From: an uncultured Planctomycetota bacterium
GTDB lineage: Bacteria; Planctomycetota; Planctomycetia; Gemmatales; Gemmataceae
Length of the DNA stretch: 64,000 nucleotides
Assembly (NCBI GenBank): GCA_963849325.1
Contig: CAWKHF010000002.1
Location: forward strand, 288,001-352,000
Direction of reading: 5' to 3'
Shown: positions 1-64,000 of the stretch, piece by piece
Layout: the number at the start of each line of letters is the position of its first letter
Numbering within the stretch: the first letter of the stretch is position 1
Position numbers and translations under genes: made by a program
The notes under the pieces: generated by a model
What the model was told of the DNA's origin: nothing
Seen by the model: only the letters and a program-made list of their open reading frames with translations
Database searches by the model: none

Positions 1-239
1 CCGGCGGCCGGAGCGGCGGCGGCAGCCTCGGCCCCTTCCTCGGCCGGCTTCTCTTCTTCCTTGGCCTTCTTGGCCTTCTTGGCGATCTTCAGCACGCGGA
101 CTTTCGGCAGGCCATACGGACTGCGGCCGTCCGTCCAGCGTTCGTCGTCTTGCAGCACCTTGATGCGCTCGCCCCGCGTCAGCACGTTGCGCGAACGCAC
201 CAGCTGATTCTTGCGACGCAGGCTCTTGTCGATGGACAT
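1..239 (-). CDS. PVC-superphylum small basic protein (3' end beyond window edge)
   Basis: Not in ORF track. Read from ATG at 239: [51 protein letters not shown]..., the RNVLxRxERI...GLPKVR signature of the Planctomycetes/Verrucomicrobia/Chlamydiae small basic protein. Confidence 0.85.
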
Positions 240-373
240 GATTCAATCCGTCCCTTCACACGGGTCTCCAAAACGTAGCAGGTATGATAGAGGCGTCCGC
301 TGACGTGGACAAGAGCGGACGCGACGGCGACAATAAGAAGGGGGTTCGTAAATAACTGCGAGCACACAGCACC

Positions 374-1648
374 ATGCGCATTCAACTCGATTACGGCCGA
401 ACCGGACTGGAAGTCAATCTCCCCGACGACCGCATCGTCGGCCCCCTGAGCCATCCGGCCGGCGCCGCCGCTGGCCGAACCCGGAGCGCGCCATCGCCGA
501 CGCCCTGGATCATCCCATCGGCTCGCGGCCGCTGGCCGAGATCGCTCGCGGCCGCAAGAACGCCTGCATCCTCGTCTGCGACATCACCCGGCCAGTGCCC
601 AACCGCCTCCTCCTGCCGCCGATGCTCCGCATCCTCGAAGAACAGGGCATCGCGCGGCAAGACATCCTCATCCTCGTCGCCACCGGCCTGCATCGCCCCA
701 ACGAGGGCGCCGAGCTGGACGAGCTGGTCGGCCCCGAGATCGCCGCGCGCTACCGCATCGAGAACCATCACGGCAAGGTCCGCGAGGAGCACGATTACCT
801 CGGCACCACGCCCAACGGCGTGCCGGTCTGGCTCGATTCGCCGCTACCTCCGCGCCGACCTGAAGATCACGACCGGCCTGATCGAGCCGCACCTGATGGC
901 CGGCTACAGCGGCGGCCGCAAGGTCATCTGCCCCGGCATCGCCGGCCTGGACACGGTCAAGGTCTGGCACGGCCCGCGCTTCCTCGAACACCCGCAGGCC
1001 GACTGCGGCATCGTCGAGGGCAACCCCGTCCACGAGGAGAACACGCGCATCGCCCTGATGGCCGGCTGCGACTTCATCGTCAACGTCTGCCTCGACGGCC
1101 AGCGCCGCATCACCTGGGTCGGCGCCGGCGACATGATCCGGGCCTGGCAGGAGGGCGTTCGCTTCGTCGAGCAGGTCGTCAAGGTGCCGGTGCCGGAGCC
1201 GCTCGACGTGGTCGTCACCAGCTGCGCCGGCTATCCGCTGGACACGACCTGGTATCAGGCGGTCAAGGGCCTGACGGGGGCACTGCCGATCGTCAAGCAG
1301 GGCGGCACGATCGTGCTGGCGGCCAGCCTGACCGAAGGACTGGGCAGCCCCGAGTTCCAGCAGGTCATGGCCGAGAACCCCGATTTGAAGCGCTTCAAGC
1401 AGCGCATTCTCGGCGAGGACTATTTCGTGATGGACCAGTGGCAGCTCGAGGAGTTGGCGAAGGTGGTCGAGCGCTGCCGGGTGAAGGTGGTCAGCCACGG
1501 CCTGTCGCCGGAGACGCTGCGGCGCTGCTACGTCGAGCCGGCCGACACGGTCGAGCAGGCCGTCGCCGACTGTCTCGCCGAGTACGGCCCGCAGGCGCGC
1601 GTGGCCGTCATTCCCAAGGGGCCATACGTCCTGCCTTATGTTGCCTGA
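374..1648 (+). CDS. larA: Nickel-dependent lactate racemase family protein (frameshifted)
   Basis: [13 protein letters not shown]-terminus; [19 protein letters not shown] in an alternate frame; [33 protein letters not shown]; compensating frameshifts. Confidence 0.85.
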
Positions 1649-1671
1649 CCATCCGGGAGCAAGCGCGGAAA

Positions 1672-3240
1672 TCAATGGCCCTCTACCGGAACGTTCGCGG
1701 AGGCCTGCGCCTCGATGGGCGGCTGGGATTCGCGCACGAAGATGAAGACGAGCGCTCCGCCGAGGAGGAGGACCAGCGCCCACTTGAACAGGGCGACGCG
1801 GCGCTGGAAGCGTCTCTCGACGCTGGGATCGAGCAACATGCTCTGCAAGAACGCGACGCGACGCGCGATGGTCGAGTGCTGCCAGGATTGCAGAAAGCCC
1901 GGCCGATCGCGGCTGATGCCGTTGATGAAGGCCACCTTCTCCAGAGCACGGATGAACGTGTTGATGCCGGTCGGACACAGTCCGCGACCGCACTGCGTCG
2001 GGTCCAGGCCATCCTCGTGACCGCGGCAATCCGATTGGAGACACGAAACGGTGCGGCAGCCGAACACATCGGCTTGGCGTTCGCAGCGTCGAGACAGGAA
2101 GCCGAACACCAGGAAGATGTAGCCGAGCAGGACACCGACTAGTGGCACAGCGGCGAGATACTTGTGGTTGCCCGCCTCCAGCAGACTGTCCCAGCCCTTG
2201 AACAGGTCGTTGACGAGCCAGCCCAGCACGATCACGCTCGCGGTCAGAAAGCCGAAATAGTACAGCATGTGGTGATGGCGGATGTGGCCGATTTCGTGGC
2301 CGAACACCGCCTCGACTTCCTCCGGCGTGAAGTCTTCCAGCAGCCGATCGGTGAATACGACGTAGCGAATCCAGGGCACGATGCCGATGACCATGGCGTT
2401 GCCCATGCCGTGGCGCGTGTTCCACACCAGGATGTTGCTCGAGCGGAAGCGCAAGCGCCGGGCCACGCCTTCGAGGCGCGTCCGCAGCGGCCCGGCCGGC
2501 AGCGGCTTCAAACCCAGAACCAGTCGCACAATCCACGGCATGGCCACGAACACCGCCAGCACCACGGCGATGCCGGCCACGTTGAGAACGCCCTGCCAGT
2601 CCTGGTTCGTGTCGGGAAAGAAGCGGAGCAGCTCCTTCTGGATCAGCAGCATCAACACGGGCAGGAACACCAGGGCCAATTTTTGCCGTAGCTGGAACAG
2701 CACATAGGCGGCGCGAGAGCCGAACACCGGCGGCGATCCGCGGCCGGGGCGTTCCAGCTCCAGCCACGTCCCCGCGTGTGCCTCGGCCCCGAGTAAGCGA
2801 TGCGCCGCCTGATGCGAGGCGCGCTCGGCGTCGTAGAAGACGGCCCAGCCCAGCAACTGGCCGACCACGAACGGCGCCAGCACGAGCAATTCGGCCAGGG
2901 GCAGCGGCTGCGTCCCCCAGCGCCACAGCTCAGACACGGCCCAGCCCCAGCCGAAGACGAGCAGGGCCAGGACATAGAAGACGAACAGTCCGATTTGATG
3001 ATGGAAGCGGCCGCGCTCATAGCGGTGCAGCAGGCGTTCGCGCAGCGATGGCTCCAGCGCCGGCGGACGATGGACGCGCCGGGACACACAGAAGGCGTGC
3101 AGGCCCGTCAACGCCACGGCCAGCCAGGTCGCGGCCACGCACCACCACGGCGACATCGGCCACGGCCAGGGCGGATCGGGCCAGGCATCCGCGTTGGGCA
3201 CGCACACCAGCACCAGAAAGACCATGAGCAAGAACGGCAT
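1672..3240 (-). CDS. M48 family membrane zinc metallopeptidase
   Basis: Multiple TM segments, NAMVIG, HEIGH zinc motif, [18 protein letters not shown]. Confidence 0.9.
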
Positions 3241-3412
3241 GGCGCACTCACCCTCGACCGCGGATCGGCAACGGGCGTCTCCTTTATTCTAACTTGCCGT
3301 CCCGCGCGGGCAAAGCCGGCTCTCGCGCCGCGGCTCGGGGTACGAAAAAACGCCCGTCGCGGCAGGGGCATCCGTCCCCGCCGCGACGGGCGTGTTCGCC
3401 GTTTTCGGCCGC

Positions 3413-5347
3413 TTATTCGCCGCCGTCCCCGGCACTGGCGCCGGCGTCCGCCGATGCCGCCGGTGCCGCCGCATCGAGGATCGGCGCCTCTTCGGCCGAG
3501 GAACCTGATTCCGGCTGGCCTTCCTCGTCGCCGAAGGAGTCGCTGGCCAGAGCCCCCGCCACTCGGTTGACGAGGGCGGCGGAGAGGCCGGAACTGCTCA
3601 GCCGCCACGAACCGGCCGATCCTTTCCAACCGCTCGCGCCGAAGACAAGGGCGCCCTGGCTGGCCGACGCATTCAACATCCCGTCGAAGGGCGTGCCATG
3701 AGCGCCCACGAAGGAGTCCTGCGGCGTTCCGATGGGGGCCAGGGTGAAGACCGAGAGGTTGTTCGTCGCGGCCGAGCTACCGGATGAGCCGGCGGTCGAG
3801 GTGCCGACCGGCGCGTTCGTCGTGGTAGCGAGGACCACACTCACAACCGGACTGCTGCCCAGGCTCGTGCCATCGCTCGCAGCAGAAAGGACGCGGGGGT
3901 GGCCTACCGGATGGCCGGTCGTTCCCCCTGTCGGCGTGCTCGTCGGCGTGGTCGTCCCGGTCGTCGAAGAGGTCGAGGGTCCGCCCAGCAGCGAGACAAT
4001 CGCGCTCACGTTCGGACTGCCAAGGCCAGTCGCCAGGTCATAGCCCTTGGCGGCGCTGTAGCCGTTGGAGCCGCTTGTGATGTCGTGGAAATCACTGCTG
4101 TACGCGCCCGAGGTACTCGTGTATTTGGCTTCGCCGCTGCTGTTATAGACGCCATACAGGGTGCTCTCCACCGTCGCCGTACTAAGGGAGCCGTGACCGT
4201 TGGCGGCGGACTGTTGATCGGCCAGGGCGACGATGCCGGCCCAGGACGGCGCGCCCACGCTGGTCCCGCCCACGTAACCCCAACCGGGTTCCTGGTAGGA
4301 ATCGTAGATGGACACGCCCGTGCTGGGGTTGGCGTCAAAGGCCACGTCCGGGCTCGTGCGCGCGTTGTATTGCTGCGCCACCGGAATGCTGCTCTGGAAC
4401 GAGGGAGCGCTTTCGTAGGAGCTGATGCCGCCGCCGCCGCCCGTATAGCCATAGGACCAGGAAAAACCGGTGTTCCAGGCCGACTCGCTGGAAATGTTGT
4501 TCGTGCTGCTATTGAGCTTTAAGGTGGTGCCGCCCACCGCGAGCACATCCGGCGAGGATGCCGGCCACTCCGGACCCATGTAGGCACTGCTGTCGCCCGC
4601 CGACGCCACAAACGTCACGCCCGGATTGCTGCCGTTCGGGTTCGTGCTGCTTTTCGGCTGGAAGTAGGAGTCGTAATTGGTCTCGCCGGCAAACTCGCTC
4701 CCGCCCCAGCTCAACGATACGACATTGACACTCGCCATCGTGGAAGCCGTATGCACCGCCGTCATCAAATCGCTCAAGCTGCTGGAATTGGCTTCCACAA
4801 GCACGATGTTGGCGCCCGGCGCCATGGCATGCGCCCACTCGGCGTCGAGGGACTCTTCAAGCTCCCAGCCCCCGGTGGGATCGGCCGAAGGCAGGTTCGT
4901 CGAGGAGCCGGACTGGTTGACAACGCTGAGCTTGGCGGGGGATAAACCGTACATCTGATCGAACGTGGCCAGATCGCTGGCGATGTTCGGATCGTTGTAG
5001 GCATCCACGATGGCGATGGTCTGACCGGCACCGTTGGTAGCCTTCGTACCCGTTGCGGGGTTGAGGAGCGAACTGAGGCCGTAAGCCTGCTGGAGCTGCT
5101 GTGGTGTGTAGCCGGAGAAGGTAGTGGTTGCCGACGGCGTAACCGAGACGTTGGTCTGGGCCGTCCAGCTACTCGCCGCCGGTGCCGCGTCGGGCGTCAC
5201 GGTGCTGGCCGACAACAACGCCCGCGTCTCCAGTTCCTCGACTTGGAGCCGCACGCGCCGCTGCTGTCGTATGGGCTTATAGGTCTCGCTAGGAGACAAG
5301 AATTTCCTGAGTTGGCGACGCCATGTCGCGTGTGCGCCTGTGAACAC
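3413..5347 (-). CDS. Secreted S53 (sedolisin-like) peptidase with planctomycete LEPRxLL N-terminal motif
   Basis: RRVRLQVEELETRALLS leader; GQTIAIVDAYNDP, ELEESLDAEWAH, ASAGDS, GGTSVGAP, GYDLATGLGSP; Ser/Thr-rich tail. Confidence 0.9.
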   Translation of the reverse strand: MFTGAHATWRRQLRKFLSPSETYKPIRQQRRVRLQVEELETRALLSASTVTPDAAPAASSWTAQTNVSVTPSATTTFSGYTPQQLQQAYGLSSLLNPATGTKATNGAGQTIAIVDAYNDPNIASDLATFDQMYGLSPAKLSVVNQSGSSTNLPSADPTGGWELEESLDAEWAHAMAPGANIVLVEANSSSLSDLMTAVHTASTMASVNVVSLSWGGSEFAGETNYDSYFQPKSSTNPNGSNPGVTFVASAGDSSAYMGPEWPASSPDVLAVGGTTLKLNSSTNNISSESAWNTGFSWSYGYTGGGGGISSYESAPSFQSSIPVAQQYNARTSPDVAFDANPSTGVSIYDSYQEPGWGYVGGTSVGAPSWAGIVALADQQSAANGHGSLSTATVESTLYGVYNSSGEAKYTSTSGAYSSDFHDITSGSNGYSAAKGYDLATGLGSPNVSAIVSLLGGPSTSSTTGTTTPTSTPTGGTTGHPVGHPRVLSAASDGTSLGSSPVVSVVLATTTNAPVGTSTAGSSGSSAATNNLSVFTLAPIGTPQDSFVGAHGTPFDGMLNASASQGALVFGASGWKGSAGSWRLSSSGLSAALVNRVAGALASDSFGDEEGQPESGSSAEEAPILDAAAPAASADAGASAGDGGE

Positions 5348-5598
5348 GTCTGTTCCTCCGTGGATGCCGAGGCGAACAACTGCTGAGTTGTTACGGATAA
5401 ACCAATGTTATTTTGTTGGGCACCATCCGGGATGTAAAGGGAAAAATCACTCGATGGGATTTTTTTAAGACTTTCGCCGGAAAACGAACCGCTGCCCGAG
5501 GGCGAGCCTCTCACGCCTATGGCGAGGCGGCCGTCGCCTCGTACAATTGGCTGCGCCAGCGGACTGGGGCAGGCCGGTGAACGCGGAGGGATGGACGA

Positions 5599-5964
5599 AT
5601 GAACCCAGGTCGGCGGCGGTGGCTTCTGAGGTTGGCCGCGGTGCTTGTTCTCGCCCTCATCGGGTTGCTGTGGGCCGTGAGGCAGGGGGCGTCGGACCTC
5701 GTCATCGAAAACCGCTCCGAGCAGACGATCGCCCACCTGAAGGTCACTCTCGCCGGCCAAACGCACACGTTCCGCGACGTGCGGACAGGGTCCGAGGTGA
5801 CGGCGCCGTGTCGGGCCGGCAACGGCGATCACTTCTCTCTGGACGGCCAACTCGCGGACGGTACGCGCATCCGGGCTGACGGCGTACTCCGCGACAGCAC
5901 CCATTTCCTCGTGTTGCCGGGCGGGGGAGTCACGTTCCGCCCCAAAAGCAAGAACGCGCCCTGA
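5599..5964 (+). CDS. Hypothetical membrane-anchored protein
   Basis: N-terminal TM helix followed by a beta-rich domain; GGAGG SD upstream. Confidence 0.65.
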   Translation: MNPGRRRWLLRLAAVLVLALIGLLWAVRQGASDLVIENRSEQTIAHLKVTLAGQTHTFRDVRTGSEVTAPCRAGNGDHFSLDGQLADGTRIRADGVLRDSTHFLVLPGGGVTFRPKSKNAP

Positions 5965-5981
5965 CAGCTCCCGTTCGCCCA

Positions 5982-6365
5982 TTACTCCTGAAGGGGCGCG
6001 GGCAAATCCGCACGTCCTCGATACGCCGAGGCGTCCATCGGGCCTTCCGGCATCTCGATGTATCCGCCGCCCACCTTGGCGAACGCCCACACCAGGGCGT
6101 TCCAGGCCTGTCGCAGCCCCGTGTCGGCGTTGCCCCAGGTGACGAAGACCAGTCGTTCCGCCTCGCGCCGCACCGTCACCATGCCCTGTGGCGTGCGCAA
6201 CCGCAACTCGCGCCAGTCCTCGCCGGGCAGTTCGTCGGGGAATGCCAGTTGACCGTCGATCATCCCCATTTGCAGGGGGAAACCGCGACCGCCAAGAAAA
6301 TCGCGCACGGCGGGAAACGGGGGGATCGCCTTGCCGGCGAACGAGATACCTTGTTCCATGCCCAT
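5982..6365 (-). CDS. Hypothetical protein
   Basis: Intact ORF with MIDGQLAFPDE..WRELRL..GMVT motif; continues the minus-strand gene run. Confidence 0.7.
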   Translation of the reverse strand: MGMEQGISFAGKAIPPFPAVRDFLGGRGFPLQMGMIDGQLAFPDELPGEDWRELRLRTPQGMVTVRREAERLVFVTWGNADTGLRQAWNALVWAFAKVGGGYIEMPEGPMDASAYRGRADLPAPLQE

Positions 6366-6385
6366 CGCGGGACGCTCCTTGGGTA

Positions 6386-7221
6386 TCAGAGACGGAAAAG
6401 GCTACGGGCGTTGTCCTCGAAGACCATCGGATGATGCAGTTCGGGGATGGCGGCGGCAAGGAAGGAGCGATACGCCGCCATCGGCGCCAGCGGCCAATCG
6501 CTGCCGTAGAGGAAGCGGTTGGGCCGCTCGGCGTAGCGGAAGGCGCGGCGAACGTCCTGCTGCGCCTCCTGCAACGTCTCGCGCCGCTCCTCGTTGGTGA
6601 ATGCCTCGTCGTCGCCGACGGCCAGGCCGGACAGGTCGGCCCAGACGTTGACGTTTTTGTAGACGACCTCGGCGGCGTCCGTCAGCCACGGGTTGCCGAG
6701 GTGGGCCAGCACGAACTTCACGCGCGGATGATCGACGGCCACGTCATCGACCAGCAGCGGCTGGGCGTAGCGCAGCTTGGCCAGGGAGAATACGTATCTC
6801 CCGTGTGAAAAATGACCGGCAGTTGATAGCGTTCGGCCAGCTCGTAGTAAGGACGATAGCCGGGGTGGTCGGGCGGATAGTGCAGGTAGCCGAGGTACGC
6901 CTTGAGAGCGCGGACCTGCTTGGCGGCCAGAACGGCTTCGACGCGGCGGAGGTGGTCGGCGTCGGCGCGAACCGGATCGGCGACGCCGATGGCGGACAGT
7001 CCGGGCACGGCACGGGCGAGGGCGAGGGTGTCGGCCACGCCGAGCGGATCGTCCGGCCCAGCGTTCCAGCAGCCCATCGCCAGGGCGTGCGTCGCTCCCG
7101 CCGTCTGCATCTCGCGCCGCAGGGCGGCGGCTCGCACCTCGGGCGCGGCGTCGAGCAAGGGGTTCAAGTGGCCGACCCCCGGCAGTCGCGGCGCTACGAC
7201 GTGGATGTGCGTGTCGATCAT
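6386..7221 (-). CDS. Amidohydrolase_2 family metal-dependent hydrolase (frameshifted near 6790)
   Basis: MIDTHIH, PVIFHTG, LAHLGNPW, ADLSGL, LYGSDWP motifs over two frames. Confidence 0.88.
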
Positions 7222-7225
7222 AAAA

Positions 7226-7292
7226 AGTTCTGAGTTCTGAGTTCTGAGTTCTGAGTTCTGTATCTTTCACTCAGAACTCAGAACTCAGAACT
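7226..7292. repeat. Fold-back tandem heptamer repeat (AGTTCTG)5 - spacer - (CTCAGAA)3
   Basis: Directly visible; the two arms are reverse complements. Confidence 0.9.
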
Positions 7293-8466
7293 CTTCAAAG
7301 AGGGCAAGGCTGGCGGTGAAGCCGTGGATGAAGTTGTGTCCGCCGACTGGACCGAGTTCGCCCTGGGCGAAGAAGCCGGCCAGCGGAATGTCGCCGGCCT
7401 CGGCGCGGACGGCGCGAGCATCATGGTGCGGCTCGGCGAACAGGCGCGTACCGCGGCCGTTGCAGCTGAACAGCAGAGCGCCGCCCGGTTTGTGGTCGTG
7501 GGCGCTCAGGTCCAGGCGCAGCAGAGCGTGCAAGTCCTCGTCGGCCGTCTCCGCGTCGCGGACATGGAACTGCACGGTCTGGCCAACGCGAACGCGGTCA
7601 GTGATCGCCAGGGCGCCGGTCTCGCGCTCCAGGGCGAGGACGTTGCGGACCAGGAAATCGCCGCGCTGAAAGTCGCCCTGGTACTCGTTGAGGACGCGGC
7701 CGACGTGCAAACCCTGCTGGAACAGCCGTTGTTCCTCGGCGCTCAGTGTCGGCCACAACTCTTGCAGAAGCGCCAGCGGCGTCTTGCCGCCCAGTTCCAG
7801 AATGAGGTTGTCCTTGGCGCGCGTGATGACCAGGGGCCGGCCAATGGGACGGCAGCCCTGCGAGACGATCGAGCGCAGACCGAGCGGTCCTTGCAGCAGC
7901 ACGCCGACGGCGCCCTGGTCCTTGACCGCGTCCTGGAACAGCAACCGGCACTGGCCGGGGGCGTGAATGCCGCTGGCCATGCCGCCCAGCACGCGCAAGC
8001 CCGGCGAATCCTCGTTGACCCGCCGCAACAACAGGTCGATGGGGAAGGTGAACGGATCGCCCAGCAGCAGGACGGCGGCGTTGGCGGCGTCAGCGCCGGT
8101 CAGCTCGTCGGGCCAGCCGAACAGGCTGGGACCGTCGGCGGTGCGCTCCAGCACGAGATGGAACGCTCCCATCGTCACCGGCCGCGCCCAGCGGCTGGCC
8201 CACAGGCTCATGGCCGGGCCTTGCTCGACCTCGCGGTCGTTGCCGATGACCGATTCGGCGACGCAACCGAGCAAACAGCGCGGGCCGAGGCGCTGGTACA
8301 CGCCGCGGGCGATGTCGTCGGCGGCGCGGGCGTGAAGGGGCGAGAAAAAGAGGATGGCCAGGTCCACGTCGCCACTCAGGCGAGCGCGGACCTGTTCGCA
8401 GACTTCCTCCACCGCCCGGAGAGTCGGCTCAGCCGTGGAGAGCGCGGCGGCGAACGGCATGGGCAA
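7285..8466 (-). CDS. FIST domain signal transduction protein
   Basis: LLGCVAESVIG, LGGMASG, VSQGCRPIG, QFHVRD, LLFSCNGRG, GFFAQGELGPVG. Confidence 0.92.
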   Translation of the reverse strand: MPMPFAAALSTAEPTLRAVEEVCEQVRARLSGDVDLAILFFSPLHARAADDIARGVYQRLGPRCLLGCVAESVIGNDREVEQGPAMSLWASRWARPVTMGAFHLVLERTADGPSLFGWPDELTGADAANAAVLLLGDPFTFPIDLLLRRVNEDSPGLRVLGGMASGIHAPGQCRLLFQDAVKDQGAVGVLLQGPLGLRSIVSQGCRPIGRPLVITRAKDNLILELGGKTPLALLQELWPTLSAEEQRLFQQGLHVGRVLNEYQGDFQRGDFLVRNVLALERETGALAITDRVRVGQTVQFHVRDAETADEDLHALLRLDLSAHDHKPGGALLFSCNGRGTRLFAEPHHDARAVRAEAGDIPLAGFFAQGELGPVGGHNFIHGFTASLALFEEF

Positions 8467-8543
8467 CCTCCCTCGTTTCGACTAGCGGCAGCCGGGTGGA
8501 CGGTGGAGGGAAAAGACATACTTCTCCCTCCGTCCTCCACCCG

Positions 8544-9479
8544 TTACAGGGCGCGTTCCAGGACCGGGAAACTCGCCTGCCGCTGAAAATATTGTTTGTA
8601 GAAGCGGAACAGATGGCTCGCATCCGAAGGCACCTGCGCCGCGAACGTCTCGACGTCGGTGTCGCGCAGCTTGTACGCCGCATAACCGAGCAAATCCAGG
8701 GCCAGCGCATGCGTATCGCGGCCCTCGGCGGCCAGGAAGCTGAACAGGCCATTGAGACGCTTGGTCTGCATTCCCTCCGTCCCGAACGACCCCAGCCGGA
8801 AACACGGCATGGCCGCATCGACCTGCATGGGGTCGGCGTAGGCGGGATCGGCGACGAGCAGACCGACGGCCAGCGCCGCGCCGGTGCGGCTGCGCAAGAC
8901 GAACACGGAATCGGCCGGAAAATACGGGTTGTGGAACAAATACCGCTCCACGGCCGGCCGATCGTGCAGCCGCAGGACGTTCGCCCCGAACGTCAGGATG
9001 GCCGGGACGTCGTCGGGCGTCGCCGGCTCGATGGTGCTGCTGGGGCGAGCCATGGGCGTCGGCATCTCCACGATGTCGAGAACGAAGTTGACCATGTCGC
9101 GGCGAGCTTGGAAGCCGTTCTTCCGAAAGAATTCCAGCGGCGCCGTCCAGTCCGCGCGGTAGGCGGCGAAGGCTTGTGATAATCCGCGTTCCTTCATCGT
9201 CTGGAGTACGCGGTCGAAGAGCGGCTGCGCCGCCGCTTCGTGGCCCTTGCGACACCACGGATAGTTGACGCGACCGTTGGCGTGGAAGCCGGCATAGGCC
9301 ACCGGCCGACCGGCGGCCAGGGCGACGAAGCGCGTGGACGGATCGTAGTCCGCGGCGCGGGCGCGGCGGCGGACCTCGTCCAGCGTCGCCGCCTTGAACT
9401 TGGGCAGATCGCCGGCCGCCTCGTTGTAAATGCTCACCTGGGCCGCGTCGTCGCCGGCCTGGTACGTGCGGATCTCCAT
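8544..9479 (-). CDS. Hypothetical protein with GNAT-like N-terminus
   Basis: MEIRTYQAGDDAAQVSIYNEA start typical of the GNAT fold; ATG at 9479 preferred over the track start. Confidence 0.65.
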   Translation of the reverse strand: MEIRTYQAGDDAAQVSIYNEAAGDLPKFKAATLDEVRRRARAADYDPSTRFVALAAGRPVAYAGFHANGRVNYPWCRKGHEAAAQPLFDRVLQTMKERGLSQAFAAYRADWTAPLEFFRKNGFQARRDMVNFVLDIVEMPTPMARPSSTIEPATPDDVPAILTFGANVLRLHDRPAVERYLFHNPYFPADSVFVLRSRTGAALAVGLLVADPAYADPMQVDAAMPCFRLGSFGTEGMQTKRLNGLFSFLAAEGRDTHALALDLLGYAAYKLRDTDVETFAAQVPSDASHLFRFYKQYFQRQASFPVLERAL

Positions 9480-9678
9480 CAAACGCGCTCCTCTCCGGCA
9501 GCCGCTACGATCGCTGCCTCTCTCCGGTCTCCTCTCTTTCCGCGGCGATGCGGTCCTGGACACGGCGAGGCAGTTGCGAGTTAACCGTCCGGGTCCGGCA
9601 CGGTTGTGTACCGAGGCGCGGGCGGGTGGGGGTAGTTATTGTACAACCCGTCCAGGAATGCGGGAGGGGCGGTTCCTT

Positions 9679-9732
9679 TCCGAGCCGGAAGCGTAAGCGA
9701 AAAGTGCTCTTCGCTTACGCTTCCGGCTCGGA
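9679..9732. repeat. REP-like palindrome family A (CCGAGCCkGAAGCGTAAGCGAA...TTCGCTTACGCTTCmGGCTCGG)
   Basis: Inverted repeat; further copies at 33360-33433, 46094-46145 and a half copy at ~20639-20660. Confidence 0.9.
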
Positions 9733-9747
9733 TAAAACTGACGGTCG

Positions 9748-9756
9748 TGGTATAAT
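9748..9756 (+). promoter_or_regulatory. Extended -10 promoter element for the cytochrome c gene
   Basis: TGGTATAAT matches TGnTATAAT, ~45 nt upstream of the ATG; GGGAGG SD follows. Confidence 0.6.
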
Positions 9757-9800
9757 GAGAACGGGGCTGGTCCTCTGCAGTTCCAGGGAGGTCCCGGACA

Positions 9801-11144
9801 ATGATGCGCGGTTCGCTGGCCGGGGTTGTGGTTGTGATGGTCCTGCCGGTCGGGACGATGCTTCGAGCGGCCGAAACGGATGCCGTGCAGCGCGGCCGCA
9901 AAGCGCTTCTGGAGAAATGCTACGCCCCTCCCACCATGACGCGCCGTGCTTACGACGAGGTGTGGAAGCAGTGGGGGCTGAAGGAGAAGCCGGCCGCGGA
10001 CGACTACGATCGCCTGTACCGCGAACGCTACGGCCTGCACGAGGCGCCTTATCCCAACGGCGGCCTGCCGATGGGTCTGCGGCCTGCGTCCCTGCCTTTC
10101 GGCCTGGGCAAGGGCATCGCCATGGATTGCATGGTCTGCCACGCCGGCTCTCTCGCCGGCAAGTCCTACGTCGGCCTGGGCAACGCGACCCTCGACTACC
10201 AGGCGTTTTACGAGGAAATGTCCGCCGCCGACGGCCGTGCTCCCCGCACGCCCTTCCGCTTCTGCAACGTCCGCGGCACCAACGAGGCCGGAGCGATGGC
10301 CGTCTACCTGCTCGGCTACCGCGAGCCGAACCTCGACCGCCGTTTTCAACGCCTCGACCTCGGCCTGCAAGACGATCTGTGCGAAGACGTGCCCGCCTGG
10401 TGGCTGCTCAAAAAGAAAAAGACCATGTATCAAACCGGCGGCGCCGACGCTCGCTCCGTCCGTTCGCTCATGCAGTTCATGATGAGTCCGCTCAACTCCG
10501 CCTTGGACATCTACAAGGCGGAGGGCCACTTCAAGGACATCCGCGCCTTCCTGTTGACGCTGACGCCGCCGAAATACCCGCTGTCGATCGATCGTCGCCT
10601 GGCCGACCGCGGCGAGGAGCTGTTTCGGACCAACTGCGCCCACTGCCACGGCACCTACGGCGAGAAATGGACCTATCCGAACAAGGTCGTTTCCATCGAC
10701 AAGATTGGCACCGACCGCCACCGCTTCGACGGCATCACGTCCAAGTTCGGCGACTACTACGCCCGCAGCTGGTTCAACCAGGACTATCCCATTCGGCAGA
10801 CTGAGGGCTACCAGGCGCCGCCGCTGGACGGCGTCTGGGCGACCGCTCCCTACTTCCACAACGGCTCGGCGCCGACTGTCTATCACGTCCTCAACTCGAA
10901 GGCCCGGCCAAAGATTTTCACGCGCTCCTATCGCACCGACCTCGACGCCTACGACACCGAGAAACTCGGCTGGAAGGTCGAGGTGCTGTCCCGCTCTCCC
11001 GACCCCAAGGGACTGCCGCCAATCGAGTATCGCAAGATTTACGACACGACGCGCCCCGGTCGCGGCAACGGCGGGCACACTTACGGCGACCAGCTGAGCG
11101 ACGACGAGCGCATGGCAGTGATTGAGTATCTGAAAACGCTGTGA
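9801..11144 (+). CDS. Secreted di-heme c-type cytochrome (RoxA/CcP-MauG-like motif)
   Basis: Signal peptide; CMVCH and CAHCH; PLDGVWATAPYFHNGSAP; GNGGH. Confidence 0.88.
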   Translation: MMRGSLAGVVVVMVLPVGTMLRAAETDAVQRGRKALLEKCYAPPTMTRRAYDEVWKQWGLKEKPAADDYDRLYRERYGLHEAPYPNGGLPMGLRPASLPFGLGKGIAMDCMVCHAGSLAGKSYVGLGNATLDYQAFYEEMSAADGRAPRTPFRFCNVRGTNEAGAMAVYLLGYREPNLDRRFQRLDLGLQDDLCEDVPAWWLLKKKKTMYQTGGADARSVRSLMQFMMSPLNSALDIYKAEGHFKDIRAFLLTLTPPKYPLSIDRRLADRGEELFRTNCAHCHGTYGEKWTYPNKVVSIDKIGTDRHRFDGITSKFGDYYARSWFNQDYPIRQTEGYQAPPLDGVWATAPYFHNGSAPTVYHVLNSKARPKIFTRSYRTDLDAYDTEKLGWKVEVLSRSPDPKGLPPIEYRKIYDTTRPGRGNGGHTYGDQLSDDERMAVIEYLKTL

Positions 11145-11149
11145 TAAAG

Positions 11150-11230
11150 CGCCGTTTACAAGCCCGGAGCGCCAGCGACGGGTCGCAGTCGCAGCGACCT
11201 GTCGCTGGCGCTCCGGGCTTGTAAACGGCG
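11150..11230. repeat. REP-like palindrome family C, likely terminator
   Basis: CGCCGTTTACAAGCCCGGAGCGCCAGCGAC...GTCGCTGGCGCTCCGGGCTTGTAAACGGCG. Confidence 0.85.
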
Positions 11231-11313
11231 TCGTCCCGGCAAATATTTGTGGCGGACTGTCTCCCCGCGCGGAAACTATAAGGGGCCGCCCACGCGGCGA
11301 GGAGACAGCGCGC

Positions 11314-13182
11314 ATGAGAGAACACCCCTTACACGCGGCCGTCCGGCACATCCGCGGTCTGGCCGCCATCCCATCTGACGGTGAAACGAGCGATCAGGAA
11401 CTCTTGCGGCGCTTCACGAGCCGGCACGACGAGACCGCGTTCGCGGCGTTGATGCGGCGGCACGAGCCGATGGTGCGGGGAGTCGCTCGTCGATTGCTCG
11501 GACAGGAATCCAACGTCGATGACGTTTTCCAGACGGTATTTCTGGTCCTGGCGTGCAAGGCGCACTCCGTTCGCAAGCATCGGTCTCTGGCCGGCTGGCT
11601 TTACGGCATCGCCTGGCGTACTGCCCTGCGCGCCCGCCGCGACGCGGCGAGACGGAAGGACCGCGAGGGCAGGGCAGTCGCACGAGAGCCGAGCGACACC
11701 GCCCGCGATTCCGCCTGGCGAGAGCTGTGCGCGGTGCTCGATACGGAATTGTACCGACTGCCCGAGAGCGAACGGTCGGCCCTGGTGCTGTGCTATCTGC
11801 AAGGGCGTACGCGAGACGAGGCCGCTCACCAGCTCGATCTGTCCGTGCGTACGCTCGACCGCCGACTCCAGTGCGGACGCGAACGGCTGCGTCTGCAGCT
11901 CGCTCGTCGAGGAATTACCTTGTCCGCCGCCTTGCTGGCACTCGGGCTGACGCGGGGCATCGCCGGGGCGACAACCACGGCGAAGCTGGGGACGATCACG
12001 GCCAGGGCCGCGGCCAATATTCTCAGCGGGCGACAGGCGGTTGCGCCCGAGGTTTCGCGGGAAGTCGTCGCCCTGATGAAAGGAGTGCTGCAAAACATGC
12101 TACAGACACGGATCAAGTTCGTCGCCGTCTCGTTCCTAGCGTTGACTCTGCTGGGGACCGCCGCAGGTGTTCTCGCCTTCCGGGCGGCGGCGCAGGACAC
12201 GGCGACGCCCGGTCAACAACCTTCGCCGCCCGCTGCCGTGCGCACCGACGATCCGAAATCTGCCGAGCCGGCGCCGGTCCCCTACGCCATCCTTTTGATT
12301 GAGGATGCGGAACCTCGTTTGTTGCCCGACGCCCGGCAGGCCATTGTTCCGCGGGAGAGCAACCCTTCCGCCTATCGGCAGAGGCAAGCCTTCCTTCTCC
12401 CAAGCCGCTCGACGATTCGGGCCGCCCTGCGGAGAGATGAGGTCAAACGCCTGGAGATGCTCAAGGGAAAGACAAATCTCGCGAGCTGGCTGGAACGGCA
12501 CATCAAGGCGGTTCTCCTGGAGAATACGGGCTTGCTGCACGTTTACTTCGTCGGCGAAGGTAGTCTGGAGGAAAGGGTGATCCTCATCAATGCACTTGTC
12601 TCGTCGTACATGGATGAGTTTGTCTATGAGGAAAAGAGGGCGAAGGAGACACGATTGGTGGAGATGGAAAAAGTACTCGAAATCAGCGAAGGGCGCCTGA
12701 AAGAGAAACGAGCCAAGCTCTTGCAGATGTCCCGAATTCGACCGGGCACCTCCTCTTCCCTTCAGCGGCAACTCGCCCGCGAAGACCTTTCTCAATTCCG
12801 CAAGGAGTTAATGCGGGTGAGCCTGGCGAAAGTCGCAGCCGAAGCGCGTCTCCAGCACCGCAAGAGGGAGGCCGGAGAAGGAGTCGGCAAGGCGGCCTTC
12901 GCCGAACTGAACGAAGAAATCGCCGTCCTGGCGGCGCAGGAGAAGCTGCTGGAAGCGCGGACGCAAAAGATGATCTCTTCTCTGGCAAAGCAGGAGGATC
13001 TCATCACCGACGCCGAAGCGGACGAGAGAGAGCGACTGCGATCACTACGCGAAGAGATCGCCGCCGAGGAGGAATTCAACAAGGATCTGGCGAGGCGGGT
13101 AAGGAGCTACCAGGTGGAATTGCGGGCCGCGCCGCGAGTTCGCATTTTGCAGCGAGCGGAGGCCGGCCCGAAAGAGAAGTGA
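11314..13182 (+). CDS. ECF sigma-70 factor with TM helix and long C-terminal extension
   Basis: SDQELLRRF..DETAFAALMRRH, DDVFQTVFLVL, LAGWLYGIA, LVLCYLQG; TM at about aa 270-290; coiled-coil C-terminus. Confidence 0.9.
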   Translation: MREHPLHAAVRHIRGLAAIPSDGETSDQELLRRFTSRHDETAFAALMRRHEPMVRGVARRLLGQESNVDDVFQTVFLVLACKAHSVRKHRSLAGWLYGIAWRTALRARRDAARRKDREGRAVAREPSDTARDSAWRELCAVLDTELYRLPESERSALVLCYLQGRTRDEAAHQLDLSVRTLDRRLQCGRERLRLQLARRGITLSAALLALGLTRGIAGATTTAKLGTITARAAANILSGRQAVAPEVSREVVALMKGVLQNMLQTRIKFVAVSFLALTLLGTAAGVLAFRAAAQDTATPGQQPSPPAAVRTDDPKSAEPAPVPYAILLIEDAEPRLLPDARQAIVPRESNPSAYRQRQAFLLPSRSTIRAALRRDEVKRLEMLKGKTNLASWLERHIKAVLLENTGLLHVYFVGEGSLEERVILINALVSSYMDEFVYEEKRAKETRLVEMEKVLEISEGRLKEKRAKLLQMSRIRPGTSSSLQRQLAREDLSQFRKELMRVSLAKVAAEARLQHRKREAGEGVGKAAFAELNEEIAVLAAQEKLLEARTQKMISSLAKQEDLITDAEADERERLRSLREEIAAEEEFNKDLARRVRSYQVELRAAPRVRILQRAEAGPKEK

Positions 13183-13222
13183 GGAGATCAATCTCCTGAG
13201 CAGGGGGCTGACGCCCCCCCGC

Positions 13223-14245
13223 TCAGGAGGTTGCGGTCAGTTCGCGGTTGCACAAGATCGTGTAGCCGCGATGCTGCATCGCTCCGACATGCTCGAACGT
13301 CTCCATCATCCACTCCGCGACTTCGTTGGGCTGCTTCGTCACTAGATAAAAGCGGCCGTCCGCCTTCAGCAGTGTACCCGCACGTTCGATAAACAGGCGA
13401 GCGATCGCGCTGTTGGCGTAGTAGGGGGGATTGGCCAGCACGACGTCAAAGTGCTTCTCGTTGAAGCCGTCCACCCGGCTCGACGCCACGGCCTGGAACG
13501 CGGCGACGCCGTTTTCGCGTGCATTGATGTCGGCCAGGGCGACGGCGCGGACGTTGCTATCGACAAAGGTGATGTGTCCTTCCGCCCCGGCGTGCTGCGC
13601 GGCGAAGATACCGTTGGTGCCGCAGCCGCAGCCGATGTCCAGGACGCGATCGCCGGGCCGCACGTCCATCGTCTCCGCCAGCGCCCGTGCTCCGTTGTCG
13701 AAGCGGCCGTAGGAGAAGACGCCGGGACGCGACAGGAACCGGCACGACGGCCCGCCGCCAACGCGGGCCTGGAAGGCGACTTCATGCCGGCGCCGCGGCC
13801 GATCGCCTTCGCGCTGGCACCACAGGACCGTATCGCTCCCGAGATTCGGGGCGTGGACGCGGCCGAAGATCTTCTTGAGCAGGGCCGGGAAAAACGGGTC
13901 CGCCTCGTAGGGCGACCAGACGACGAGGGTGCCGTGCGGCCGGAGGACGTGGAACGCTTGCTCGATCATGTCGATCTTCAGCTCGCGTTCGCCGCGGCGC
14001 GGCGGCAGATAGAGCACCGTTTGAAAATCGGCCGGCAGATCCCACAGGTCCGCCGCCGTCACTACTTGCGCCGGACATTGCCGCTCGGTTAACTCCGCTT
14101 GCAGCCTTTCGGCCTGATGCAGATCCATCTGGTAGCAGACGGCCTCGATGCCGTTCAGAGCGTTCAGGCAGTGGGCCGTCTCGGCGGGCGAGCCGAGCAC
14201 GACGGCCAACGGCGGACGCGCCTTGGCGCGCACCAGGTCCGGCAC
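13223..14245 (-). CDS. Class I SAM-dependent methyltransferase (RsmC/MTS-like)
   Basis: SRPGVFSYGRFDNG, VLDIGCGCG, LANPPY. Confidence 0.85.
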   Translation of the reverse strand: MPDLVRAKARPPLAVVLGSPAETAHCLNALNGIEAVCYQMDLHQAERLQAELTERQCPAQVVTAADLWDLPADFQTVLYLPPRRGERELKIDMIEQAFHVLRPHGTLVVWSPYEADPFFPALLKKIFGRVHAPNLGSDTVLWCQREGDRPRRRHEVAFQARVGGGPSCRFLSRPGVFSYGRFDNGARALAETMDVRPGDRVLDIGCGCGTNGIFAAQHAGAEGHITFVDSNVRAVALADINARENGVAAFQAVASSRVDGFNEKHFDVVLANPPYYANSAIARLFIERAGTLLKADGRFYLVTKQPNEVAEWMMETFEHVGAMQHRGYTILCNRELTATS

Positions 14246-14309
14246 GGTTCGCTGGCTTCAGCGGCGCCTCTTTCTGTCTCCGGGACATGCTGCCCTCCGC
14301 GCTCGTCCT

Positions 14310-15312
14310 TCAAATCCGCATCTCGACCACGGCCTGCCAGCGGCCGCCCGGCGACAGCACCTGCCAACCGGCATCGACGCCGCGGGCTTGCAGGTTGATG
14401 GCGTCGCTGACGCAGGTGTACGGTTCGACGCAGAACGCCTGCCGGTGCGGCGGTGTGAAAACGACCAATTCGCGGAACTCCGGCCCGGCGCAGAGACGCA
14501 GCGTCGTCCCGGTCGCTCCCTCCAGCGCCGCCCGTTCCGGCATCTTCCCTGTCGCCGGCGGCAGGTCGGTCAGCACCGTATCGACGCTCAACTCGCCGAA
14601 GCGCCGCGGCCGGTTGAGATCGCAGGACACATCGACCGGCCGCCGTTCGCCGGTCGGCAGCGAGTCCTCCAGTTTCCACACGGAGCGCGCTGGCACCGTC
14701 AACCGGCACTCGTCCGCCGTGCCGGTCGAGGTGAACGGCATGCGGAAGTAGGGATGATAACCCAATCCGAATGGCATCCCTACGCGATCCGGATTGTACA
14801 CTTCTGCCTCCAGGCGCAGCGAACCGGCGCCAAGCCGATAGGTGAGCCGAATTTCGTGGTCTGTCGGCCAAAGCGACCGGCTGTCGGGCGCATCCTGGGA
14901 GCAGCGGAACACTCCCGTAATCCAGGCGCTCGTTGCGTCGGACCCCTGGTCCACGACACGCCAGGGGTGATGGCAGGCGAAGCCGTGGATGGTGTTCTTC
15001 TTCGCCGGATCGTTCAACGGCAGCTGATAGGCGTGTCCGTCCCAGATGAAGCGGCCATCGCGGATGCGGTTGGGGAAGGGGAACAGCACCGGGATGCCGC
15101 TGCGCAGTCGGTCGGCCGTCTTGGAAGAGGTCGGGGGTCTGGTACAGCAGTTCCAGCGACTGGCCGCCGCGCCGCACCTGCCAGCGATAACAGTTGAAAC
15201 CGAGCGCCGGCCAGACCTCGGCCTGGCCGCCCGCGCCATCCTCCAGGACGTATACCGTCGCGTCGAGGCTGCGGACGTCGGGATGGGGCCGGGCATGAAC
15301 GGCGAAGGACAT
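14310..15312 (-). CDS. Aldose 1-epimerase family protein (frameshifted near 15110)
   Basis: GIPVLFPFPNRI, NTIHGF, GLGYHPYF, FCVEPYT; N-terminus MSFAVHAR in another frame. Confidence 0.88.
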
Positions 15313-15473
15313 GGAAAACGTCTCCCCATTTCGGGCGATACCTCGTATCGTAGACGCGGCGCGGAACTTGTCGAGGCAAGCGGTCGCCGACAGCCCGACG
15401 CTTGTCAAGCGTCCCGCACTCGGCTACCATGAGGCATGGTATTACAAAGTATGTCTTTTTTGAGGGCGTCTCC

Positions 15474-16474
15474 ATGACGAAGCGACGCGCGGCGGGTGCG
15501 TGGATGGTCGGGACGGCAGTGGTACTGGCAGGAGGTCTGTGCGGCTGCGCCGCTCGACGCCGGCGTGGCTGGGCCGTGGCGGGCCGCCGCACGTCGTCGT
15601 CACCATCCCGGCCCTGGACAATTTCGTCCGCAACGTCGGCGGCGATCACGTCGGTGTCGTCTGCCTGTGTACGAACAAGGGGCCGCACCACTACGAGTAC
15701 AATCCGCAGGACGCCATGGTCCTGCGCGACGCCGACCTGTTCTTCGCCATCGGTCTGACGCTCGACGACAAGTTCGCCGATCCGATGCAGGTCGAGAGCC
15801 ACAACGCCCGCCTGCGCTACGTCAAGCTCGGCGAGCGCCTGCCGGAGAAGCTGCTTCGCAAGGGCGAAGAACATGAGGACAAGGAGGAGGCCAAACACGA
15901 GCACGGCCACGAACACGGCGAACACGACCCGCATGTCTGGCTCGGCATCGAGCAAGCCATCGCCCTGGTTGAGATGATCCGCGACGAGCTGAAAGCCGTC
16001 GATACTAACGCCAGCCACGCCGACGACTACGACAAGAACGCCGCCGCCTACATCAAAAAGCTGAAGGATCTGCACGCCTACGGCAAGGACAAGTTCAAGG
16101 ACAAGAAGGACCGCAATCTCATCGCCTTCCACGAATCGCTGGGCTACTTCGCCCAAAGTTTCGGCCTGACCATCGTGGACGCCATCGAGGTGGCGCCCGG
16201 CCACGAGCCGCCTCCGGGGCACCTGACGAAGCTGGTCGAGAAGTGCAAGGAGAAAAACGTCCGCATCATCGCCGTCGAACCGCAGTACCCCAAGGGCACG
16301 TCGGCGGAAGTGCTGCAAAAAGAGGTGAAGGGTCTGGAGTTCGTGGTGGTCGATCCGCTGGAGACGGTCGAGCGCGCGGACCTCAAGGAAGATGAAAAGG
16401 AGTTGAAGAGTAAGGATTGGTACAAGGACAAAATGAAGCAGAACATCGACGCCCTGGCGAAGGGCTTGCCATGA
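15474..16474 (+). CDS. znuA: Zn/Mn ABC transporter substrate-binding lipoprotein (5' frameshift)
   Basis: GPHHYE, His/Glu-rich loop HEHGHEHGEHDPHVWL, FHESLGYF, VDPLE; lipobox-like LCGC. Confidence 0.8.
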
Positions 16475-17235
16475 CTCCCGACCTGGTGACCATCAAGGAT
16501 CTGCGCGTCACGCTGGGCGGCAACCCGATCTTGCGGGGCGTCAACGCGGCGCTGGCGCGGCGCAGCATCACGGCGCTGATCGGTCTCAATGGGGCCGGCA
16601 AAAGCACGCTGCTGCGGGCGCTGGTCAAGGAAGTGCCGTACACCGGCCGCATCGAGTTCCACTGCGGCCACGACCACAGTCGGCCCAACCCCGACCACGT
16701 CGGCTACGTGCCGCAGAAGCTGCGCATCGAGGCCAACCTGCCGCTGACCGTGTACGACCTGTTCGGCATGGCCCTGCAGCGCCGTCCGCTGTTCCTCGGC
16801 GCCAGCCGGCGCGTGCGCGAGCGCATGATGCATCTGCTCGGGCGCGTCAATGCGTTGGAGCTACTGCACAAGCCGGTGGAGAAGCTGTCGGGCGGCGAAC
16901 TTCAGCGCGTGCTCCTGGCCCTGGCGATGGAGCCGCACCCGGAACTGCTGCTGCTCGACGAGCCGGCCGCCGGCATCGACTTCAAGGAAGGAGAGAAGTT
17001 CTACGACCTGATCGCCAGCCTCAACCGCGAGACGGGGGCGACGATCCTGCTGGTGTCGCACGATACGAACGTGGTGGACCGCATGGCCCATCACGTTCTC
17101 TGTCTGAAGGATGGCCGCATCGCCTGCCAGGGTCCGCCGCGCGAGATCATCAGCGAGGCGATGCTCGAACAAATCTTCGGCAGCCGCAAGGGTTTTTACG
17201 ACCACCATCACCCCCATCCGCATCCCGAGACGTGA
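16471..17235 (+). CDS. znuC: Metal ABC transporter ATP-binding protein
   Basis: GLNGAGKST, GYVPQK, LSGGELQR, LLLDEP, VSHD; His-rich tail; ATGA overlap with znuA. Confidence 0.85.
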   Translation: MTPDLVTIKDLRVTLGGNPILRGVNAALARRSITALIGLNGAGKSTLLRALVKEVPYTGRIEFHCGHDHSRPNPDHVGYVPQKLRIEANLPLTVYDLFGMALQRRPLFLGASRRVRERMMHLLGRVNALELLHKPVEKLSGGELQRVLLALAMEPHPELLLLDEPAAGIDFKEGEKFYDLIASLNRETGATILLVSHDTNVVDRMAHHVLCLKDGRIACQGPPREIISEAMLEQIFGSRKGFYDHHHPHPHPET

Positions 17236-17253
17236 ATGTCCGCGAGCGACTGT

Positions 17254-17459
17254 TCACAAGTCCGCGTCGGTGAGGCCGGCTTCCCGCATGATGCTTCGCT
17301 GCGTGCCGGCCTTGAGGGGTCGCGCGTATGGATCGGCACGGGGATCGGTCTTCGCGCTCCTGCCCGGTTGTAGATGTGGTGACTGCCGCGAATCCGAGCG
17401 AGCGTCCAGCCGTGGCGCTCCAACACGCGGCACATCTCCAGGCCGCTGACGTGTTTCAT
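17254..17459 (-). CDS. hicA: HicA family toxin (frameshifted)
   Basis: LERHGWTLARIRGSHHIY..IPVPIH, continuing as LKAGTQRSIMREAGL in another frame. Confidence 0.88.
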
Positions 17460-17671
17460 ACTTCCAAGACCTCGGTGCGGCCGCCGGGTTCGTTGTTCGA
17501 CTCTTCAACCGGCATGTCCTGCATCACCTCCAACACGCCCTCCAGCGCCTCCCGAATATTGGCCCGTACTTCCTCCAGGGTTTCGCCTTCGGAGACGCAG
17601 CCAGGGAAGCCGGGCACTTCCGCCCAAAAACCGCCCTCTTCCGCATCGTGGATAATGACTTTGAGCTTCAT
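17456..17671 (-). CDS. hicB: HicB family antitoxin (short form)
   Basis: MKLKVIIHDAEEGGFWAEVPGFPGCVSEGETLEEVRANIREAL; ATGA overlap with hicA. Confidence 0.9.
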   Translation of the reverse strand: MKLKVIIHDAEEGGFWAEVPGFPGCVSEGETLEEVRANIREALEGVLEVMQDMPVEESNNEPGGRTEVLEV

Positions 17672-17813
17672 GGGACTTTCCTCCAGGTAGCCTGCGTTTA
17701 GCATACCGCGCCTGCCGGCTTCGGCGCAGTACACGACAGTTTTCTTTGTCAACCCGTGAGAAATCCGCGCTGCCGTGGCATCATAAGAGAGAAGCGACCT
17801 CCGAGGGCCACGC

Positions 17814-18317
17814 ATGCGGACGATGGATCCGACGCTCCTGGGACGGCTGTACCGCCGGCACGCGCCGGCCCTGCGCCTTTACGCCCGCCAATGGGGCGGC
17901 GGCGCGGAAGACCTCGTGCAAGAAGCGTTCATCCGTCTCTCGCGGCAGACGCCGCCGCCGGAGCAGGTGCTGCCCTGGATGTACCGCGTGGTGCGCAATG
18001 AGGCGCGGATCGCTCACCGCAGCGCCTCGCGCCGTCGCCGCCGCGAGCAACGCGCCAGCGCGCCCGAGGCATGGTTCAGCACGGCCGAGGACCGCCTGGA
18101 CGCCGGCGAGGCGACGCGCCTGCTGGCGGAACTGCCGCTGGAGTTGCGTGAGGTGATCGTCGCCCGCCTGTGGGGCGGTCTGACGTTCGAGGAAATCGCC
18201 CGGTTGATTGGCTGTTCGCTGCCGACGGCGCACCGCCGCTATCACACGGGACTGACACAACTGCGCGAGAGGCTGGAAGGTTCATGGACCAACACCCCCA
18301 CCGCCCCGACGAACTGA
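17814..18317 (+). CDS. ECF sigma-70 factor
   Basis: LRLYARQW..AEDLVQEAF, WMYRVVRN, REVIVARLWGGLTFEEIA. Confidence 0.9.
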   Translation: MRTMDPTLLGRLYRRHAPALRLYARQWGGGAEDLVQEAFIRLSRQTPPPEQVLPWMYRVVRNEARIAHRSASRRRRREQRASAPEAWFSTAEDRLDAGEATRLLAELPLELREVIVARLWGGLTFEEIARLIGCSLPTAHRRYHTGLTQLRERLEGSWTNTPTAPTN

Positions 18318-18769
18318 GTGAGCTGGAGCGCCGCCTGTCCGCCTGGGCGCCGGCCGATGCTGGCCTGAACGCCGATGCCGTGCTGTTCGCCGCCGGTCGC
18401 GCCTCCGCTCGTCCCGGCCTGTCCCGCTTCGTCTGGCCGGCGCTGACGACGTGTATGACCCTACTGGCCCTTGTCCTGGGTGTCTGTCTGATCGCCGAGC
18501 GAAGCGAGCGCCTGGACCTCGCTCGGCAACTCCGTCCCCAACCTTCCGTCCCCGCACCGCCCGCGCCTTCTCTCGACGTTGACCGGGTGGAGAGGCCAAG
18601 CCCGGACGAACCGCCGCCGGATAGTTACCTCGCCAGCCACCGAGCGCTCGAGAAGGGACTCGACGCCTGGCCGATCCAGGCCGTGGTTCGCGTCGAAACA
18701 TCCGGCCCACTGCGGCCCAGTCCCGCCGTCCTCCAGGCCGGACATCGGGACGTTCTGCTCGATCCATAA
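18284..18769 (+). CDS. Putative single-pass anti-sigma factor
   Basis: Overlaps the sigma gene 3' end; ELERRLSAW..DAVLFAAGRAS followed by one TM helix. Confidence 0.6.
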   Translation: MDQHPHRPDELSELERRLSAWAPADAGLNADAVLFAAGRASARPGLSRFVWPALTTCMTLLALVLGVCLIAERSERLDLARQLRPQPSVPAPPAPSLDVDRVERPSPDEPPPDSYLASHRALEKGLDAWPIQAVVRVETSGPLRPSPAVLQAGHRDVLLDP

Positions 18770-18801
18770 ATCCTCTGTTTTCGCTTCAGGAGATTGGAAC
18801 G

Positions 18802-20264
18802 ATGAAACGGTTGCGCCGATGGTCCGCCCTCGCCGGGTTGTTCCTGTTCGCCGGATCGCTCGCCGCCCTGCGCGGACAGACGCCGCCGGCGGCGAAGAAA
18901 GCGGACGACAAGCCAGCGGAGAAATGGCTCCTCGATCGCTCGCTCTCCGTCTCGCCGGCATCCGCCCCGATACCGGCCCTCAAATATCGTCTATTTCCGA
19001 TGACCTCCGAACGCAAGGAAGGCAACGCCGTCCCGATCTACCTGCGCTTCGCCCACGAACGCAGCGATGAGCGGAAGAAACTCCTCCGGGAGAAGCCGGA
19101 AGAGTGGAACAAGCTGCCGCTGGACAAGCTGCCCCTGGACGAGGTCAAGAAGTTCCTGGACGGCTACAGGTACAACCTCCGTCAGTTCGACCTGGGAGCG
19201 CGGCGTAGGAGCGCCGACTGGAATTACACCTTCGACGCCGGCGACCCCATCGGCATCCTGCTACCCGACGTTCAGGAGATGCGGATGCAGGCGCCGCTGT
19301 TGGTTCTCAAGGCGCGGGTGGAGATCGCCGAGCGCCGCTACGCCGACGCGGTTCGCACGCTGGAGACGGGTTTTTCCTTCAGCCAGCAGATCAGCGCGGC
19401 GCCGTTCCTCATCAGCGACCTCGTCGGCATCGCCGTGGCGAGACAATTCAACGATTGCCTGCTGGAGTTGATGGAACGCCCCGACGCGCCGAATCTCTAC
19501 TGGGCGCTGACGGTGCTGCCGCGGCCGCTCATCGATCTGCGCAAGGCCAACGAGTTCGAGCAGAGACTTCTGGAGATGCAGTTGCCCGACCTGGCCGAGA
19601 TCGCCCGGCCGCATGCCCCTGGAGAATGGGACGCCATGCTCCGGCGTGTCCGCCTGGAGATCGAACGCATCAGCAAATTCGACCGCGACTTTGTGATGAA
19701 GCCCGGCACCGGGCCAGACGACCCGGCGAGCAAATCGCCGGACCTGCCCGCGGCGCGAAATACCTGACCGAAACCGTCCGCCTGCCAGCGGACAAAGTGC
19801 AGGCGATGTCACCCTCTCAGGTACTGTTGCTATATCAGTCGAACCTTTACCATGAATACCGCGATGAGGTGTTCAAGGCTTCGTATCTGCCGTTTTCCCA
19901 GGCCCATCGGCTGTCCAAGGAGACGGATCGGCGCTTGAAGTCCGCGCCCGACACCGAAGCGGGGCGGCTGACCCGTCTGTTCCTACCGGCCCTGACCAAG
20001 GTTGAACTGGCCCAGGTGCGCATCGAGCGCAAGCTGGCAGCCTTGCGGGTGATCGAAGCGTTGCGGATGCACGCCGCCGCCCACGACGGCCAACTGCCCG
20101 ACAAGCTCGATGAGGTTGCCATCGCGCCCGTGCCTAACGATCCGGGCACCGGCCGGCCGTTCGAGTATCGCCGCGATGGCCAGACGGCCACGCTCCTCAG
20201 CCGCATTCCCGGCGAGTCGCTGGAGATGACCGGCCTGCGCTACCGGGTGACGATACGGAAGTGA
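18802..20264 (+). CDS. Secreted helical hypothetical protein (frameshifted near 19760)
   Basis: Signal peptide; PALKYRLFP..GNA; C-terminal IEALRMHAAAHDGQLP..DPGTGRPFEY. Confidence 0.75.
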
Positions 20265-20272
20265 GTGCGGTG

Positions 20273-20629
20273 TCAATCGCCCAATACCTGCTGATACGCC
20301 TCCGCCCCGAAACCGACCAGCAGCGTATCGCCGATGCGCAACGTCGGCGCTTTCAGGTTGCCGCTGGGGCCGAGGAGGTGGGCCGCCAGCGTGTCCTCGT
20401 CGGGCGGCGCTTGCTTCATATCGAAGGTAACGATTTTCTTGCCCCTGGCCGTCACGACGCGGGCGGCGGAGTGCGCCAGTTTCAGCGCCTCGTCGCGGCC
20501 GCGCCGCTCCTTCGTCGCATCCACCACGGTCCCGCCGATGTTCCAATCGTGCGCCTCAAGGAACTCTTGAGCTTTCTTGCAGCTGGTTCAGCCACGGCGA
20601 TGATACATCCAGTCGATGGTCCCGGACAT
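20273..20629 (-). CDS. ArsC/Spx-like thioredoxin-fold (seleno)protein with UxxC
   Basis: ATG at 20629 with GGGAG SD; MSGTIDWMYHRRG-TGA-TSCKKAQEFL continues in frame into ORF 20273..20527 (LLGPSGNLKAPTLRIGDTLLVGF). Confidence 0.85.
20555..20571 (-). promoter_or_regulatory. Candidate bacterial SECIS hairpin
   Basis: CUCAAG-AGUUC-CUUGAG stem-loop; the loop starts 22 nt after the UGA. Confidence 0.55.
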
Positions 20630-20670
20630 GATTTCTCCCTCGCTTACGCTACAGGCTCCGACAGATGCCA

Positions 20671-21863
20671 CTAATACTTGAGCATGTTCTTGTCGATGCG
20701 ATCCGCCCAGGCCAGGATGCCGCCGGTGAGGTTCTTCAGCTTGGAAAAGCCTTGCTGGCGCAGGAAATGGATGGCCTTCTGGCTGCGCACGCCGCTCTTG
20801 CAGTGGACGATGATCTCGCGGTTGCGGTCCAGTTCGCCGAATCGCTGTGGCAGCGCCGGCAGCGGGATGACGGTGCTGCCGGGAAGACGGCAAATCTGCA
20901 CCTCCTCCGGGTTGCGCACGTCGAGGACGAAGACGTTTTCCCTCTGGTCCAGGCGCCGCTTCAATTCCTCGACCGTGATGTCACTGGCCCCAGCCGCGGC
21001 GGCGGGTGCCGACGTCTCCTGACCGCGCACGCCGCAGAACTGGTCGTAATCGATCAGCTTCGTGATCGTCGGTTGATCGCCGCAGACAGGGCACTTTGGG
21101 TTGCGCCGCACCTTGAACTCGCGGAAGCTCATTTGCAAAGCGTCGTACAGCAGCAGCCGGCCGATGAGCGGCGTACCCTGGCCGAGCAGCAGTTTGACGG
21201 CCTCGGTCGCTTGAATGCAGCCGATCAGACCGGGCAGGATGCCGAGCACGCCGCCCTCGGCGCAGCTCGGCACTTCGCCGGGCGGCGGCGGCTCCGGGTA
21301 CAGGCAGCGATAGCACGGCCCATGCCCCGGAGAGAACACCGATGCCTGGCCGTCGAAGCGGAAGATGCTGCCGTAGACGTTCGGCTTCTTGAGGAGTACG
21401 CAGGCGTCGTTGACAAGGTAGCGCGTCGGAAAATTATCGGTGCCGTCGATGATGACGTCATATGGCTCGAAGATGCCCAGGGCGTTGTCCGAACTCAACC
21501 GCGTCTCGTACAGGTCGATCCGTACTTCGGGGTTGATCGCCTGCAAACGGTCCTTCGCCGAGTGCAGTTTCGGCCGGCCGACGTCGGGGGTGCCGTGCAA
21601 CACCTGGCGCTGAAGGTTGCTGAAATCGACGACGTCAAAATCGACCAGACCGATGCGGCCGACGCCGGCGGCGGCGAGATACAGCCCTAGAGGCGAACCG
21701 AGGCCGCCGGCGCCGAGGAGCAGGACGGCGGCGGCCTTGAGCGCTTCTGTCCCTCCATGCCGACTTCCGGCATGATAAGGTGACGGCTATAGCGTGCGGC
21801 TTCCTGGGCTGACAGCGTGGCTCGCGTGGCGCGAGCGGAAAGGGAGTCGAGGGGGCCGGACAT
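20671..21863 (-). CDS. moeB: MoeB/MoeZ adenylyltransferase with C-terminal rhodanese domain (frameshifted near 21740)
   Basis: RYSRHLIMPEVG, GAGGLGSP, SNLQRQ, DGTDNFPTRYLVND, PCYRC, CPVC; rhodanese HCKSGVRS, GGILAW. Confidence 0.92.
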
Positions 21864-21887
21864 AGTGATGGTTCCACGATTCGCACG

Positions 21888-21944
21888 CCGAGCCGCGACC
21901 GTTAGGGAGCGATTTCTTACCGCTCCCTGACGGTCGCGGCTCGG
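21888..21944. repeat. REP-like palindrome family B (CCGAGCCGCGACCGTyAGGGAGCG...CGCTCCCTGACGGTCGCGGCTCGG)
   Basis: Inverted repeat; related copies at 28243-28300 and 48588-48652. Confidence 0.9.
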
Positions 21945-21948
21945 ATGG

Positions 21949-23185
21949 TTACTTGATGGCGCCGACGACGAGACAGCAGTTGTGTCCACCGAAGCCGAAG
22001 CTGTTGGAGAGGGCGTGGCGGACGGGCATTTCGCGGGCCGTATTGGGCACGTAATCGAGATCGCAGGCCGGGTCGGGCGTTTGGTAATTGATCGTGGGGT
22101 GGACGACGCGCTGGCGGATGGTCAGGGCGCAAACGATCAACGCGACGCCGCCCGAGGCGCCGAGCAGGTGGCCGAGCATGCTCTTGGTGCTGCTGATGAC
22201 CAGCTTCCGCGCGTGCGGGCCAAACGCATCCTTGACGGCATGCGTCTCCGAGGCGTCGCCCAGCGGCGTGCTGGTGCCGTGGGCGTTGATGTACTGGATG
22301 TCTTCCGGATTGAGCTTGGCGTCGCGCAGCGCCAGGCGCATGGCCTGGCTGGCCCCGGCACCCTGCGGATGCGACTGGGTGATGTGGTAGGCGTCGGCCG
22401 TGCTGCCGGAGCCGAGCACCTCGGCGTACAGCGTCGCACCGCGCCGCCGGGCGTGTTCCAACTCCTCCAGCACGACAATGCCGGCGCCCTCGCTCAACAC
22501 AAATCCGTCGCGGTCGCGGTCGAAAGGCCGACTCGCGCGCTGCGGATCGTCGTTGCGCGAGGACAGGGCGGCGCGGAGACGAAACCGCCTAGACCCATCG
22601 GCGTGATGACCGATTCGGAACCGCCGGCCAGCATGACGTCGGCGTAGCCCCACTGGATGGTGCGCAGCGCGTCGCCGATGGCGTGGGCCGCCGAGGCGCA
22701 GGCGGTCGAGACAGCCGTGTTCGGTCCGGCCAGGCCGAACTCGATCGACACGTTGCCGGCCGCCGCGTTGGGGATCATCTTGGGGATGACGAACGGACTG
22801 ATGCGGCCCGGTCCGTGGTCCTTGTAACGGCCGTGCTGCTCCTCGAACTCGTTGAGTCCGCCGATGCCGCTGCCGAGGATGACGCCACAGCGATAAGGGT
22901 CTTCACGGGAGAAGTCGAGGCCGCTGTCCTGGACCGCCGAATGCGAAGCCACCATGGCGAACTGGGCGAAGCGGTCCAGTCGATGCAGCTTCTTCCGGTC
23001 CACGAGGCTTTCGGGGCGAAGTCCTTGACTTCGCCGCCGAAGTGGACCTTGAAGGCGGACGTGTCGAATTGCTCGATGGTGCCGATGCCGCTCTGGCCCG
23101 CCAACAGCGCGGACCAGAGGCCCGGCACGTCGGAACACAGCGAGTTGACCGTGCCCATGCCCGTGATGACAACGCGCCGGGTCAT
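21949..23185 (-). CDS. fabF: Beta-ketoacyl-ACP synthase II (frameshifted twice)
   Basis: [49 protein letters not shown]. Confidence 0.95.
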
Positions 23186-23424
23186 TTCTTGGCTTGCTCC
23201 CGCTCGATGTAGTCGATGGCCTCGCCGACGGTCTTGATCTTCTCGGCCTGATCGTCGGGGATGGTGATCTCGAACTCTTCTTCCAACTCCATGACCAGTT
23301 CCACGATGTCGAGCGAATCGGCGCCGACGTCCTCCTGGAACGAGGTCTGGCGTGTGACCTGTTCTTTGTTCACGCCCAGGTTTTCGCAGACAATATCAAT
23401 GACACGTTCTTCAACGGAAGCCAC
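23182..23424 (-). CDS. acpP: Acyl carrier protein
   Basis: GTG start after [26 protein letters not shown]. Confidence 0.95.
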
Positions 23425-23696
23425 GGTTTGGGACCTCCCAATGCGATCTTCGTTCGTCCCGTGGACCAGGCGATCGTGCGCTCGACGGATCGCCGCCCTC
23501 GGGTTATGTAACACAGCGCACGCACGATGGGCAAGGGGTGTTGCCGCTGGCGGCTTGAGCGCTCGCTAAGCCGCCAGCGACCCTCTCTTCTTCGGCACTC
23601 ATTCCGCCTCGCGCGTCACGCTGCCGCCGCGGACGGCGCGGCGGACGTAAAATGAATAAGTACAGACAACAAGGGAAAATGGAAAGACCAACCGGC

Positions 23697-25070
23697 TCAG
23701 GCGCCGATGTTGTGGCAGTCCACCTTCCGCTGGACCCGTTTGAGCAGGCCGGCCAGCACCCGCCCCGGTCCGATTTCGTAAAAGCGTTCGCAGCCCGCCG
23801 CCAACAGGTTGCGCATCGTCGGCTCCCAGCGCACCGGCTCGGTCATCTGTCGCCGCAACAGAGCGCGGATCTCTTCGGGAGGGCCGTGCGGCTGGGCCGT
23901 CACGTTCGACCATACCGGCAGGCGCGGCGTCTGCAGCGGGACGGCGGCGAAGACGTCGGCCATCGCCTCGTCGGCCGGCTTCATCAGGGGCGTGTGGAAG
24001 GCGCCGGCGACGGCCAGCCGAACCGTCCGTCCGCCCGCCTCGACCACCCGCGCTTCCACGCGGTCGCAGGCCGAGCGGTGGCCGGAGACCGCGTAGTTGC
24101 CGGGACAGAGCAAATTGGCGATCTGCAAAATGTCATTCTGCCGGGCCGCGGCGCACAACTCCTCGACACGCGGCTGCTCCAGGGTGAGGACGCTAACCAT
24201 GCCGCCGGGGACGAGGTCGGCCGCCGCCTGCATCGCTTCGCCGCGCCGCTGGACCAGGCGCAGTCCTTCGTGGAAGGTCAACGCCCCGGCGAACGTCAGG
24301 GCCGTGAACTCACCGAGACTCAGACCGGCCGCCGCCACGCACTCGTCCAGCACCGCCGGGTTACTTTGCTTGAGCGATTCCAGGGCGGCCAGGCTGGCGA
24401 CGAACAGGGCGGGCTGGCTCACCACCGTCGAGTTGAGTCGCTCGGCCGGCCCGTTGACGCAGATGTCGAGCAGGTCGTAACCGAGAAACGCGCTGGCCTC
24501 GTCGAAGAGTCGGCGGGCCGCCGGCAGCGACGCACACAGATCGCGGGCCATGCCCACGGTCTGAGCGCCCTGACCAGGGAACAGGAAGGCGACGCGCCTC
24601 CTTGATGTTCCCTCCTCATTCGCCGAGAGCGATTGAGGCGTGCCGCTTGCTTGCGCGAGGAGAGTGGTCCCCTCGACCGGCCCTTCTTTCTCCGCTTGGC
24701 ATCTCACTTCCAAGCGCTGTTCGCCCGGAGTGTTCGTGAAGGCCACACGGAAGACGGTTGGAGGGTTGGTTCCGATCGAGAATTCGCCTTCGCCACGGTA
24801 AGGCGATACCGAGTCCGGAACTCGTTCATGGCAAAGAGTGGCCAACCGGGCCAGAATCGCTCGAAAGACAGACTTCGCAATCGGCACCGCGGTCAATTCT
24901 TGGGGGGGCGTCCCGAGCGGCTGAATGTGGCACTGATTAGCGTGCCAGACCATCTGAAATCCTTGTTCTCTGCACAACACCAGCAGATCATCGACGACCC
25001 CGACAATGCCGCGATGGGTAGGGGCAAACGCCCTTTGCAGGCGCTCCGGGAGTGGCGAATGGTTCTTCAT
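23697..25070 (-). CDS. fabD: Malonyl-CoA:ACP transacylase, apparently fused to an ~150-aa N-terminal unknown domain
   Basis: FLFPGQGAQ, QPALF, GLSLGE, LAVAGAFHTPLM, EIGPGRVL in 23697-24595; the reading frame is open up to the ATG at 25070. Confidence 0.85.
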   Translation of the reverse strand: MKNHSPLPERLQRAFAPTHRGIVGVVDDLLVLCREQGFQMVWHANQCHIQPLGTPPQELTAVPIAKSVFRAILARLATLCHERVPDSVSPYRGEGEFSIGTNPPTVFRVAFTNTPGEQRLEVRCQAEKEGPVEGTTLLAQASGTPQSLSANEEGTSRRRVAFLFPGQGAQTVGMARDLCASLPAARRLFDEASAFLGYDLLDICVNGPAERLNSTVVSQPALFVASLAALESLKQSNPAVLDECVAAAGLSLGEFTALTFAGALTFHEGLRLVQRRGEAMQAAADLVPGGMVSVLTLEQPRVEELCAAARQNDILQIANLLCPGNYAVSGHRSACDRVEARVVEAGGRTVRLAVAGAFHTPLMKPADEAMADVFAAVPLQTPRLPVWSNVTAQPHGPPEEIRALLRRQMTEPVRWEPTMRNLLAAGCERFYEIGPGRVLAGLLKRVQRKVDCHNIGA

Positions 25071-25429
25071 TCGACAGTCCGTATCTCCTTCGCAAGCGTT
25101 CCCCAAGCCGCAAGCAGTTCTTCCACACCACCGCCAATGTCGAACGGAACCAGACCCTGACTAAGAGAAAACCAGGCATTCACCGCCTTCTGAATGATGG
25201 CGTCGGGCACGTCTACCGCCAGAATAACAGGTCCGCCCTCGTCAGGGAACTCCCTCGCCTTGCTGCGGGCATAGTTTGCTGGAGTGCCGAATAGGAAAGG
25301 GCCGGCTTCGAGGTTCATGGAAAAACCGTCTGCCCATGCTTGCCCACCTGGCTCTTGGAACTGCGGATTCGGTCCCTGTTGTAGAATCTGCTGCGCGCGT
25401 GCTCGAGTTGTGCCATGTAACAGAATCAT
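25067..25429 (-). CDS. Hypothetical protein, ADP-ribosyltransferase-like motifs
   Basis: MILLHGTTRARAQQILQQG..GFS..ANYA..PVILAVDV; more AT-rich codons than neighbours; ATGA overlap with the next ORF. Confidence 0.6.
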   Translation of the reverse strand: MILLHGTTRARAQQILQQGPNPQFQEPGGQAWADGFSMNLEAGPFLFGTPANYARSKAREFPDEGGPVILAVDVPDAIIQKAVNAWFSLSQGLVPFDIGGGVEELLAAWGTLAKEIRTVE

Positions 25430-25494
25430 AATGGTCGCGACAGCGCCCCGAGGGGTACGAACACTCGGGCGCTGACGCAACCCCGCTCGCCGGT

Positions 25495-26505
25495 TCACTC
25501 GTCGGGGCTGCTCGGCGGGTTGGCTTCCAGCTCCTTGACGATCAACTCGTTGAGGCGAGCGCGGGCATAGCTGGCGGCGATGCCCAGCGCGTTCTTGATG
25601 GCTCGGTCGCCGGAACTGCCGTGACAAATGATGCACACGCCGTCGATGCCCAGCAGTGGCGCGCCGCCGAAGGCGCTGTAATCGTAGCGATGGACCAGGC
25701 TTTCGAGGGCCTTTTTCGCTTTCTCCTTCTCCACGTCCAGGGCGCCGAGCACCTCCTGATACGCCATTTGCAGCGCGAACTCGAAAACCCCCTCACTGGT
25801 CTTGAGTACGACGTTGCCGACAAAGCCGTCGCAAACGACGACATCGGCGGCCCCCTTCTGGATGTCGCGGCCCTCGACGTTGCCGACGAACTGACTGCGC
25901 AGCGGGCTGGCGTTGAAGAGGGCGTGCGTCTCCTTGGCCAGGTCGTGACCCTTCTGCTCCTCCGAACCGACGTTCATCAAGCCGATGGTCGGCTGCGGCC
26001 GCTGCAAAATGTGGCGAGCGAAGATACTGCCCATGACGCCGTACTGGAACAGGTGTTCCGGCTTGGGATTGATGTTGGCGCCGACATCGAGCAGGACGCA
26101 CGGGCCTTTGACGGTGGGCATGACGGCGGCGATGCCCGGCCGGCGGACGTTGCGGAGGAAGCGCTTGAGGAACAGGCCGCCGGCGACCATGGCGCCGGTG
26201 TTGCCGGCGCTGACGATACCCTCGACCTTCTGCTGGGCCAACAGCTGCCAGCAGCGGCTGATGGAGTTGTCCGGTTTCTTGCGCAGGGCGACGACGGGGC
26301 TTTCGTCCATGCCGACAGCCTGGGTGCAGTGGAAGAGCGGCAAACGGTCGCGGTTGGCGGCGCCGGACAGGAGCGATTCGACCTGTGCCTGGTCGCCGAC
26401 CAGCAGGACGTGCAGCTCAGGGTCGGCGGCCACGGCCTGCACGGCGCCGGCCACGATGGGTCCCGGAGCGTGGTCGCCACCCATCGCGTCCAGGGCAATG
26501 AGCAT
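25495..26505 (-). CDS. plsX: Phosphate acyltransferase
   Basis: IALDAMGGDHAP, SAGNTGA, LLDVGAN, DGFVGNVVLKTSEG, GGAPLLG, HGSS. Confidence 0.96.
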   Translation of the reverse strand: MLIALDAMGGDHAPGPIVAGAVQAVAADPELHVLLVGDQAQVESLLSGAANRDRLPLFHCTQAVGMDESPVVALRKKPDNSISRCWQLLAQQKVEGIVSAGNTGAMVAGGLFLKRFLRNVRRPGIAAVMPTVKGPCVLLDVGANINPKPEHLFQYGVMGSIFARHILQRPQPTIGLMNVGSEEQKGHDLAKETHALFNASPLRSQFVGNVEGRDIQKGAADVVVCDGFVGNVVLKTSEGVFEFALQMAYQEVLGALDVEKEKAKKALESLVHRYDYSAFGGAPLLGIDGVCIICHGSSGDRAIKNALGIAASYARARLNELIVKELEANPPSSPDE

Positions 26506-26508
26506 GGT

Positions 26509-26694
26509 TTACTTCTCCTCTTCGGCCGGCACGATCTCGCGGCCCTGGTAGTAGCCGCAGTTGGCGCAGACGTGGTGCGGCAGGATTGGCTGCTCGCAAC
26601 GGCCGCAATACTGGACCTGCATCGGCTTGAGGTGCAGGTGACTGCGCCGCTTGCCCTGGCGGGCGTGGGAGGTTCGTCGCTTGGGTACGGCCAT
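26509..26694 (-). CDS. rpmF: 50S ribosomal protein L32 (zinc-binding form)
   Basis: MAVPKRRTSHARQGKRRSH; CxxC..PHHVCxxCGYY. Confidence 0.96.
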   Translation of the reverse strand: MAVPKRRTSHARQGKRRSHLHLKPMQVQYCGRCEQPILPHHVCANCGYYQGREIVPAEEEK

Positions 26695-26777
26695 GACTTC
26701 GCCTTCTGGTTTGTTTCGATCCTTGTTTTCCTGGATGCGGCCCCACACGCCCGCGAGATACAGGGGTAAAGCGCGCT

Positions 26778-26806
26778 ATCGTAGGACAACCCCTGCCGAG
26801 TGTCAA
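26778..26806 (-). promoter_or_regulatory. Sigma70 promoter of the rpmF-plsX operon
   Basis: TTGACA-17 bp-TACGAT on the minus strand, ~85 nt upstream of rpmF. Confidence 0.75.
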
Positions 26807-26940
26807 GGTTCCACAACGCGGCGAGCGCGGGCCTTCGTCCTTCGCTCGCCGATGCTTTCCGTCATCATACAAAAGGAGAGGACAGCAGACAGGTCTCCGC
26901 TCGCCGGGCGGAGCGCGGGAGCGTGTCGAGAGGGCGGCCG

Positions 26941-27435
26941 ATGGATCAACTCTGGGCGCCGTGGCGTCTCTCCTACGTGGCGACGGCCAAGGCGCCGACC
27001 GCCGCCGACCCCTGTTTCCTGTGCGCGGGGCTGGCCGACCAGGACGATCGCAGGCACCTCCTCGCCCTGCGCACGCCGCTCAGCGCCGTGGTGCTTAACC
27101 GCTTTCCCTACAACAATGGTCATCTCCTCATCGCCCCGCGCCGGCACAAGGGGCGCCTCGACGAACTGACGCCGGAGGAATTGCTGGAGACCATGGAAAC
27201 GCTGCGACGCATGGTGGCCGTGCTCGATGAGTTGATGCACCCCGACGGCTACAACGTCGGTCTGAACCTCGGCCACGCCGCCGGCGCGGGACTGCCGGGA
27301 CATCTGCACTGGCACCTCGTGCCGCGCTGGCACGGCGACACCAACTTCATGCCGGTACTGGACGACGTCAAAGTCATCGTGCAATCGCTGGACGCGCTGT
27401 ATGATTTGCTGGTGGGACGATTGCACTCGCCATGA
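26941..27435 (+). CDS. HIT domain protein (Ap4A phosphorylase-like)
   Basis: MDQLWAPWR, CFLC, LNRFPYNNGHL, HLHWHLVPRW. Confidence 0.92.
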   Translation: MDQLWAPWRLSYVATAKAPTAADPCFLCAGLADQDDRRHLLALRTPLSAVVLNRFPYNNGHLLIAPRRHKGRLDELTPEELLETMETLRRMVAVLDELMHPDGYNVGLNLGHAAGAGLPGHLHWHLVPRWHGDTNFMPVLDDVKVIVQSLDALYDLLVGRLHSP

Positions 27436-27565
27436 ATACTCGCCGGCGGTTTGACGCGAAGCCGTCCGTGATGCCCGCCAAGTCCACCCGCGGAAACCAA
27501 AGGCGTTTTCTGCCCGCGTGGAACGCCGTGTGGTCCCTGAAAGCCTGCCACGTGGGAGTTCGGCC

Positions 27566-27952
27566 GTGGATCCTCTCCCGGAAGAGGTCAAGCGCTTCAT
27601 GGAGGCGAACATCGACTCCGTGGACCAGTTGGAGATCCTGCGTGTCCTGGGGGAAGATCCGCACAAGGAATGGAACGCCGCCGACCTGGCCCGCGAGGCG
27701 CAGACGCCGCCCGAGACCATCGGACCGCACCTGGCCGCGTTACAGGCGCGCAATTTGCTTGCCATTCAGGTGCGCGAGTCGGGCCTGTTCTGTCGCTACG
27801 GGCCTGGCACTCCCGAGTTGGAGGAGCGGATGCACCGTCTTCTCCAGGTCTACCGCGAGCGGCCGGTGACGATGATTAAGCTCGTCTACGCCCGCGCCCG
27901 CGATCCGCTCAAGACCTTCGCCGAAGCCTTTCGCCTCAAGAAGGGGAGTTAA
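27566..27952 (+). CDS. Winged-helix-like hypothetical protein
   Basis: GTG after GGGAG; VKRFMEANIDSVDQLEIL..FAEAFRLKK. Confidence 0.7.
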   Translation: MDPLPEEVKRFMEANIDSVDQLEILRVLGEDPHKEWNAADLAREAQTPPETIGPHLAALQARNLLAIQVRESGLFCRYGPGTPELEERMHRLLQVYRERPVTMIKLVYARARDPLKTFAEAFRLKKGS

Positions 27953-27954
27953 AG

Positions 27955-28218
27955 ATGGAAGGGGCCATCTATCTCCTCTGCGCGGCGACGGCCCTGGCCT
28001 GCTGTGTGCTGTTGCTGCGCGGCTACCGGCGCAGCCGGGTCCGGCTGCTGCTGTGGTGCGGCTTGTGTTTCCTGGCCCTGACCGTGGAGAATGTGTTCCT
28101 GTTTCTCGATCGGATCATCTGGCCGGAACCGGAAACGGATCTCTCGCCCTTTCACATCTCGGCGGCGGTGGCCGGGGTGGTGCTGCTGCTGTACGGCCTG
28201 ATCTGGGAGGTCAAGTAG
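27955..28218 (+). CDS. DUF5985-like small membrane protein
   Basis: IYLLCAATALACCVLLLRGY..RLLLWCGLCF..LLYGLIWE; three TM segments. Confidence 0.75.
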   Translation: MEGAIYLLCAATALACCVLLLRGYRRSRVRLLLWCGLCFLALTVENVFLFLDRIIWPEPETDLSPFHISAAVAGVVLLLYGLIWEVK

Positions 28219-28353
28219 ACCCCTTCGAGCCGGCGCACCCAACCGAGCCGCGACCGTCAGGGAGCGGTTGTTTACCCCGCTCCCTGACGGTCGCAGTTCC
28301 GACGGCATCAGCCACGCGGCGGGCATCGTCATGCGAGAGAACGAGGTGGCGAG

Positions 28354-28704
28354 ATGAGTCCGTTCCTGGTTGGAGTGGTCGGGATGGGCTTCGCCATTTC
28401 CTTCCCTCATATTCTGCCCGAGCGATTCGAGCAGGTCATGTTTGGGGCCATTGGCATGGGTTTCGCCGTGGCCGGTTTCTTTTTCCTGCGCTTCTGGCGG
28501 CAAACCCGCGATCGTCTGTTCGCCCTCTTCGCCCTGGCTTTTTTCGTCCTGGCCGTCAACCGCTTCGGCATCGCGCTGGTGGAGCGGCACGATGTCGAGG
28601 CGATGAGAGGCGACTACCTGTACTGGGTGCGCTTTCTGGCCTTCGCACTCATTCTGGCGGCCATCGTGGACAAAAATCGCTCCCAGCGCTCGCCTTCCTC
28701 GTGA
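28354..28704 (+). CDS. DUF5985-like small membrane protein
   Basis: FFLRFWRQTRDRLFALFALAF..YWVRFLAFALILAAIVDKNR. Confidence 0.75.
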   Translation: MSPFLVGVVGMGFAISFPHILPERFEQVMFGAIGMGFAVAGFFFLRFWRQTRDRLFALFALAFFVLAVNRFGIALVERHDVEAMRGDYLYWVRFLAFALILAAIVDKNRSQRSPSS

Positions 28705-28789
28705 CCGGGGTTGAGGCCGACGAGGGAATCCGCCCACGGTACAATGAAGCGAATGGCCTGACGATCCGGTGAATGTACGAGAGCGATCC

Positions 28790-29964
28790 ATGTCGGATGA
28801 CGCCCCCTTCGAGCCGCCCGATTGGCTCGACCGCGAAGACGAAGTGCTGGCCCCCTACGCCATGCACACGCGCCAGAGCCGCGGCCGCCGTCACCCCGAA
28901 GAGCCGCACCCCTTCCGCACGCTCTACCAGCGCGACCGCGACCGCATCGTCCACTCGACCGCCTTCCGCCGGCTGATGCACAAGACGCAGGTGCTCGTCA
29001 CCCAGACCAACGACCACCACCGCACGCGCCTGACGCACACCCTCGAAGTGGCCCAGATCAGCCGCACCATCGCCCGCCGGCTCGGCCTGAACGAGGATTT
29101 GACCGAGGCCATCGCCCTGTCGCACGACCTCGGCCATCCGCCGTTCGGCCACGCCGGCGAGACGCTCTCTCGACGAGTGCATGGCCGAGCACGGCGGCTT
29201 CGAGCACAACCTGCCACGCCCTGCGCATCGTCGACGGTGCTCGAGTATCGCTATGCCGACTTCCCCGGCCTGAACCTGTCGTGGGAGGTGCTGGAGGCGA
29301 TGGCCCTGCACAGCAAGCGGCGCGACGCCCCGGAAGTCGCCGAGTTCGCCGCCGTCGGCCAGCCGCTGCTGGAAGCGCAGGTCGCCGACGCCGCCGACAG
29401 CCTCGCCTACGACGCCCATGACATCGACGACGCCCTCAGCGTCGGCCTGATCACGCCGGACGACCTGCGCGAAGTCGAATTCTGGCGGCGCGTCCGTCGA
29501 GCAGGTGCAGCGCCGTCACGGCGAGCTGGCCGTCGAGCAATTCCAGCCGACCGTGGTCCGTCATCTGATCGACTGGCAGGTGCGCGACCTGCTGGAGCAC
29601 ACGTCGGCAGCGTCTGCGGCAAGAACGCATCGGCAGCGTCGAGGACGTGCGCGGCGCCGCCGGATCGCTGGTCGGCCCCGGCCCGGAAGTGCGGCGGCTC
29701 AAGGCGCGAACTGGAGGACGTTCCTGCGTCGCCGCGTCTACAACCATTACCGCGTGCAGCGCATGGCCGTCAAAGGCGGCCGCATCGTTGCGCCAGCTCT
29801 TCGACGAGTTCTGCCAGACGCCGCGGCTGCTGCCGGAGCGCTACGGCCGCCGCGTCGGCGGCGATCGTCCCGAGCGGACCGTCTGCGATTACGTCGCCGG
29901 CATGACCGACCGCTACGCCCAGGACGAATACCTCCGGCTGTTCCAGCCGTACACCATCGTGTAG
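28790..29964 (+). CDS. dgt: dNTP triphosphohydrolase (multiple frameshifts)
   Basis: RTLYQRDRDRIVHSTAFRRL, HRTRLTHTLEV, HDLGHPPFGHAGE, AYDAHDIDD, DYVAGMTDRYA. Confidence 0.92.
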
Positions 29965-30111
29965 AATGATTTTTTGGTCACGTACGCGATCGCCCCAAAG
30001 AGTGATGGTCCGCTCGTGGCGGATAGGCTCCGCACTCCCGCCGCTCGTTTCATCTCCCGTCTCCGCCGTGCGATCGCCAGCGGAGCGGCACAAACCGAGG
30101 GAGGTTCTTTC

Positions 30112-31367
30112 GTGTCGCCGACATTCCTTCGCCCGATTCGGGACCGGCTGGCTCGCTATTTCGCCCAACGGCCGCCGTCCAGTCACGTCCTGCTGTGGCT
30201 GCTGCGCGGCTGCTTCGGCGCCATCGTCATCGGCATGGCCATGATCGCCTTCCGCCACTTCAGCGAAGGCCCCGGCGATCCGTCCAACGGCTATCTCGCC
30301 TTCCTGTGCATCCTCGGCGCCGGCCTGCTCATCGTCGTCACCGACGTGCTGATCCGCAACAAGCAGATCACCACGATCTCGGCCATCTACTTCGGCCTGC
30401 TGCTGGGCCTGCTGCTGGGCAACATCCTGTCCACCGCCCTGGAGCCGTTCGTCTTCGACTGGGGCTCGCCGCAGCCGATGCCCGGCCCGAACGCGCGGCT
30501 CGTGGTTCATCCCGACAAGGACGGGGCCTTCCACGTCGAGGTCAGCCCGACGGACGCCGGAGGGACGGGCACGCCGGAGCAGCGCGGCCGGTATCAGCGC
30601 AAGGCCCTGTCGCTCATCATCACCGTCGTCTGCTGCTACATCTGCCATCTCCACGCTGCTGCAGACCAAGGACGAATTCCGCTTCATCATCCCCTACGTG
30701 GAATTCTCCAAGCAGGTCAAGGGCGCCAAGCCGCTGGTCCTGGACACCAGTGTCATCATCGACGGCCGAATTGCCGATATTTGTGATACGCGGTTCATCG
30801 ACACCAAGCTGATCGTGCCGCGCTTCGTGCTGCAGGAGCTGCAGAGCGTCGCCGACAGCTCGGACAAGCTGAAGCGCAACCGCGGCCGGCGCGGCCTGGA
30901 CATGCTCAAGCGGATGCAGAGCAACCCCAAGGTGGAGCTGCAGATGCACGAGGCCAACCTGCCGGAGCTGCGCGACGTGCAGAAGGTGGACGAGCGGCTG
31001 GTGGTGCTGGCCAAGGTGCTGGGCGCCCGCGTGGTGACCAACGACTACAACCTGAACAAGATCGCCCAGCTGCAGGGCGTCGAGGTCATCAACCTCAACG
31101 AGCTGGCCAACGCCCTGAAGTCGGTGGCCCTGCCCGGCGAGACTGATGAGGGTGCGCATGGTCAAGCCGGGCGACCAGATCGGCCAGGGCGTCGGCTACC
31201 TGGAAGACGGCACGATGGTGGTGGTCGAGCAGGGGCGGTCGGTGATCGGCCAGGAAGTGACGATCACCGTGACCAGCGTGCTGCAGACGCCGGCCGGCCG
31301 GATGATCTTCGGCCGCATCGAAGGGCCGTCCCACGCCGGTGCCGGGCACGCACTCCGCCCCGGATGA
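30112..31367 (+). CDS. Membrane PIN/TRAM domain protein (frameshifted; start uncertain)
   Basis: TM region; LDTSVIIDGRI, RGRRGLDML, TNDYNLNK; TRAM QGVGYLEDGTMVVVE..SVLQTPAGRMIF. Confidence 0.9.
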
Positions 31368-31494
31368 CAGCGGTGACAAGCGTGACAAGGCCGAGGAGAA
31401 ACGGTATGACACGGACGACATCCCTTCTCTGGATCGCTCTGTCTGCTGACCTTGCTTGTCGCCTTGTGCACCTTGTCGCCTTGTCGACCTTGTC
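31362..31494. repeat. Degenerate fold-back octamer repeat (GTGACAAG-type ... CTTGTCGC-type)
   Basis: About three GACAAG-type units facing several CTTGTC units. Confidence 0.6.
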
Positions 31495-32162
31495 CTCTGC
31501 CGAGCCAGCCCGCCAAGGGCAAGCGACCCGGCGCGCAAGGGCGACGTCGAGATCGTCGAGCGGCTGCTGGCCGCCCGCAAGGAATACCAGAAGACGCTGG
31601 AGACGCTGCGGGCCCACTACATCAGCACCGGCGACATCGAGCGGGCACGCTGGGCCGAGGAGGAACTGGTGCAGTACCACCGCATCGCCAAGCAGGCCTT
31701 CCGCCTCGAACTGGACGTGCCGCCGCCGACGTTGCAGGCGTAACTACAACATCCCCGAGGCCAACGAGCTGTACCGCCAGGCCATGAAGTACAAGGACAA
31801 GGGCTGGGGCACACGACTACATCGACAACCAGCACCGGGCCGAGCTGCTGTTCCAGCAGCTGCTGACCAACTATCCGCAGAGCGACAAGATCAGCGACGC
31901 CGCCTACCAACTCGGCGACATCTACGAGAGCAAGGCGTACCGGCAGTACGACCGGGCCGCGGACTACTTCGAGCGCTGCTTCCAGTGGAACCCCAAGACG
32001 CACTTCGACGCCCGCCTCCGCGCCGCCCGGCTCTACGAGCGCTACCAGAGCGAACGCAGCCACGCCATCGAGATCTACAAGGAGATCACCACGCACGAGA
32101 CCGATCCCAAGCGCATCGAGGAAGCGCAGAAGCGGCTGACGGAATTGAGCGGCAAAAAGTGA
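31456..32162 (+). CDS. TPR/BamD(YfiO)-like protein (frameshifted; start uncertain)
   Basis: DVEIVERLLAARKEY..; LLTNYPQSDKISDAAYQLGDIYE..YFERCFQWNP..ARLYE helical repeats. Confidence 0.7.
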
Positions 32163-32272
32163 CGAGGTTGAGCCGCTTGCGGCTTAGCGTCCAGCCGCGC
32201 GCTTCATCCAATCACCGCCCAGTCCTCGTCATCCGTCAACGGCTCATGCCCAATCCATACTTTAACAATAGT

Positions 32273-32785
32273 TCATTTGGGGGTGGGGAGGACGAGGCTA
32301 CTCGTACTGAGGCACCAAGGGTAGGGCCCAGTAGCGCTCGAAGTCGCAGGAGGGGAGGGCACCACCGCGCGGCTCGTCGCCGGAGCGACCGCCTTGAAAC
32401 GACCGTTCCATACATCGTCCTTGCTGTTCACCTCGTGACACTTCAGATCGCGGATAATTAACGCCCCCTCGTCGATGCGAAAGCGGCAGCTGAACGGCGC
32501 GTCGAAGAACGGTCGAGCGGAATCGTCGTCTTCCTCGTATTCGAGGCTGGTGACGACGCCGTAAAGAACGCCGTCCTTGGTCATGCTGTAGTCGGCGTGG
32601 AGGGTGCAGGGCTGTTCGCCGACGAACGCGGCGTGCAGCCGATTGTCCTCGACGATCAGGGTGACGTGACTCTTGCCGATCTTGCGTTCCCACTTGCCGA
32701 TCGGCTTGGGAATCTGCTGCGCGTGCAAGGCGCCCAGGCTCGCCAACCAGACCGCCAGCGTCAGGGTGAGTTTCGCCATCGCCAT
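32273..32785 (-). CDS. Secreted hypothetical protein
   Basis: Signal peptide, GGAGG SD, beta-rich domain. Confidence 0.65.
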   Translation of the reverse strand: MAMAKLTLTLAVWLASLGALHAQQIPKPIGKWERKIGKSHVTLIVEDNRLHAAFVGEQPCTLHADYSMTKDGVLYGVVTSLEYEEDDDSARPFFDAPFSCRFRIDEGALIIRDLKCHEVNSKDDVWNGRFKAVAPATSRAVVPSPPATSSATGPYPWCLSTSSLVLPTPK

Positions 32786-32860
32786 GCCTCCTTCTGGGGG
32801 ACCGGATCAAACCGGGCGGGAGGTTACGGAGTCGGCGGACGAAAAGCAAGGCGGACTCGG

Positions 32861-33263
32861 TCACGGTTTATCGGCCTGGGTCGTTAGCGCGTCGAGGACG
32901 TTTTCGACGCCCTCGGTGGTACGGGCCAATTGCACGGCCCGGATGCGCTGCGCGAGGTCGGTCACGCTGCCGCGCAGCTCGACCACGCCTGGCCCGACCG
33001 TCCGCACCTGCACGTCGGACCCGCTCATGTCCTTGTCCCAACGCAACCGCACGCGCGACACGGCTATCCGGGCTTGATTCGCTAACGCAGCCGCGTACCG
33101 CGCCCCAGCCGTTGTGCAGTCGGCCGCGAATGCCCTCCGTGAGGCCGTCGAACTTGGCGGCAGTCCGATGGCAGACGCGCGCCAGCCGGTCGGCATCCTG
33201 ACTGCAACCGCAAGCCGCCAACGTCAACCCGAGGACCAGCCCCACTTTGCCGTGTCCGCCCAT
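32861..33263 (-). CDS. BON domain lipoprotein (frameshifted)
   Basis: LAACGC lipobox; RLRWDK..VVELRGSV..RAVQLARTTEGVENVLDAL. Confidence 0.8.
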
Positions 33264-33359
33264 CTTGCGCACTCCTGGCACCGAGTCCTGATTCGCCGCC
33301 CAGCGGTGCCGAGTATGGCGCGGCAGGCGACGGCAGACAAGGGCAGAACAGAGGCCACG

Positions 33360-33433
33360 TCCGAGCCTGAAGCGTAAGCGAAGTCACGACAACCGAAGGT
33401 TATCGTTCTCTTCGCTTACGCTTCAGGCTCGGA
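33360..33433. repeat. REP-like palindrome family A copy
   Basis: Same arms as 9679-9732 with a longer spacer. Confidence 0.9.
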
Positions 33434-33495
33434 GGAGCTTGACAGTCCGCCCCCTCGCCCGCCATGCTGAGGGCGTCCTGCACGGGAGGTTTACC

Positions 33496-33861
33496 ATGAG
33501 CAAGCCAGACCTCAAGGTCTACGCCGAGTCCGACATCCCGGCCCTGCTCCAGGAACGGCACCTGGACGGCTGGTATCTGGAAGACGGTTGGCTGCGGCGC
33601 AAGTACAACACCGACGGTTGGCCGACGACGCTGATGCTGGTCAACGCCATCGGCTACCTGTGTGAGGCGGCGTACCACCACGCCGACTTGAGCGTCACCT
33701 GGGGCAAACTGTGGGTGAAGCTGAAGACGCACTCGGCGGGCGGCATTACCGACAAGGATTTCGCCCTCGCTCAGAAGATCGAGGAAGTCGCACTATGGCG
33801 GCCGCAGCCGGGCGGCCCGCTCGAAGGAACGCCGCACCCGTTCGTCCACAGTAAGAAATGA
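33496..33861 (+). CDS. Pterin-4-alpha-carbinolamine dehydratase
   Basis: EAAYHHADL, LKTHSAGGITDKDFALA. Confidence 0.9.
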   Translation: MSKPDLKVYAESDIPALLQERHLDGWYLEDGWLRRKYNTDGWPTTLMLVNAIGYLCEAAYHHADLSVTWGKLWVKLKTHSAGGITDKDFALAQKIEEVALWRPQPGGPLEGTPHPFVHSKK

Positions 33862-33885
33862 TTCGCCGCTGGCGGCGAGAAAGCC

Positions 33886-34931
33886 ATGCTCAAGGTTGGT
33901 TCCCTGGAATTGCCCTCGCGTTACTTGCTGGCGCCTCTGGCCGGCTACACGAACCTGTCGTTCCGCCTGGCGGTGCGCGCCTGGGCGGACTCGGCCTGGC
34001 GACGACCGACCTCGTCAACGCCCGCGCTCTGCTGCAAGCCAGCCGCAAGACGATGGAGTTGATCCAGACCTGTCCCGAGGACCGGCCGGTGGCCGTGCAG
34101 ATTTACGGAACCAACGCCATCGAGATGCGCGACGCCGCCAGCTGGCTCGAAGACTACGGCGTTTCGGCGGTGGACATCAACATGGGCTGCCCGGTCCACA
34201 AGGTCGTTCGCGGCGGCGGCGGCTCGGCCATGATGTGCGATGCCGTCAACACCATCGAGCTGGTCCGCACCATCGTCGAGGGCGTGCGCCTGCCGGTGAC
34301 GGTCAAGATGCGCCTGGGCTGGGACGACGACAATCTGAGTGCTCCGTTCTTCGCCCGCGAGTTCGAGAAGGTCGGCGTCGCCGCCGTGACCATCCACGGT
34401 CGCACTCGCGCCCAGGGCTTTCGCGGCGGCGTCAACCTCGACGGCATCCGGGCCGTGGTCGAGGCGGTCCAGCGCATTCCCATCCTCGGCAACGGCGATG
34501 TGCGCACCCTCGCCGACGCCGAGCATATGCGTCGGACGACCGGCTGCGCCGGCGTGGCCATCGGCCGCGGCGCCCTGCTCAATCCGTGGATCTTCACTCA
34601 GCTTCAGCGTCAGGAGGCGACCGGCGCGGCGGGACCGCCGGCGACCTATCGGCAGCGGCTGGAGTTCATGGATCGTCACTTCCATTTGCTGGTCGAACAT
34701 CGCGGCGAACGCTTCGCCTGCCTGACCTTCCGCAAGGTGGCCAACTGGTATTGCCGCGTGCTGCGGCCGGGGCGCGACATTCAGCAACGTCTGATGGTGA
34801 TCGAGAGCGTGAAGGCATTCGAGCGGATCGTCGAGCAAATCGGCGATCTTCTGGAGCATCGCACCGGCCAGGATTGGCCCGACGCGGAGCTTCCCGTCCG
34901 CGTTCCGAGTGGCCCCGTCGAGCGCTGGTGA
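33886..34931 (+). CDS. dusB: tRNA-dihydrouridine synthase (5' frameshifts)
   Basis: LAPLAGYT, DINMGCP, VTVKMRLGW, TIHGRT, GNGDV, IGRGA. Confidence 0.9.
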
Positions 34932-34933
34932 GA

Positions 34934-35680
34934 TCAAACGCTCGGCGCTTCCAGAACGCGGCGCCATCGCTCCGGCACGCTGCGGAAGGCGCCTTGATAG
35001 GTGACTTCCAGAGGCGTCGGGACGTAGCGACCCGGCGCGAAGAACAACGGCATGTCGGGCAGCGCGTCGCCAACGGCGATCGGCTCGACGTAGGCCGTTT
35101 TCGTTAATCCCGCATGGTAGGCGGCCAGCGTCAGCGGTTTGTCGGCGGGCCGGCGATAGGAATCGTCCTCGATTTCCTCCCAGATCGATCCGTGAATGCC
35201 CTGCGGATCGCGCGGACCGGACGGCTGCAGATCGAGGATGAGCAAATGATAGCCGCGTAAGAGGGTCTCGGCCGCCTTCTCCACGAACGAGCGCAGTCGG
35301 TGACGACTGGCCTTGTTCCCCGGTGAAACGATCTCCACCATCGCCACGATCCGATCGCCGCTGCTGTGGCGCACGATCAGTGTGCTCTGTTTCTGTGTGT
35401 ACCGCTCCATCTCTGTTTGCGCGATGAAATGCACACGCGGCGGTGCCACTTCCGTGGTTACGCCCCCAGCCGCTTCCTCGGGGTCCGGTCCGATAGCAGG
35501 CGAATCGAATTGCAAGGCTAGGACATCCGGGCCGGCATCCCCCGCGATTTGCTCGCCGAGGGCGTAGTAATTCGACGGCAGCAATCCGTCGTTGAGGGCG
35601 TCGGCGATCTGACCAATCCAACGATTATGAAAATGGTGAAAAATGCCGGCGTTAACGCGGGTCCAGTCGTGAACGGGCAT
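34934..35680 (-). CDS. DUF4058 family protein
   Basis: MPVHDWTRVNAGIFHHFH, EIVSPGNK, HLLILDL, LPDMPLF. Confidence 0.85.
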   Translation of the reverse strand: MPVHDWTRVNAGIFHHFHNRWIGQIADALNDGLLPSNYYALGEQIAGDAGPDVLALQFDSPAIGPDPEEAAGGVTTEVAPPRVHFIAQTEMERYTQKQSTLIVRHSSGDRIVAMVEIVSPGNKASRHRLRSFVEKAAETLLRGYHLLILDLQPSGPRDPQGIHGSIWEEIEDDSYRRPADKPLTLAAYHAGLTKTAYVEPIAVGDALPDMPLFFAPGRYVPTPLEVTYQGAFRSVPERWRRVLEAPSV

Positions 35681-35845
35681 GGCTCCTCCTCCTCGGGTGA
35701 TCCCGTTTGACTCTGCCTTCCGAGATTATACACCTCGCCCGCTCGTCGCCCCAAAAGGGTTGTGACCGATCCGCCGCCGGAGTATCTTGTCAATGTGTCC
35801 TCCGGCGCTCCCTATCTCCGCGACGACCTCCCAGAGGAACGTATC

Positions 35846-36049
35846 ATGAGTAGCGAAGTTTCCGTCGATCGCCAGCAGCAGAAGGTCACTGAATTCTTGC
35901 GTCTGCTGCCCTTGACCATGGAAATCGCCGGCCTGCCGAAGTCGGAGCTGGGCCGGCACTTCAACGACGGCCAAATGGAAGTGCGGGCCTCCACGCTGAA
36001 AATGGCCTACAAATACGCCCGCCAACTCATCCTCGACGTGGCGAAGTGA
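35846..36049 (+). CDS. Small hypothetical protein
   Basis: GAGGA SD; QKVTEFLRLLPLTMEIAGLP..FNDGQME. Confidence 0.7.
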   Translation: MSSEVSVDRQQQKVTEFLRLLPLTMEIAGLPKSELGRHFNDGQMEVRASTLKMAYKYARQLILDVAK

Positions 36050-36144
36050 GTAAGCCCGCCGATAGTCTTGCGGGCGGCCCGTCCGCAAGACTATCGGCGG
36101 GCGAGACGCCCGCGCTCCGCGTCGGGGTGAAACGGATGGGCGCC

Positions 36145-37246
36145 TCAAAAGATGACGCGGAATTTCGCCACGGCATCGGCATCGACCTCCAGGCCAAGGC
36201 CGGGCCGCGGCGGCGGCACCAGGCGTCCCTGCTCGATTCGCGGCGGCGCCGTGAACAGCGGATACAGCCACGGCATGTACTCCACGCTGGTCACGGCCGG
36301 CAGACCGCAGGCCAGGTGGACGCCGACCTCCGGCAGCAGGTGCGGCGACAACGGCCGATGATGCAGTTCGGCCAGGACCGCCACCTTCAGCCAACCCGTC
36401 AAACCGCCTAGCCGCGTCACGTCCGGCTGCACCACGGCCAGGGCGTCGCGCTCCAGGTACGAGCGAAATTCGTCGAGTCCAAACAGCATCTCGCCGCCGG
36501 CGATGGCAATTTCCAGTTTCGACGCCAGCCGAGCATGGCCATCGCACATCCTCGCAAGTGATCGGCTCCTCGAACCAATCGGCGCCGATCTCCTCCTCGA
36601 AGAAATGACCCATCGCCAGGGCGGTGCCGTAGTCGTAGCGCTCGTTGGCATCGACGCCCAGCCAAACGTCGTCGCCCAGTGCCTCGCGGATTCGCGTCAG
36701 CCGATCGGCGTCCGCCTCGGGGTCGGCGCCGACCTTGACCTTGATGCCCATCATGCCCTGGTCGAGGTACGGCCGCGAGGCGTCGAGGATCTGCTCGGGA
36801 CTCATCCACAGCCAGGCCGTGTCCGAGCCGTAGGCCGGGGCCGACTCGCGGGCGCCGCCGAGCAGCTTGTACAGCGGCAGGCTGGCCGCCTTGCCCTTGA
36901 GGTCCCACAGGGCCACGTCGATCGCCGAGTACGCCTGCTGTACCAGGCCGCGCCGGCCGACCGTCTGCAAGCGCCAGTACACCTTCGCCGCCAGCCGTTC
37001 GTGGTCCAGGGCGTCCTCGCCGACGACCAGCGGGGCCAGGTCGTCCTCGGCGATCGCCAGCAGTGCCCGGCCACTGCCCTGCAGGGCGTAGGCGAAGCCA
37101 AGTCCGCTCAGACCCGCGTCCGTGTGGACGTGGACGAGCAGGACGACGATGTGGTTGAGCCGGCCCGCGGCGGCCTCGGTCGGCGAGGCGCGCGGCCGGG
37201 ACAGCGGGACGTGCAAAAGCTGATTATCAACTCGGACGATCCGCAT
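36145..37246 (-). CDS. Mandelate racemase/muconate lactonizing enzyme family protein (frameshifted near 36540)
   Basis: SAIDVALWDLKGK, KVKVG, VDAN, WFEEP, GGE, QPD..GGLT, PGLG. Confidence 0.9.
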
Positions 37247-37259
37247 GGTCTCTCATTCC

Positions 37260-39230
37260 TCAGCCTTGATTCGCGGGTTCACTTCCCCGAAGGGGTCCAG
37301 GTTGGCGGGGGCATCGGGGGCGAGCGGCAGTAAGCCTTTGTCGGCCGGGGCACCGTCCGCCAAAATCGAACGCGGGGATCAGCCCGCGCAGCCGCTGGCC
37401 GACGACACTGTGCGGCCGGCCGTAACTGAAGTAGATCACCAGTCCAACCACCAGCCAGACCACCAGACGAATCCACGTATCCAGCGGCAAGAACAACATC
37501 ATAATCAAGTTGACGACGATGCCGAGCGGGCCGACCACGAACAACAGCGGCGTGCGGAACGGCCGCACCGCGTTCGGCCGGCGGATGCGCAGGAGCAGGA
37601 CAGCGGCGCAGACGATGACGAAGGCCATCAGCGTGCCGATGTTGACCATCTCCTCCAGCTTGGTGATGGGCGTGAAGGCGGCCACCAGCGAGATGAGGCC
37701 GCCGGTCAACATGGTCGAGCGGTGCGGCGTACGGAAGCGCGGATGGATGGCGGCGAAGATGCCCGGCGGCAGCAGGCGATCGCGGGCCATGGCCAGGAAG
37801 ATGCGCGCCTGGCTGAGAAAGGTAATCATCAGCACGCTGGTCATGCCGGCCAGGGCGCCGACGGAGATGAGCAGGGCGGCCCAGCGCAGGAAGCCGGCGT
37901 TGGCTTGCCCCGCCGCCTTCTGTCGAAACGCCGCCGCCACTGCCGCCTCGGAGCTGATCTCCGGGTACGGCACCATGCCGGTGATGACCGCGGCCACGCC
38001 GATGTACAGCACCGTACACAGCACCAGCGAAGCGAGGATGGCGATGGGCACGTCGCGCTGCGGCCGCTGTGCCTCCTCGGAGTGCGTCGAGATGGCGTCG
38101 AAACCGATGTAGGCGAAGAACACGATCGACGCCCCGAAAATGATGCCGGCCAGACCGTAGGGCATGAACGGCGAACGCACCGAGTCGTCGATCGACTCCA
38201 GACGCTGGTTCAGCCCCATCAGGCCGAGGATGCCCCATTTTTCCGTCGATTTCTCCGGGGCCTTCTCCTTGGCCCCGGCCAACACCTTCGCCACCAGCGC
38301 CTTGTCGTCGTCGTTTCTGCGGCAGGGCGGGTCCGTAAACCGTCTCCGCCTGCTGAACCATCTCGGCGGCCTTCTCCGCGGTGTGCTTGTGTTCGGTCAG
38401 CATGTGCTCGGCCACCTTCTTGCGGAGGGCCAGCTTGTAGACGGCGAAGCGCCTGGCTCGGCGATCTGCTGCGTCCGTTGCTTGGCCGCCTCGCCCTGCA
38501 AATGTTCCTCCTTCTCCACGACCTCCTTGGCCTGCGCCGAGATCAGCAATTCCTCCGGCAGCACGCGATCCGTGACCGGCACCTCGGTCCAGTTGCGGCG
38601 TGCTGACGAAGCCGATGCCGGCGGCGAGGACGAACAGCACCACGCCGACCTTGACGGCCACCAGCACGGCGTTGGTGGTGGCGCTCTCGCGGATGCCGAT
38701 GACGAGGATGACCGTCACGGCCAGAGTGATGAGCAGGGCCGGCAGATTGAACCAGGCACCGGCGGTGGAGAACGGGTCCGCAGCACAAGTGGGCCGGTAC
38801 CTGCAAGCCGAAAAAGAGCAGAAATTCATTGAGGTATTTCGACCACGACGCGGCGACGCAGGCGCAGGCCATGGCGTATTCGAGGACCAGATCCCAGCCG
38901 ATGATCCAGGCGAACAGCTCGCCGAGCGTGGCGTAGGCGTAGGTGTAGGCGCTGCCGGCGACCGGGGCCATGGAGGCGAACTCGGCGTAGCAGAGGGCGG
39001 CGAACAGACAGCCGATGCCGGCCACGACGAACGACAGCACGACGGCCGGACCCGGCGTCCTGGGCGGCGACGCGGCCGGTCATGACGAAGATGCCGGCGC
39101 CGATGATGGCGCCGACGCCCAGCGCGGTCAGGGAGATCGGACCGAGCACGCGGCGCAGGCGGTTCTCGCCCTCGACCTCCGCCTGCAGCATCTCCAGCGA
39201 TTTCGTGGCGAACAGTTGTTTCCAGAACAT
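37260..39230 (-). CDS. APC family amino acid permease (frameshifted)
   Basis: LGVGAIIGAGIFV, CYAEFASMAPVAGSAYTY, FFAYIGFD, MARDRLLP, NIGTLMAF. Confidence 0.92.
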
Positions 39231-39243
39231 GGAATCCCTCTCG

Positions 39244-39332
39244 GTTTGACCCGTTCGTTTAGCCGCGACGCGCAGCGGAGCGCGAGGCTGTCGCACTCCG
39301 CTGCGCGTCGCGGCTAAACGAACGGGTCAAAC
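39244..39332. repeat. REP-like palindrome family D (TTTAGCCGCGACGCGCAGCGGAG)
   Basis: Long near-perfect inverted repeat; second copy at 53899-53946. Confidence 0.9.
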
Positions 39333-39774
39333 GTCCTTCGTATCGAGGATCAGAGTCACCGGCCCCTCGTTGACCAGCTCCACCTGCATCATCGCCCCGA
39401 AGCGGCCGGTCGCCACCGGCAGCCCGAGGGCGCGCACCGCGTTGACAAACGCCTCGTACAAGCGGCACGGCGATCTCCGGCGGAGCGGCGCCGACGAAAC
39501 TCGGCCGCCGGCCCTTGCGGCAGTCGCCGTACAGCGTGAACTGACTGACGACCAGCACGCCGCCGCCGACGTCGGCCACGCCGAGGTTCATCTTGCCGTC
39601 GTCGTCGTTGAAGATGCGCAGGCCGACCACCTTCTCCGCCAGCCATTGCACGTCGGCCGCCGTGTCGGTCGGGGCCACGCCCAGCAGCACGAGCAGGCCA
39701 CGCTCGATGGCGCCGAGCGTCTCGCCGTCGATGACGACGGCGGCCCGGCTGACGCGCTGCAAGACGGCTCGCAT
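39327..39774 (-). CDS. dtd: D-aminoacyl-tRNA deacylase (3' frameshift)
   Basis: [32 protein letters not shown] in another frame. Confidence 0.95.
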
Positions 39775-39878
39775 GGAGTTCCCCTTCGGTCGATTGAACG
39801 ATGATTATAGCGACGACGGCACGCCGAGGCGCGATCCATTTCCGTTCGCCCAACTTTGACTGTTGAACGACAATAGAA

Positions 39879-41629
39879 ATGTCCGGTCTTCATGTTCTGG
39901 AAATGCTGGAAGACCGCACGTTGTTGTCCGCCGCGCCGGCCGTGTCGTACCTGCAAACGCCCTTGAACTTCCAGGCCAACGTCGGCCAGGCCGATCCCTC
40001 CGCTCAGTTTATCTCGCAGGGCAATGGCTACTCGCTGGCCCTGACCGCCACCGAGGCCACCCTCGCTGTGCTGCCTGTCTCCGCCGCCGCTCCACCGACT
40101 CCCGGCCAGACATCCCCGCCGCCGCCGACGACGCCGACGCTCATGCACATGCAGCTGGTCGGCGGCAACGCTTCGGCGCAGGGCACGGCCCTGGACGAGC
40201 AGACGGCCAAGACCAACTACGAGATCGGCAGCGATCCCAGCCAGTGGCGCATGAACGTGGCCAACTACGGCGAGGTGCAGTACCAGGGTGTCTACCAGGG
40301 GATCAATGTCGTTTACCACGGCAGCAATCAGCAGCAGTTGGAGTACGACTTCACGGTGGCGCCGGCGCCAACGCGAGCCGGATCCAGTTGCAGTTCACGG
40401 GCCAGCAAAGCATGTCCGTGGACGCGCAAGGGGACCTGGTGTTGCACACGGCGGCCGGCGACGTGGTTGAGCAGGCGCCGGTGGCCTACCAGATGATCGA
40501 TGGCGTGCGTCAGGCGGTATCGGTGCGTTACGTGCTGGAGGGGAACGGCCAGGTCGGTTTCGCCGTGGGCAGTTACGACCCTAGCCAGGCGCTGGTGATC
40601 GACCCGGTCCTCAGCTACTCCACCCTCATCGGTGGCAGCGACTTCGACGAGGGCTACGGAATCGCGTTGGACACCTCCGGCAACATCTACATCACCGGCG
40701 CAACCTACTCCTCCTCCTTCCCCGGCACCAACCAGACCAACGCGGGCAACAACGACGCCTTCGTGTCCGAGTTGGTCAGCGCTGCCGTTGTGACGGACGT
40801 GACCACGACGCTGGCGTCCAACAGCACCCTCGGCACCGGGAAGACGGTCACCATCGACGTGGACTTCATCGAGGCGGTCGATGTCAACACCACCGGCGGT
40901 ACGCCGACGCTGGCTCTCAACGATAGCGCGGGCTCGCTGGCCCACTACAGCGGCGGCAGTGGCACCAGCACGCTGCAATTCAGCTTCAGCGTGCCCGCCG
41001 GCGATACCGCCGCTCCGCTCGATTCCACGGGCACCGACGCGCTCGCTCTTAACGGCGGCACCATCACCGATGATCCCTCGGACGGCGACAGCAACGCGGC
41101 CACCCTCACCCTGCCATCTCCGGCGGGAAGCGGAGATGACCTTTACGCGGACAACATCACCATCGACGCCACCACGCCGACGGTGACGAGCGTGAGCACG
41201 ACCACCGCCGCCGGCACCTACGGACCCAACGCCACGGTCAACATCGACGTGAACTTCAGCGAGAACGTCCAGGTCACCGACACACCAACCTTGACGCTCA
41301 ACGACGGCCAGACGGCCAGCTACAGCAGCGGCAGCGGCACGAGTACGCTGGTATTCACCTACACGGTGGCCAAGGGAGACACCACCAACGGCGCCAACCT
41401 CGATTATGCGTCGGCCACGGCGTTGAGCGGCACGATCCACAACGCGGGCGGCGTGGCGGCCACGCGGACGCTGCCGATCCCTGGCTCGGACAGCGACACC
41501 TTCGGCACCACCGGCATCCTCATCGATGCCACCACGCCGACGGTGGCCAGGGTGGCCTCGACGCTACCCAAGCCGAACGGTGACGAAAAAAAGTTTCAAG
41601 AACCTTTTCCTATCCGAAAAGGTTCATGA
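39879..41629 (+). CDS. LEPRxLL surface protein with SBBP-type and Ig-like/T-rich repeats (frameshifted, probably truncated)
   Basis: LEMLEDRTLLS; FQANVGQ, LEYDF, LVIDPVLSYST; repeated GTPTLALND..YSGGSGTSTLxF units. Confidence 0.75.
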
Positions 41630-41717
41630 CATTTTCTTTCCTCCGATTGATTCCTCCGGCGTAAAAGAACCGCACAAGAGAGCCACGAAGAACACGAATA
41701 TGAACCACTAAGATTCT

Positions 41718-41820
41718 GTCCCCTACGGGTTGTGGCGGCACGTTTCCAACGTGCCGGAGGGCCGGAGAATCCAGCAGATCGGCACGTTGAAAACGTGCCG
41801 CCACAACCCGTAGGGGACAG
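41718..41820. repeat. REP-like palindrome (GTGGCGGCACGTTTyCAACGTGCC family)
   Basis: CCCTACGGGTTGTGGCGGCACGTT...AACGTGCCGCCACAACCCGTAGGG. Confidence 0.85.
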
Positions 41821-41834
41821 ACTTTAACTTTATG

Positions 41835-41901
41835 GGCGAACGGCCGGCGTAAGCCGGTTGGTGGGCGGGACGTACCAGCCGGCTTACGCCGGCCGTTCGC
41901 C
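41835..41901. repeat. REP-like palindrome (GGCGAACGGCCGGCGTAAGCCGG family)
   Basis: Near-perfect inverted repeat. Confidence 0.85.
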
Positions 41902-42066
41902 ATTTCCGTGGTGAAGATCTTTCCGGCGTAATACGGCCTCGCCGTCGTCCTCTTCGCCAACCTTTGTATTGCGGCTTTCCCCCGACGCGGGCTACAATGC
42001 CTCCCATGCGGACCCTCGGATAAGGAACGTCCCCGCCGCCACCCCTCAGGTGCTTCGTGTCCACGG

Positions 42067-43263
42067 ATGTCAGCCACGCCAGCGTCTTCCCGCCGTCGTC
42101 TCGTCGTCCTCGGTTCCACCGGCTCGATCGGCACCAACTGCCTCGACGTCGTGGCCCACCTCGGCGAACGCTTCGAGGTGCTCGGCCTCAGCGCCCATTC
42201 CAGCGGCGACGCCCTGCTGGAGCAGGCCCAACGCCATCGACCGCGATGGGTGACGCTCACCGACCCCGCCGCGCCGCGGATCGACCCCGCCCGGCTGCCG
42301 CCCGGCTGCCGGTTGCTGCACGGCGCCGACGGCATCGCGGAGATGGTCCGCGATGCCGACGTGGACGTCGTCGTCAGCGCCATCGTCGGCGCCGCCGGGC
42401 TGATCGGCACCTGGGCCGCCCTCGAAGCCGGCAAGACCGTCGCCGTCGCCAACAAGGAAACGCTCGTCCTCGCCGGCGCCCTCGTCACCGACCTCGCCGC
42501 CCGCCGCGGCGGCCGACTGCTGCCCGTCGATAGCGAGCACAGCGCCATCTTTCAGGCGATGCAGGGCAGTCCGCCCGACGCCGTCGAGCGCATCGTCCTG
42601 ACCGGCAGCGGCGGCCCTTTCCGCGGACGCAGCCGAGCCGAGCTGGCCGACGTCACCGTCGCGGAGGCTCTGCGCCATCCGACCTGGCGCATGGGACCGA
42701 AGATCACCATCGACTCGGCCACGCTCATGAACAAGGCCCTCGAAGTCATCGAGGCACGCTGGCTGTTCGGCCTGCCGCCGGAGCGCATCGACGTCATCAT
42801 CCACCCCGAGTCGGTCATCCACTCTTTCGTCGAGTTCAAGGACGGCTCGGTGCTGGCCCAGCTATCGCCGCCGGACATGCGCCTGCCGATCCAGTACGCC
42901 CTGACTTATCCGGAGCGCGTGCCGGGTCCGGCGCGACGGCTGAACTGGCGCGAATTATCGGCCTGGCACTTCGAGCAACCCGACCACGAGACGTTCCCGG
43001 CCCTACAATTAGGGTATGAGGTGGCGCGTCGCGGCGGCACCTGCGGCGCGGTGCTCAACGCCGCCAACGAGGCGGCCGTCGAACGCTTCCTCAAGGGCGA
43101 CCTGGATTTCCTCGACATCCCGCGCGCCTGCCGCGCGGCCCTGGATCACCATCATTACAGCCCCACGCCGACGCTGGCCGAACTGAGCGCCTGCGATCGC
43201 TGGGCTCGACAGGAGGTAGGCCGTTGGACCAGCCCCAGACCCCGAAGCACTCCGACTCCGTGA
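42067..43263 (+). CDS. dxr: 1-deoxy-D-xylulose-5-phosphate reductoisomerase
   Basis: LGSTGSIG, ANKETLV, PVDSEHSA, HPTWRMGPKITIDSATLMNK, NAANE. Confidence 0.96.
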   Translation: MSATPASSRRRLVVLGSTGSIGTNCLDVVAHLGERFEVLGLSAHSSGDALLEQAQRHRPRWVTLTDPAAPRIDPARLPPGCRLLHGADGIAEMVRDADVDVVVSAIVGAAGLIGTWAALEAGKTVAVANKETLVLAGALVTDLAARRGGRLLPVDSEHSAIFQAMQGSPPDAVERIVLTGSGGPFRGRSRAELADVTVAEALRHPTWRMGPKITIDSATLMNKALEVIEARWLFGLPPERIDVIIHPESVIHSFVEFKDGSVLAQLSPPDMRLPIQYALTYPERVPGPARRLNWRELSAWHFEQPDHETFPALQLGYEVARRGGTCGAVLNAANEAAVERFLKGDLDFLDIPRACRAALDHHHYSPTPTLAELSACDRWARQEVGRWTSPRPRSTPTP

Positions 43264-45794
43264 GACCGGCCGGCGAGCCTCGGAGCGCGGACGCGGCTCC
43301 GCTCGCCGACAGTGCCGCCGCCGCTGACGCCGGCCGCCTGGCTGATGAACAACGCCGTCTACCTGCTCATCTTCGGCCCTCATCGTCGGCGGTATCTGGT
43401 ACAAGCTCGGATTGGACAGCGTCTGGGCCGTCGCCAAGGTCGTCATCGGACTCGGCTTCGTCATTTTCATCCACGAGCTGGGCCACTTCCTGGCCGCCAA
43501 GTGGTGCGACGTCCACGTGCAGACGTTCAGCATCGGCTTCGGGCCGGCCCTGCCCGGCTGTAGCTTCCAGCGCGGCGAGACCACCTACAAGATCGGCGTG
43601 CTGCCGCTGGGCGGCTACGTCAACATGGTCGGCGAAGGGCCGGAGGCCGACGAGGACGAAGACTATCCGCGCTCCTTCAAGAACAAGACGCGTCGGCCAG
43701 CGCATGCTCATCATCTCGGCCGGCGTCATCATGAACGTCCTGCTCGGCTGCATCCTGTTCATCGTCGTCTACAATTACTCACGGCGTCGAGCAGGCGCCC
43801 GCCATCGTCGGCCGGGTCGATGCCGGCTCGCCGATGTGGGAGAAGGGCGTTGCCGCCGGCTCGGTCATCACCGAACTGAACGGCATCCGCAATCCCATCT
43901 TCAAGAACCTTCGCTTCGAGGTCATTCTCTCCGCGCAGGACCAGAAGATCCCCTTCACGTTCCAGATGTACGGGCCGGACGGTGAAAAGGCGGAGCAGCG
44001 CACGGTGGACCTGCTGCCGCGCCGCGAGGAGAACGATCTCAATCCCGTCGTCGGCGTCGCGCCGCCCAATCAGCTGCGCTGTATCCTCGAGCCGAAGAAA
44101 GACATCGGCCTCCTGCCCGTGACGCGCCACAGCCCGGCGGCCGCCGCCCGCTCCGTCCCCCTTCAGCCGGACGAGGTCATCGTCGCCGCCACCGACCCGG
44201 ACAACCCCGACCAGGTCAAGGAGATCAAGCACGACTTGCAGGCCGTGCACGTTCGATTACCGGGATTTCAGCAAGCGTCTCCGCGCCCTGGAAGGCCAAA
44301 AGCTGGTCATCCACGTCAAGCCGAAAGGCGCCGACGACAAGGCGAAAGCCGAATGAGCGCGACGTGCCGCTGGAAGGCTTCCAGTTCAACGACACCATCG
44401 TCGGCTGCACGGAGGCGCAGGATACTCGGAACGATTCGTACAACCCGTTCCAGGTCAGCGAATTGCCGCGCGATCCCCGTCATGAGAGCGGCGATCGGCG
44501 CGACCCGTTCGTCTTCCAGGCCCGTCAGCGGCAGTTGGCCGGCCTGCCGATGGTCGTGCAAGTCCGCCGCGGCGATCCCAACAGCTCTTCCCTGCACGAT
44601 ACGTCGTCGACCGGCGAGGTCGTCAACCTGTTCGTGCCGCCGGCCTTTCACGTCACGTTCGGCATGCGCATGAAGATGGGCAAGGTGGCGGCCTCCGCGA
44701 GGATTCCCCCGCCGCCCGCGCCGGCGTGCGGAAGGGCGACGAACTCATCAAGGTCGTCATGAAGGACGAGCACGGCGACACGCTCCGCACTTGGGAGGAG
44801 CTCGACCCCGAGCGTCTGCCGTTCGAGCTGGGGAGGGCGGCGGCGAGCAAGCCGGGCAAGAAGACGGTGCTCCTGACCGTCCGCCGCGAGCCGTCGCCGC
44901 CGAACCACACACCGGAAAATCACATCCTGCCGCCGGTCGAATGGGAGCAGCGCTGGGACAACGACGAGGAAGTGCCGCTCAGCACTTCCTCGCCGCTGGC
45001 GATCCCGCAACTGGGCGTGGCCTACTGGGTCCTCAGCCAGGTCGTGGAGGTCCACAAGGATTCGCCGGCCGCCGCGAGAAGGACGCGGCTGCAAAAGGAC
45101 GATACGATCAAGGAGATCCGCTACAAGACCCTGTCGGCGTACAACAAGGAGCCGGAGTGGAGCGAGGCCAGCCGAGCTGGAGTCCACGCGCCACGGCGAG
45201 ACGCAATACGACTGCTGGGCGCAAGCGTTCTGGATCGCGCAACTGAACGATTTTAAGGAAATCAAGGTCAAGGTGAACCGTCCGGGCGAGGAGATGAAGG
45301 ACGAAATCGCCCTGACGGCTCGTGAAGACCTGGACTGGCCGCTGGCCGGGCGCGGCATCCGCCTGTTGCCGGATTACAAGGTGCAGAAAGCCGACAACTT
45401 CGGCGAGGCCCTCATCCTCGGCGCCCGCTACACCAAAGAAATGATCGTCATCATGTACTTGCAGCTGAAGAGCCTGGCCACCGGCCGCGTCTCGTTCAAG
45501 CAGGTGGGCGGGCCGCTGGAGATCATGCGCATGGGCTTCTCGCAGGCCCAGGCCGGCAATTACGATCTGCTATTGTTTCTGGGCATGATTAGCATCAATC
45601 TGGCCGTGGTCAACTTCCTGCCCATCCCCATCCTGGACGGCGGGCACATGGTCTTCCTGATTTACGAGAAGCTGCGCGGCCGGCCGCCGGCCGAGAACGT
45701 CAAGGTGGTGGCCACCTACATCGGTCTGGCCATGATTGCTTTGCTCATGATACTGGTGTTCTACCAGGACATTCGCAAAATGTTCGGCATCTGA
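43224..45794 (+). CDS. rseP: RseP-like site-2 metalloprotease with expanded PDZ-type region (multiple frameshifts)
   Basis: HELGH, FSIGFG, PLGGYV, AGVIMN, NFLPIPILDGGH; follows dxr. Confidence 0.88.
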
Positions 45795-45821
45795 GGCCCG
45801 CACGAGGAGGCATTATCGGCT

Positions 45822-46103
45822 ATGAGTTGGAAGGACACCCTCGCCACTCCTGAGCCGACAATGGACAGACGCACCATGACACGCTCCGCTGCCCGTCGCT
45901 CCGCCGCCGTCCAGGCGGACAAATCCGCTCTACCGCCGCCGACTTCCGAACCACGCTCCGGCGATCCGTTCGTGGCGACGGAGACGAAATCCGGCATCCC
46001 CTGGTACTGGGGGCTGGTCCTTTTCCTGTGGGCCACGTCCTACTTTTTTCTGCTCTTGTACGAATGGCTGGCCGGTGTCTTGAAGTCGTTCGTCCGAGCC
46101 TGA
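45822..46103 (+). CDS. Small membrane protein
   Basis: GAGGAGG SD; C-terminal TM segment WYWGLVLFLWATSYFFLLLYEW. Confidence 0.55.
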   Translation: MSWKDTLATPEPTMDRRTMTRSAARRSAAVQADKSALPPPTSEPRSGDPFVATETKSGIPWYWGLVLFLWATSYFFLLLYEWLAGVLKSFVRA

Positions 46104-46145
46104 AGCGTAAGCGAAGAGTGCTCTTCGCTTACGCTTCAGGCTCGG
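46094..46145. repeat. REP-like palindrome family A copy carrying both flanking stop codons
   Basis: TGA at 46101-46103 (+) and TAA at 46129-46131 (-) lie inside the arms. Confidence 0.9.
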
Positions 46146-46962
46146 TTACGTTTTGTTCGCACTCGCGCATGTAGCGCAGGCTCTCCCGCGCGATCGTCTC
46201 CGGGTCGGGAGTGTAATCGAACACCTCGACCGAGACCCAGCCGTCGTACCGGCTCTCGCGCAGGGCGCGGAAGATGGGCACGAAATCGACGGCGCCGAAG
46301 CCGGGGCCGCGGCGGTTGGGGTCGTTGGCGTGGAAATGGCCGGTGCGCCCGGCGTGACGGCGGATGAGATCGGGGACCGGCGTCTCTTCCGATGACATCG
46401 CCTTGACATCCAGGTGTAGCACGAAGTTCGGATGGTCGATGCGGTCGAGGATCTCGACGGCCTCGGCGCAGGTGTTGATAAAGTCGGCCTCGGGCGGGGC
46501 CAGCGGTTCCAGGCACAGGCGTACTCCCGCGTCGCCGATGCCGGATCGGGCGCGGCGGAAGGTATCGACGGCGTAATCGACGGCCTGGCCGCGCGTCGCG
46601 CCGGCGGGAATGCGCCGCTGGGCCGGCGAGCCGAAGACGAGTAACTCGCCGCCGAGGTCGCCACAGCAGTGGGCCAGCGCCATCAGGTAATCCGCCGTCT
46701 TTTGCCGCACAGCCGCGTCCGGCGAGGTTAGGTGCAGCCCTTCGGTCTTGGCCAGGAGCCAGTGCAGTCCCAGCAACTTCAGGCCGTGTTCGTCCGCCTG
46801 CCGGCGCAGCTCGCTCCGCCGCTCGGCGGACACGTCGTGGACGGAGCCGGCCAGGGTGAACGGGGCGATCTCCAGCCCCTGATAGCCCAGGCCGGCGACG
46901 AAACGGCACACCCGCTCGTGGTCCCAGCCCTCGAACGTCTCGTTGCAGATGGCATATCTCAT
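46129..46962 (-). CDS. Sugar phosphate isomerase/epimerase (TIM barrel)
   Basis: MRYAICNETF, LEIAPF, FGSP, LEPL, LDVKAM, HFHAND, SVEVF. Confidence 0.9.
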   Translation of the reverse strand: MRYAICNETFEGWDHERVCRFVAGLGYQGLEIAPFTLAGSVHDVSAERRSELRRQADEHGLKLLGLHWLLAKTEGLHLTSPDAAVRQKTADYLMALAHCCGDLGGELLVFGSPAQRRIPAGATRGQAVDYAVDTFRRARSGIGDAGVRLCLEPLAPPEADFINTCAEAVEILDRIDHPNFVLHLDVKAMSSEETPVPDLIRRHAGRTGHFHANDPNRRGPGFGAVDFVPIFRALRESRYDGWVSVEVFDYTPDPETIARESLRYMRECEQNVTEPEA

Positions 46963-46998
46963 GGAAGGTCGCCGCATGAAGCCGCAAGCGGCTTGACA

Positions 46999-48483
46999 CT
47001 ACTTGCTATCAATGGTGACGCGGTCCTCGCGCGAATCCGAGGTCAGGAAGGTCAACTCGACCGGGCCGTTCGCCTTCTCCATCGCGCGGTAGAATTCGGC
47101 CGGCTCCGTTACGCGGCGCTGGTTGACGCGGGTGATGACCATGTCGGGCTGGAGGCGCGCCTTGTCGGCGGAGCTGTTGGGCACCACTTCGCGGATGACG
47201 ACCCCTTCGGGAATGCTGCGCCAGCGCAGCGACAGGGTACTGGACCAGTCCACGCGCAGACCGCCACGCGCCGGCGGCCGCTTCGAGGCGATGACCGGGC
47301 CGGGCACGGCGTACTTGGCCAGCTTGACGTTGCAGACGCGCCGCGGTCCGTCCGGCCGAGCCGCCGCCTCGATGCGGACCTCGCTGCCGGCCAGATGCAT
47401 GCCGATCATCAGGAAGAGATCGTCGTTGCTATGTACCGGCATGCCGTTGATGGCCAGAACGTAATCGTCGTTGCGCAGCTCGCCGCGCTCAGCCGGCCCG
47501 CCGAACAGCACTTCCTGGAGCTGCACGAAACCATCGGGGACGTACTCGGGCGGCTTGAGGATGACGCCAAGGAAGCCGTACTCGACCTCCTCGCCGCGGC
47601 GTAGCACGTCGAGGATGCGGCGCGTGCCGGCGTCGAGCGGCACGGCGAAACCGCCGGGCGTCTCGCCGCCGCTGATGCCGGCCAGCGCCGACGTCAGGCC
47701 GACCAGCTCTCCTTGCAGGTTGAGCAGGGCGCCGCCGCTGCAACCGAGGTTCAGGCGCGTATCGGTCTGGACGAGCGTGCCGAAGCAGTGCAGCGGTAGG
47801 CGCGAACGGTCGCCGCGCTCGACCTCGCTGAGCACACCCGTCGAACGGCGGCGAAGGTTGCTGACGATGCCCCACGAGGCGCTAGGGCTGCCGTCGCGGA
47901 AGCCCGCCGCGAAGGGGTTGGACAGCGACAGCAGGAAATCGCCCTTGCGCAGTCGGCCGCCGTCGCCGAGCTTGAGCGCCTTGAGGTTCGGCACGCGGTC
48001 GAGCAGGCGCAGCACGGCCAAATCGCTGCGCGGGTCGGCCGCGTGGATGTCGGCCCAGCTGCCGCGACCGCCCGGCAGGCGAACGAAAATCTTGGTCGCC
48101 TTGCGTACGACGTGGGCCAGGGTGAGGACCAGGCCGTCCTTGTCGTCGAGGACTACGCCGCTGCCGTAGGACTCCGGCACGGTGGCGGGGTTGCTCAGGT
48201 CGAGGTTGACCAGCGCGGGGTCGGTGCGCGAACTCGGATGACCGCCGGGACGCTCGAAGCGGCCGAGCTGGCCCGGCACCTTCGGCCGGACGGGACCGAG
48301 CGCCCGATATTTGTCGCTGCGCGAGACGAGGATGCAGGCGATGGAAGGTTCGGCGCGCTCAATCGATTGGTGGACGGCCTCCTGCAGGGCCAGCACGTCG
48401 GCGAAGCGATTCCGTTCCTCGCTCCGGACCCATCCCGGCAGGAGGAGAACGGCCAGCGGAGCGAGACAGGCCATTGTGCGCAT
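46999..48483 (-). CDS. HtrA/DegP-like serine protease with two PDZ domains
   Basis: GSGVV, LTLAHVV, SDLAVL, QTD..NLGCSGGAL; PDZ repeats. Confidence 0.88.
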   Translation of the reverse strand: MRTMACLAPLAVLLLPGWVRSEERNRFADVLALQEAVHQSIERAEPSIACILVSRSDKYRALGPVRPKVPGQLGRFERPGGHPSSRTDPALVNLDLSNPATVPESYGSGVVLDDKDGLVLTLAHVVRKATKIFVRLPGGRGSWADIHAADPRSDLAVLRLLDRVPNLKALKLGDGGRLRKGDFLLSLSNPFAAGFRDGSPSASWGIVSNLRRRSTGVLSEVERGDRSRLPLHCFGTLVQTDTRLNLGCSGGALLNLQGELVGLTSALAGISGGETPGGFAVPLDAGTRRILDVLRRGEEVEYGFLGVILKPPEYVPDGFVQLQEVLFGGPAERGELRNDDYVLAINGMPVHSNDDLFLMIGMHLAGSEVRIEAAARPDGPRRVCNVKLAKYAVPGPVIASKRPPARGGLRVDWSSTLSLRWRSIPEGVVIREVVPNSSADKARLQPDMVITRVNQRRVTEPAEFYRAMEKANGPVELTFLTSDSREDRVTIDSK

Positions 48484-48670
48484 GGGCCGGTTCCTTGTTA
48501 GCGCCCACAACCGCAGTGTGGAGGAGAGGGCAGATTCTATGTTTGTACCGCGTGGAGGCGCGGTTTTCCAGTTCTTCCGACCATTCGCTGAGCCGCGACC
48601 GTCTCGGTGAGCATGGAAAAGAAAAGGCCGCGCCCTTACGGTCGCGGCTCAGAACGGTATCTGTGATGAC

Positions 48671-48717
48671 AAAAACACCGAAGGGAGTCCCGAGTATTCT
48701 CGGGACTCCCTTCGGTG
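48671..48717 (-). terminator. Intrinsic terminator downstream of csrA
   Basis: 19-bp perfect stem CACCGAAGGGAGTCCCGAG with a 4-nt loop, followed by TTTTT on the minus strand. Confidence 0.85.
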
Positions 48718-48886
48718 ATGAATCCGTATCACTCCCCTGTGATAACCCCACTGCTTCTTTCGCAAGCAAAGGCGACTGCCAGACCGCGAACACGCTTTCG
48801 ACGTGCCCCCGGTTGGCCGGTCCCGCGACGACATCGCGGGCCATTCTCCCAACGTCCGCTTGGGCGTTGGTGGAACGATTCGCCGG

Positions 48887-49084
48887 CTAGTGGGGCACGG
48901 TCGAGGCGCCCGGCGCGGGCGTCTCATTGTTCTTCAAGGGCAAAAGCTCCTGACGGTAGATCGGCACGTCACGCGGTGCCTCGATCCCCAGGCGGATTTT
49001 GCCCCGGTCGATGTCCACGACCGTGATACAGATGTTATCCCCGATATAAATCTTCTCACCCAGTTTTCGGCTCAGGACCAGCAT
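48887..49084 (-). CDS. csrA: Carbon storage regulator
   Basis: MLVLSRKLGEKIYIG..IRLGIEAPRDVPIYRQEL. Confidence 0.95.
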   Translation of the reverse strand: MLVLSRKLGEKIYIGDNICITVVDIDRGKIRLGIEAPRDVPIYRQELLPLKNNETPAPGASTVPH

Positions 49085-49385
49085 ATCGCTACCCTCCTAC
49101 GAGCGAAGCAGTGGTATACTTGCATCCCAATTCTACGCCACGAATGGCGACGGCGATGTCAAGGGGGTGACATTTTTTGCCCCTAACCCCTCCCCCGTGT
49201 CGTGGAACATCCCTCATCCTGGCTTTGCTCGCTAGAGCCGGACATCCCGCACAATCCGTAAAATCCGCCATGAGAGCAAGTTATGCGCCAAATCGGCGCT
49301 GAGGCGGAGGCGAAGGCGGACAGCGGCTCACGCCTATCCGATGGGATCTCTTCCTGAGTTCGCGGTCGGTGGGACACTCGGTTTG

Positions 49386-50387
49386 CTATCCGCGCCGCCG
49401 GGCGAGGCCGGAGAGGAAGTGCCAGACGACCAGAGCCGCCCAGCGTGAACTTTGGCCATCGCGGTCGAAGGAGGGATTGATCTCGACCAAGTCGAAGCTG
49501 CTCACCGCCGTGTGCTCGCCGGCCAAGGCGGCGCAGGCGGCGAGTTCGTGTCCACAAAGGCCGAGCGGGTTGGGGGCGCTGACGCCGGGCACGTCCGCCT
49601 GCCGGACAACGTCGCTGTCGAGCGTCACGCACACCGAACATCCGCTGGCCGACAGCCGCTCGCACTCCTGGCGGAAGGCGTCGCCCAGACGGTCGCGGAC
49701 CTCGGCACACCAGCGGATGACACCGCCTCGGGCGTTGACGTAAGCGTGGTGTTCTCGGCTGACCGAGTAAGGCTGGGCGCCCAGGCAAACGTAGCGATCG
49801 CCGCGTAACGGACGATTCGGATGTTCGAGGGCTTGCCGAAACGGCGAGCCGCTGTGTCCCAGCCCGTCCGCGAGCGGACGGACGTCCAGATGTGCGTCGA
49901 GGTTGACGATCGCCACGTCGCGGCCGGCGTGAACGTAGCCGAGGTAATGTCCGTAGGCCGTCTCGTGTCCGCCACCCAGCACAATGGGGACGGCCTCGGC
50001 CTTCAACAGCGACGCGATCCCTTCCGCCAACGCCTGCTGACTTTCCTCCAGCCCACCGAGGATGCGCACATTCCCCAGGTCGAGTAATTCCAGTGCGCTC
50101 AGGTCCGTGCCTCTGGAGGCGTCCCAGGGTGTCAGCCGGTAGAGTCCGTGACGGATGGCGGCAGGAGCGGCGGCAGCCCCTGGCCGGCCCTGGTTGCGGC
50201 GCACACCCTCGTCTTGAGGAAATCCCAGCAGGACCGGACGTCCCGGCCGCAGCATCGGCGGACCCTCCCGCCAGAACTCGACGCACTCGCCCAGTCGCGG
50301 GTCATCCGGCCGGCGCGGACCATCCGGCGGCGCAACCGGCTCAAGCCGGGTGTACCACGCGCCCGCGCTTGACGACGCACTCGACAT
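49386..50387 (-). CDS. hutG: Formimidoylglutamase (arginase family)
   Basis: DEGVRRNQGRPGA, GGGHETAYG, NLDAHLD, SGSPF, PGVSAP, EINP. Confidence 0.92.
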   Translation of the reverse strand: MSSASSSAGAWYTRLEPVAPPDGPRRPDDPRLGECVEFWREGPPMLRPGRPVLLGFPQDEGVRRNQGRPGAAAAPAAIRHGLYRLTPWDASRGTDLSALELLDLGNVRILGGLEESQQALAEGIASLLKAEAVPIVLGGGHETAYGHYLGYVHAGRDVAIVNLDAHLDVRPLADGLGHSGSPFRQALEHPNRPLRGDRYVCLGAQPYSVSREHHAYVNARGGVIRWCAEVRDRLGDAFRQECERLSASGCSVCVTLDSDVVRQADVPGVSAPNPLGLCGHELAACAALAGEHTAVSSFDLVEINPSFDRDGQSSRWAALVVWHFLSGLARRRG

Positions 50388-51558
50388 GATTGATTCCGAA
50401 GTGATAAAAGAGTTCCCGATAATCGGCAACGTCACAGACGATGACGTCGCCCTGCTTGCCGGGCGTCAATGAGCCGAGGCGGTCGGCGCGGCCCAGCGCC
50501 GCGGCGGCGTGGAGCGTCAGGGCCGTCACGACCTCGCTGGGCCTCATGCCCATCTGTGTGCAGGCCATGGCGCCAACGAGCGGTAGGTTCTCAGTCATGC
50601 AGGTGCCGGGGTTGCAGTCGGTGGCCAGGGCCACGGTCACGCCGCGCTCGATCAGACGCCGCGCCGGCGCATACTCCACTCCCAGAGAGAACGCCGTGCC
50701 CGGCAGCAGCGTCGCCACCGTACCCGACGCGGCCAGGGCGTCGATGCCCGCCTCGCTGACGCGCAGCAGATGGTCCGCCGACACGGCCCCGACCTCCGCC
50801 GCCAGCTCGGCCCCGCCAAGCGGCGACAGTTCGTCGGCGTGCAGCTTGAGCCGCAAACCCAGGTCGCGCGCCCGCGTCAGGATTTGCCGCGATTCCGCCA
50901 CACTGAAAACGCCGGTCTCGCAGAAGACGTCGCAAAACTCGGCCAGGCGCTGCCGGGCGACCTCGGGCAACATGACGTCGCGGAGCGAACGGATGTAACC
51001 GGCTCGATCATCGCGGTACTCCGGCGGCACGGCGTGCGCCCCCAGGAAGGTCGGCACCAGCTCCCACGGCCCCTCGGCGTTCAGCTCGGCGATGGACTCT
51101 AGACACTTGATCTCGTCGGCTGGCGTCAGACCGTAGCCGCTCTTGACCTCGACGGTGGTGACGCCGAACCGCAGCAGCCGTCGCAGCCGTGGCCGCGCCA
51201 GCGCCTTCAGCTCCTCCTTCGATGCCTGCCGCACCTGGCGGACGGTGCGGAGGATGCCGCCGCCGCGCTCGGTGATTTGCTGATAGCTCATGCCTTGCAG
51301 GCGCTGCTCGAATTCGTCCACGCGCGAGCCGGCGAACAGCAAGTGCGTGTGACTATCGATGAAGCCCGGCAGCACGACCTTGCCGCTGGCATCGATCCAC
51401 GTCGCCTCCTCTTGCGCCACGGCCGGCATGTCCGCCGCTGGTCCCACCCAGTCGATGATGCCCGCGCGGATGATGACGGAGCCGTCCGCGAGGACAAGAC
51501 GATCGCCGGCCGACGCGATGCCGACCAACTGGGCCGCGTGATGGAGGACCGTAAGCAT
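50341..51558 (-). CDS. hutI: Imidazolonepropionase
   Basis: PGFIDSHTH, EVKSGYG, FLGAH, DVFCE, HADEL, ATDCNPG. Confidence 0.95.
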   Translation of the reverse strand: MLTVLHHAAQLVGIASAGDRLVLADGSVIIRAGIIDWVGPAADMPAVAQEEATWIDASGKVVLPGFIDSHTHLLFAGSRVDEFEQRLQGMSYQQITERGGGILRTVRQVRQASKEELKALARPRLRRLLRFGVTTVEVKSGYGLTPADEIKCLESIAELNAEGPWELVPTFLGAHAVPPEYRDDRAGYIRSLRDVMLPEVARQRLAEFCDVFCETGVFSVAESRQILTRARDLGLRLKLHADELSPLGGAELAAEVGAVSADHLLRVSEAGIDALAASGTVATLLPGTAFSLGVEYAPARRLIERGVTVALATDCNPGTCMTENLPLVGAMACTQMGMRPSEVVTALTLHAAAALGRADRLGSLTPGKQGDVIVCDVADYRELFYHFGINHVECVVKRGRVVHPA

Positions 51559-51563
51559 GAAGA

Positions 51564-52697
51564 TCACTCGGTTGATCTCAATTTCACCCGCACGAACTTC
51601 GGACGGTAGACAGTGTCCTCGCGGAAGAGTCGGGCGAACTCCCACGTGTTCACGCAGTAGCTAACCAGCAAGCCTTCCCCGGCCGCCCACGGATGGGCCT
51701 TGCCCGCGTAGCAGAATACGCCCTTGTCCTTCGCCATTTCCGGGCACTGGTACAGGAGTACCGGGGCCGACCACGGGCCTTCCGGGGCGTCGGCGAAGCG
51801 GCCGACGATGCGGTCGCCCAGACCATTCTCCGTGTACACCGCGACGTAACTCTTCCGGCCCGGCAGCCGGCTGACGGAGAACTCCGTGGCCAGGCCGTCC
51901 GCCAGCGCAGCGGCGTCCGCCGGCTTATCGCTCCAGCCGTCCGCCGTGCGGTAACGCCACGCCGCGAAGTCCTCCGGCCGATCGGCTGGCACGCGCGCCA
52001 CGGTCAGCCGCCGCCTGCCGATCCCTTTCCCCTTCTCCACGTAACCGTAGACGTACAGGCGGTCGCCGTCTTGCAACACCGCCGAACCCCATGAGCGCTC
52101 GCGGCCGCGCCCGAACTCCGCGAACGGCAACAGATGTTGCTTCATCCGCCATTTCTCCGGTTCCGCGTTCGGATCCTCCACAATCGCCAGCCACTGACCG
52201 ACGTGCTTGAACCCGAAGGCGCCTTCGTCCCCGGTCTTTTCGATCTGCGGCAGGAAGACGAACAGTCGTTCGCCGGCCCGGAAGGCGGCCTGCGGCCAAA
52301 ACCAGCCCTTGCCGTCCGCCGGGGTGAACAGGGCCGCCGGCTTGTCCCCGTTCGTCTTTCCGGCCACAAAGCGTATCGCGTCCTTCTCTCCGCGTCCGCC
52401 CTGAAGGCCGACGGTGTTGTTCACCATCACCGCCCCGGCGCGCCGACCGTCTTTGACTTCGCCGAGCAGCGTGTCGCCGAACAGCCACAGCACGCGCCGG
52501 GGGCCGAGCACGGCCGAGTACGCACCGTCGCCGCCGATCCACCCCTTTCGACCGGCGAACTTCGCATTCCACTCCGGCGCCGGCTCCGCCTTGACGACGA
52601 CTGGAAGGCGGGGAGCGGGTGGCTCGGCCCGGCCGTCCGGCAAGGAGATCGCCGCCATCATCCACGCCGCGCCGACGATAGGCCAGGTCTTCGCCAT
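51564..52697 (-). CDS. Secreted DUF4185/DUF5005-like beta-propeller protein
   Basis: Signal peptide; GWIGGDG, WLFGDT, YVYG, PEGPWS, YAGKAHP. Confidence 0.7.
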   Translation of the reverse strand: MAKTWPIVGAAWMMAAISLPDGRAEPPAPRLPVVVKAEPAPEWNAKFAGRKGWIGGDGAYSAVLGPRRVLWLFGDTLLGEVKDGRRAGAVMVNNTVGLQGGRGEKDAIRFVAGKTNGDKPAALFTPADGKGWFWPQAAFRAGERLFVFLPQIEKTGDEGAFGFKHVGQWLAIVEDPNAEPEKWRMKQHLLPFAEFGRGRERSWGSAVLQDGDRLYVYGYVEKGKGIGRRRLTVARVPADRPEDFAAWRYRTADGWSDKPADAAALADGLATEFSVSRLPGRKSYVAVYTENGLGDRIVGRFADAPEGPWSAPVLLYQCPEMAKDKGVFCYAGKAHPWAAGEGLLVSYCVNTWEFARLFREDTVYRPKFVRVKLRSTE

Positions 52698-52806
52698 GAG
52701 GTACTCCCGTTCGACAGCATTCGCCGCCCGCTCCGCCTATTCTAGACAGCGGAGGCAGGAGCGAAGAGAATGATCCTCGTCCATCGCTTGGGGCAGCGTT
52801 TCTCCC

Positions 52807-53883
52807 ATGAGAAGGTGCGAATTCATGCCGTGCTTCCGCCTTTGTTGCGGCACCTCGATCGTGCTGCTTTGTTGCACCGGCTGTCCGCGCTCCGTGTCGG
52901 AGCCGCGCGTTGTCCTCTACTGCGCCGAGGACGAGGAGTTCGCCGTCCCCGTGCTCGACGAGTTTCGCCGGAGCACCGGCCTGGCGGTGGCGCCGAAGTA
53001 CGACACGGAAGCCGACAAGTCCGTCAGCCTGTATCGGGAGTTGCTCAGCGAAAAGAACCGTCCGCGCTGCGACGTGTTCTGGAACAACGAGGTCCTGTCC
53101 ACGATCCGTCTTCAGAAGCAAGGACTGCTGGAACCTTACGACAGCCCTTCGGCCCGGCCTTACCGCGCCGAAGCGAAGGCAGAGGACCACAACTGGCATG
53201 CCTTCGCCACCCGCGCCCGTATCCTCATCGTCAACACTCGCCTTGTCGGCGTGAAGGACCGGCCGCGCAGCCTGCTGGATCTGACGGACGAGCGTTGGCT
53301 CGGCCGCGTGGTCATGGCCCGACCGCAGTTCGGCACCTCGGCGACGCAAGCCGCCTGCCTGTTCCAGGCGCTTGGGAGCGAACGGGCGAAGAAGTTTTAT
53401 CTCGACCTCAAGGCCAACGGCGTACAGATCGCGCCCGGCAACAAACAGGTGGCGGAGTGGGTCGGACGGGGACGAACACCGCTCGGCCAGGAAGTCGCCG
53501 TCGGCATCACCGACACCGACGACGCGATGGAGGAAGTGCGGGCCGGCCACGACGTCGCCCTCGTCTACCCCGACCGCGATGCGCCCGCCGACAGCCGTCT
53601 GGGCACGCTGTTCATCCCCAACACGCTCGCCATCCTCAAAGGCAGTCCCAACCCGGAAGGAGCGCGGCGGCTGGTCGATTACCTGCTGAGTGCCGAGGTG
53701 GAGAAACGACTAGCCGAGGGAGAGAGCCATCAGGTTCCGCTCAATCCCGAGGTGGAGGCGAAGCTGCCCCGCGCGATCGAAACGCCGAAGACGGTGCGCG
53801 CAATGCCAGTCGATTTCGCCCAGGCGGCGGAACGTTGGGATGAAGTGCAGACGTTCGTGCGTCGGGAATTCGCCCGGCCGTGA
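52807..53883 (+). CDS. Fe(III)-type ABC transporter substrate-binding lipoprotein
   Basis: Lipobox-like TGC; PRCDVFWNNE, RARILIVN, TDTDD, IPNTLAI. Confidence 0.85.
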   Translation: MRRCEFMPCFRLCCGTSIVLLCCTGCPRSVSEPRVVLYCAEDEEFAVPVLDEFRRSTGLAVAPKYDTEADKSVSLYRELLSEKNRPRCDVFWNNEVLSTIRLQKQGLLEPYDSPSARPYRAEAKAEDHNWHAFATRARILIVNTRLVGVKDRPRSLLDLTDERWLGRVVMARPQFGTSATQAACLFQALGSERAKKFYLDLKANGVQIAPGNKQVAEWVGRGRTPLGQEVAVGITDTDDAMEEVRAGHDVALVYPDRDAPADSRLGTLFIPNTLAILKGSPNPEGARRLVDYLLSAEVEKRLAEGESHQVPLNPEVEAKLPRAIETPKTVRAMPVDFAQAAERWDEVQTFVRREFARP

Positions 53884-53947
53884 CGCAAGATCGAGGTTTT
53901 CGTTTAGCCGCGACGCGCGCTCCGCTGCGCGTCGCGGCTAAACGAAG

Positions 53948-55000
53948 TTATTTCTGTTCCCTCGACCGTCCGGCCAACATGCCGCAACCGCCGTGGATGT
54001 CCTGACCGCCGCTGTAACGGCGGACGACCGGCATCCCCAGCTCCGCCGTCAGCGCGTCGCGGAACGCCTGCAACTCCTCGGCCGACGGCGGCAGGAACTC
54101 ACCCGTCGCATCATTGACCTCGATCAGGTCCATTCGCACCGGCAGACCGGCGGTCAGCTCCGCCAGACGACGCGCATCCTCGGAGCGCGTGTTGATGCCG
54201 CGAAGCAGCGTCCACGCCAGGGTGATGCGATTGCCGGTCGCCGCGTGATACTCGCGCACGGCCGCCATCAGCTCGGGCAGGGGGTGCGTGTTCTCGACCG
54301 GCAACAACTCGCGGCGCTGGGCCGAGTCGGCCGCCGTCAGCGACACAATGAGACGATACGGCCGACGCTCGGCGGTGAAACGGCGAATCATCGGCACGAT
54401 CCCGACGGTCGAGATGGTGATGGCGCGGGCGTCGATGGCCAGGCCGCACGGGTCCGACAGGACCTGCGCCGCCCGCATCACGCGCTCGTAATTGAGCATC
54501 GGTTCGCCCATGCCCATGAAGACGACGCCGCGCACCGAGTACGGCGAATCGTCCCGCACCTGCATGACCTGATCGACGATCTCCCATGTCTCCAAATTGC
54601 GACGGAAGCCCATGCGGCCGGTGGCGCAGAAGACGCAGCCCATCGCGCAGCCGACCTGCGACGACACGCACACGATGTACTTCTCCTCGCCGGGCCGGTG
54701 GAGCAGGGGGATGCGCACCGCCTCGAACGGCTCGGTCCCGACGCCGCGGAAGAGGTATTTGGCAAAGCCGTCGGTCGGCGAGACGATTTTCTCGATCCGC
54801 GTCAGCTGCGGGATGCGTGTCGTTTGCCGGACTCGTTCGAGCAGGCGACGCGGCACCTCGGGCATCTGCTCGGGAATGCCGCCGTGCTGCAAGACGGCGG
54901 CCTGGAGACGGCGGGCAAGGCGGACGCTGACACCGTGAGGGGCCAAAAGCGCGTGCAGACTCTCGGCGGTGTGCTCCTTGAAAAGGATCGCTTCGTTCAC
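53948..55000 (-). CDS. RlmN/Cfr-family radical SAM enzyme (divergent paralog)
   Basis: CVSSQVGCAMGCVFCATG, FMGMGEP, ISTVG, DIHGGCGML. Confidence 0.88.
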   Translation of the reverse strand: MNEAILFKEHTAESLHALLAPHGVSVRLARRLQAAVLQHGGIPEQMPEVPRRLLERVRQTTRIPQLTRIEKIVSPTDGFAKYLFRGVGTEPFEAVRIPLLHRPGEEKYIVCVSSQVGCAMGCVFCATGRMGFRRNLETWEIVDQVMQVRDDSPYSVRGVVFMGMGEPMLNYERVMRAAQVLSDPCGLAIDARAITISTVGIVPMIRRFTAERRPYRLIVSLTAADSAQRRELLPVENTHPLPELMAAVREYHAATGNRITLAWTLLRGINTRSEDARRLAELTAGLPVRMDLIEVNDATGEFLPPSAEELQAFRDALTAELGMPVVRRYSGGQDIHGGCGMLAGRSREQK

Positions 55001-55013
55001 GACGTTCCCTCGA

Positions 55014-55138
55014 AAGAAGAACCTCACGCAAAGACGCAAAGAACGCAAAGAAGAAAAGAGACGAATAACGAATCATCGTCCCCTCTCTTTCTTTCTATTT
55101 ACTTTGCGTTCTTTGCGCCTTTGCGTGAGGTTCTTCTT
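55014..55138. repeat. Fold-back tandem repeat (ACGCAAAGA-type)3 ... (CTTTGCG-type)3
   Basis: ~37-bp near-perfect inverted arms around an AT-rich spacer. Confidence 0.9.
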
Positions 55139-55215
55139 GTCGGAAAGCCGCTTGCCGTCCGGCGGCGGGAGGTCCATGATGAAGCGAAGACGGTTCTTTT
55201 TCCGGGAGGTCGATC

Positions 55216-56007
55216 ATGCAAACCGAGATTTCCGCCCGAACGATCAGCTACGACGAAGGCGGCACGGGACCGGCCGTCGTGCTGTTGCACGCCTTCCCGC
55301 TGTCGCGCTCCATGTGGGCGCCGCAGATGGAGGCACTGCGGGACCATTATCGTGTGATCGCCCCGGACCTGCGCGGCTTCGGCGGCAGCAAGGACTTCGA
55401 CGAGCCGCCCGCGCTCGACCAGGTGGCCGACGACGTGGCCGGCTTGCTCGACGAACTGAAGGTCGGCGAGCGCATCGTGCTGGGCGGACTGTCGATGGGC
55501 GGTTATGCGGCGCTGGCCTTCGCCCGGCGACACCCCGGCCGCTTGCGCGGCCTGATTTTAGCGGACACCAAGGCGGAGGCGGACGACGCCGAGGGCAAGG
55601 CCAACCGCGAGCGCCTGATCGCCTTCGCCGCCGAGCACACCGGCCGCGACGTCCTGGAGCAAATGCTCGCCAAACTGGTCGCCCCGGAGACGATGGCCCA
55701 GCACGCGGAGGTGGTCGAGCGCATTCGCCACATCGCGGCGGACCAGACGCCGGCGGCGATCATCGGCGCCTTGAAGGCCATGCGCGATCGGCCGGACTCC
55801 GGCCCGTCGCTGTCAGCCCTCGCCGTGCCGACGCTGGTCGTGGTCGGAGAGAAGGACGTGCTCACGCCGCCGGCGGCCGCGGAGTCGCTGGCGGCGCGGA
55901 TTCGGGGAGCGAAGTTGGTGCGTATCGAGGGCGCCGGCCATCTGTCGAACCTGGAGAAACCCGAACTATTCAACGCGGCCGTGCGCTCGTTTCTCGCCGA
56001 GTTGTAG
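55216..56007 (+). CDS. Alpha/beta hydrolase
   Basis: LLHAFP, APDLRGFG, GLSMGG, GEKD, AGHLSNLE. Confidence 0.92.
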   Translation: MQTEISARTISYDEGGTGPAVVLLHAFPLSRSMWAPQMEALRDHYRVIAPDLRGFGGSKDFDEPPALDQVADDVAGLLDELKVGERIVLGGLSMGGYAALAFARRHPGRLRGLILADTKAEADDAEGKANRERLIAFAAEHTGRDVLEQMLAKLVAPETMAQHAEVVERIRHIAADQTPAAIIGALKAMRDRPDSGPSLSALAVPTLVVVGEKDVLTPPAAAESLAARIRGAKLVRIEGAGHLSNLEKPELFNAAVRSFLAEL

Positions 56008-56020
56008 GAACCTATTGTCC

Positions 56021-56070
56021 CAGCCGCTTGCGGCTTCGCGTATCGCTGCCCGCGAAGCCGCAAGCGGCTG
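56021..56070. repeat. REP-like palindrome family E (AGCCGCTTGCGGCTT)
   Basis: Related copies near 23545-23579, 32171, 46979 and 63068-63102. Confidence 0.85.
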
Positions 56071-56219
56071 TCGGGCTTCGCGATGGTAGCCCTTACATCG
56101 GCTGAGACGTTTTTACAAATCGCGCTCGCCGGCCTCCGTCGTTCCCCCGACGGCGAAAAAGAGCGAAGGTTCGGCAGGCATTCGAGTTAGAACACATTAA
56201 CACATTTGCACCCTTTCTC

Positions 56220-56235
56220 CGGCACGGGCCTTGCT
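56220..56235 (+). promoter_or_regulatory. Sigma54 -24/-12 promoter
   Basis: CGGCACGGGCCTTGCT versus consensus TGGCACGnnnnTTGCW, with exact GG-N10-GC spacing; AT-rich tract upstream. Confidence 0.7.
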
Positions 56236-56245
56236 TAATGAAGAG

Positions 56246-56510
56246 ACGACCCGACCGATTGTGGAAGCGAGGGTCGGGTGCTCGCACGGTTAGCGAACGG
56301 TCTCCCCCACCGCTTCGCTCGCGGTATCCCCGTCCGTGCCGGGCCTGCGATGGTTGTCGGGAGGATCCCCCATCCTCTCGACATAGATCAGCGCGGCGCC
56401 CACCGAAGCGAGTACACCGACAACGCTTCTCTCATCCCCCTCCCTCCTTTTTGGCAAGTCACCGAACCCCCTTGAAGCCCTCCGCTCCCCCGCGGAGGGC
56501 TTCCCTCTTT
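56246..56510 (+). ncRNA. Candidate sigma54-dependent sRNA with repeated UCCCC(C) loops
   Basis: Five hairpins (56249-56279, 56292-56319, 56320-56338, 56355-56383, 56474-56503), four with C-rich loops; the last is followed by CCUCUUUU; no convincing ORF. Confidence 0.5.
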
Positions 56511-56685
56511 TCCGCTCGCCGCACTTCGGAAAAGTGTATGCTTCCTCCGGCCGATCCGCGCTGGTAGAATGTGGCCTAGTCGCTTCGATCCGAAGATCGG
56601 AGAACACGGGACTCTTATCGACCTTGCGGAGCGTCGTCGCGCGGCCGGAAGAACGGCCGGCGCCTCCGACACCGATCCACGAACC

Positions 56686-57133
56686 ATGAATTTTCAAATT
56701 GACGTCTCTTCCGCCCTGCCGTGCCCCCCGGCCGACCTCCCTGCCACCTCCACCGCCGTACCGGAAACGGTCGATCTGCTGCGTCAGATCCTGGAGGTGC
56801 AGCGCGAGCAATTGTCTTACCAGCGGGCTGCCGCCGCGGCGCATGACGTGACCGCCCGCTGGCGCGCTCTTCCTGTCGCGCTGGCAGCAGGACTTTCCCG
56901 ATCTGGCCGAGGGCTGCCGCAAAGCTCTGCCACACCTGGAACGCAGCTATGGCCAACTTCTCCGCGACCTGACCGACAAGCTGACGGAAGAAGAGCACGG
57001 CCTGGATAACGACTTCACCCTACAAGAGTTCCTCGACCGCTTTGGGATGCGCCTCGCCCAACTGGGCACCATCCTCAACCTGGTCGCTCCCCTTGCGGAA
57101 GCCGCCGGCTCGTCGTCGGGCGAATCGGCGTGA
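56686..57133 (+). CDS. Hypothetical protein (frameshifted near 56870)
   Basis: MNFQIDVS..DLLRQILEVQREQL..; second frame continues ..FTLQEFLDRFGMRLAQLGTILNLV; extended -10 TGGTAGAAT at 56562-56570. Confidence 0.7.
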
Positions 57134-57150
57134 ACGAGTCGCAAATGGGC

Positions 57151-57203
57151 GAGCGGGGGCGTCAGCCCCCTGTTGCTTCCAACAGGGGCTGACGCCCCCG
57201 CTC
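57151..57203. repeat. REP-like palindrome family F (GAGCGGGGGCGTCAGCCCCCTG)
   Basis: Inverted repeat between convergent genes; half copy at 13201-13224. Confidence 0.85.
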
Positions 57204-57221
57204 AAATTATTGGAAACAAGG

Positions 57222-59983
57222 TCATTCTCCGTAGTCGCTGCCGGCCGACTCGCCGCGACTACGGACGCTCTCCGGGATGACGTACTCGCCGCCCTCAATG
57301 CTCTTGGTCGCCTCGGAACGCAGCTGTTCCATCAGCTTCTGATAGTACGTGCGCCGCCGGGTGTTCATCGTGTCCAGCCAGAGCGGGTTCGGGCCGTCCG
57401 CGTAGGCATACACCTCGTAGAACTCGCGGCGGTCGGGAACCTGCGGCTTCTCCATCAGCACGGCGACGTAATAGTGCTGGACGGGCTGATCCGCCAACAC
57501 CAAGGCGTCGCCCGGCTCCTTCAGGGTCAGAAGGCGCGTGACGAAGTCGGCCGACGGATGGGCAATGCGGTCGGCGGGCGGCTGATAGGGACGGAAATCC
57601 TGCGGCGTCGCCTTGCGGCCGATGAAGAACGCCGGCGGCCGGAGATGGGCCACGTTGGTCAACTCGAACACTTCGCCCTGCTTCTGCTCGCGCAGATACT
57701 TGATGGCGTCGGAGGCGTTGGCGTGCTGTTCCTTCAACTCCGACGCGATGCGGTCGGCCTCCTTGCGTGCCAGCCGACGGGCCTGCTCGAAGTACCAGGC
57801 TTTCTCGACCTGATCGCGCACCACCTCGAACTTCTGGGGGTGTGCCGGCTTGTCCTCGGAACGCCAGAACACCCACGTCTCGTCCCCGGAGCGCGAACGG
57901 AACTGCTGCGATCGCATCGGGCGATCCATGTCGAACTGTCGCTCAATCGGACTTAGCTCAAAGCTGTGGAACATCGCACTCACGAAGTCCGGCCGCTGCT
58001 GCGGCCCGCCGAACTGGAAGAAGGGGTTGTCCGCCGTCTCGTCGTAAGCGGTTTGCAGCTCTTTCAGGGCGGGGTCGGGATGGTCGATCATCTCCTGGCG
58101 CGTCTGGGCCTCGGCCATCGAATGGAAGTTCTCCAGGCCATAGTCGGCGACGACCTTTTTCAGATAATCGTCCAGCTTCCGATCCGAGTGAGAACTGATG
58201 AGCTTGTCCAACTCCTTGCGCAGGGCGAGGACGTTGGCCTCCATCGCTCGGCGGGCCATGTTCGTCTCGAAGCGCTCGACCATCTGGCCGCGCACGGCTT
58301 CCAGCGCTTGCGCGGAGTGCAGATAGCGCGTCGGCAGCGTGGCCGCCACCAGGGGCGAGGGACTGGTGCCGGCCAGCACGGTCGAGGCGAAGGCCGTCAC
58401 GGTCGCTCGTTCGTACAGTTCGTTGGTGGCCAGCAGGGTAATCGGCGCCGCCAGGGGTGAACCGCCGGTGCCGATGTCGCCCAGGAGCTGCCCGAGCACC
58501 GCCGCCGGCGCTTGCGCCTCGGCGGCGCGGCGGTCGTTCAGATCGACGCCCTGGCCGAAGCGGAAATGACTCTCGAACGACTTGCCGTCGTCCTTGTCGT
58601 ACTTGAGGGCGCGGCCGGCTTCCTCCTTGCGGTATTCCTCGTACTGAGTCTGGATGGCGGTCTCGACATCGCCGGGGACCGCGAGGTTGATGGCCCAGGC
58701 CACGCCGCCGCCGGCGGCGAAGGTGGACGCCGGGCCACCGAGGCGAAACAGCGGCAGCAATTCCGTCGCTTTCTTCGCCAGTTCGCGCGCGAACGGCCCG
58801 TCCGGTCGGTAGCTGAAATACTGCACCTTGATGCGTCGCGGCTCCTTGAAGCCCGGCTGGCGCCGCGTCGGCGACGGCTCGTCGTTCTGGTAGCGCGCGT
58901 ACAGGTTGCGCAGATCCTCCGCGTTCGGTTTGCGCTCGACCTTCGAGACGAAGTTCTCGACGGCGATCGGCAGCAGGTTCACGGCGAGCGTGGTGCGCTG
59001 CTCCTGGAAATAGCGGAAGAACTCATCCGGTGTGGCCACGGCCGGGCTGTGATGGATACCGTCAAACCGAGCGCGGAAATGGCGGACGCCCGTGCCGAAA
59101 CCGAGCACGGCCTCCTTGGCGATGGCCACGCGGTACTCGTCGGTCAGGGCGCGAAGCAGGTCGTTCGTGCCGAGGTTCTTGTGGATCTTGGTGCTGGCGC
59201 CGAAGAACCGGCGTACCCAATCGTGGTTCTCGAATTTGCTGTCCGGCTTGAGGAATTCTTCGTTTCCCCAGGCGCGGTTGACCTCGCGGCAAACGTCGGC
59301 GGGCGTCAGGACGATGCCGAGCCGGTCGGCCTCGTGCTTCCATACCAGAAAGTCGAGCAGATCGTCCACCTTGGGCGTACCGCCGAAGTAGTATTCGTCG
59401 CGCGGCTTCTCGGGGTTGAGAATCCAGGCCTGGAAGGCCAGCGCCGTGGCGATGGCGTCCACGGATCGGACCTGCTCCTCGTTCTTCTGCACGTCGGGGC
59501 GGTCCAGCAGTTTCTGCACGGATGCCAAGCTGTCCATGATCTGCCGATGCTGCTGCTCCGGCGGAGCAAACCGGAGCATCGGGTTGCGCAGACGCTGTCC
59601 ATCGCCTGCAAGGCCGTCTGCAGCGGGTTGTCGGAGACCTCGTTCGGCCCCTTCCTGTCCCGTTCGACCTTCTTGCGGATGTCGTTGACGGCGCTGTCCA
59701 GCGGCGTGGCGTAGACGATGCCGAAGAGAAGAAACTCACTGCCCAGCTGCCGCTGCATCTTGAGCCGGTCGAGGTCATCGGTATGGATCGACTTGCCGTA
59801 AAGGGACAGAACTTCCTCGCCGGAATGGCGCGTCAGTCCGATCCATTGCAGGATGTTGTGGAAGGGATCGGCGCCGCCGGAGGAGAAGCCGGTGAAGACG
59901 AAGGTGATCATGCAGAGCAGAATCAGAAGGGCAAAGTAGACCTTCTGCCGTTTGCGGAAGTGGCGGAATGGATGAAAAGCCAT
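57222..59983 (-). CDS. Large membrane-anchored protein, PpiD/SurA-N-like chaperone candidate (frameshifted near 59585)
   Basis: FRHFRKRQK plus TM anchor; EADRLGIVLT..V, PRRIKVQY, FEVVRDQVEKAW..ARRLA motifs. Confidence 0.6.
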
Positions 59984-60131
59984 TGGCAATCCTCGCTTAA
60001 GGTCGCGCCTCCAGTCCGCCGAGCCGCTGCCGGACTTGACACCCGGCGCAAAGCTATAGTATGGGTGAAAGGCGGACTTCGCTCAAAGTGGTGATTGTAG
60101 CGACTCTGGTTGGCAACACAACAGCAACAGG

Positions 60132-60212
60132 AGGGGTCAGGGGTCAGGGGTCAGGGGTCAGAAAAACCGGCAACTTCATTTCTGACCCCTGACCCCTGAC
60201 CCCTGACCCCTG
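60132..60212. repeat. Fold-back tandem heptamer repeat (AGGGGTC)4 - spacer - (TGACCCC)4
   Basis: Directly visible in the topA 5' region. Confidence 0.92.
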
Positions 60213-60230
60213 CACAACAGGGAGACGGCC

Positions 60231-63062
60231 GTGCCCGCACGCAAGAAGCAAGCGACCCCCGACGAAGCTCCGCCGGCGACCAGCCGCAAGAAAGCGTCCC
60301 CGTCCGGCAGCCGTTCGCGTCTCAGCACCAAACCGCGAGCGACCAACGGCAAGGGCAAGCAAAGACCTGGTCATCGTCGAATCGCCGGCCAAGGCCAAGA
60401 CGATCAACAAGTATCTCGGGTCGAACTTCAAGGTGCTGGCCAGCTACGGCCACGTCCGCGATCTGCCGCGCCGCCGCCGGCCCGGCGAGAAGATCGCCGG
60501 CGTGGACATCGACAAGGGCTGGGTGCCGACCTACGTCGTCGTCGATCGCGCCGAGTCCAACGGCAAGGGCGCGTCGCGGCGGCGCACGGCCAAGGACATC
60601 CTCGCTGAGCTGAAGCGCGAGGCGGCGAAGTCGAACCACATTTACCTGGCGACCGACCCTGACCGTGAGGGCGAGGCCATCGCCTGGCACATCGAGGACG
60701 CCCTGGGATTGGACGACGATCCGCGCGTCTTCCGCATCACCTTCAACGAGATCACGCGCTCGGCAGTGCAGCACGCCCTGGCCCAGCCGGGCAAGATCGA
60801 CATGGACCGCGTTCACGCCCAGGAGGCGCGGCGCATCCTCGATCGCGTCGTCGGCTATCCGCTGAGCAATCTGCTGAGCAAGAAGGTGGCGCGCCGCTCC
60901 AGCGCCGGTCGCGTGCAATCGGTGGCCCTGCGCCTGGTGGTCGATCGCGAGCGCGAGATCGAGGCGTTCGTGCCGACCGAATACTGGAAGATCCTCGCTT
61001 TGCTGGCTCCGACCGGCACAGTCTCCGTAACCCCAAAGCCATTCTCGATAGTGCCGGCGCAAGCGAAGGGAACCACGGCCGAGGCGAAGACCGAGGAGGG
61101 GGCCGAACCAAAGACGGCCAAGCCCGAACTGCCGCCGGGCTCGTTCCTCGCGGAGTTGGCCGAGTGGAACGGCAAAAAGTTCGAGGCCGCCAATGAGGAG
61201 ATGGCCACGGCTATCGCCCGCGCCCTCGACCAGGCGAAGTACGTCGTCGCCAAGCTGGAGCAGAAGGACCGCGCCGAGAGACCGCAAGCGCCGTTCACCA
61301 CGAGCACTTTGCAACAGCAAGCGTTCCTGCGGCTGCGCTTCAGCGGCGACCGCACCATGAAAGCGGCCCAGAAGCTGTATGAGGGCGTCGATCTGGGCAG
61401 CGAGGGTTCGGTGGCCCTCATCACCTACATGCGTACCGACAGCACGCGCGTCTCCGCCGACGCCCTGCAAGCCGTGCGCGGCGCACATCGACAGCCAGTA
61501 CGGCTCGAACTATGTGCCGGCCAGCCCGCACACCTACGCCTCGGGAAAGAGTGCTCAAGAAGCGCACGAGGCGATCCGGCCGACCGACCTGACCTACACG
61601 CCGGATCGCGTCGCCCGGCTCGGCCTGCACGGCGATCAGTTGCGGCTGTACACGCTGATCTATCAACGGTTCGTGGCCAGCCAGATGGCCGCGGCCGTGT
61701 TCGCCGTCACCAACGTGGAAGTGCTGGCCACGCCGTCCGACGACGCCCAGGGGCCGCGCGGTCTGCTCAAGGCGCAGGGCAAGGTGCTCAAGTTCGACGG
61801 CTATCGCAAGGTGTTGCCGCCGGCCGGCAAGCAGGAGGACGCCACGCTGCCGGCCCTGAGCGAGCAGCAAAAGCTCGATCGGCTGGACCTGACGGCCAGC
61901 CAGCACTTCACGCAGCCGCCGCCGCGCTACAACGAGGCGTCGCTGGTCAAGGCGCTGGAGAAGGAGGGCATCGGCCGGCCGAGCACCTACGCCACCATCA
62001 TCCACAAGATCACCTCGCCGGAGCGCGGCTACATCGAGGTCAAGGACCGCCGCTTCTACGCCACCCAGATCGGCAAGAACGTGACCGACCTGCTCATCGA
62101 GCACTTCCCGAAGGTCATGGACCTCAAGTTCACCAGCCATCTGGAGGAGGAATTGGATCAGATCGAGACGAAGCAGGCGCACTACAACGAGGTGCTCAAC
62201 GAGTTCTGGGGTCCGTTCTCCGAGGCGCTGAAATCGGCCGAGGACAAGATGCCGTCCCATCGCGGCGTCGAGACAGGCGAGACGTGCCCGCAGTGCGGCA
62301 AAGCCGCTGGTGCGCAACTACAGCAAAAAGACGCACCGTTACTTCGTCGGCTGTTCCGGCTTCAAGGAGGGCTGCAAGTACATCAAGCCGGAGGAGGGCG
62401 ACGAAGCGCGGCCGCAGCCGGTCGAGACGGAGTACAAGTGTCCGACCTGCGGCAAGACGATGCTGGAGCGCATGGGCAAGAGCGGGCCGTTCCTCGGTTG
62501 CAGCGGCTACCCGGAGTGCAAGACGACGATGAACTTCGGTCCCGACGGCCAGCCGGTGCTGTCGGCGGTGCCGACCGAGCACACCTGCGAGAAATGCGGT
62601 CAGCCGATGGTGATCCGGCAAGGCAAGCGCGGCCCATTTTTGGCCTGCACCGGCTATCCCAAGTGCAAGAACGCCAAGGACGTGGACGGCCAGGGCAACC
62701 CGGTCAAGCCGATCGACACCGGCATCGCCTGCGAGAAATGCGGCTCGCCGATGACGGTCAAGAAGGGTTTCCGCGGCCCGTTCCTGGGATGCAGCAACTA
62801 TCCCAAGTGCCGCAGCACCAAGCCGATTCCGCCGGAGATGAAGGAACAGCTCAAGGATTTGTTGCCGGCGCGGCGCCGAAGAAAGACGCTGCCGGACGTC
62901 AAGGTTGAGGAGCCGTGTCCGGAGTGCGGCGGGCCGATGAAGCTACGTCACGCTCGCAAGGGCTATTTTCTCGGCTGCGCCAAGTATCCCAAGTGCAAGG
63001 GCACGCGCGAGGCGTCGCCGGAATTGCTCGAACAGTTGCAGGAAGCCGGCGCGACGCCGTGA
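60231..63062 (+). CDS. topA: Type IA DNA topoisomerase I with five zinc ribbons (multiple frameshifts)
   Basis: LVIVESPAKAKTI, GHVRDL, ATDPDREGEAI, SAGRVQS, ITYMRTDS, QEAHEAIRPT, GIGRPSTY; C4 repeats. Confidence 0.96.
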
Positions 63063-63107
63063 GGCAAGTCGCTTGCGGCTTGACGCCAAGCCGCAAGCGG
63101 CTCAATC

Positions 63108-63567
63108 TTACGTTCCCGGATACAGGCTGTTGATCGTTAATTCGACTTGTTCGCGGTCACCGCGGAAGGTGGCGGTGAAGAATTGAAGGAAGCCGGCGAA
63201 GCCGAGCAGAGGCAGATGGAGCTTCGTGGGAGTGAAACCACCCAGGCCGGCCACTCTCGCCGTTCCATTCCATCGGTGATGCGCAAGGCAACCGGAGCGT
63301 AGCGAAGCGGAGCGTTCGCCAGGGTCGCCGTGCCGCCTGGCCAGCGGGGGCGTGCGGTCAGATCCAGACCGATGCGCGCCGCCACGATCTTCGGGGAATA
63401 CCGTATCATCCGCGCCGGTATCGAGAAGTCCTTCCAGAGCGGATGCGTCCGCTCGGGCCAACCACGCGAAACGAGTAATCAAAGGGCGTGGACGGGACCA
63501 TCGCCCTCCGAGCGACACGACAGCGTGAGGAACAGCGATGATCTGTGTAGGGGAACAGAAGGCTCAT
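63108..63567 (-). CDS. Retropepsin-like aspartyl protease domain protein (frameshifted)
   Basis: RPLI..GLLDTGADDTVFP and LLGFAGFLQFF motifs. Confidence 0.7.
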
Positions 63568-63818
63568 CAAATGCAAGCTCACGTCGGGAGGATCGATATA
63601 GGCGTGGACGACTTGGCTGAAATGAATTCCCGCTGCCTCCAGCGTGGCATCGAGTTCTTCCAGCGTATCGCCGCTGGCCAGGATGCGCGTGCCGTCCGGG
63701 CTGAACGCCACGTGCTTCCCCCAGTACTTCGCCAATTCTTCCAGACGGGAACTTGACTCCGGTTCTCCTCGTAATGACTCAGATCGGGCGGTTCCATTCT
63801 CTCGCCGTTGCTGCTCAT
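63567..63818 (-). CDS. DUF5678-like small protein (frameshifted)
   Basis: AKYWGKHVAFSPDGTRILASGDTLEEL motif; GGAG SD before the ATG at 63818. Confidence 0.65.
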
Positions 63819-63908
63819 GAGATGGTCACTCCTGCAACGACGGTGACCGGGAAACGACTGCTCTCCTCGCCATTGTAACCTTCGACTCTCCTCCGGCCGC
63901 AGATCGAC

Positions 63909-64000
63909 TCATTCTCCGCCGCGACGCTCCCATTCATCCAGTTCGCGCAAACGGCGATCCGCATCGAAAACCGGCGGCGGCAGCGCCTCGGCCAAGCGCA
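63909..64000 (-). CDS. 3' end of an unidentified CDS
   Basis: ..LAEALPPPVFDADRRLRELDEWERRGGE* runs in from the window edge. Confidence 0.35.
   Translation of the reverse strand, partial: RLAEALPPPVFDADRRLRELDEWERRGGE

Follow-up and report, generated by a model that had tools for sequence, protein, structure and literature searches.

A predicted sigma-54-type small RNA gene with repeated C-rich loops in a planctomycete family

Does the gap ahead of the + strand ORF that starts at ~56686 contain an RNA gene of its own, and what might such an RNA do? The first-pass annotation had proposed that this gap holds a sigma-54 promoter followed by a small RNA (sRNA) with C-rich loops, and every sequence feature that it named was found at its position. 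In the window (the whole 64-kb stretch of DNA that was analysed), the predicted sRNA spans 56246-56512 on the + strand, is ~265 nt long and has no prior annotation; its 5' end was placed at 56246 by the usual sigma-54 spacing, 12 nt past the GC of the -12 element. Comparison of related sequences, in which the promoter, the terminator and covarying stems with repeated C-rich loops recur, supports the proposed stand-alone gene, that is, a putative independent + strand RNA gene at 56246-56512 with a conserved sigma-54 promoter and its own terminator. We are highly confident that the sRNA gene is real and of the sigma-54 type. Structure prediction agreed with the strand: the fold energy of the region is -123.9 kcal/mol on the + strand (z = -5.79, a fold that none of 200 shuffles equalled) versus z = -1.82 on the - strand, where 10 of 200 shuffles were as good. 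The remark that certain stems contain G-U pairs working on the + strand only was also upheld, as the covarying stems are rich in G-U pairs (one position has UG:8, another GU:9), a pattern that fits the + strand alone.

Covariance models were needed to follow the gene into relatives because BLASTN alone recovered just 2 full-length relatives in 100 genomes. The R1 model, built from 3 sequences, matched in 54 of the 151 genomes of the same family. With the R2 model, matches were obtained in 78 of these 151 genomes and in 60 of 90 genera, leaving 73 genomes of the family without a match; 4 of 15 sister-family genomes also matched, and in 15 other families of the class, covered by 115 genomes, there were 0 matches; the range found is a single order of planctomycete-type bacteria. 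A pattern made of the sigma-54 box and the hairpin-1 arm was too unspecific, and among the matches listed 0 of 80 loci, from unrelated phyla, fitted R1. Genomes have between one and three copies, and the one studied here contains a second, shorter paralogue. The neighbours of the sRNA differ between genera, with many downstream genes on the opposite strand, so that the locus shows what is expected of a trans-acting sRNA, namely its own promoter and intrinsic terminator without a conserved neighbouring gene.

The sigma-54 (-24/-12) promoter cGGCACGggccTTGCTt lies at 56220-56236 on the + strand. Its box at 56220-56235 reads CGGCACGGGCCTTGCT (= cGGCACGggccTTGCT), with canonical spacing between the -24 GG and the -12 GC and agreement with TGGCACG-N4-TTGCW. 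The covariance model used for homologue detection excludes this box, and TGGCACG-N4-TTGC was found at a fixed distance upstream of 29 of the 30 best covariance-model matches, with the promoter logo over the 29 loci being T26 G29 G29 C29 A29 C27 G25 -N4- T18 T29 G29 C29 W25. The promoter GG sits 18-20 nt ahead of the model start in 24 of the 30 homologues, and the promoter TGC is followed by the 5' arm of hairpin 1 after 13 nt (15 loci) or 14 nt (4 loci), among the 26 loci with the arm located. The 8.16-Mb genome has 594 occurrences of a relaxed box, GGCA[CT]-N5-NTGC, equal to 3.6e-5 per position and strand; set against this background, the box at the same offset in 29 of 30 homologues bears out the near-consensus promoter that had been read from the single sequence. 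The presence of the matching machinery, which the first-pass annotation had left to be checked, was confirmed as well: the genome has one rpoN gene (PF04552, 196.6 bits) and 23 matches to PF00158 in ~17 genes for enhancer-binding proteins.

An AT-rich tract had been noticed upstream of the promoter. The tract is present, but it is not plain AT-richness; it is a conserved 40-bp enhancer-like element at 56084-56123 (+ strand), tgGTAnnanTTACA-N15-TTTTTaCAAA, found with a position matrix over 29 loci and probably an enhancer or activator site. The element contains two TTACA words spaced 20 bp and, in 23 of the 29 loci used to refine the matrix, starts 135-138 bp ahead of the -24 GG, within the range of about -100 to -150 where activator sites are found. 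Real loci score 26.8 on average (minimum 13.3) and shuffled sequences score at most 11.2. With a matrix built without this genome, the site at 56084-56123 scored 40.2 and the next best site in the 8.2-Mb genome 27.6, and the next best upstream-element score at the 594 sigma-54-like boxes of the same genome was 11.9. The element is the sole strong match in the 8.2-Mb genome. A strict pattern of element plus box gave 22 matches in 151 genomes versus 1 for a reversed control; 14 of the 22 are directly upstream of covariance-model hits, and 7 further ones precede differently built RNAs, again with CCCCC loops and a terminator. Because enhancer and promoter also precede these differently built C-rich RNAs, the C-rich loops are the constant part.

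Which protein might bind the element was approached through the distribution of candidates. Seven of the eight HTH-bearing enhancer-binding proteins were rejected as the activator, since their distribution over complete genomes (two sRNA-positive versus three sRNA-negative) does not track the sRNA. A GAF-AAA+-HTH protein (G000:C5:1061114-1064353) does track it, with orthologues in 62 of 78 sRNA-positive versus 29 of 73 sRNA-negative genomes, which as relatives are not independent samples; orthologues of a control activator were found in 53 of 78 and 51 of 73, respectively. The GAF-AAA+-HTH protein is absent from 8 of the 21 genomes with the enhancer-plus-box pattern, and as an activator it is a lead only. 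Hybrid histidine kinases adjoin the sRNA in three genera and were set aside as a linked partner, being just ~41% identical to one another.

The predicted RNA begins with hairpin 1 (56249-56279, + strand), in which ACCCGACC (56249-56256) pairs with GGTCGGGT (56272-56279; as RNA GGUCGGGU) in 8 pairs, 6 of them changed on both sides, with 86.9% of cells paired. The hairpin proposed at the expected start is thus present, but it is not a plain one, as its loop forms a covarying pseudoknot: GGAAGCG (56263-56269) is partnered by CGCUUCU (56424-56430), 155 nt downstream. The pseudoknot helix, which lies outside the search model, has 94.3% pairing and both-side changes in 3 of 7 pairs, with compensatory variants to A-U in L050 and L063, to U-A in L064, to C-G and A-U in L058, and to A-U in L057 and L059. 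Hairpin 2 (56292-56319) has 10 pairs, all with both-side changes (91.4% of cells paired), and its loop CUCCCCC (DNA CTCCCCC, 56302-56308) is UUCCCCC-like in nearly all alignment rows. Hairpin 3 (56320-56338) has 6 pairs, again all with both-side changes (90.5% of cells paired), and the loop UAUCCCCGU (DNA TATCCCCGT, 56325-56333). Hairpin 4 (56355-56383), made of helices 5 and 6, has the loop CCCCC (56367-56371), and both-side changes were found in 10 of its 11 pairs, with ~80% of cells paired.

Downstream of the pseudoknot strand, the C/U-rich tract CUCAUCCCCCUCCCUCC (56431-56447), containing ATCCCCCTCCCTCC at 56434-56447, is unpaired in the minimum-energy fold, and CUUCUCnCAUCCCC within it is almost invariant over 30 rows; the tract is the longest conserved unpaired stretch and a candidate for the main seed. 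A further C5 run, GAACCCCCUU (56467-56471), missed in the first-pass annotation, lies directly ahead of the terminator, reads GAACCCC in most rows and is likewise unpaired in the fold. The intrinsic terminator, found in a terminator scan, occupies 56474-56512 with a 12-bp stem (56474-56503), a UCCCCC loop (TCCCCC) and the tail CCUCUUUUCC (CCTCTTTTCC). Its helix 7 is the best-conserved of all, with 99.1% of cells paired and both-side changes in 10 of 11 pairs, and a T-run follows the hairpin in 27 of 30 homologues. The three hairpin loops, the open tract and the terminator hairpin had all been correctly located from the single sequence.

Over all 53 pairs, 90.3% of cells are paired versus 40-46% when the partners are slid, and 45 pairs show double changes versus 17-20; none of 500 shuffles attained these figures, in a pair-count alignment that was fitted to the model hairpins and so favours them, the pseudoknot helix alone being independent. 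The sRNA displays six exposed C-rich patches. An RNA has on average 5.7 runs of at least 4 C, 4.8 of them left unpaired by the minimum-energy fold, and 0.23 G-runs; the C-runs are just ~1.6-fold above the mononucleotide expectation of 3.6, a modest excess because the RNA is 39% C. The earlier observation that the stems differ while the loop motif repeats holds across the alignment, where the stems covary and the C-rich loops keep their sequence. Like a trans-acting sRNA, the molecule retains an unpaired seed while its stems vary, with 45 of 53 pairs covarying and the C-rich loops and the CAUCCCC tract constant. At the level of sequence comparison, these results establish the predicted sRNA gene, its strand, promoter, enhancer-like element, terminator, structure, constant C-rich loops and taxonomic range.

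Production of the sRNA, its drive by sigma-54 and an activator, and base-pairing on G-rich mRNA sites are what we infer, and a stand-alone trans-acting sRNA of this kind, with its C-rich loops as the pairing parts, is in our judgement the best explanation overall, held with moderate confidence. Sigma-54 RNA polymerase would start at the -24/-12 promoter only with an activator on the two-part site ~140 bp upstream. Because this site seems essentially confined to the front of the sRNA gene and its paralogue, one signalling pathway may have the sRNA as its dedicated output, in the way of LuxO with Qrr or CbrB with CrcZ. The transcript, ended by the intrinsic terminator, would fold into a pseudoknotted 5' domain and then a row of hairpins, exposing five or six unpaired (U)CCCC(C) motifs in addition to the C/U-rich single-stranded tract. 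These motifs would be redundant seeds for G-rich mRNA stretches, typically ribosome-binding regions with G-runs, and seed pairing would lower the translation or stability of the mRNA, probably without Hfq because G-C-rich pairing should be strong enough alone. By analogy, the C-rich patches probably silence mRNAs with G-rich start regions, and we infer translational repression at Shine-Dalgarno sites. Pairing of C-loops with G-tracts as the mode of action seems to us somewhat better than an even bet.

No single target rose above background in the genome: duplexes with the single-stranded tract at or below -28 kcal/mol were predicted in 54 of 8,044 start-codon windows versus 21 of 7,757 control windows, with best energies of -34.3 versus -34.0, and the excess is what purine-rich start regions would give anyway. 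Among 473 crudely chosen starts, the Shine-Dalgarno words GGAG (15% versus 6.3%) and GAGG (19.5% versus 8.0%) are enriched, and against a pure C5 loop both leave mismatches. At -18 to -3 of the same crude starts, GGGA is present at 9.1% versus 3.4% in the control and GGGG at 5.1% versus 4.0%; G-runs, the best fit to C5 loops, thus occur at ~5% of these starts. A bolder version, which we offer tentatively and think rather doubtful, is a dedicated signalling arm of the LuxO/Qrr kind in this order of bacteria: one activator would have one to three sRNA genes as its sole genomic targets, the RNA bodies would have been rebuilt (long and pseudoknotted, short with 150 nt, or as other hairpin arrays) with multiple UCCCCC loops kept, enhancer and promoter would be more conserved than the RNA, and the RNAs would gate the ~5% of mRNAs with G-run starts.

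The lack of an outstanding mRNA target also fits an sRNA that is not an antisense regulator but a sponge, with C-rich loops binding an RNA-binding protein that it titrates, in the way that CsrB/RsmZ titrate CsrA and CrcZ titrates Hfq. Many copies of a short loop motif on a fast-changing scaffold are the design of sponge RNAs, and CrcZ is likewise made under sigma-54 control by a dedicated activator. However, we know of no bacterial protein that prefers CCCC loops, the CsrA (GGA) and Hfq (A- or U-rich) motifs are absent from the loops, and a search for Hfq (PF17209) that gave matches in control genomes gave none in this genome, at 84.7% completeness. The C-rich-loop sRNAs studied, 6C (PMC6486639) and sX13 (PMC3771888), all act by pairing, and titration of a protein appears unlikely. 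We consider it improbable that the sRNA pairs with G-rich coding or 3' sites, or with the G-rich arms of a dispersed palindromic repeat, and acts on mRNA stability or processing rather than on ribosome binding. The strongest predicted duplexes genome-wide do fall on such a G-run/C-run palindromic repeat (129 arm matches), and G-run Shine-Dalgarno sites are rare; yet the G-arm should be paired within its own hairpin because the repeat is self-complementary, the repeat is not known to be transcribed, and the precedents 6C and sX13 act at start regions (PMC6486639, PMC3771888).

The + strand ORF that starts ~175 nt past the terminator raises the further reading of a cis-acting leader of this gene (start ~56686) with the terminator as an attenuator. 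This is very improbable, since the downstream neighbours vary by genus, often lie on the opposite strand and include sulfatase, ferritin, LytB, Ni-insertion protein, tRNA synthetase and others, no helix is better conserved than the terminator (99.1% paired), and Pfam assigns no family to the downstream ORF in the window. That an ATG-initiated 109-aa ORF covering the region (56238-56567) is the gene and the RNA features are incidental is hardly credible, as the ATG is missing in the closest relatives, the three closest sequences differ by at least 8 single-base indels, Pfam gave no match for the ORF and conservation follows the pattern of paired stems; the indels and the lack of Pfam matches in the overlapping ORFs equally contradict the frameshifted conserved coding sequence that the first-pass annotation had kept in view.

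No regulatory sRNA described from planctomycetes was found in the literature searched; a review gives just 8 sRNA families for the entire PVC group, and for planctomycetes a 2025 survey of sigma-54 regulons is limited to protein genes. The sRNA is present in about half of one family, at one to three copies per genome, and with promoter, enhancer, structure and seed motifs defined, the locus is a ready experimental system in which the 40-bp element could be used as a DNA bait toward the activator and hence the signal. It would add an independent lineage to a recurring high-GC design, C-rich loops against G-rich start regions. Its evolution is unusual in that the control region persists longer than the RNA scaffold. 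If the LuxO/Qrr-like arm were true, it would be the first defined post-transcriptional regulon in planctomycetes.

How does this sRNA relate to known systems? A search of both strands of the 64-kb window with Rfam 15 gave 0 matches at gathering score, and at this level the sRNA belongs to no Rfam family. The best sub-threshold match was 6C RNA (RF01066; 28.5 bits, E = 0.13, gathering 47) at 56463-56507; membership was rejected, as the score is below 47 bits and the terminator hairpin alone is covered. Membership in ar14/cuckoo (RF02344) was rejected at 17.2 bits (E = 0.9, gathering 58.8). To our knowledge, 6C has no sigma-54 promoter and no such upstream element, unlike the sRNA described here, and the phylum differs. 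In addition, 6C is ~60-90 nt long with two loops, whereas the sRNA has ~265 nt, five or six C-sites and a pseudoknot. What the two share is hairpins with C-rich loops (five or more C in 6C) in a high-GC host, and PMC6486639 describes how these loops in 6C of Actinobacteria (B11 in Mycobacterium) bind G-rich ribosome-binding sites of several mRNAs without chaperones, independently of Hfq/ProQ.

With sX13 of Xanthomonas the sRNA shares a set of at least three stable stems, each with a C-rich (4C/5C) loop at its apex. According to PMC3771888, the three C-rich loops of sX13 repress mRNAs with G-rich motifs close to the start codon, Hfq is dispensable, and G-rich motifs are present at the ribosome-binding site of 5% of genes, compared with GGGG at 5.1% of the 473 starts here. 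Unlike sX13, the sRNA has no fixed neighbours and is under putative sigma-54/enhancer control, and there is no sequence relationship and no Rfam match between the two. In the alphaproteobacterial cuckoo RNAs (ar14, CcsR), hairpins with C-rich (CCUCCUCCC-type) loops recur, and a genome has several paralogues; the sRNA is similar in both respects and weakly so in Rfam, but loop motif, promoter type and phylum all differ. On the side of control, sigma-54-dependent sRNAs are paired with activators in Qrr1-5 (LuxO), CrcZ (CbrB), GlmY (GlrR) and NrsZ (NtrC), and also in Pxr; Qrr depends on Hfq, and CrcZ acts as a sponge for Hfq. The sRNA has no sequence or structural likeness to Qrr, CrcZ, GlmY, NrsZ or Pxr and its seeds differ, but it resembles them in its -24/-12 promoter, in a predicted activator site ~100-150 bp upstream, in its one to three paralogues per genome, and in an activator regulon that would consist largely or wholly of the sRNA gene or genes.

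The predicted sRNA, a + strand RNA of ~265 nt at about 56246–56512, lies in a 680-nt gap flanked by an alpha/beta-hydrolase gene (55216–56007; Pfam Abhydrolase_1) and the next + strand ORF. Sequence inspection of the + strand located a sigma-54 (-24/-12) promoter box, CGGCACGGGCCTTGCT, at 56220–56235, hairpin 1 with arms ACCCGACC/GGTCGGGT at 56249–56279, the C-rich loops CTCCCCC (56302–08), TATCCCCGT (56325–33) and CCCCC (56367–71), and an open tract ATCCCCCTCCCTCC (56434–47), and a terminator scan placed a 12-bp hairpin (loop TCCCCC) followed by a T-rich tail at 56474–56512 on the same strand. All of these features had been listed in the first-pass annotation, with identical coordinates; inspection also revealed a C5 run at 56467–71 (+ strand) that was absent from that list. 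Directly 3' of the hydrolase stop codon, a near-perfect long palindrome (GCCGCTTGCGGCTTCGCG ... CGCGAAGCCGCAAGCGGC, 56019–56071) is probably the terminator of the hydrolase gene. Arms of identical sequence are found upstream of the sRNA in another genus (locus L066), which suggests a REP-like element common to the window and L066.

BLASTN of the region returned a single match in its own genome and only two full-length relatives, at 69–70% identity, in 100 genomes of the family. Many single-base indels separate the three sequences, in which the promoter, hairpins and C-rich loops are kept. A covariance model of the RNA body (R1, from three sequences), which starts 6 nt before the predicted transcript and leaves the promoter outside, matched 54 of 151 family genomes and 41 of 90 genera. 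Twenty-nine aligned matches then served to build a second model (R2), which raised the count to 78 of 151 genomes and 60 of 90 genera; individual genomes held as many as three copies. Sampled across the order, R2 matched 45/135 genomes of the same family and 4/15 of the sole other family, and across the class it gave no match in 115 sampled genomes belonging to 15 further families. R2 also went unmatched in a number of well-sampled genera of the family (0/14, 0/10, 0/9, 0/8 and 0/7 genomes searched). The first reading had allowed that the region might belong to a known Rfam family, and no family matched it at gathering score. Under relaxed settings the only suggestive matches, both far below threshold, were to two C-rich-loop sRNA families, 6C (28.5 bits against a threshold of 47, terminator hairpin only) and ar14 (17.2 against 58.8).

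The structure drawn from the single sequence was borne out by both folding and covariation. The + strand gives a much more stable fold than its shuffled versions (z = -5.79), whereas the - strand shows no clear gain over shuffles (z = -1.82). In a 30-sequence alignment, five hairpins and one long-range helix (53 pairs) held standard pairs in 90.3% of cells against 40–46% when partners were slid by 1–3 columns, and 45 of the 53 pairs had changed on both sides against 17–20 when slid, with none of 500 shuffles equalling any observed pairing measure; since the model's hairpins guided the alignment, these figures favour them, and the long-range helix lies outside the model. This helix joins GGAAGCG in the loop of hairpin 1 (56263–69) to CGCUUCU (56424–30), is 94.3% paired, and shows compensatory A-U, U-A and C-G variants across several lineages. 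Together with hairpin 1, it is predicted to form a pseudoknot closing the 5' two-thirds of the sRNA. The terminator is the best-preserved helix (99.1% paired) and is followed by a T-run in 27 of 30 homologues. Runs of at least four C average 5.7 per RNA, compared with 3.6 in mononucleotide shuffles, and the minimum-energy fold leaves 4.8 of them unpaired; for G, runs of at least four average 0.23.

Because the covariance model ends before the box, the box provides the strongest independent test of the sRNA gene. The near-consensus sigma-54 promoter noticed in the window proved to be conserved: GGCA[CT]-N5-NTGC occurs just upstream of 29 of the 30 best matches, its GG precedes the model start by 18–20 nt in 24 of 30, and the sole match without a box is the weakest of them and lies 60 nt from a contig end. 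The logo of the 29 loci (T26 G29 G29 C29 A29 C27 G25 -N4- T18 T29 G29 C29 W25) is the sigma-54 consensus TGGCACG-N4-TTGCW. A relaxed box occurs 594 times in the window's genome (3.6e-5 per position and strand), and chance cannot explain its presence upstream of the homologues. Among weaker or partial matches, 27 of 32 carry a box up to 340 nt upstream. The factors presupposed by the first reading are encoded in the window's genome, which has one rpoN gene and ~17 genes with a sigma-54 activator domain, all located outside the window.

Two other explanations of the region were rejected. A conserved, frameshifted coding sequence, considered on the first pass, is contradicted by the lack of a Pfam match for either the 109-aa ORF over the sRNA or the antisense 210-aa ORF, and by single-base indels among close relatives. 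A leader of the downstream gene is contradicted by Pfam scans of 114 flanking ORFs at 30 loci, in which many downstream genes lie on the opposite strand and neighbours vary between genera (hydrolase, methyltransferase with sulfatase, SNF2 helicase, FGGY kinase, ferritin, LytB, Ni-insertion protein, tRNA synthetase and kinases). Hybrid histidine kinase or receiver genes adjoin the sRNA gene in three genera (L053:3-1250, L056:2319-3269, L066:1-885) and are ~41% identical to one another.

Alignment of the upstream DNA of 29 loci yielded a 40-bp element, tgGTAnnanTTACA-N15-TTTTTaCAAA, containing two TTACA words 20 bp apart, the first inside a GTA-N5-TAC palindrome. In 23 of 29 loci its start lies 135–138 bp ahead of the -24 GG, and scores average 26.8 (minimum 13.3; shuffles at most 11.2). 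With a position matrix made without sequence from the window's genome, the window's copy (56084–56123, + strand) scored 40.2, and the runner-up among the 594 sigma-54-like boxes scored 11.9; the runner-up 40-mer in the entire genome (27.6) has no box downstream. The element has the position and architecture of an enhancer, to which a sigma-54 activator would presumably bind. A strict pattern of element plus box gave 22 matches in 21 of 151 family genomes, against one match for the reversed control, and none in five complete sRNA-negative genomes. Fourteen lie directly before R1 or R2 matches, and seven precede RNAs missed by the models, which consist of rows of hairpins with CCCCC loops, each with a C-rich terminator loop; all three genomes from one genus are among them, and two genomes contribute second loci. 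Since the element and box also precede differently built C-loop RNAs, conservation is stronger in the control region than in the RNA body, and comparison of these loci identifies the C-rich loops as what the bodies share. The remaining match (L246, G090:C5:906400-906960), the only one without a C-rich RNA, is followed by the Shine-Dalgarno sequence GAGAGGGA, an ATG and an open frame, and either represents a protein-coding gene of this regulon or matched by chance.

Between element and promoter, ~40 nt upstream of the -24 box, a further conserved block, AAnGACTTG (CAAGCnGTTGA in one genus), was seen in L039, L040, L046, L055, L064–L066 and other loci; it is not obvious in the window. Many sigma-54 promoters have DNA-bending (IHF-type) sites at the corresponding position.

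Eight activators in the window's genome carry a DNA-binding HTH, and in a five-genome panel only a 1,079-aa GAF-AAA+-HTH protein (G000:C5:1061114-1064353) tracks the sRNA. Its orthologues occur in 62/78 sRNA-positive and 29/73 sRNA-negative family genomes (odds ratio 5.9), compared with 53/78 and 51/73 for a control activator (odds ratio 0.91), related genomes being non-independent samples in these counts. The protein is absent from 8 of the 21 genomes with the element and box pattern, and we regard it as a candidate activator, a lead only. A REC-AAA+-HTH activator (C7:68865-71000) does not track the sRNA in the panel; ~1.4 kb upstream of its gene lies a sigma-54 box with a weak element look-alike (G000:C7:72380, - strand, score 9.8).

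The same genome holds a paralogue of ~180 nt on another contig (G000:C6:545469-545650, + strand, within 545300-545650; R2 score 48.2 bits), with its own box ACGGCACGCCGGTTGCTTTT, a weak element copy at -136, a terminator of the same kind (loop UUCCCCC) and four C-rich sites. In one genus the sole form is short (~150 nt) and lacks hairpin 1 and the pseudoknot. Differently built sRNAs with the same kind of control region were also seen at L250–L254 (genera g28 and g38) and L224–L228 (g21), among them a form of ~230 nt starting UUCGUUCUC with 8–10 C-runs and another of ~150 nt without hairpin 1; the models missed or barely detected them.

Taken together, the observed features are most likely the defining set of a trans-acting sRNA with multiple redundant seeds. 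The C-rich loops of 6C, an RNA of Hfq-less high-GC bacteria, need no chaperone to bind G-rich ribosome-binding sites, for instance AGGGGGG of panD (PMC6486639). In sX13, three C-rich loops repress mRNAs with G-rich motifs, Hfq being dispensable, and 5% of genes carry such motifs at their ribosome-binding site (PMC3771888). A search of the window's genome (84.7% complete) gave no Hfq gene. Because 6C and sX13 act by pairing and no Hfq was found, we favour a mechanism in which the C-rich loops would pair with G-rich mRNA sites. The main rival is a sponge, in which the sRNA would titrate a putative C-loop-binding protein.

Among 473 ORFs whose starts are crudely unambiguous, a Shine-Dalgarno signal of modest strength was seen, mainly as GGAG or GAGG, and GGGG stood at 5.1% of these crude starts compared with 4.0% for a control window. 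For the single-stranded tract, duplexes were predicted at 54 of 8,044 start regions against 21 of 7,757 regions 60 nt upstream, an excess of ~2.6-fold with equal best energies in both sets. On these figures, the sRNA would act selectively on a limited group of G-run sites and not as a general anti-Shine-Dalgarno mimic. Searches for G-rich partners were headed by a self-complementary, dispersed palindromic repeat made of runs of C and of G (CCCCTCTCCCCCGCTTCGGGGGAGAGGGGTWGGGGGTGAGGGGG plus the mirror arm; 129 arm matches, spread over ~65 loci of 11 contigs, e.g. C1:528717/528770, all outside the window). A tandem heptamer, (GGAGGGT)n, was noted at G000:C9:321676, C3:167183, C2:486294 and C11:41465.

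We found no comparable planctomycete sRNA in the openly available main texts searched. In its available text, a 2025 survey of sigma-54 regulons treats the protein genes of planctomycetes and says nothing of sRNAs, and a 2022 review, in the portion available, tabulates eight sRNA families for the entire PVC group. The sRNA represents a real, conserved and so far uncatalogued family, limited to one order, that combines sigma-54/enhancer control with multiple C-rich seed loops; further noteworthy features are a pseudoknot that covaries and a control region more durable than the RNA scaffold. It belongs at once to the sigma-54-dependent sRNAs and to the C-rich-loop sRNAs, and its C-rich-loop design is common to 6C and sX13, the two studied cases, both of which act by pairing.
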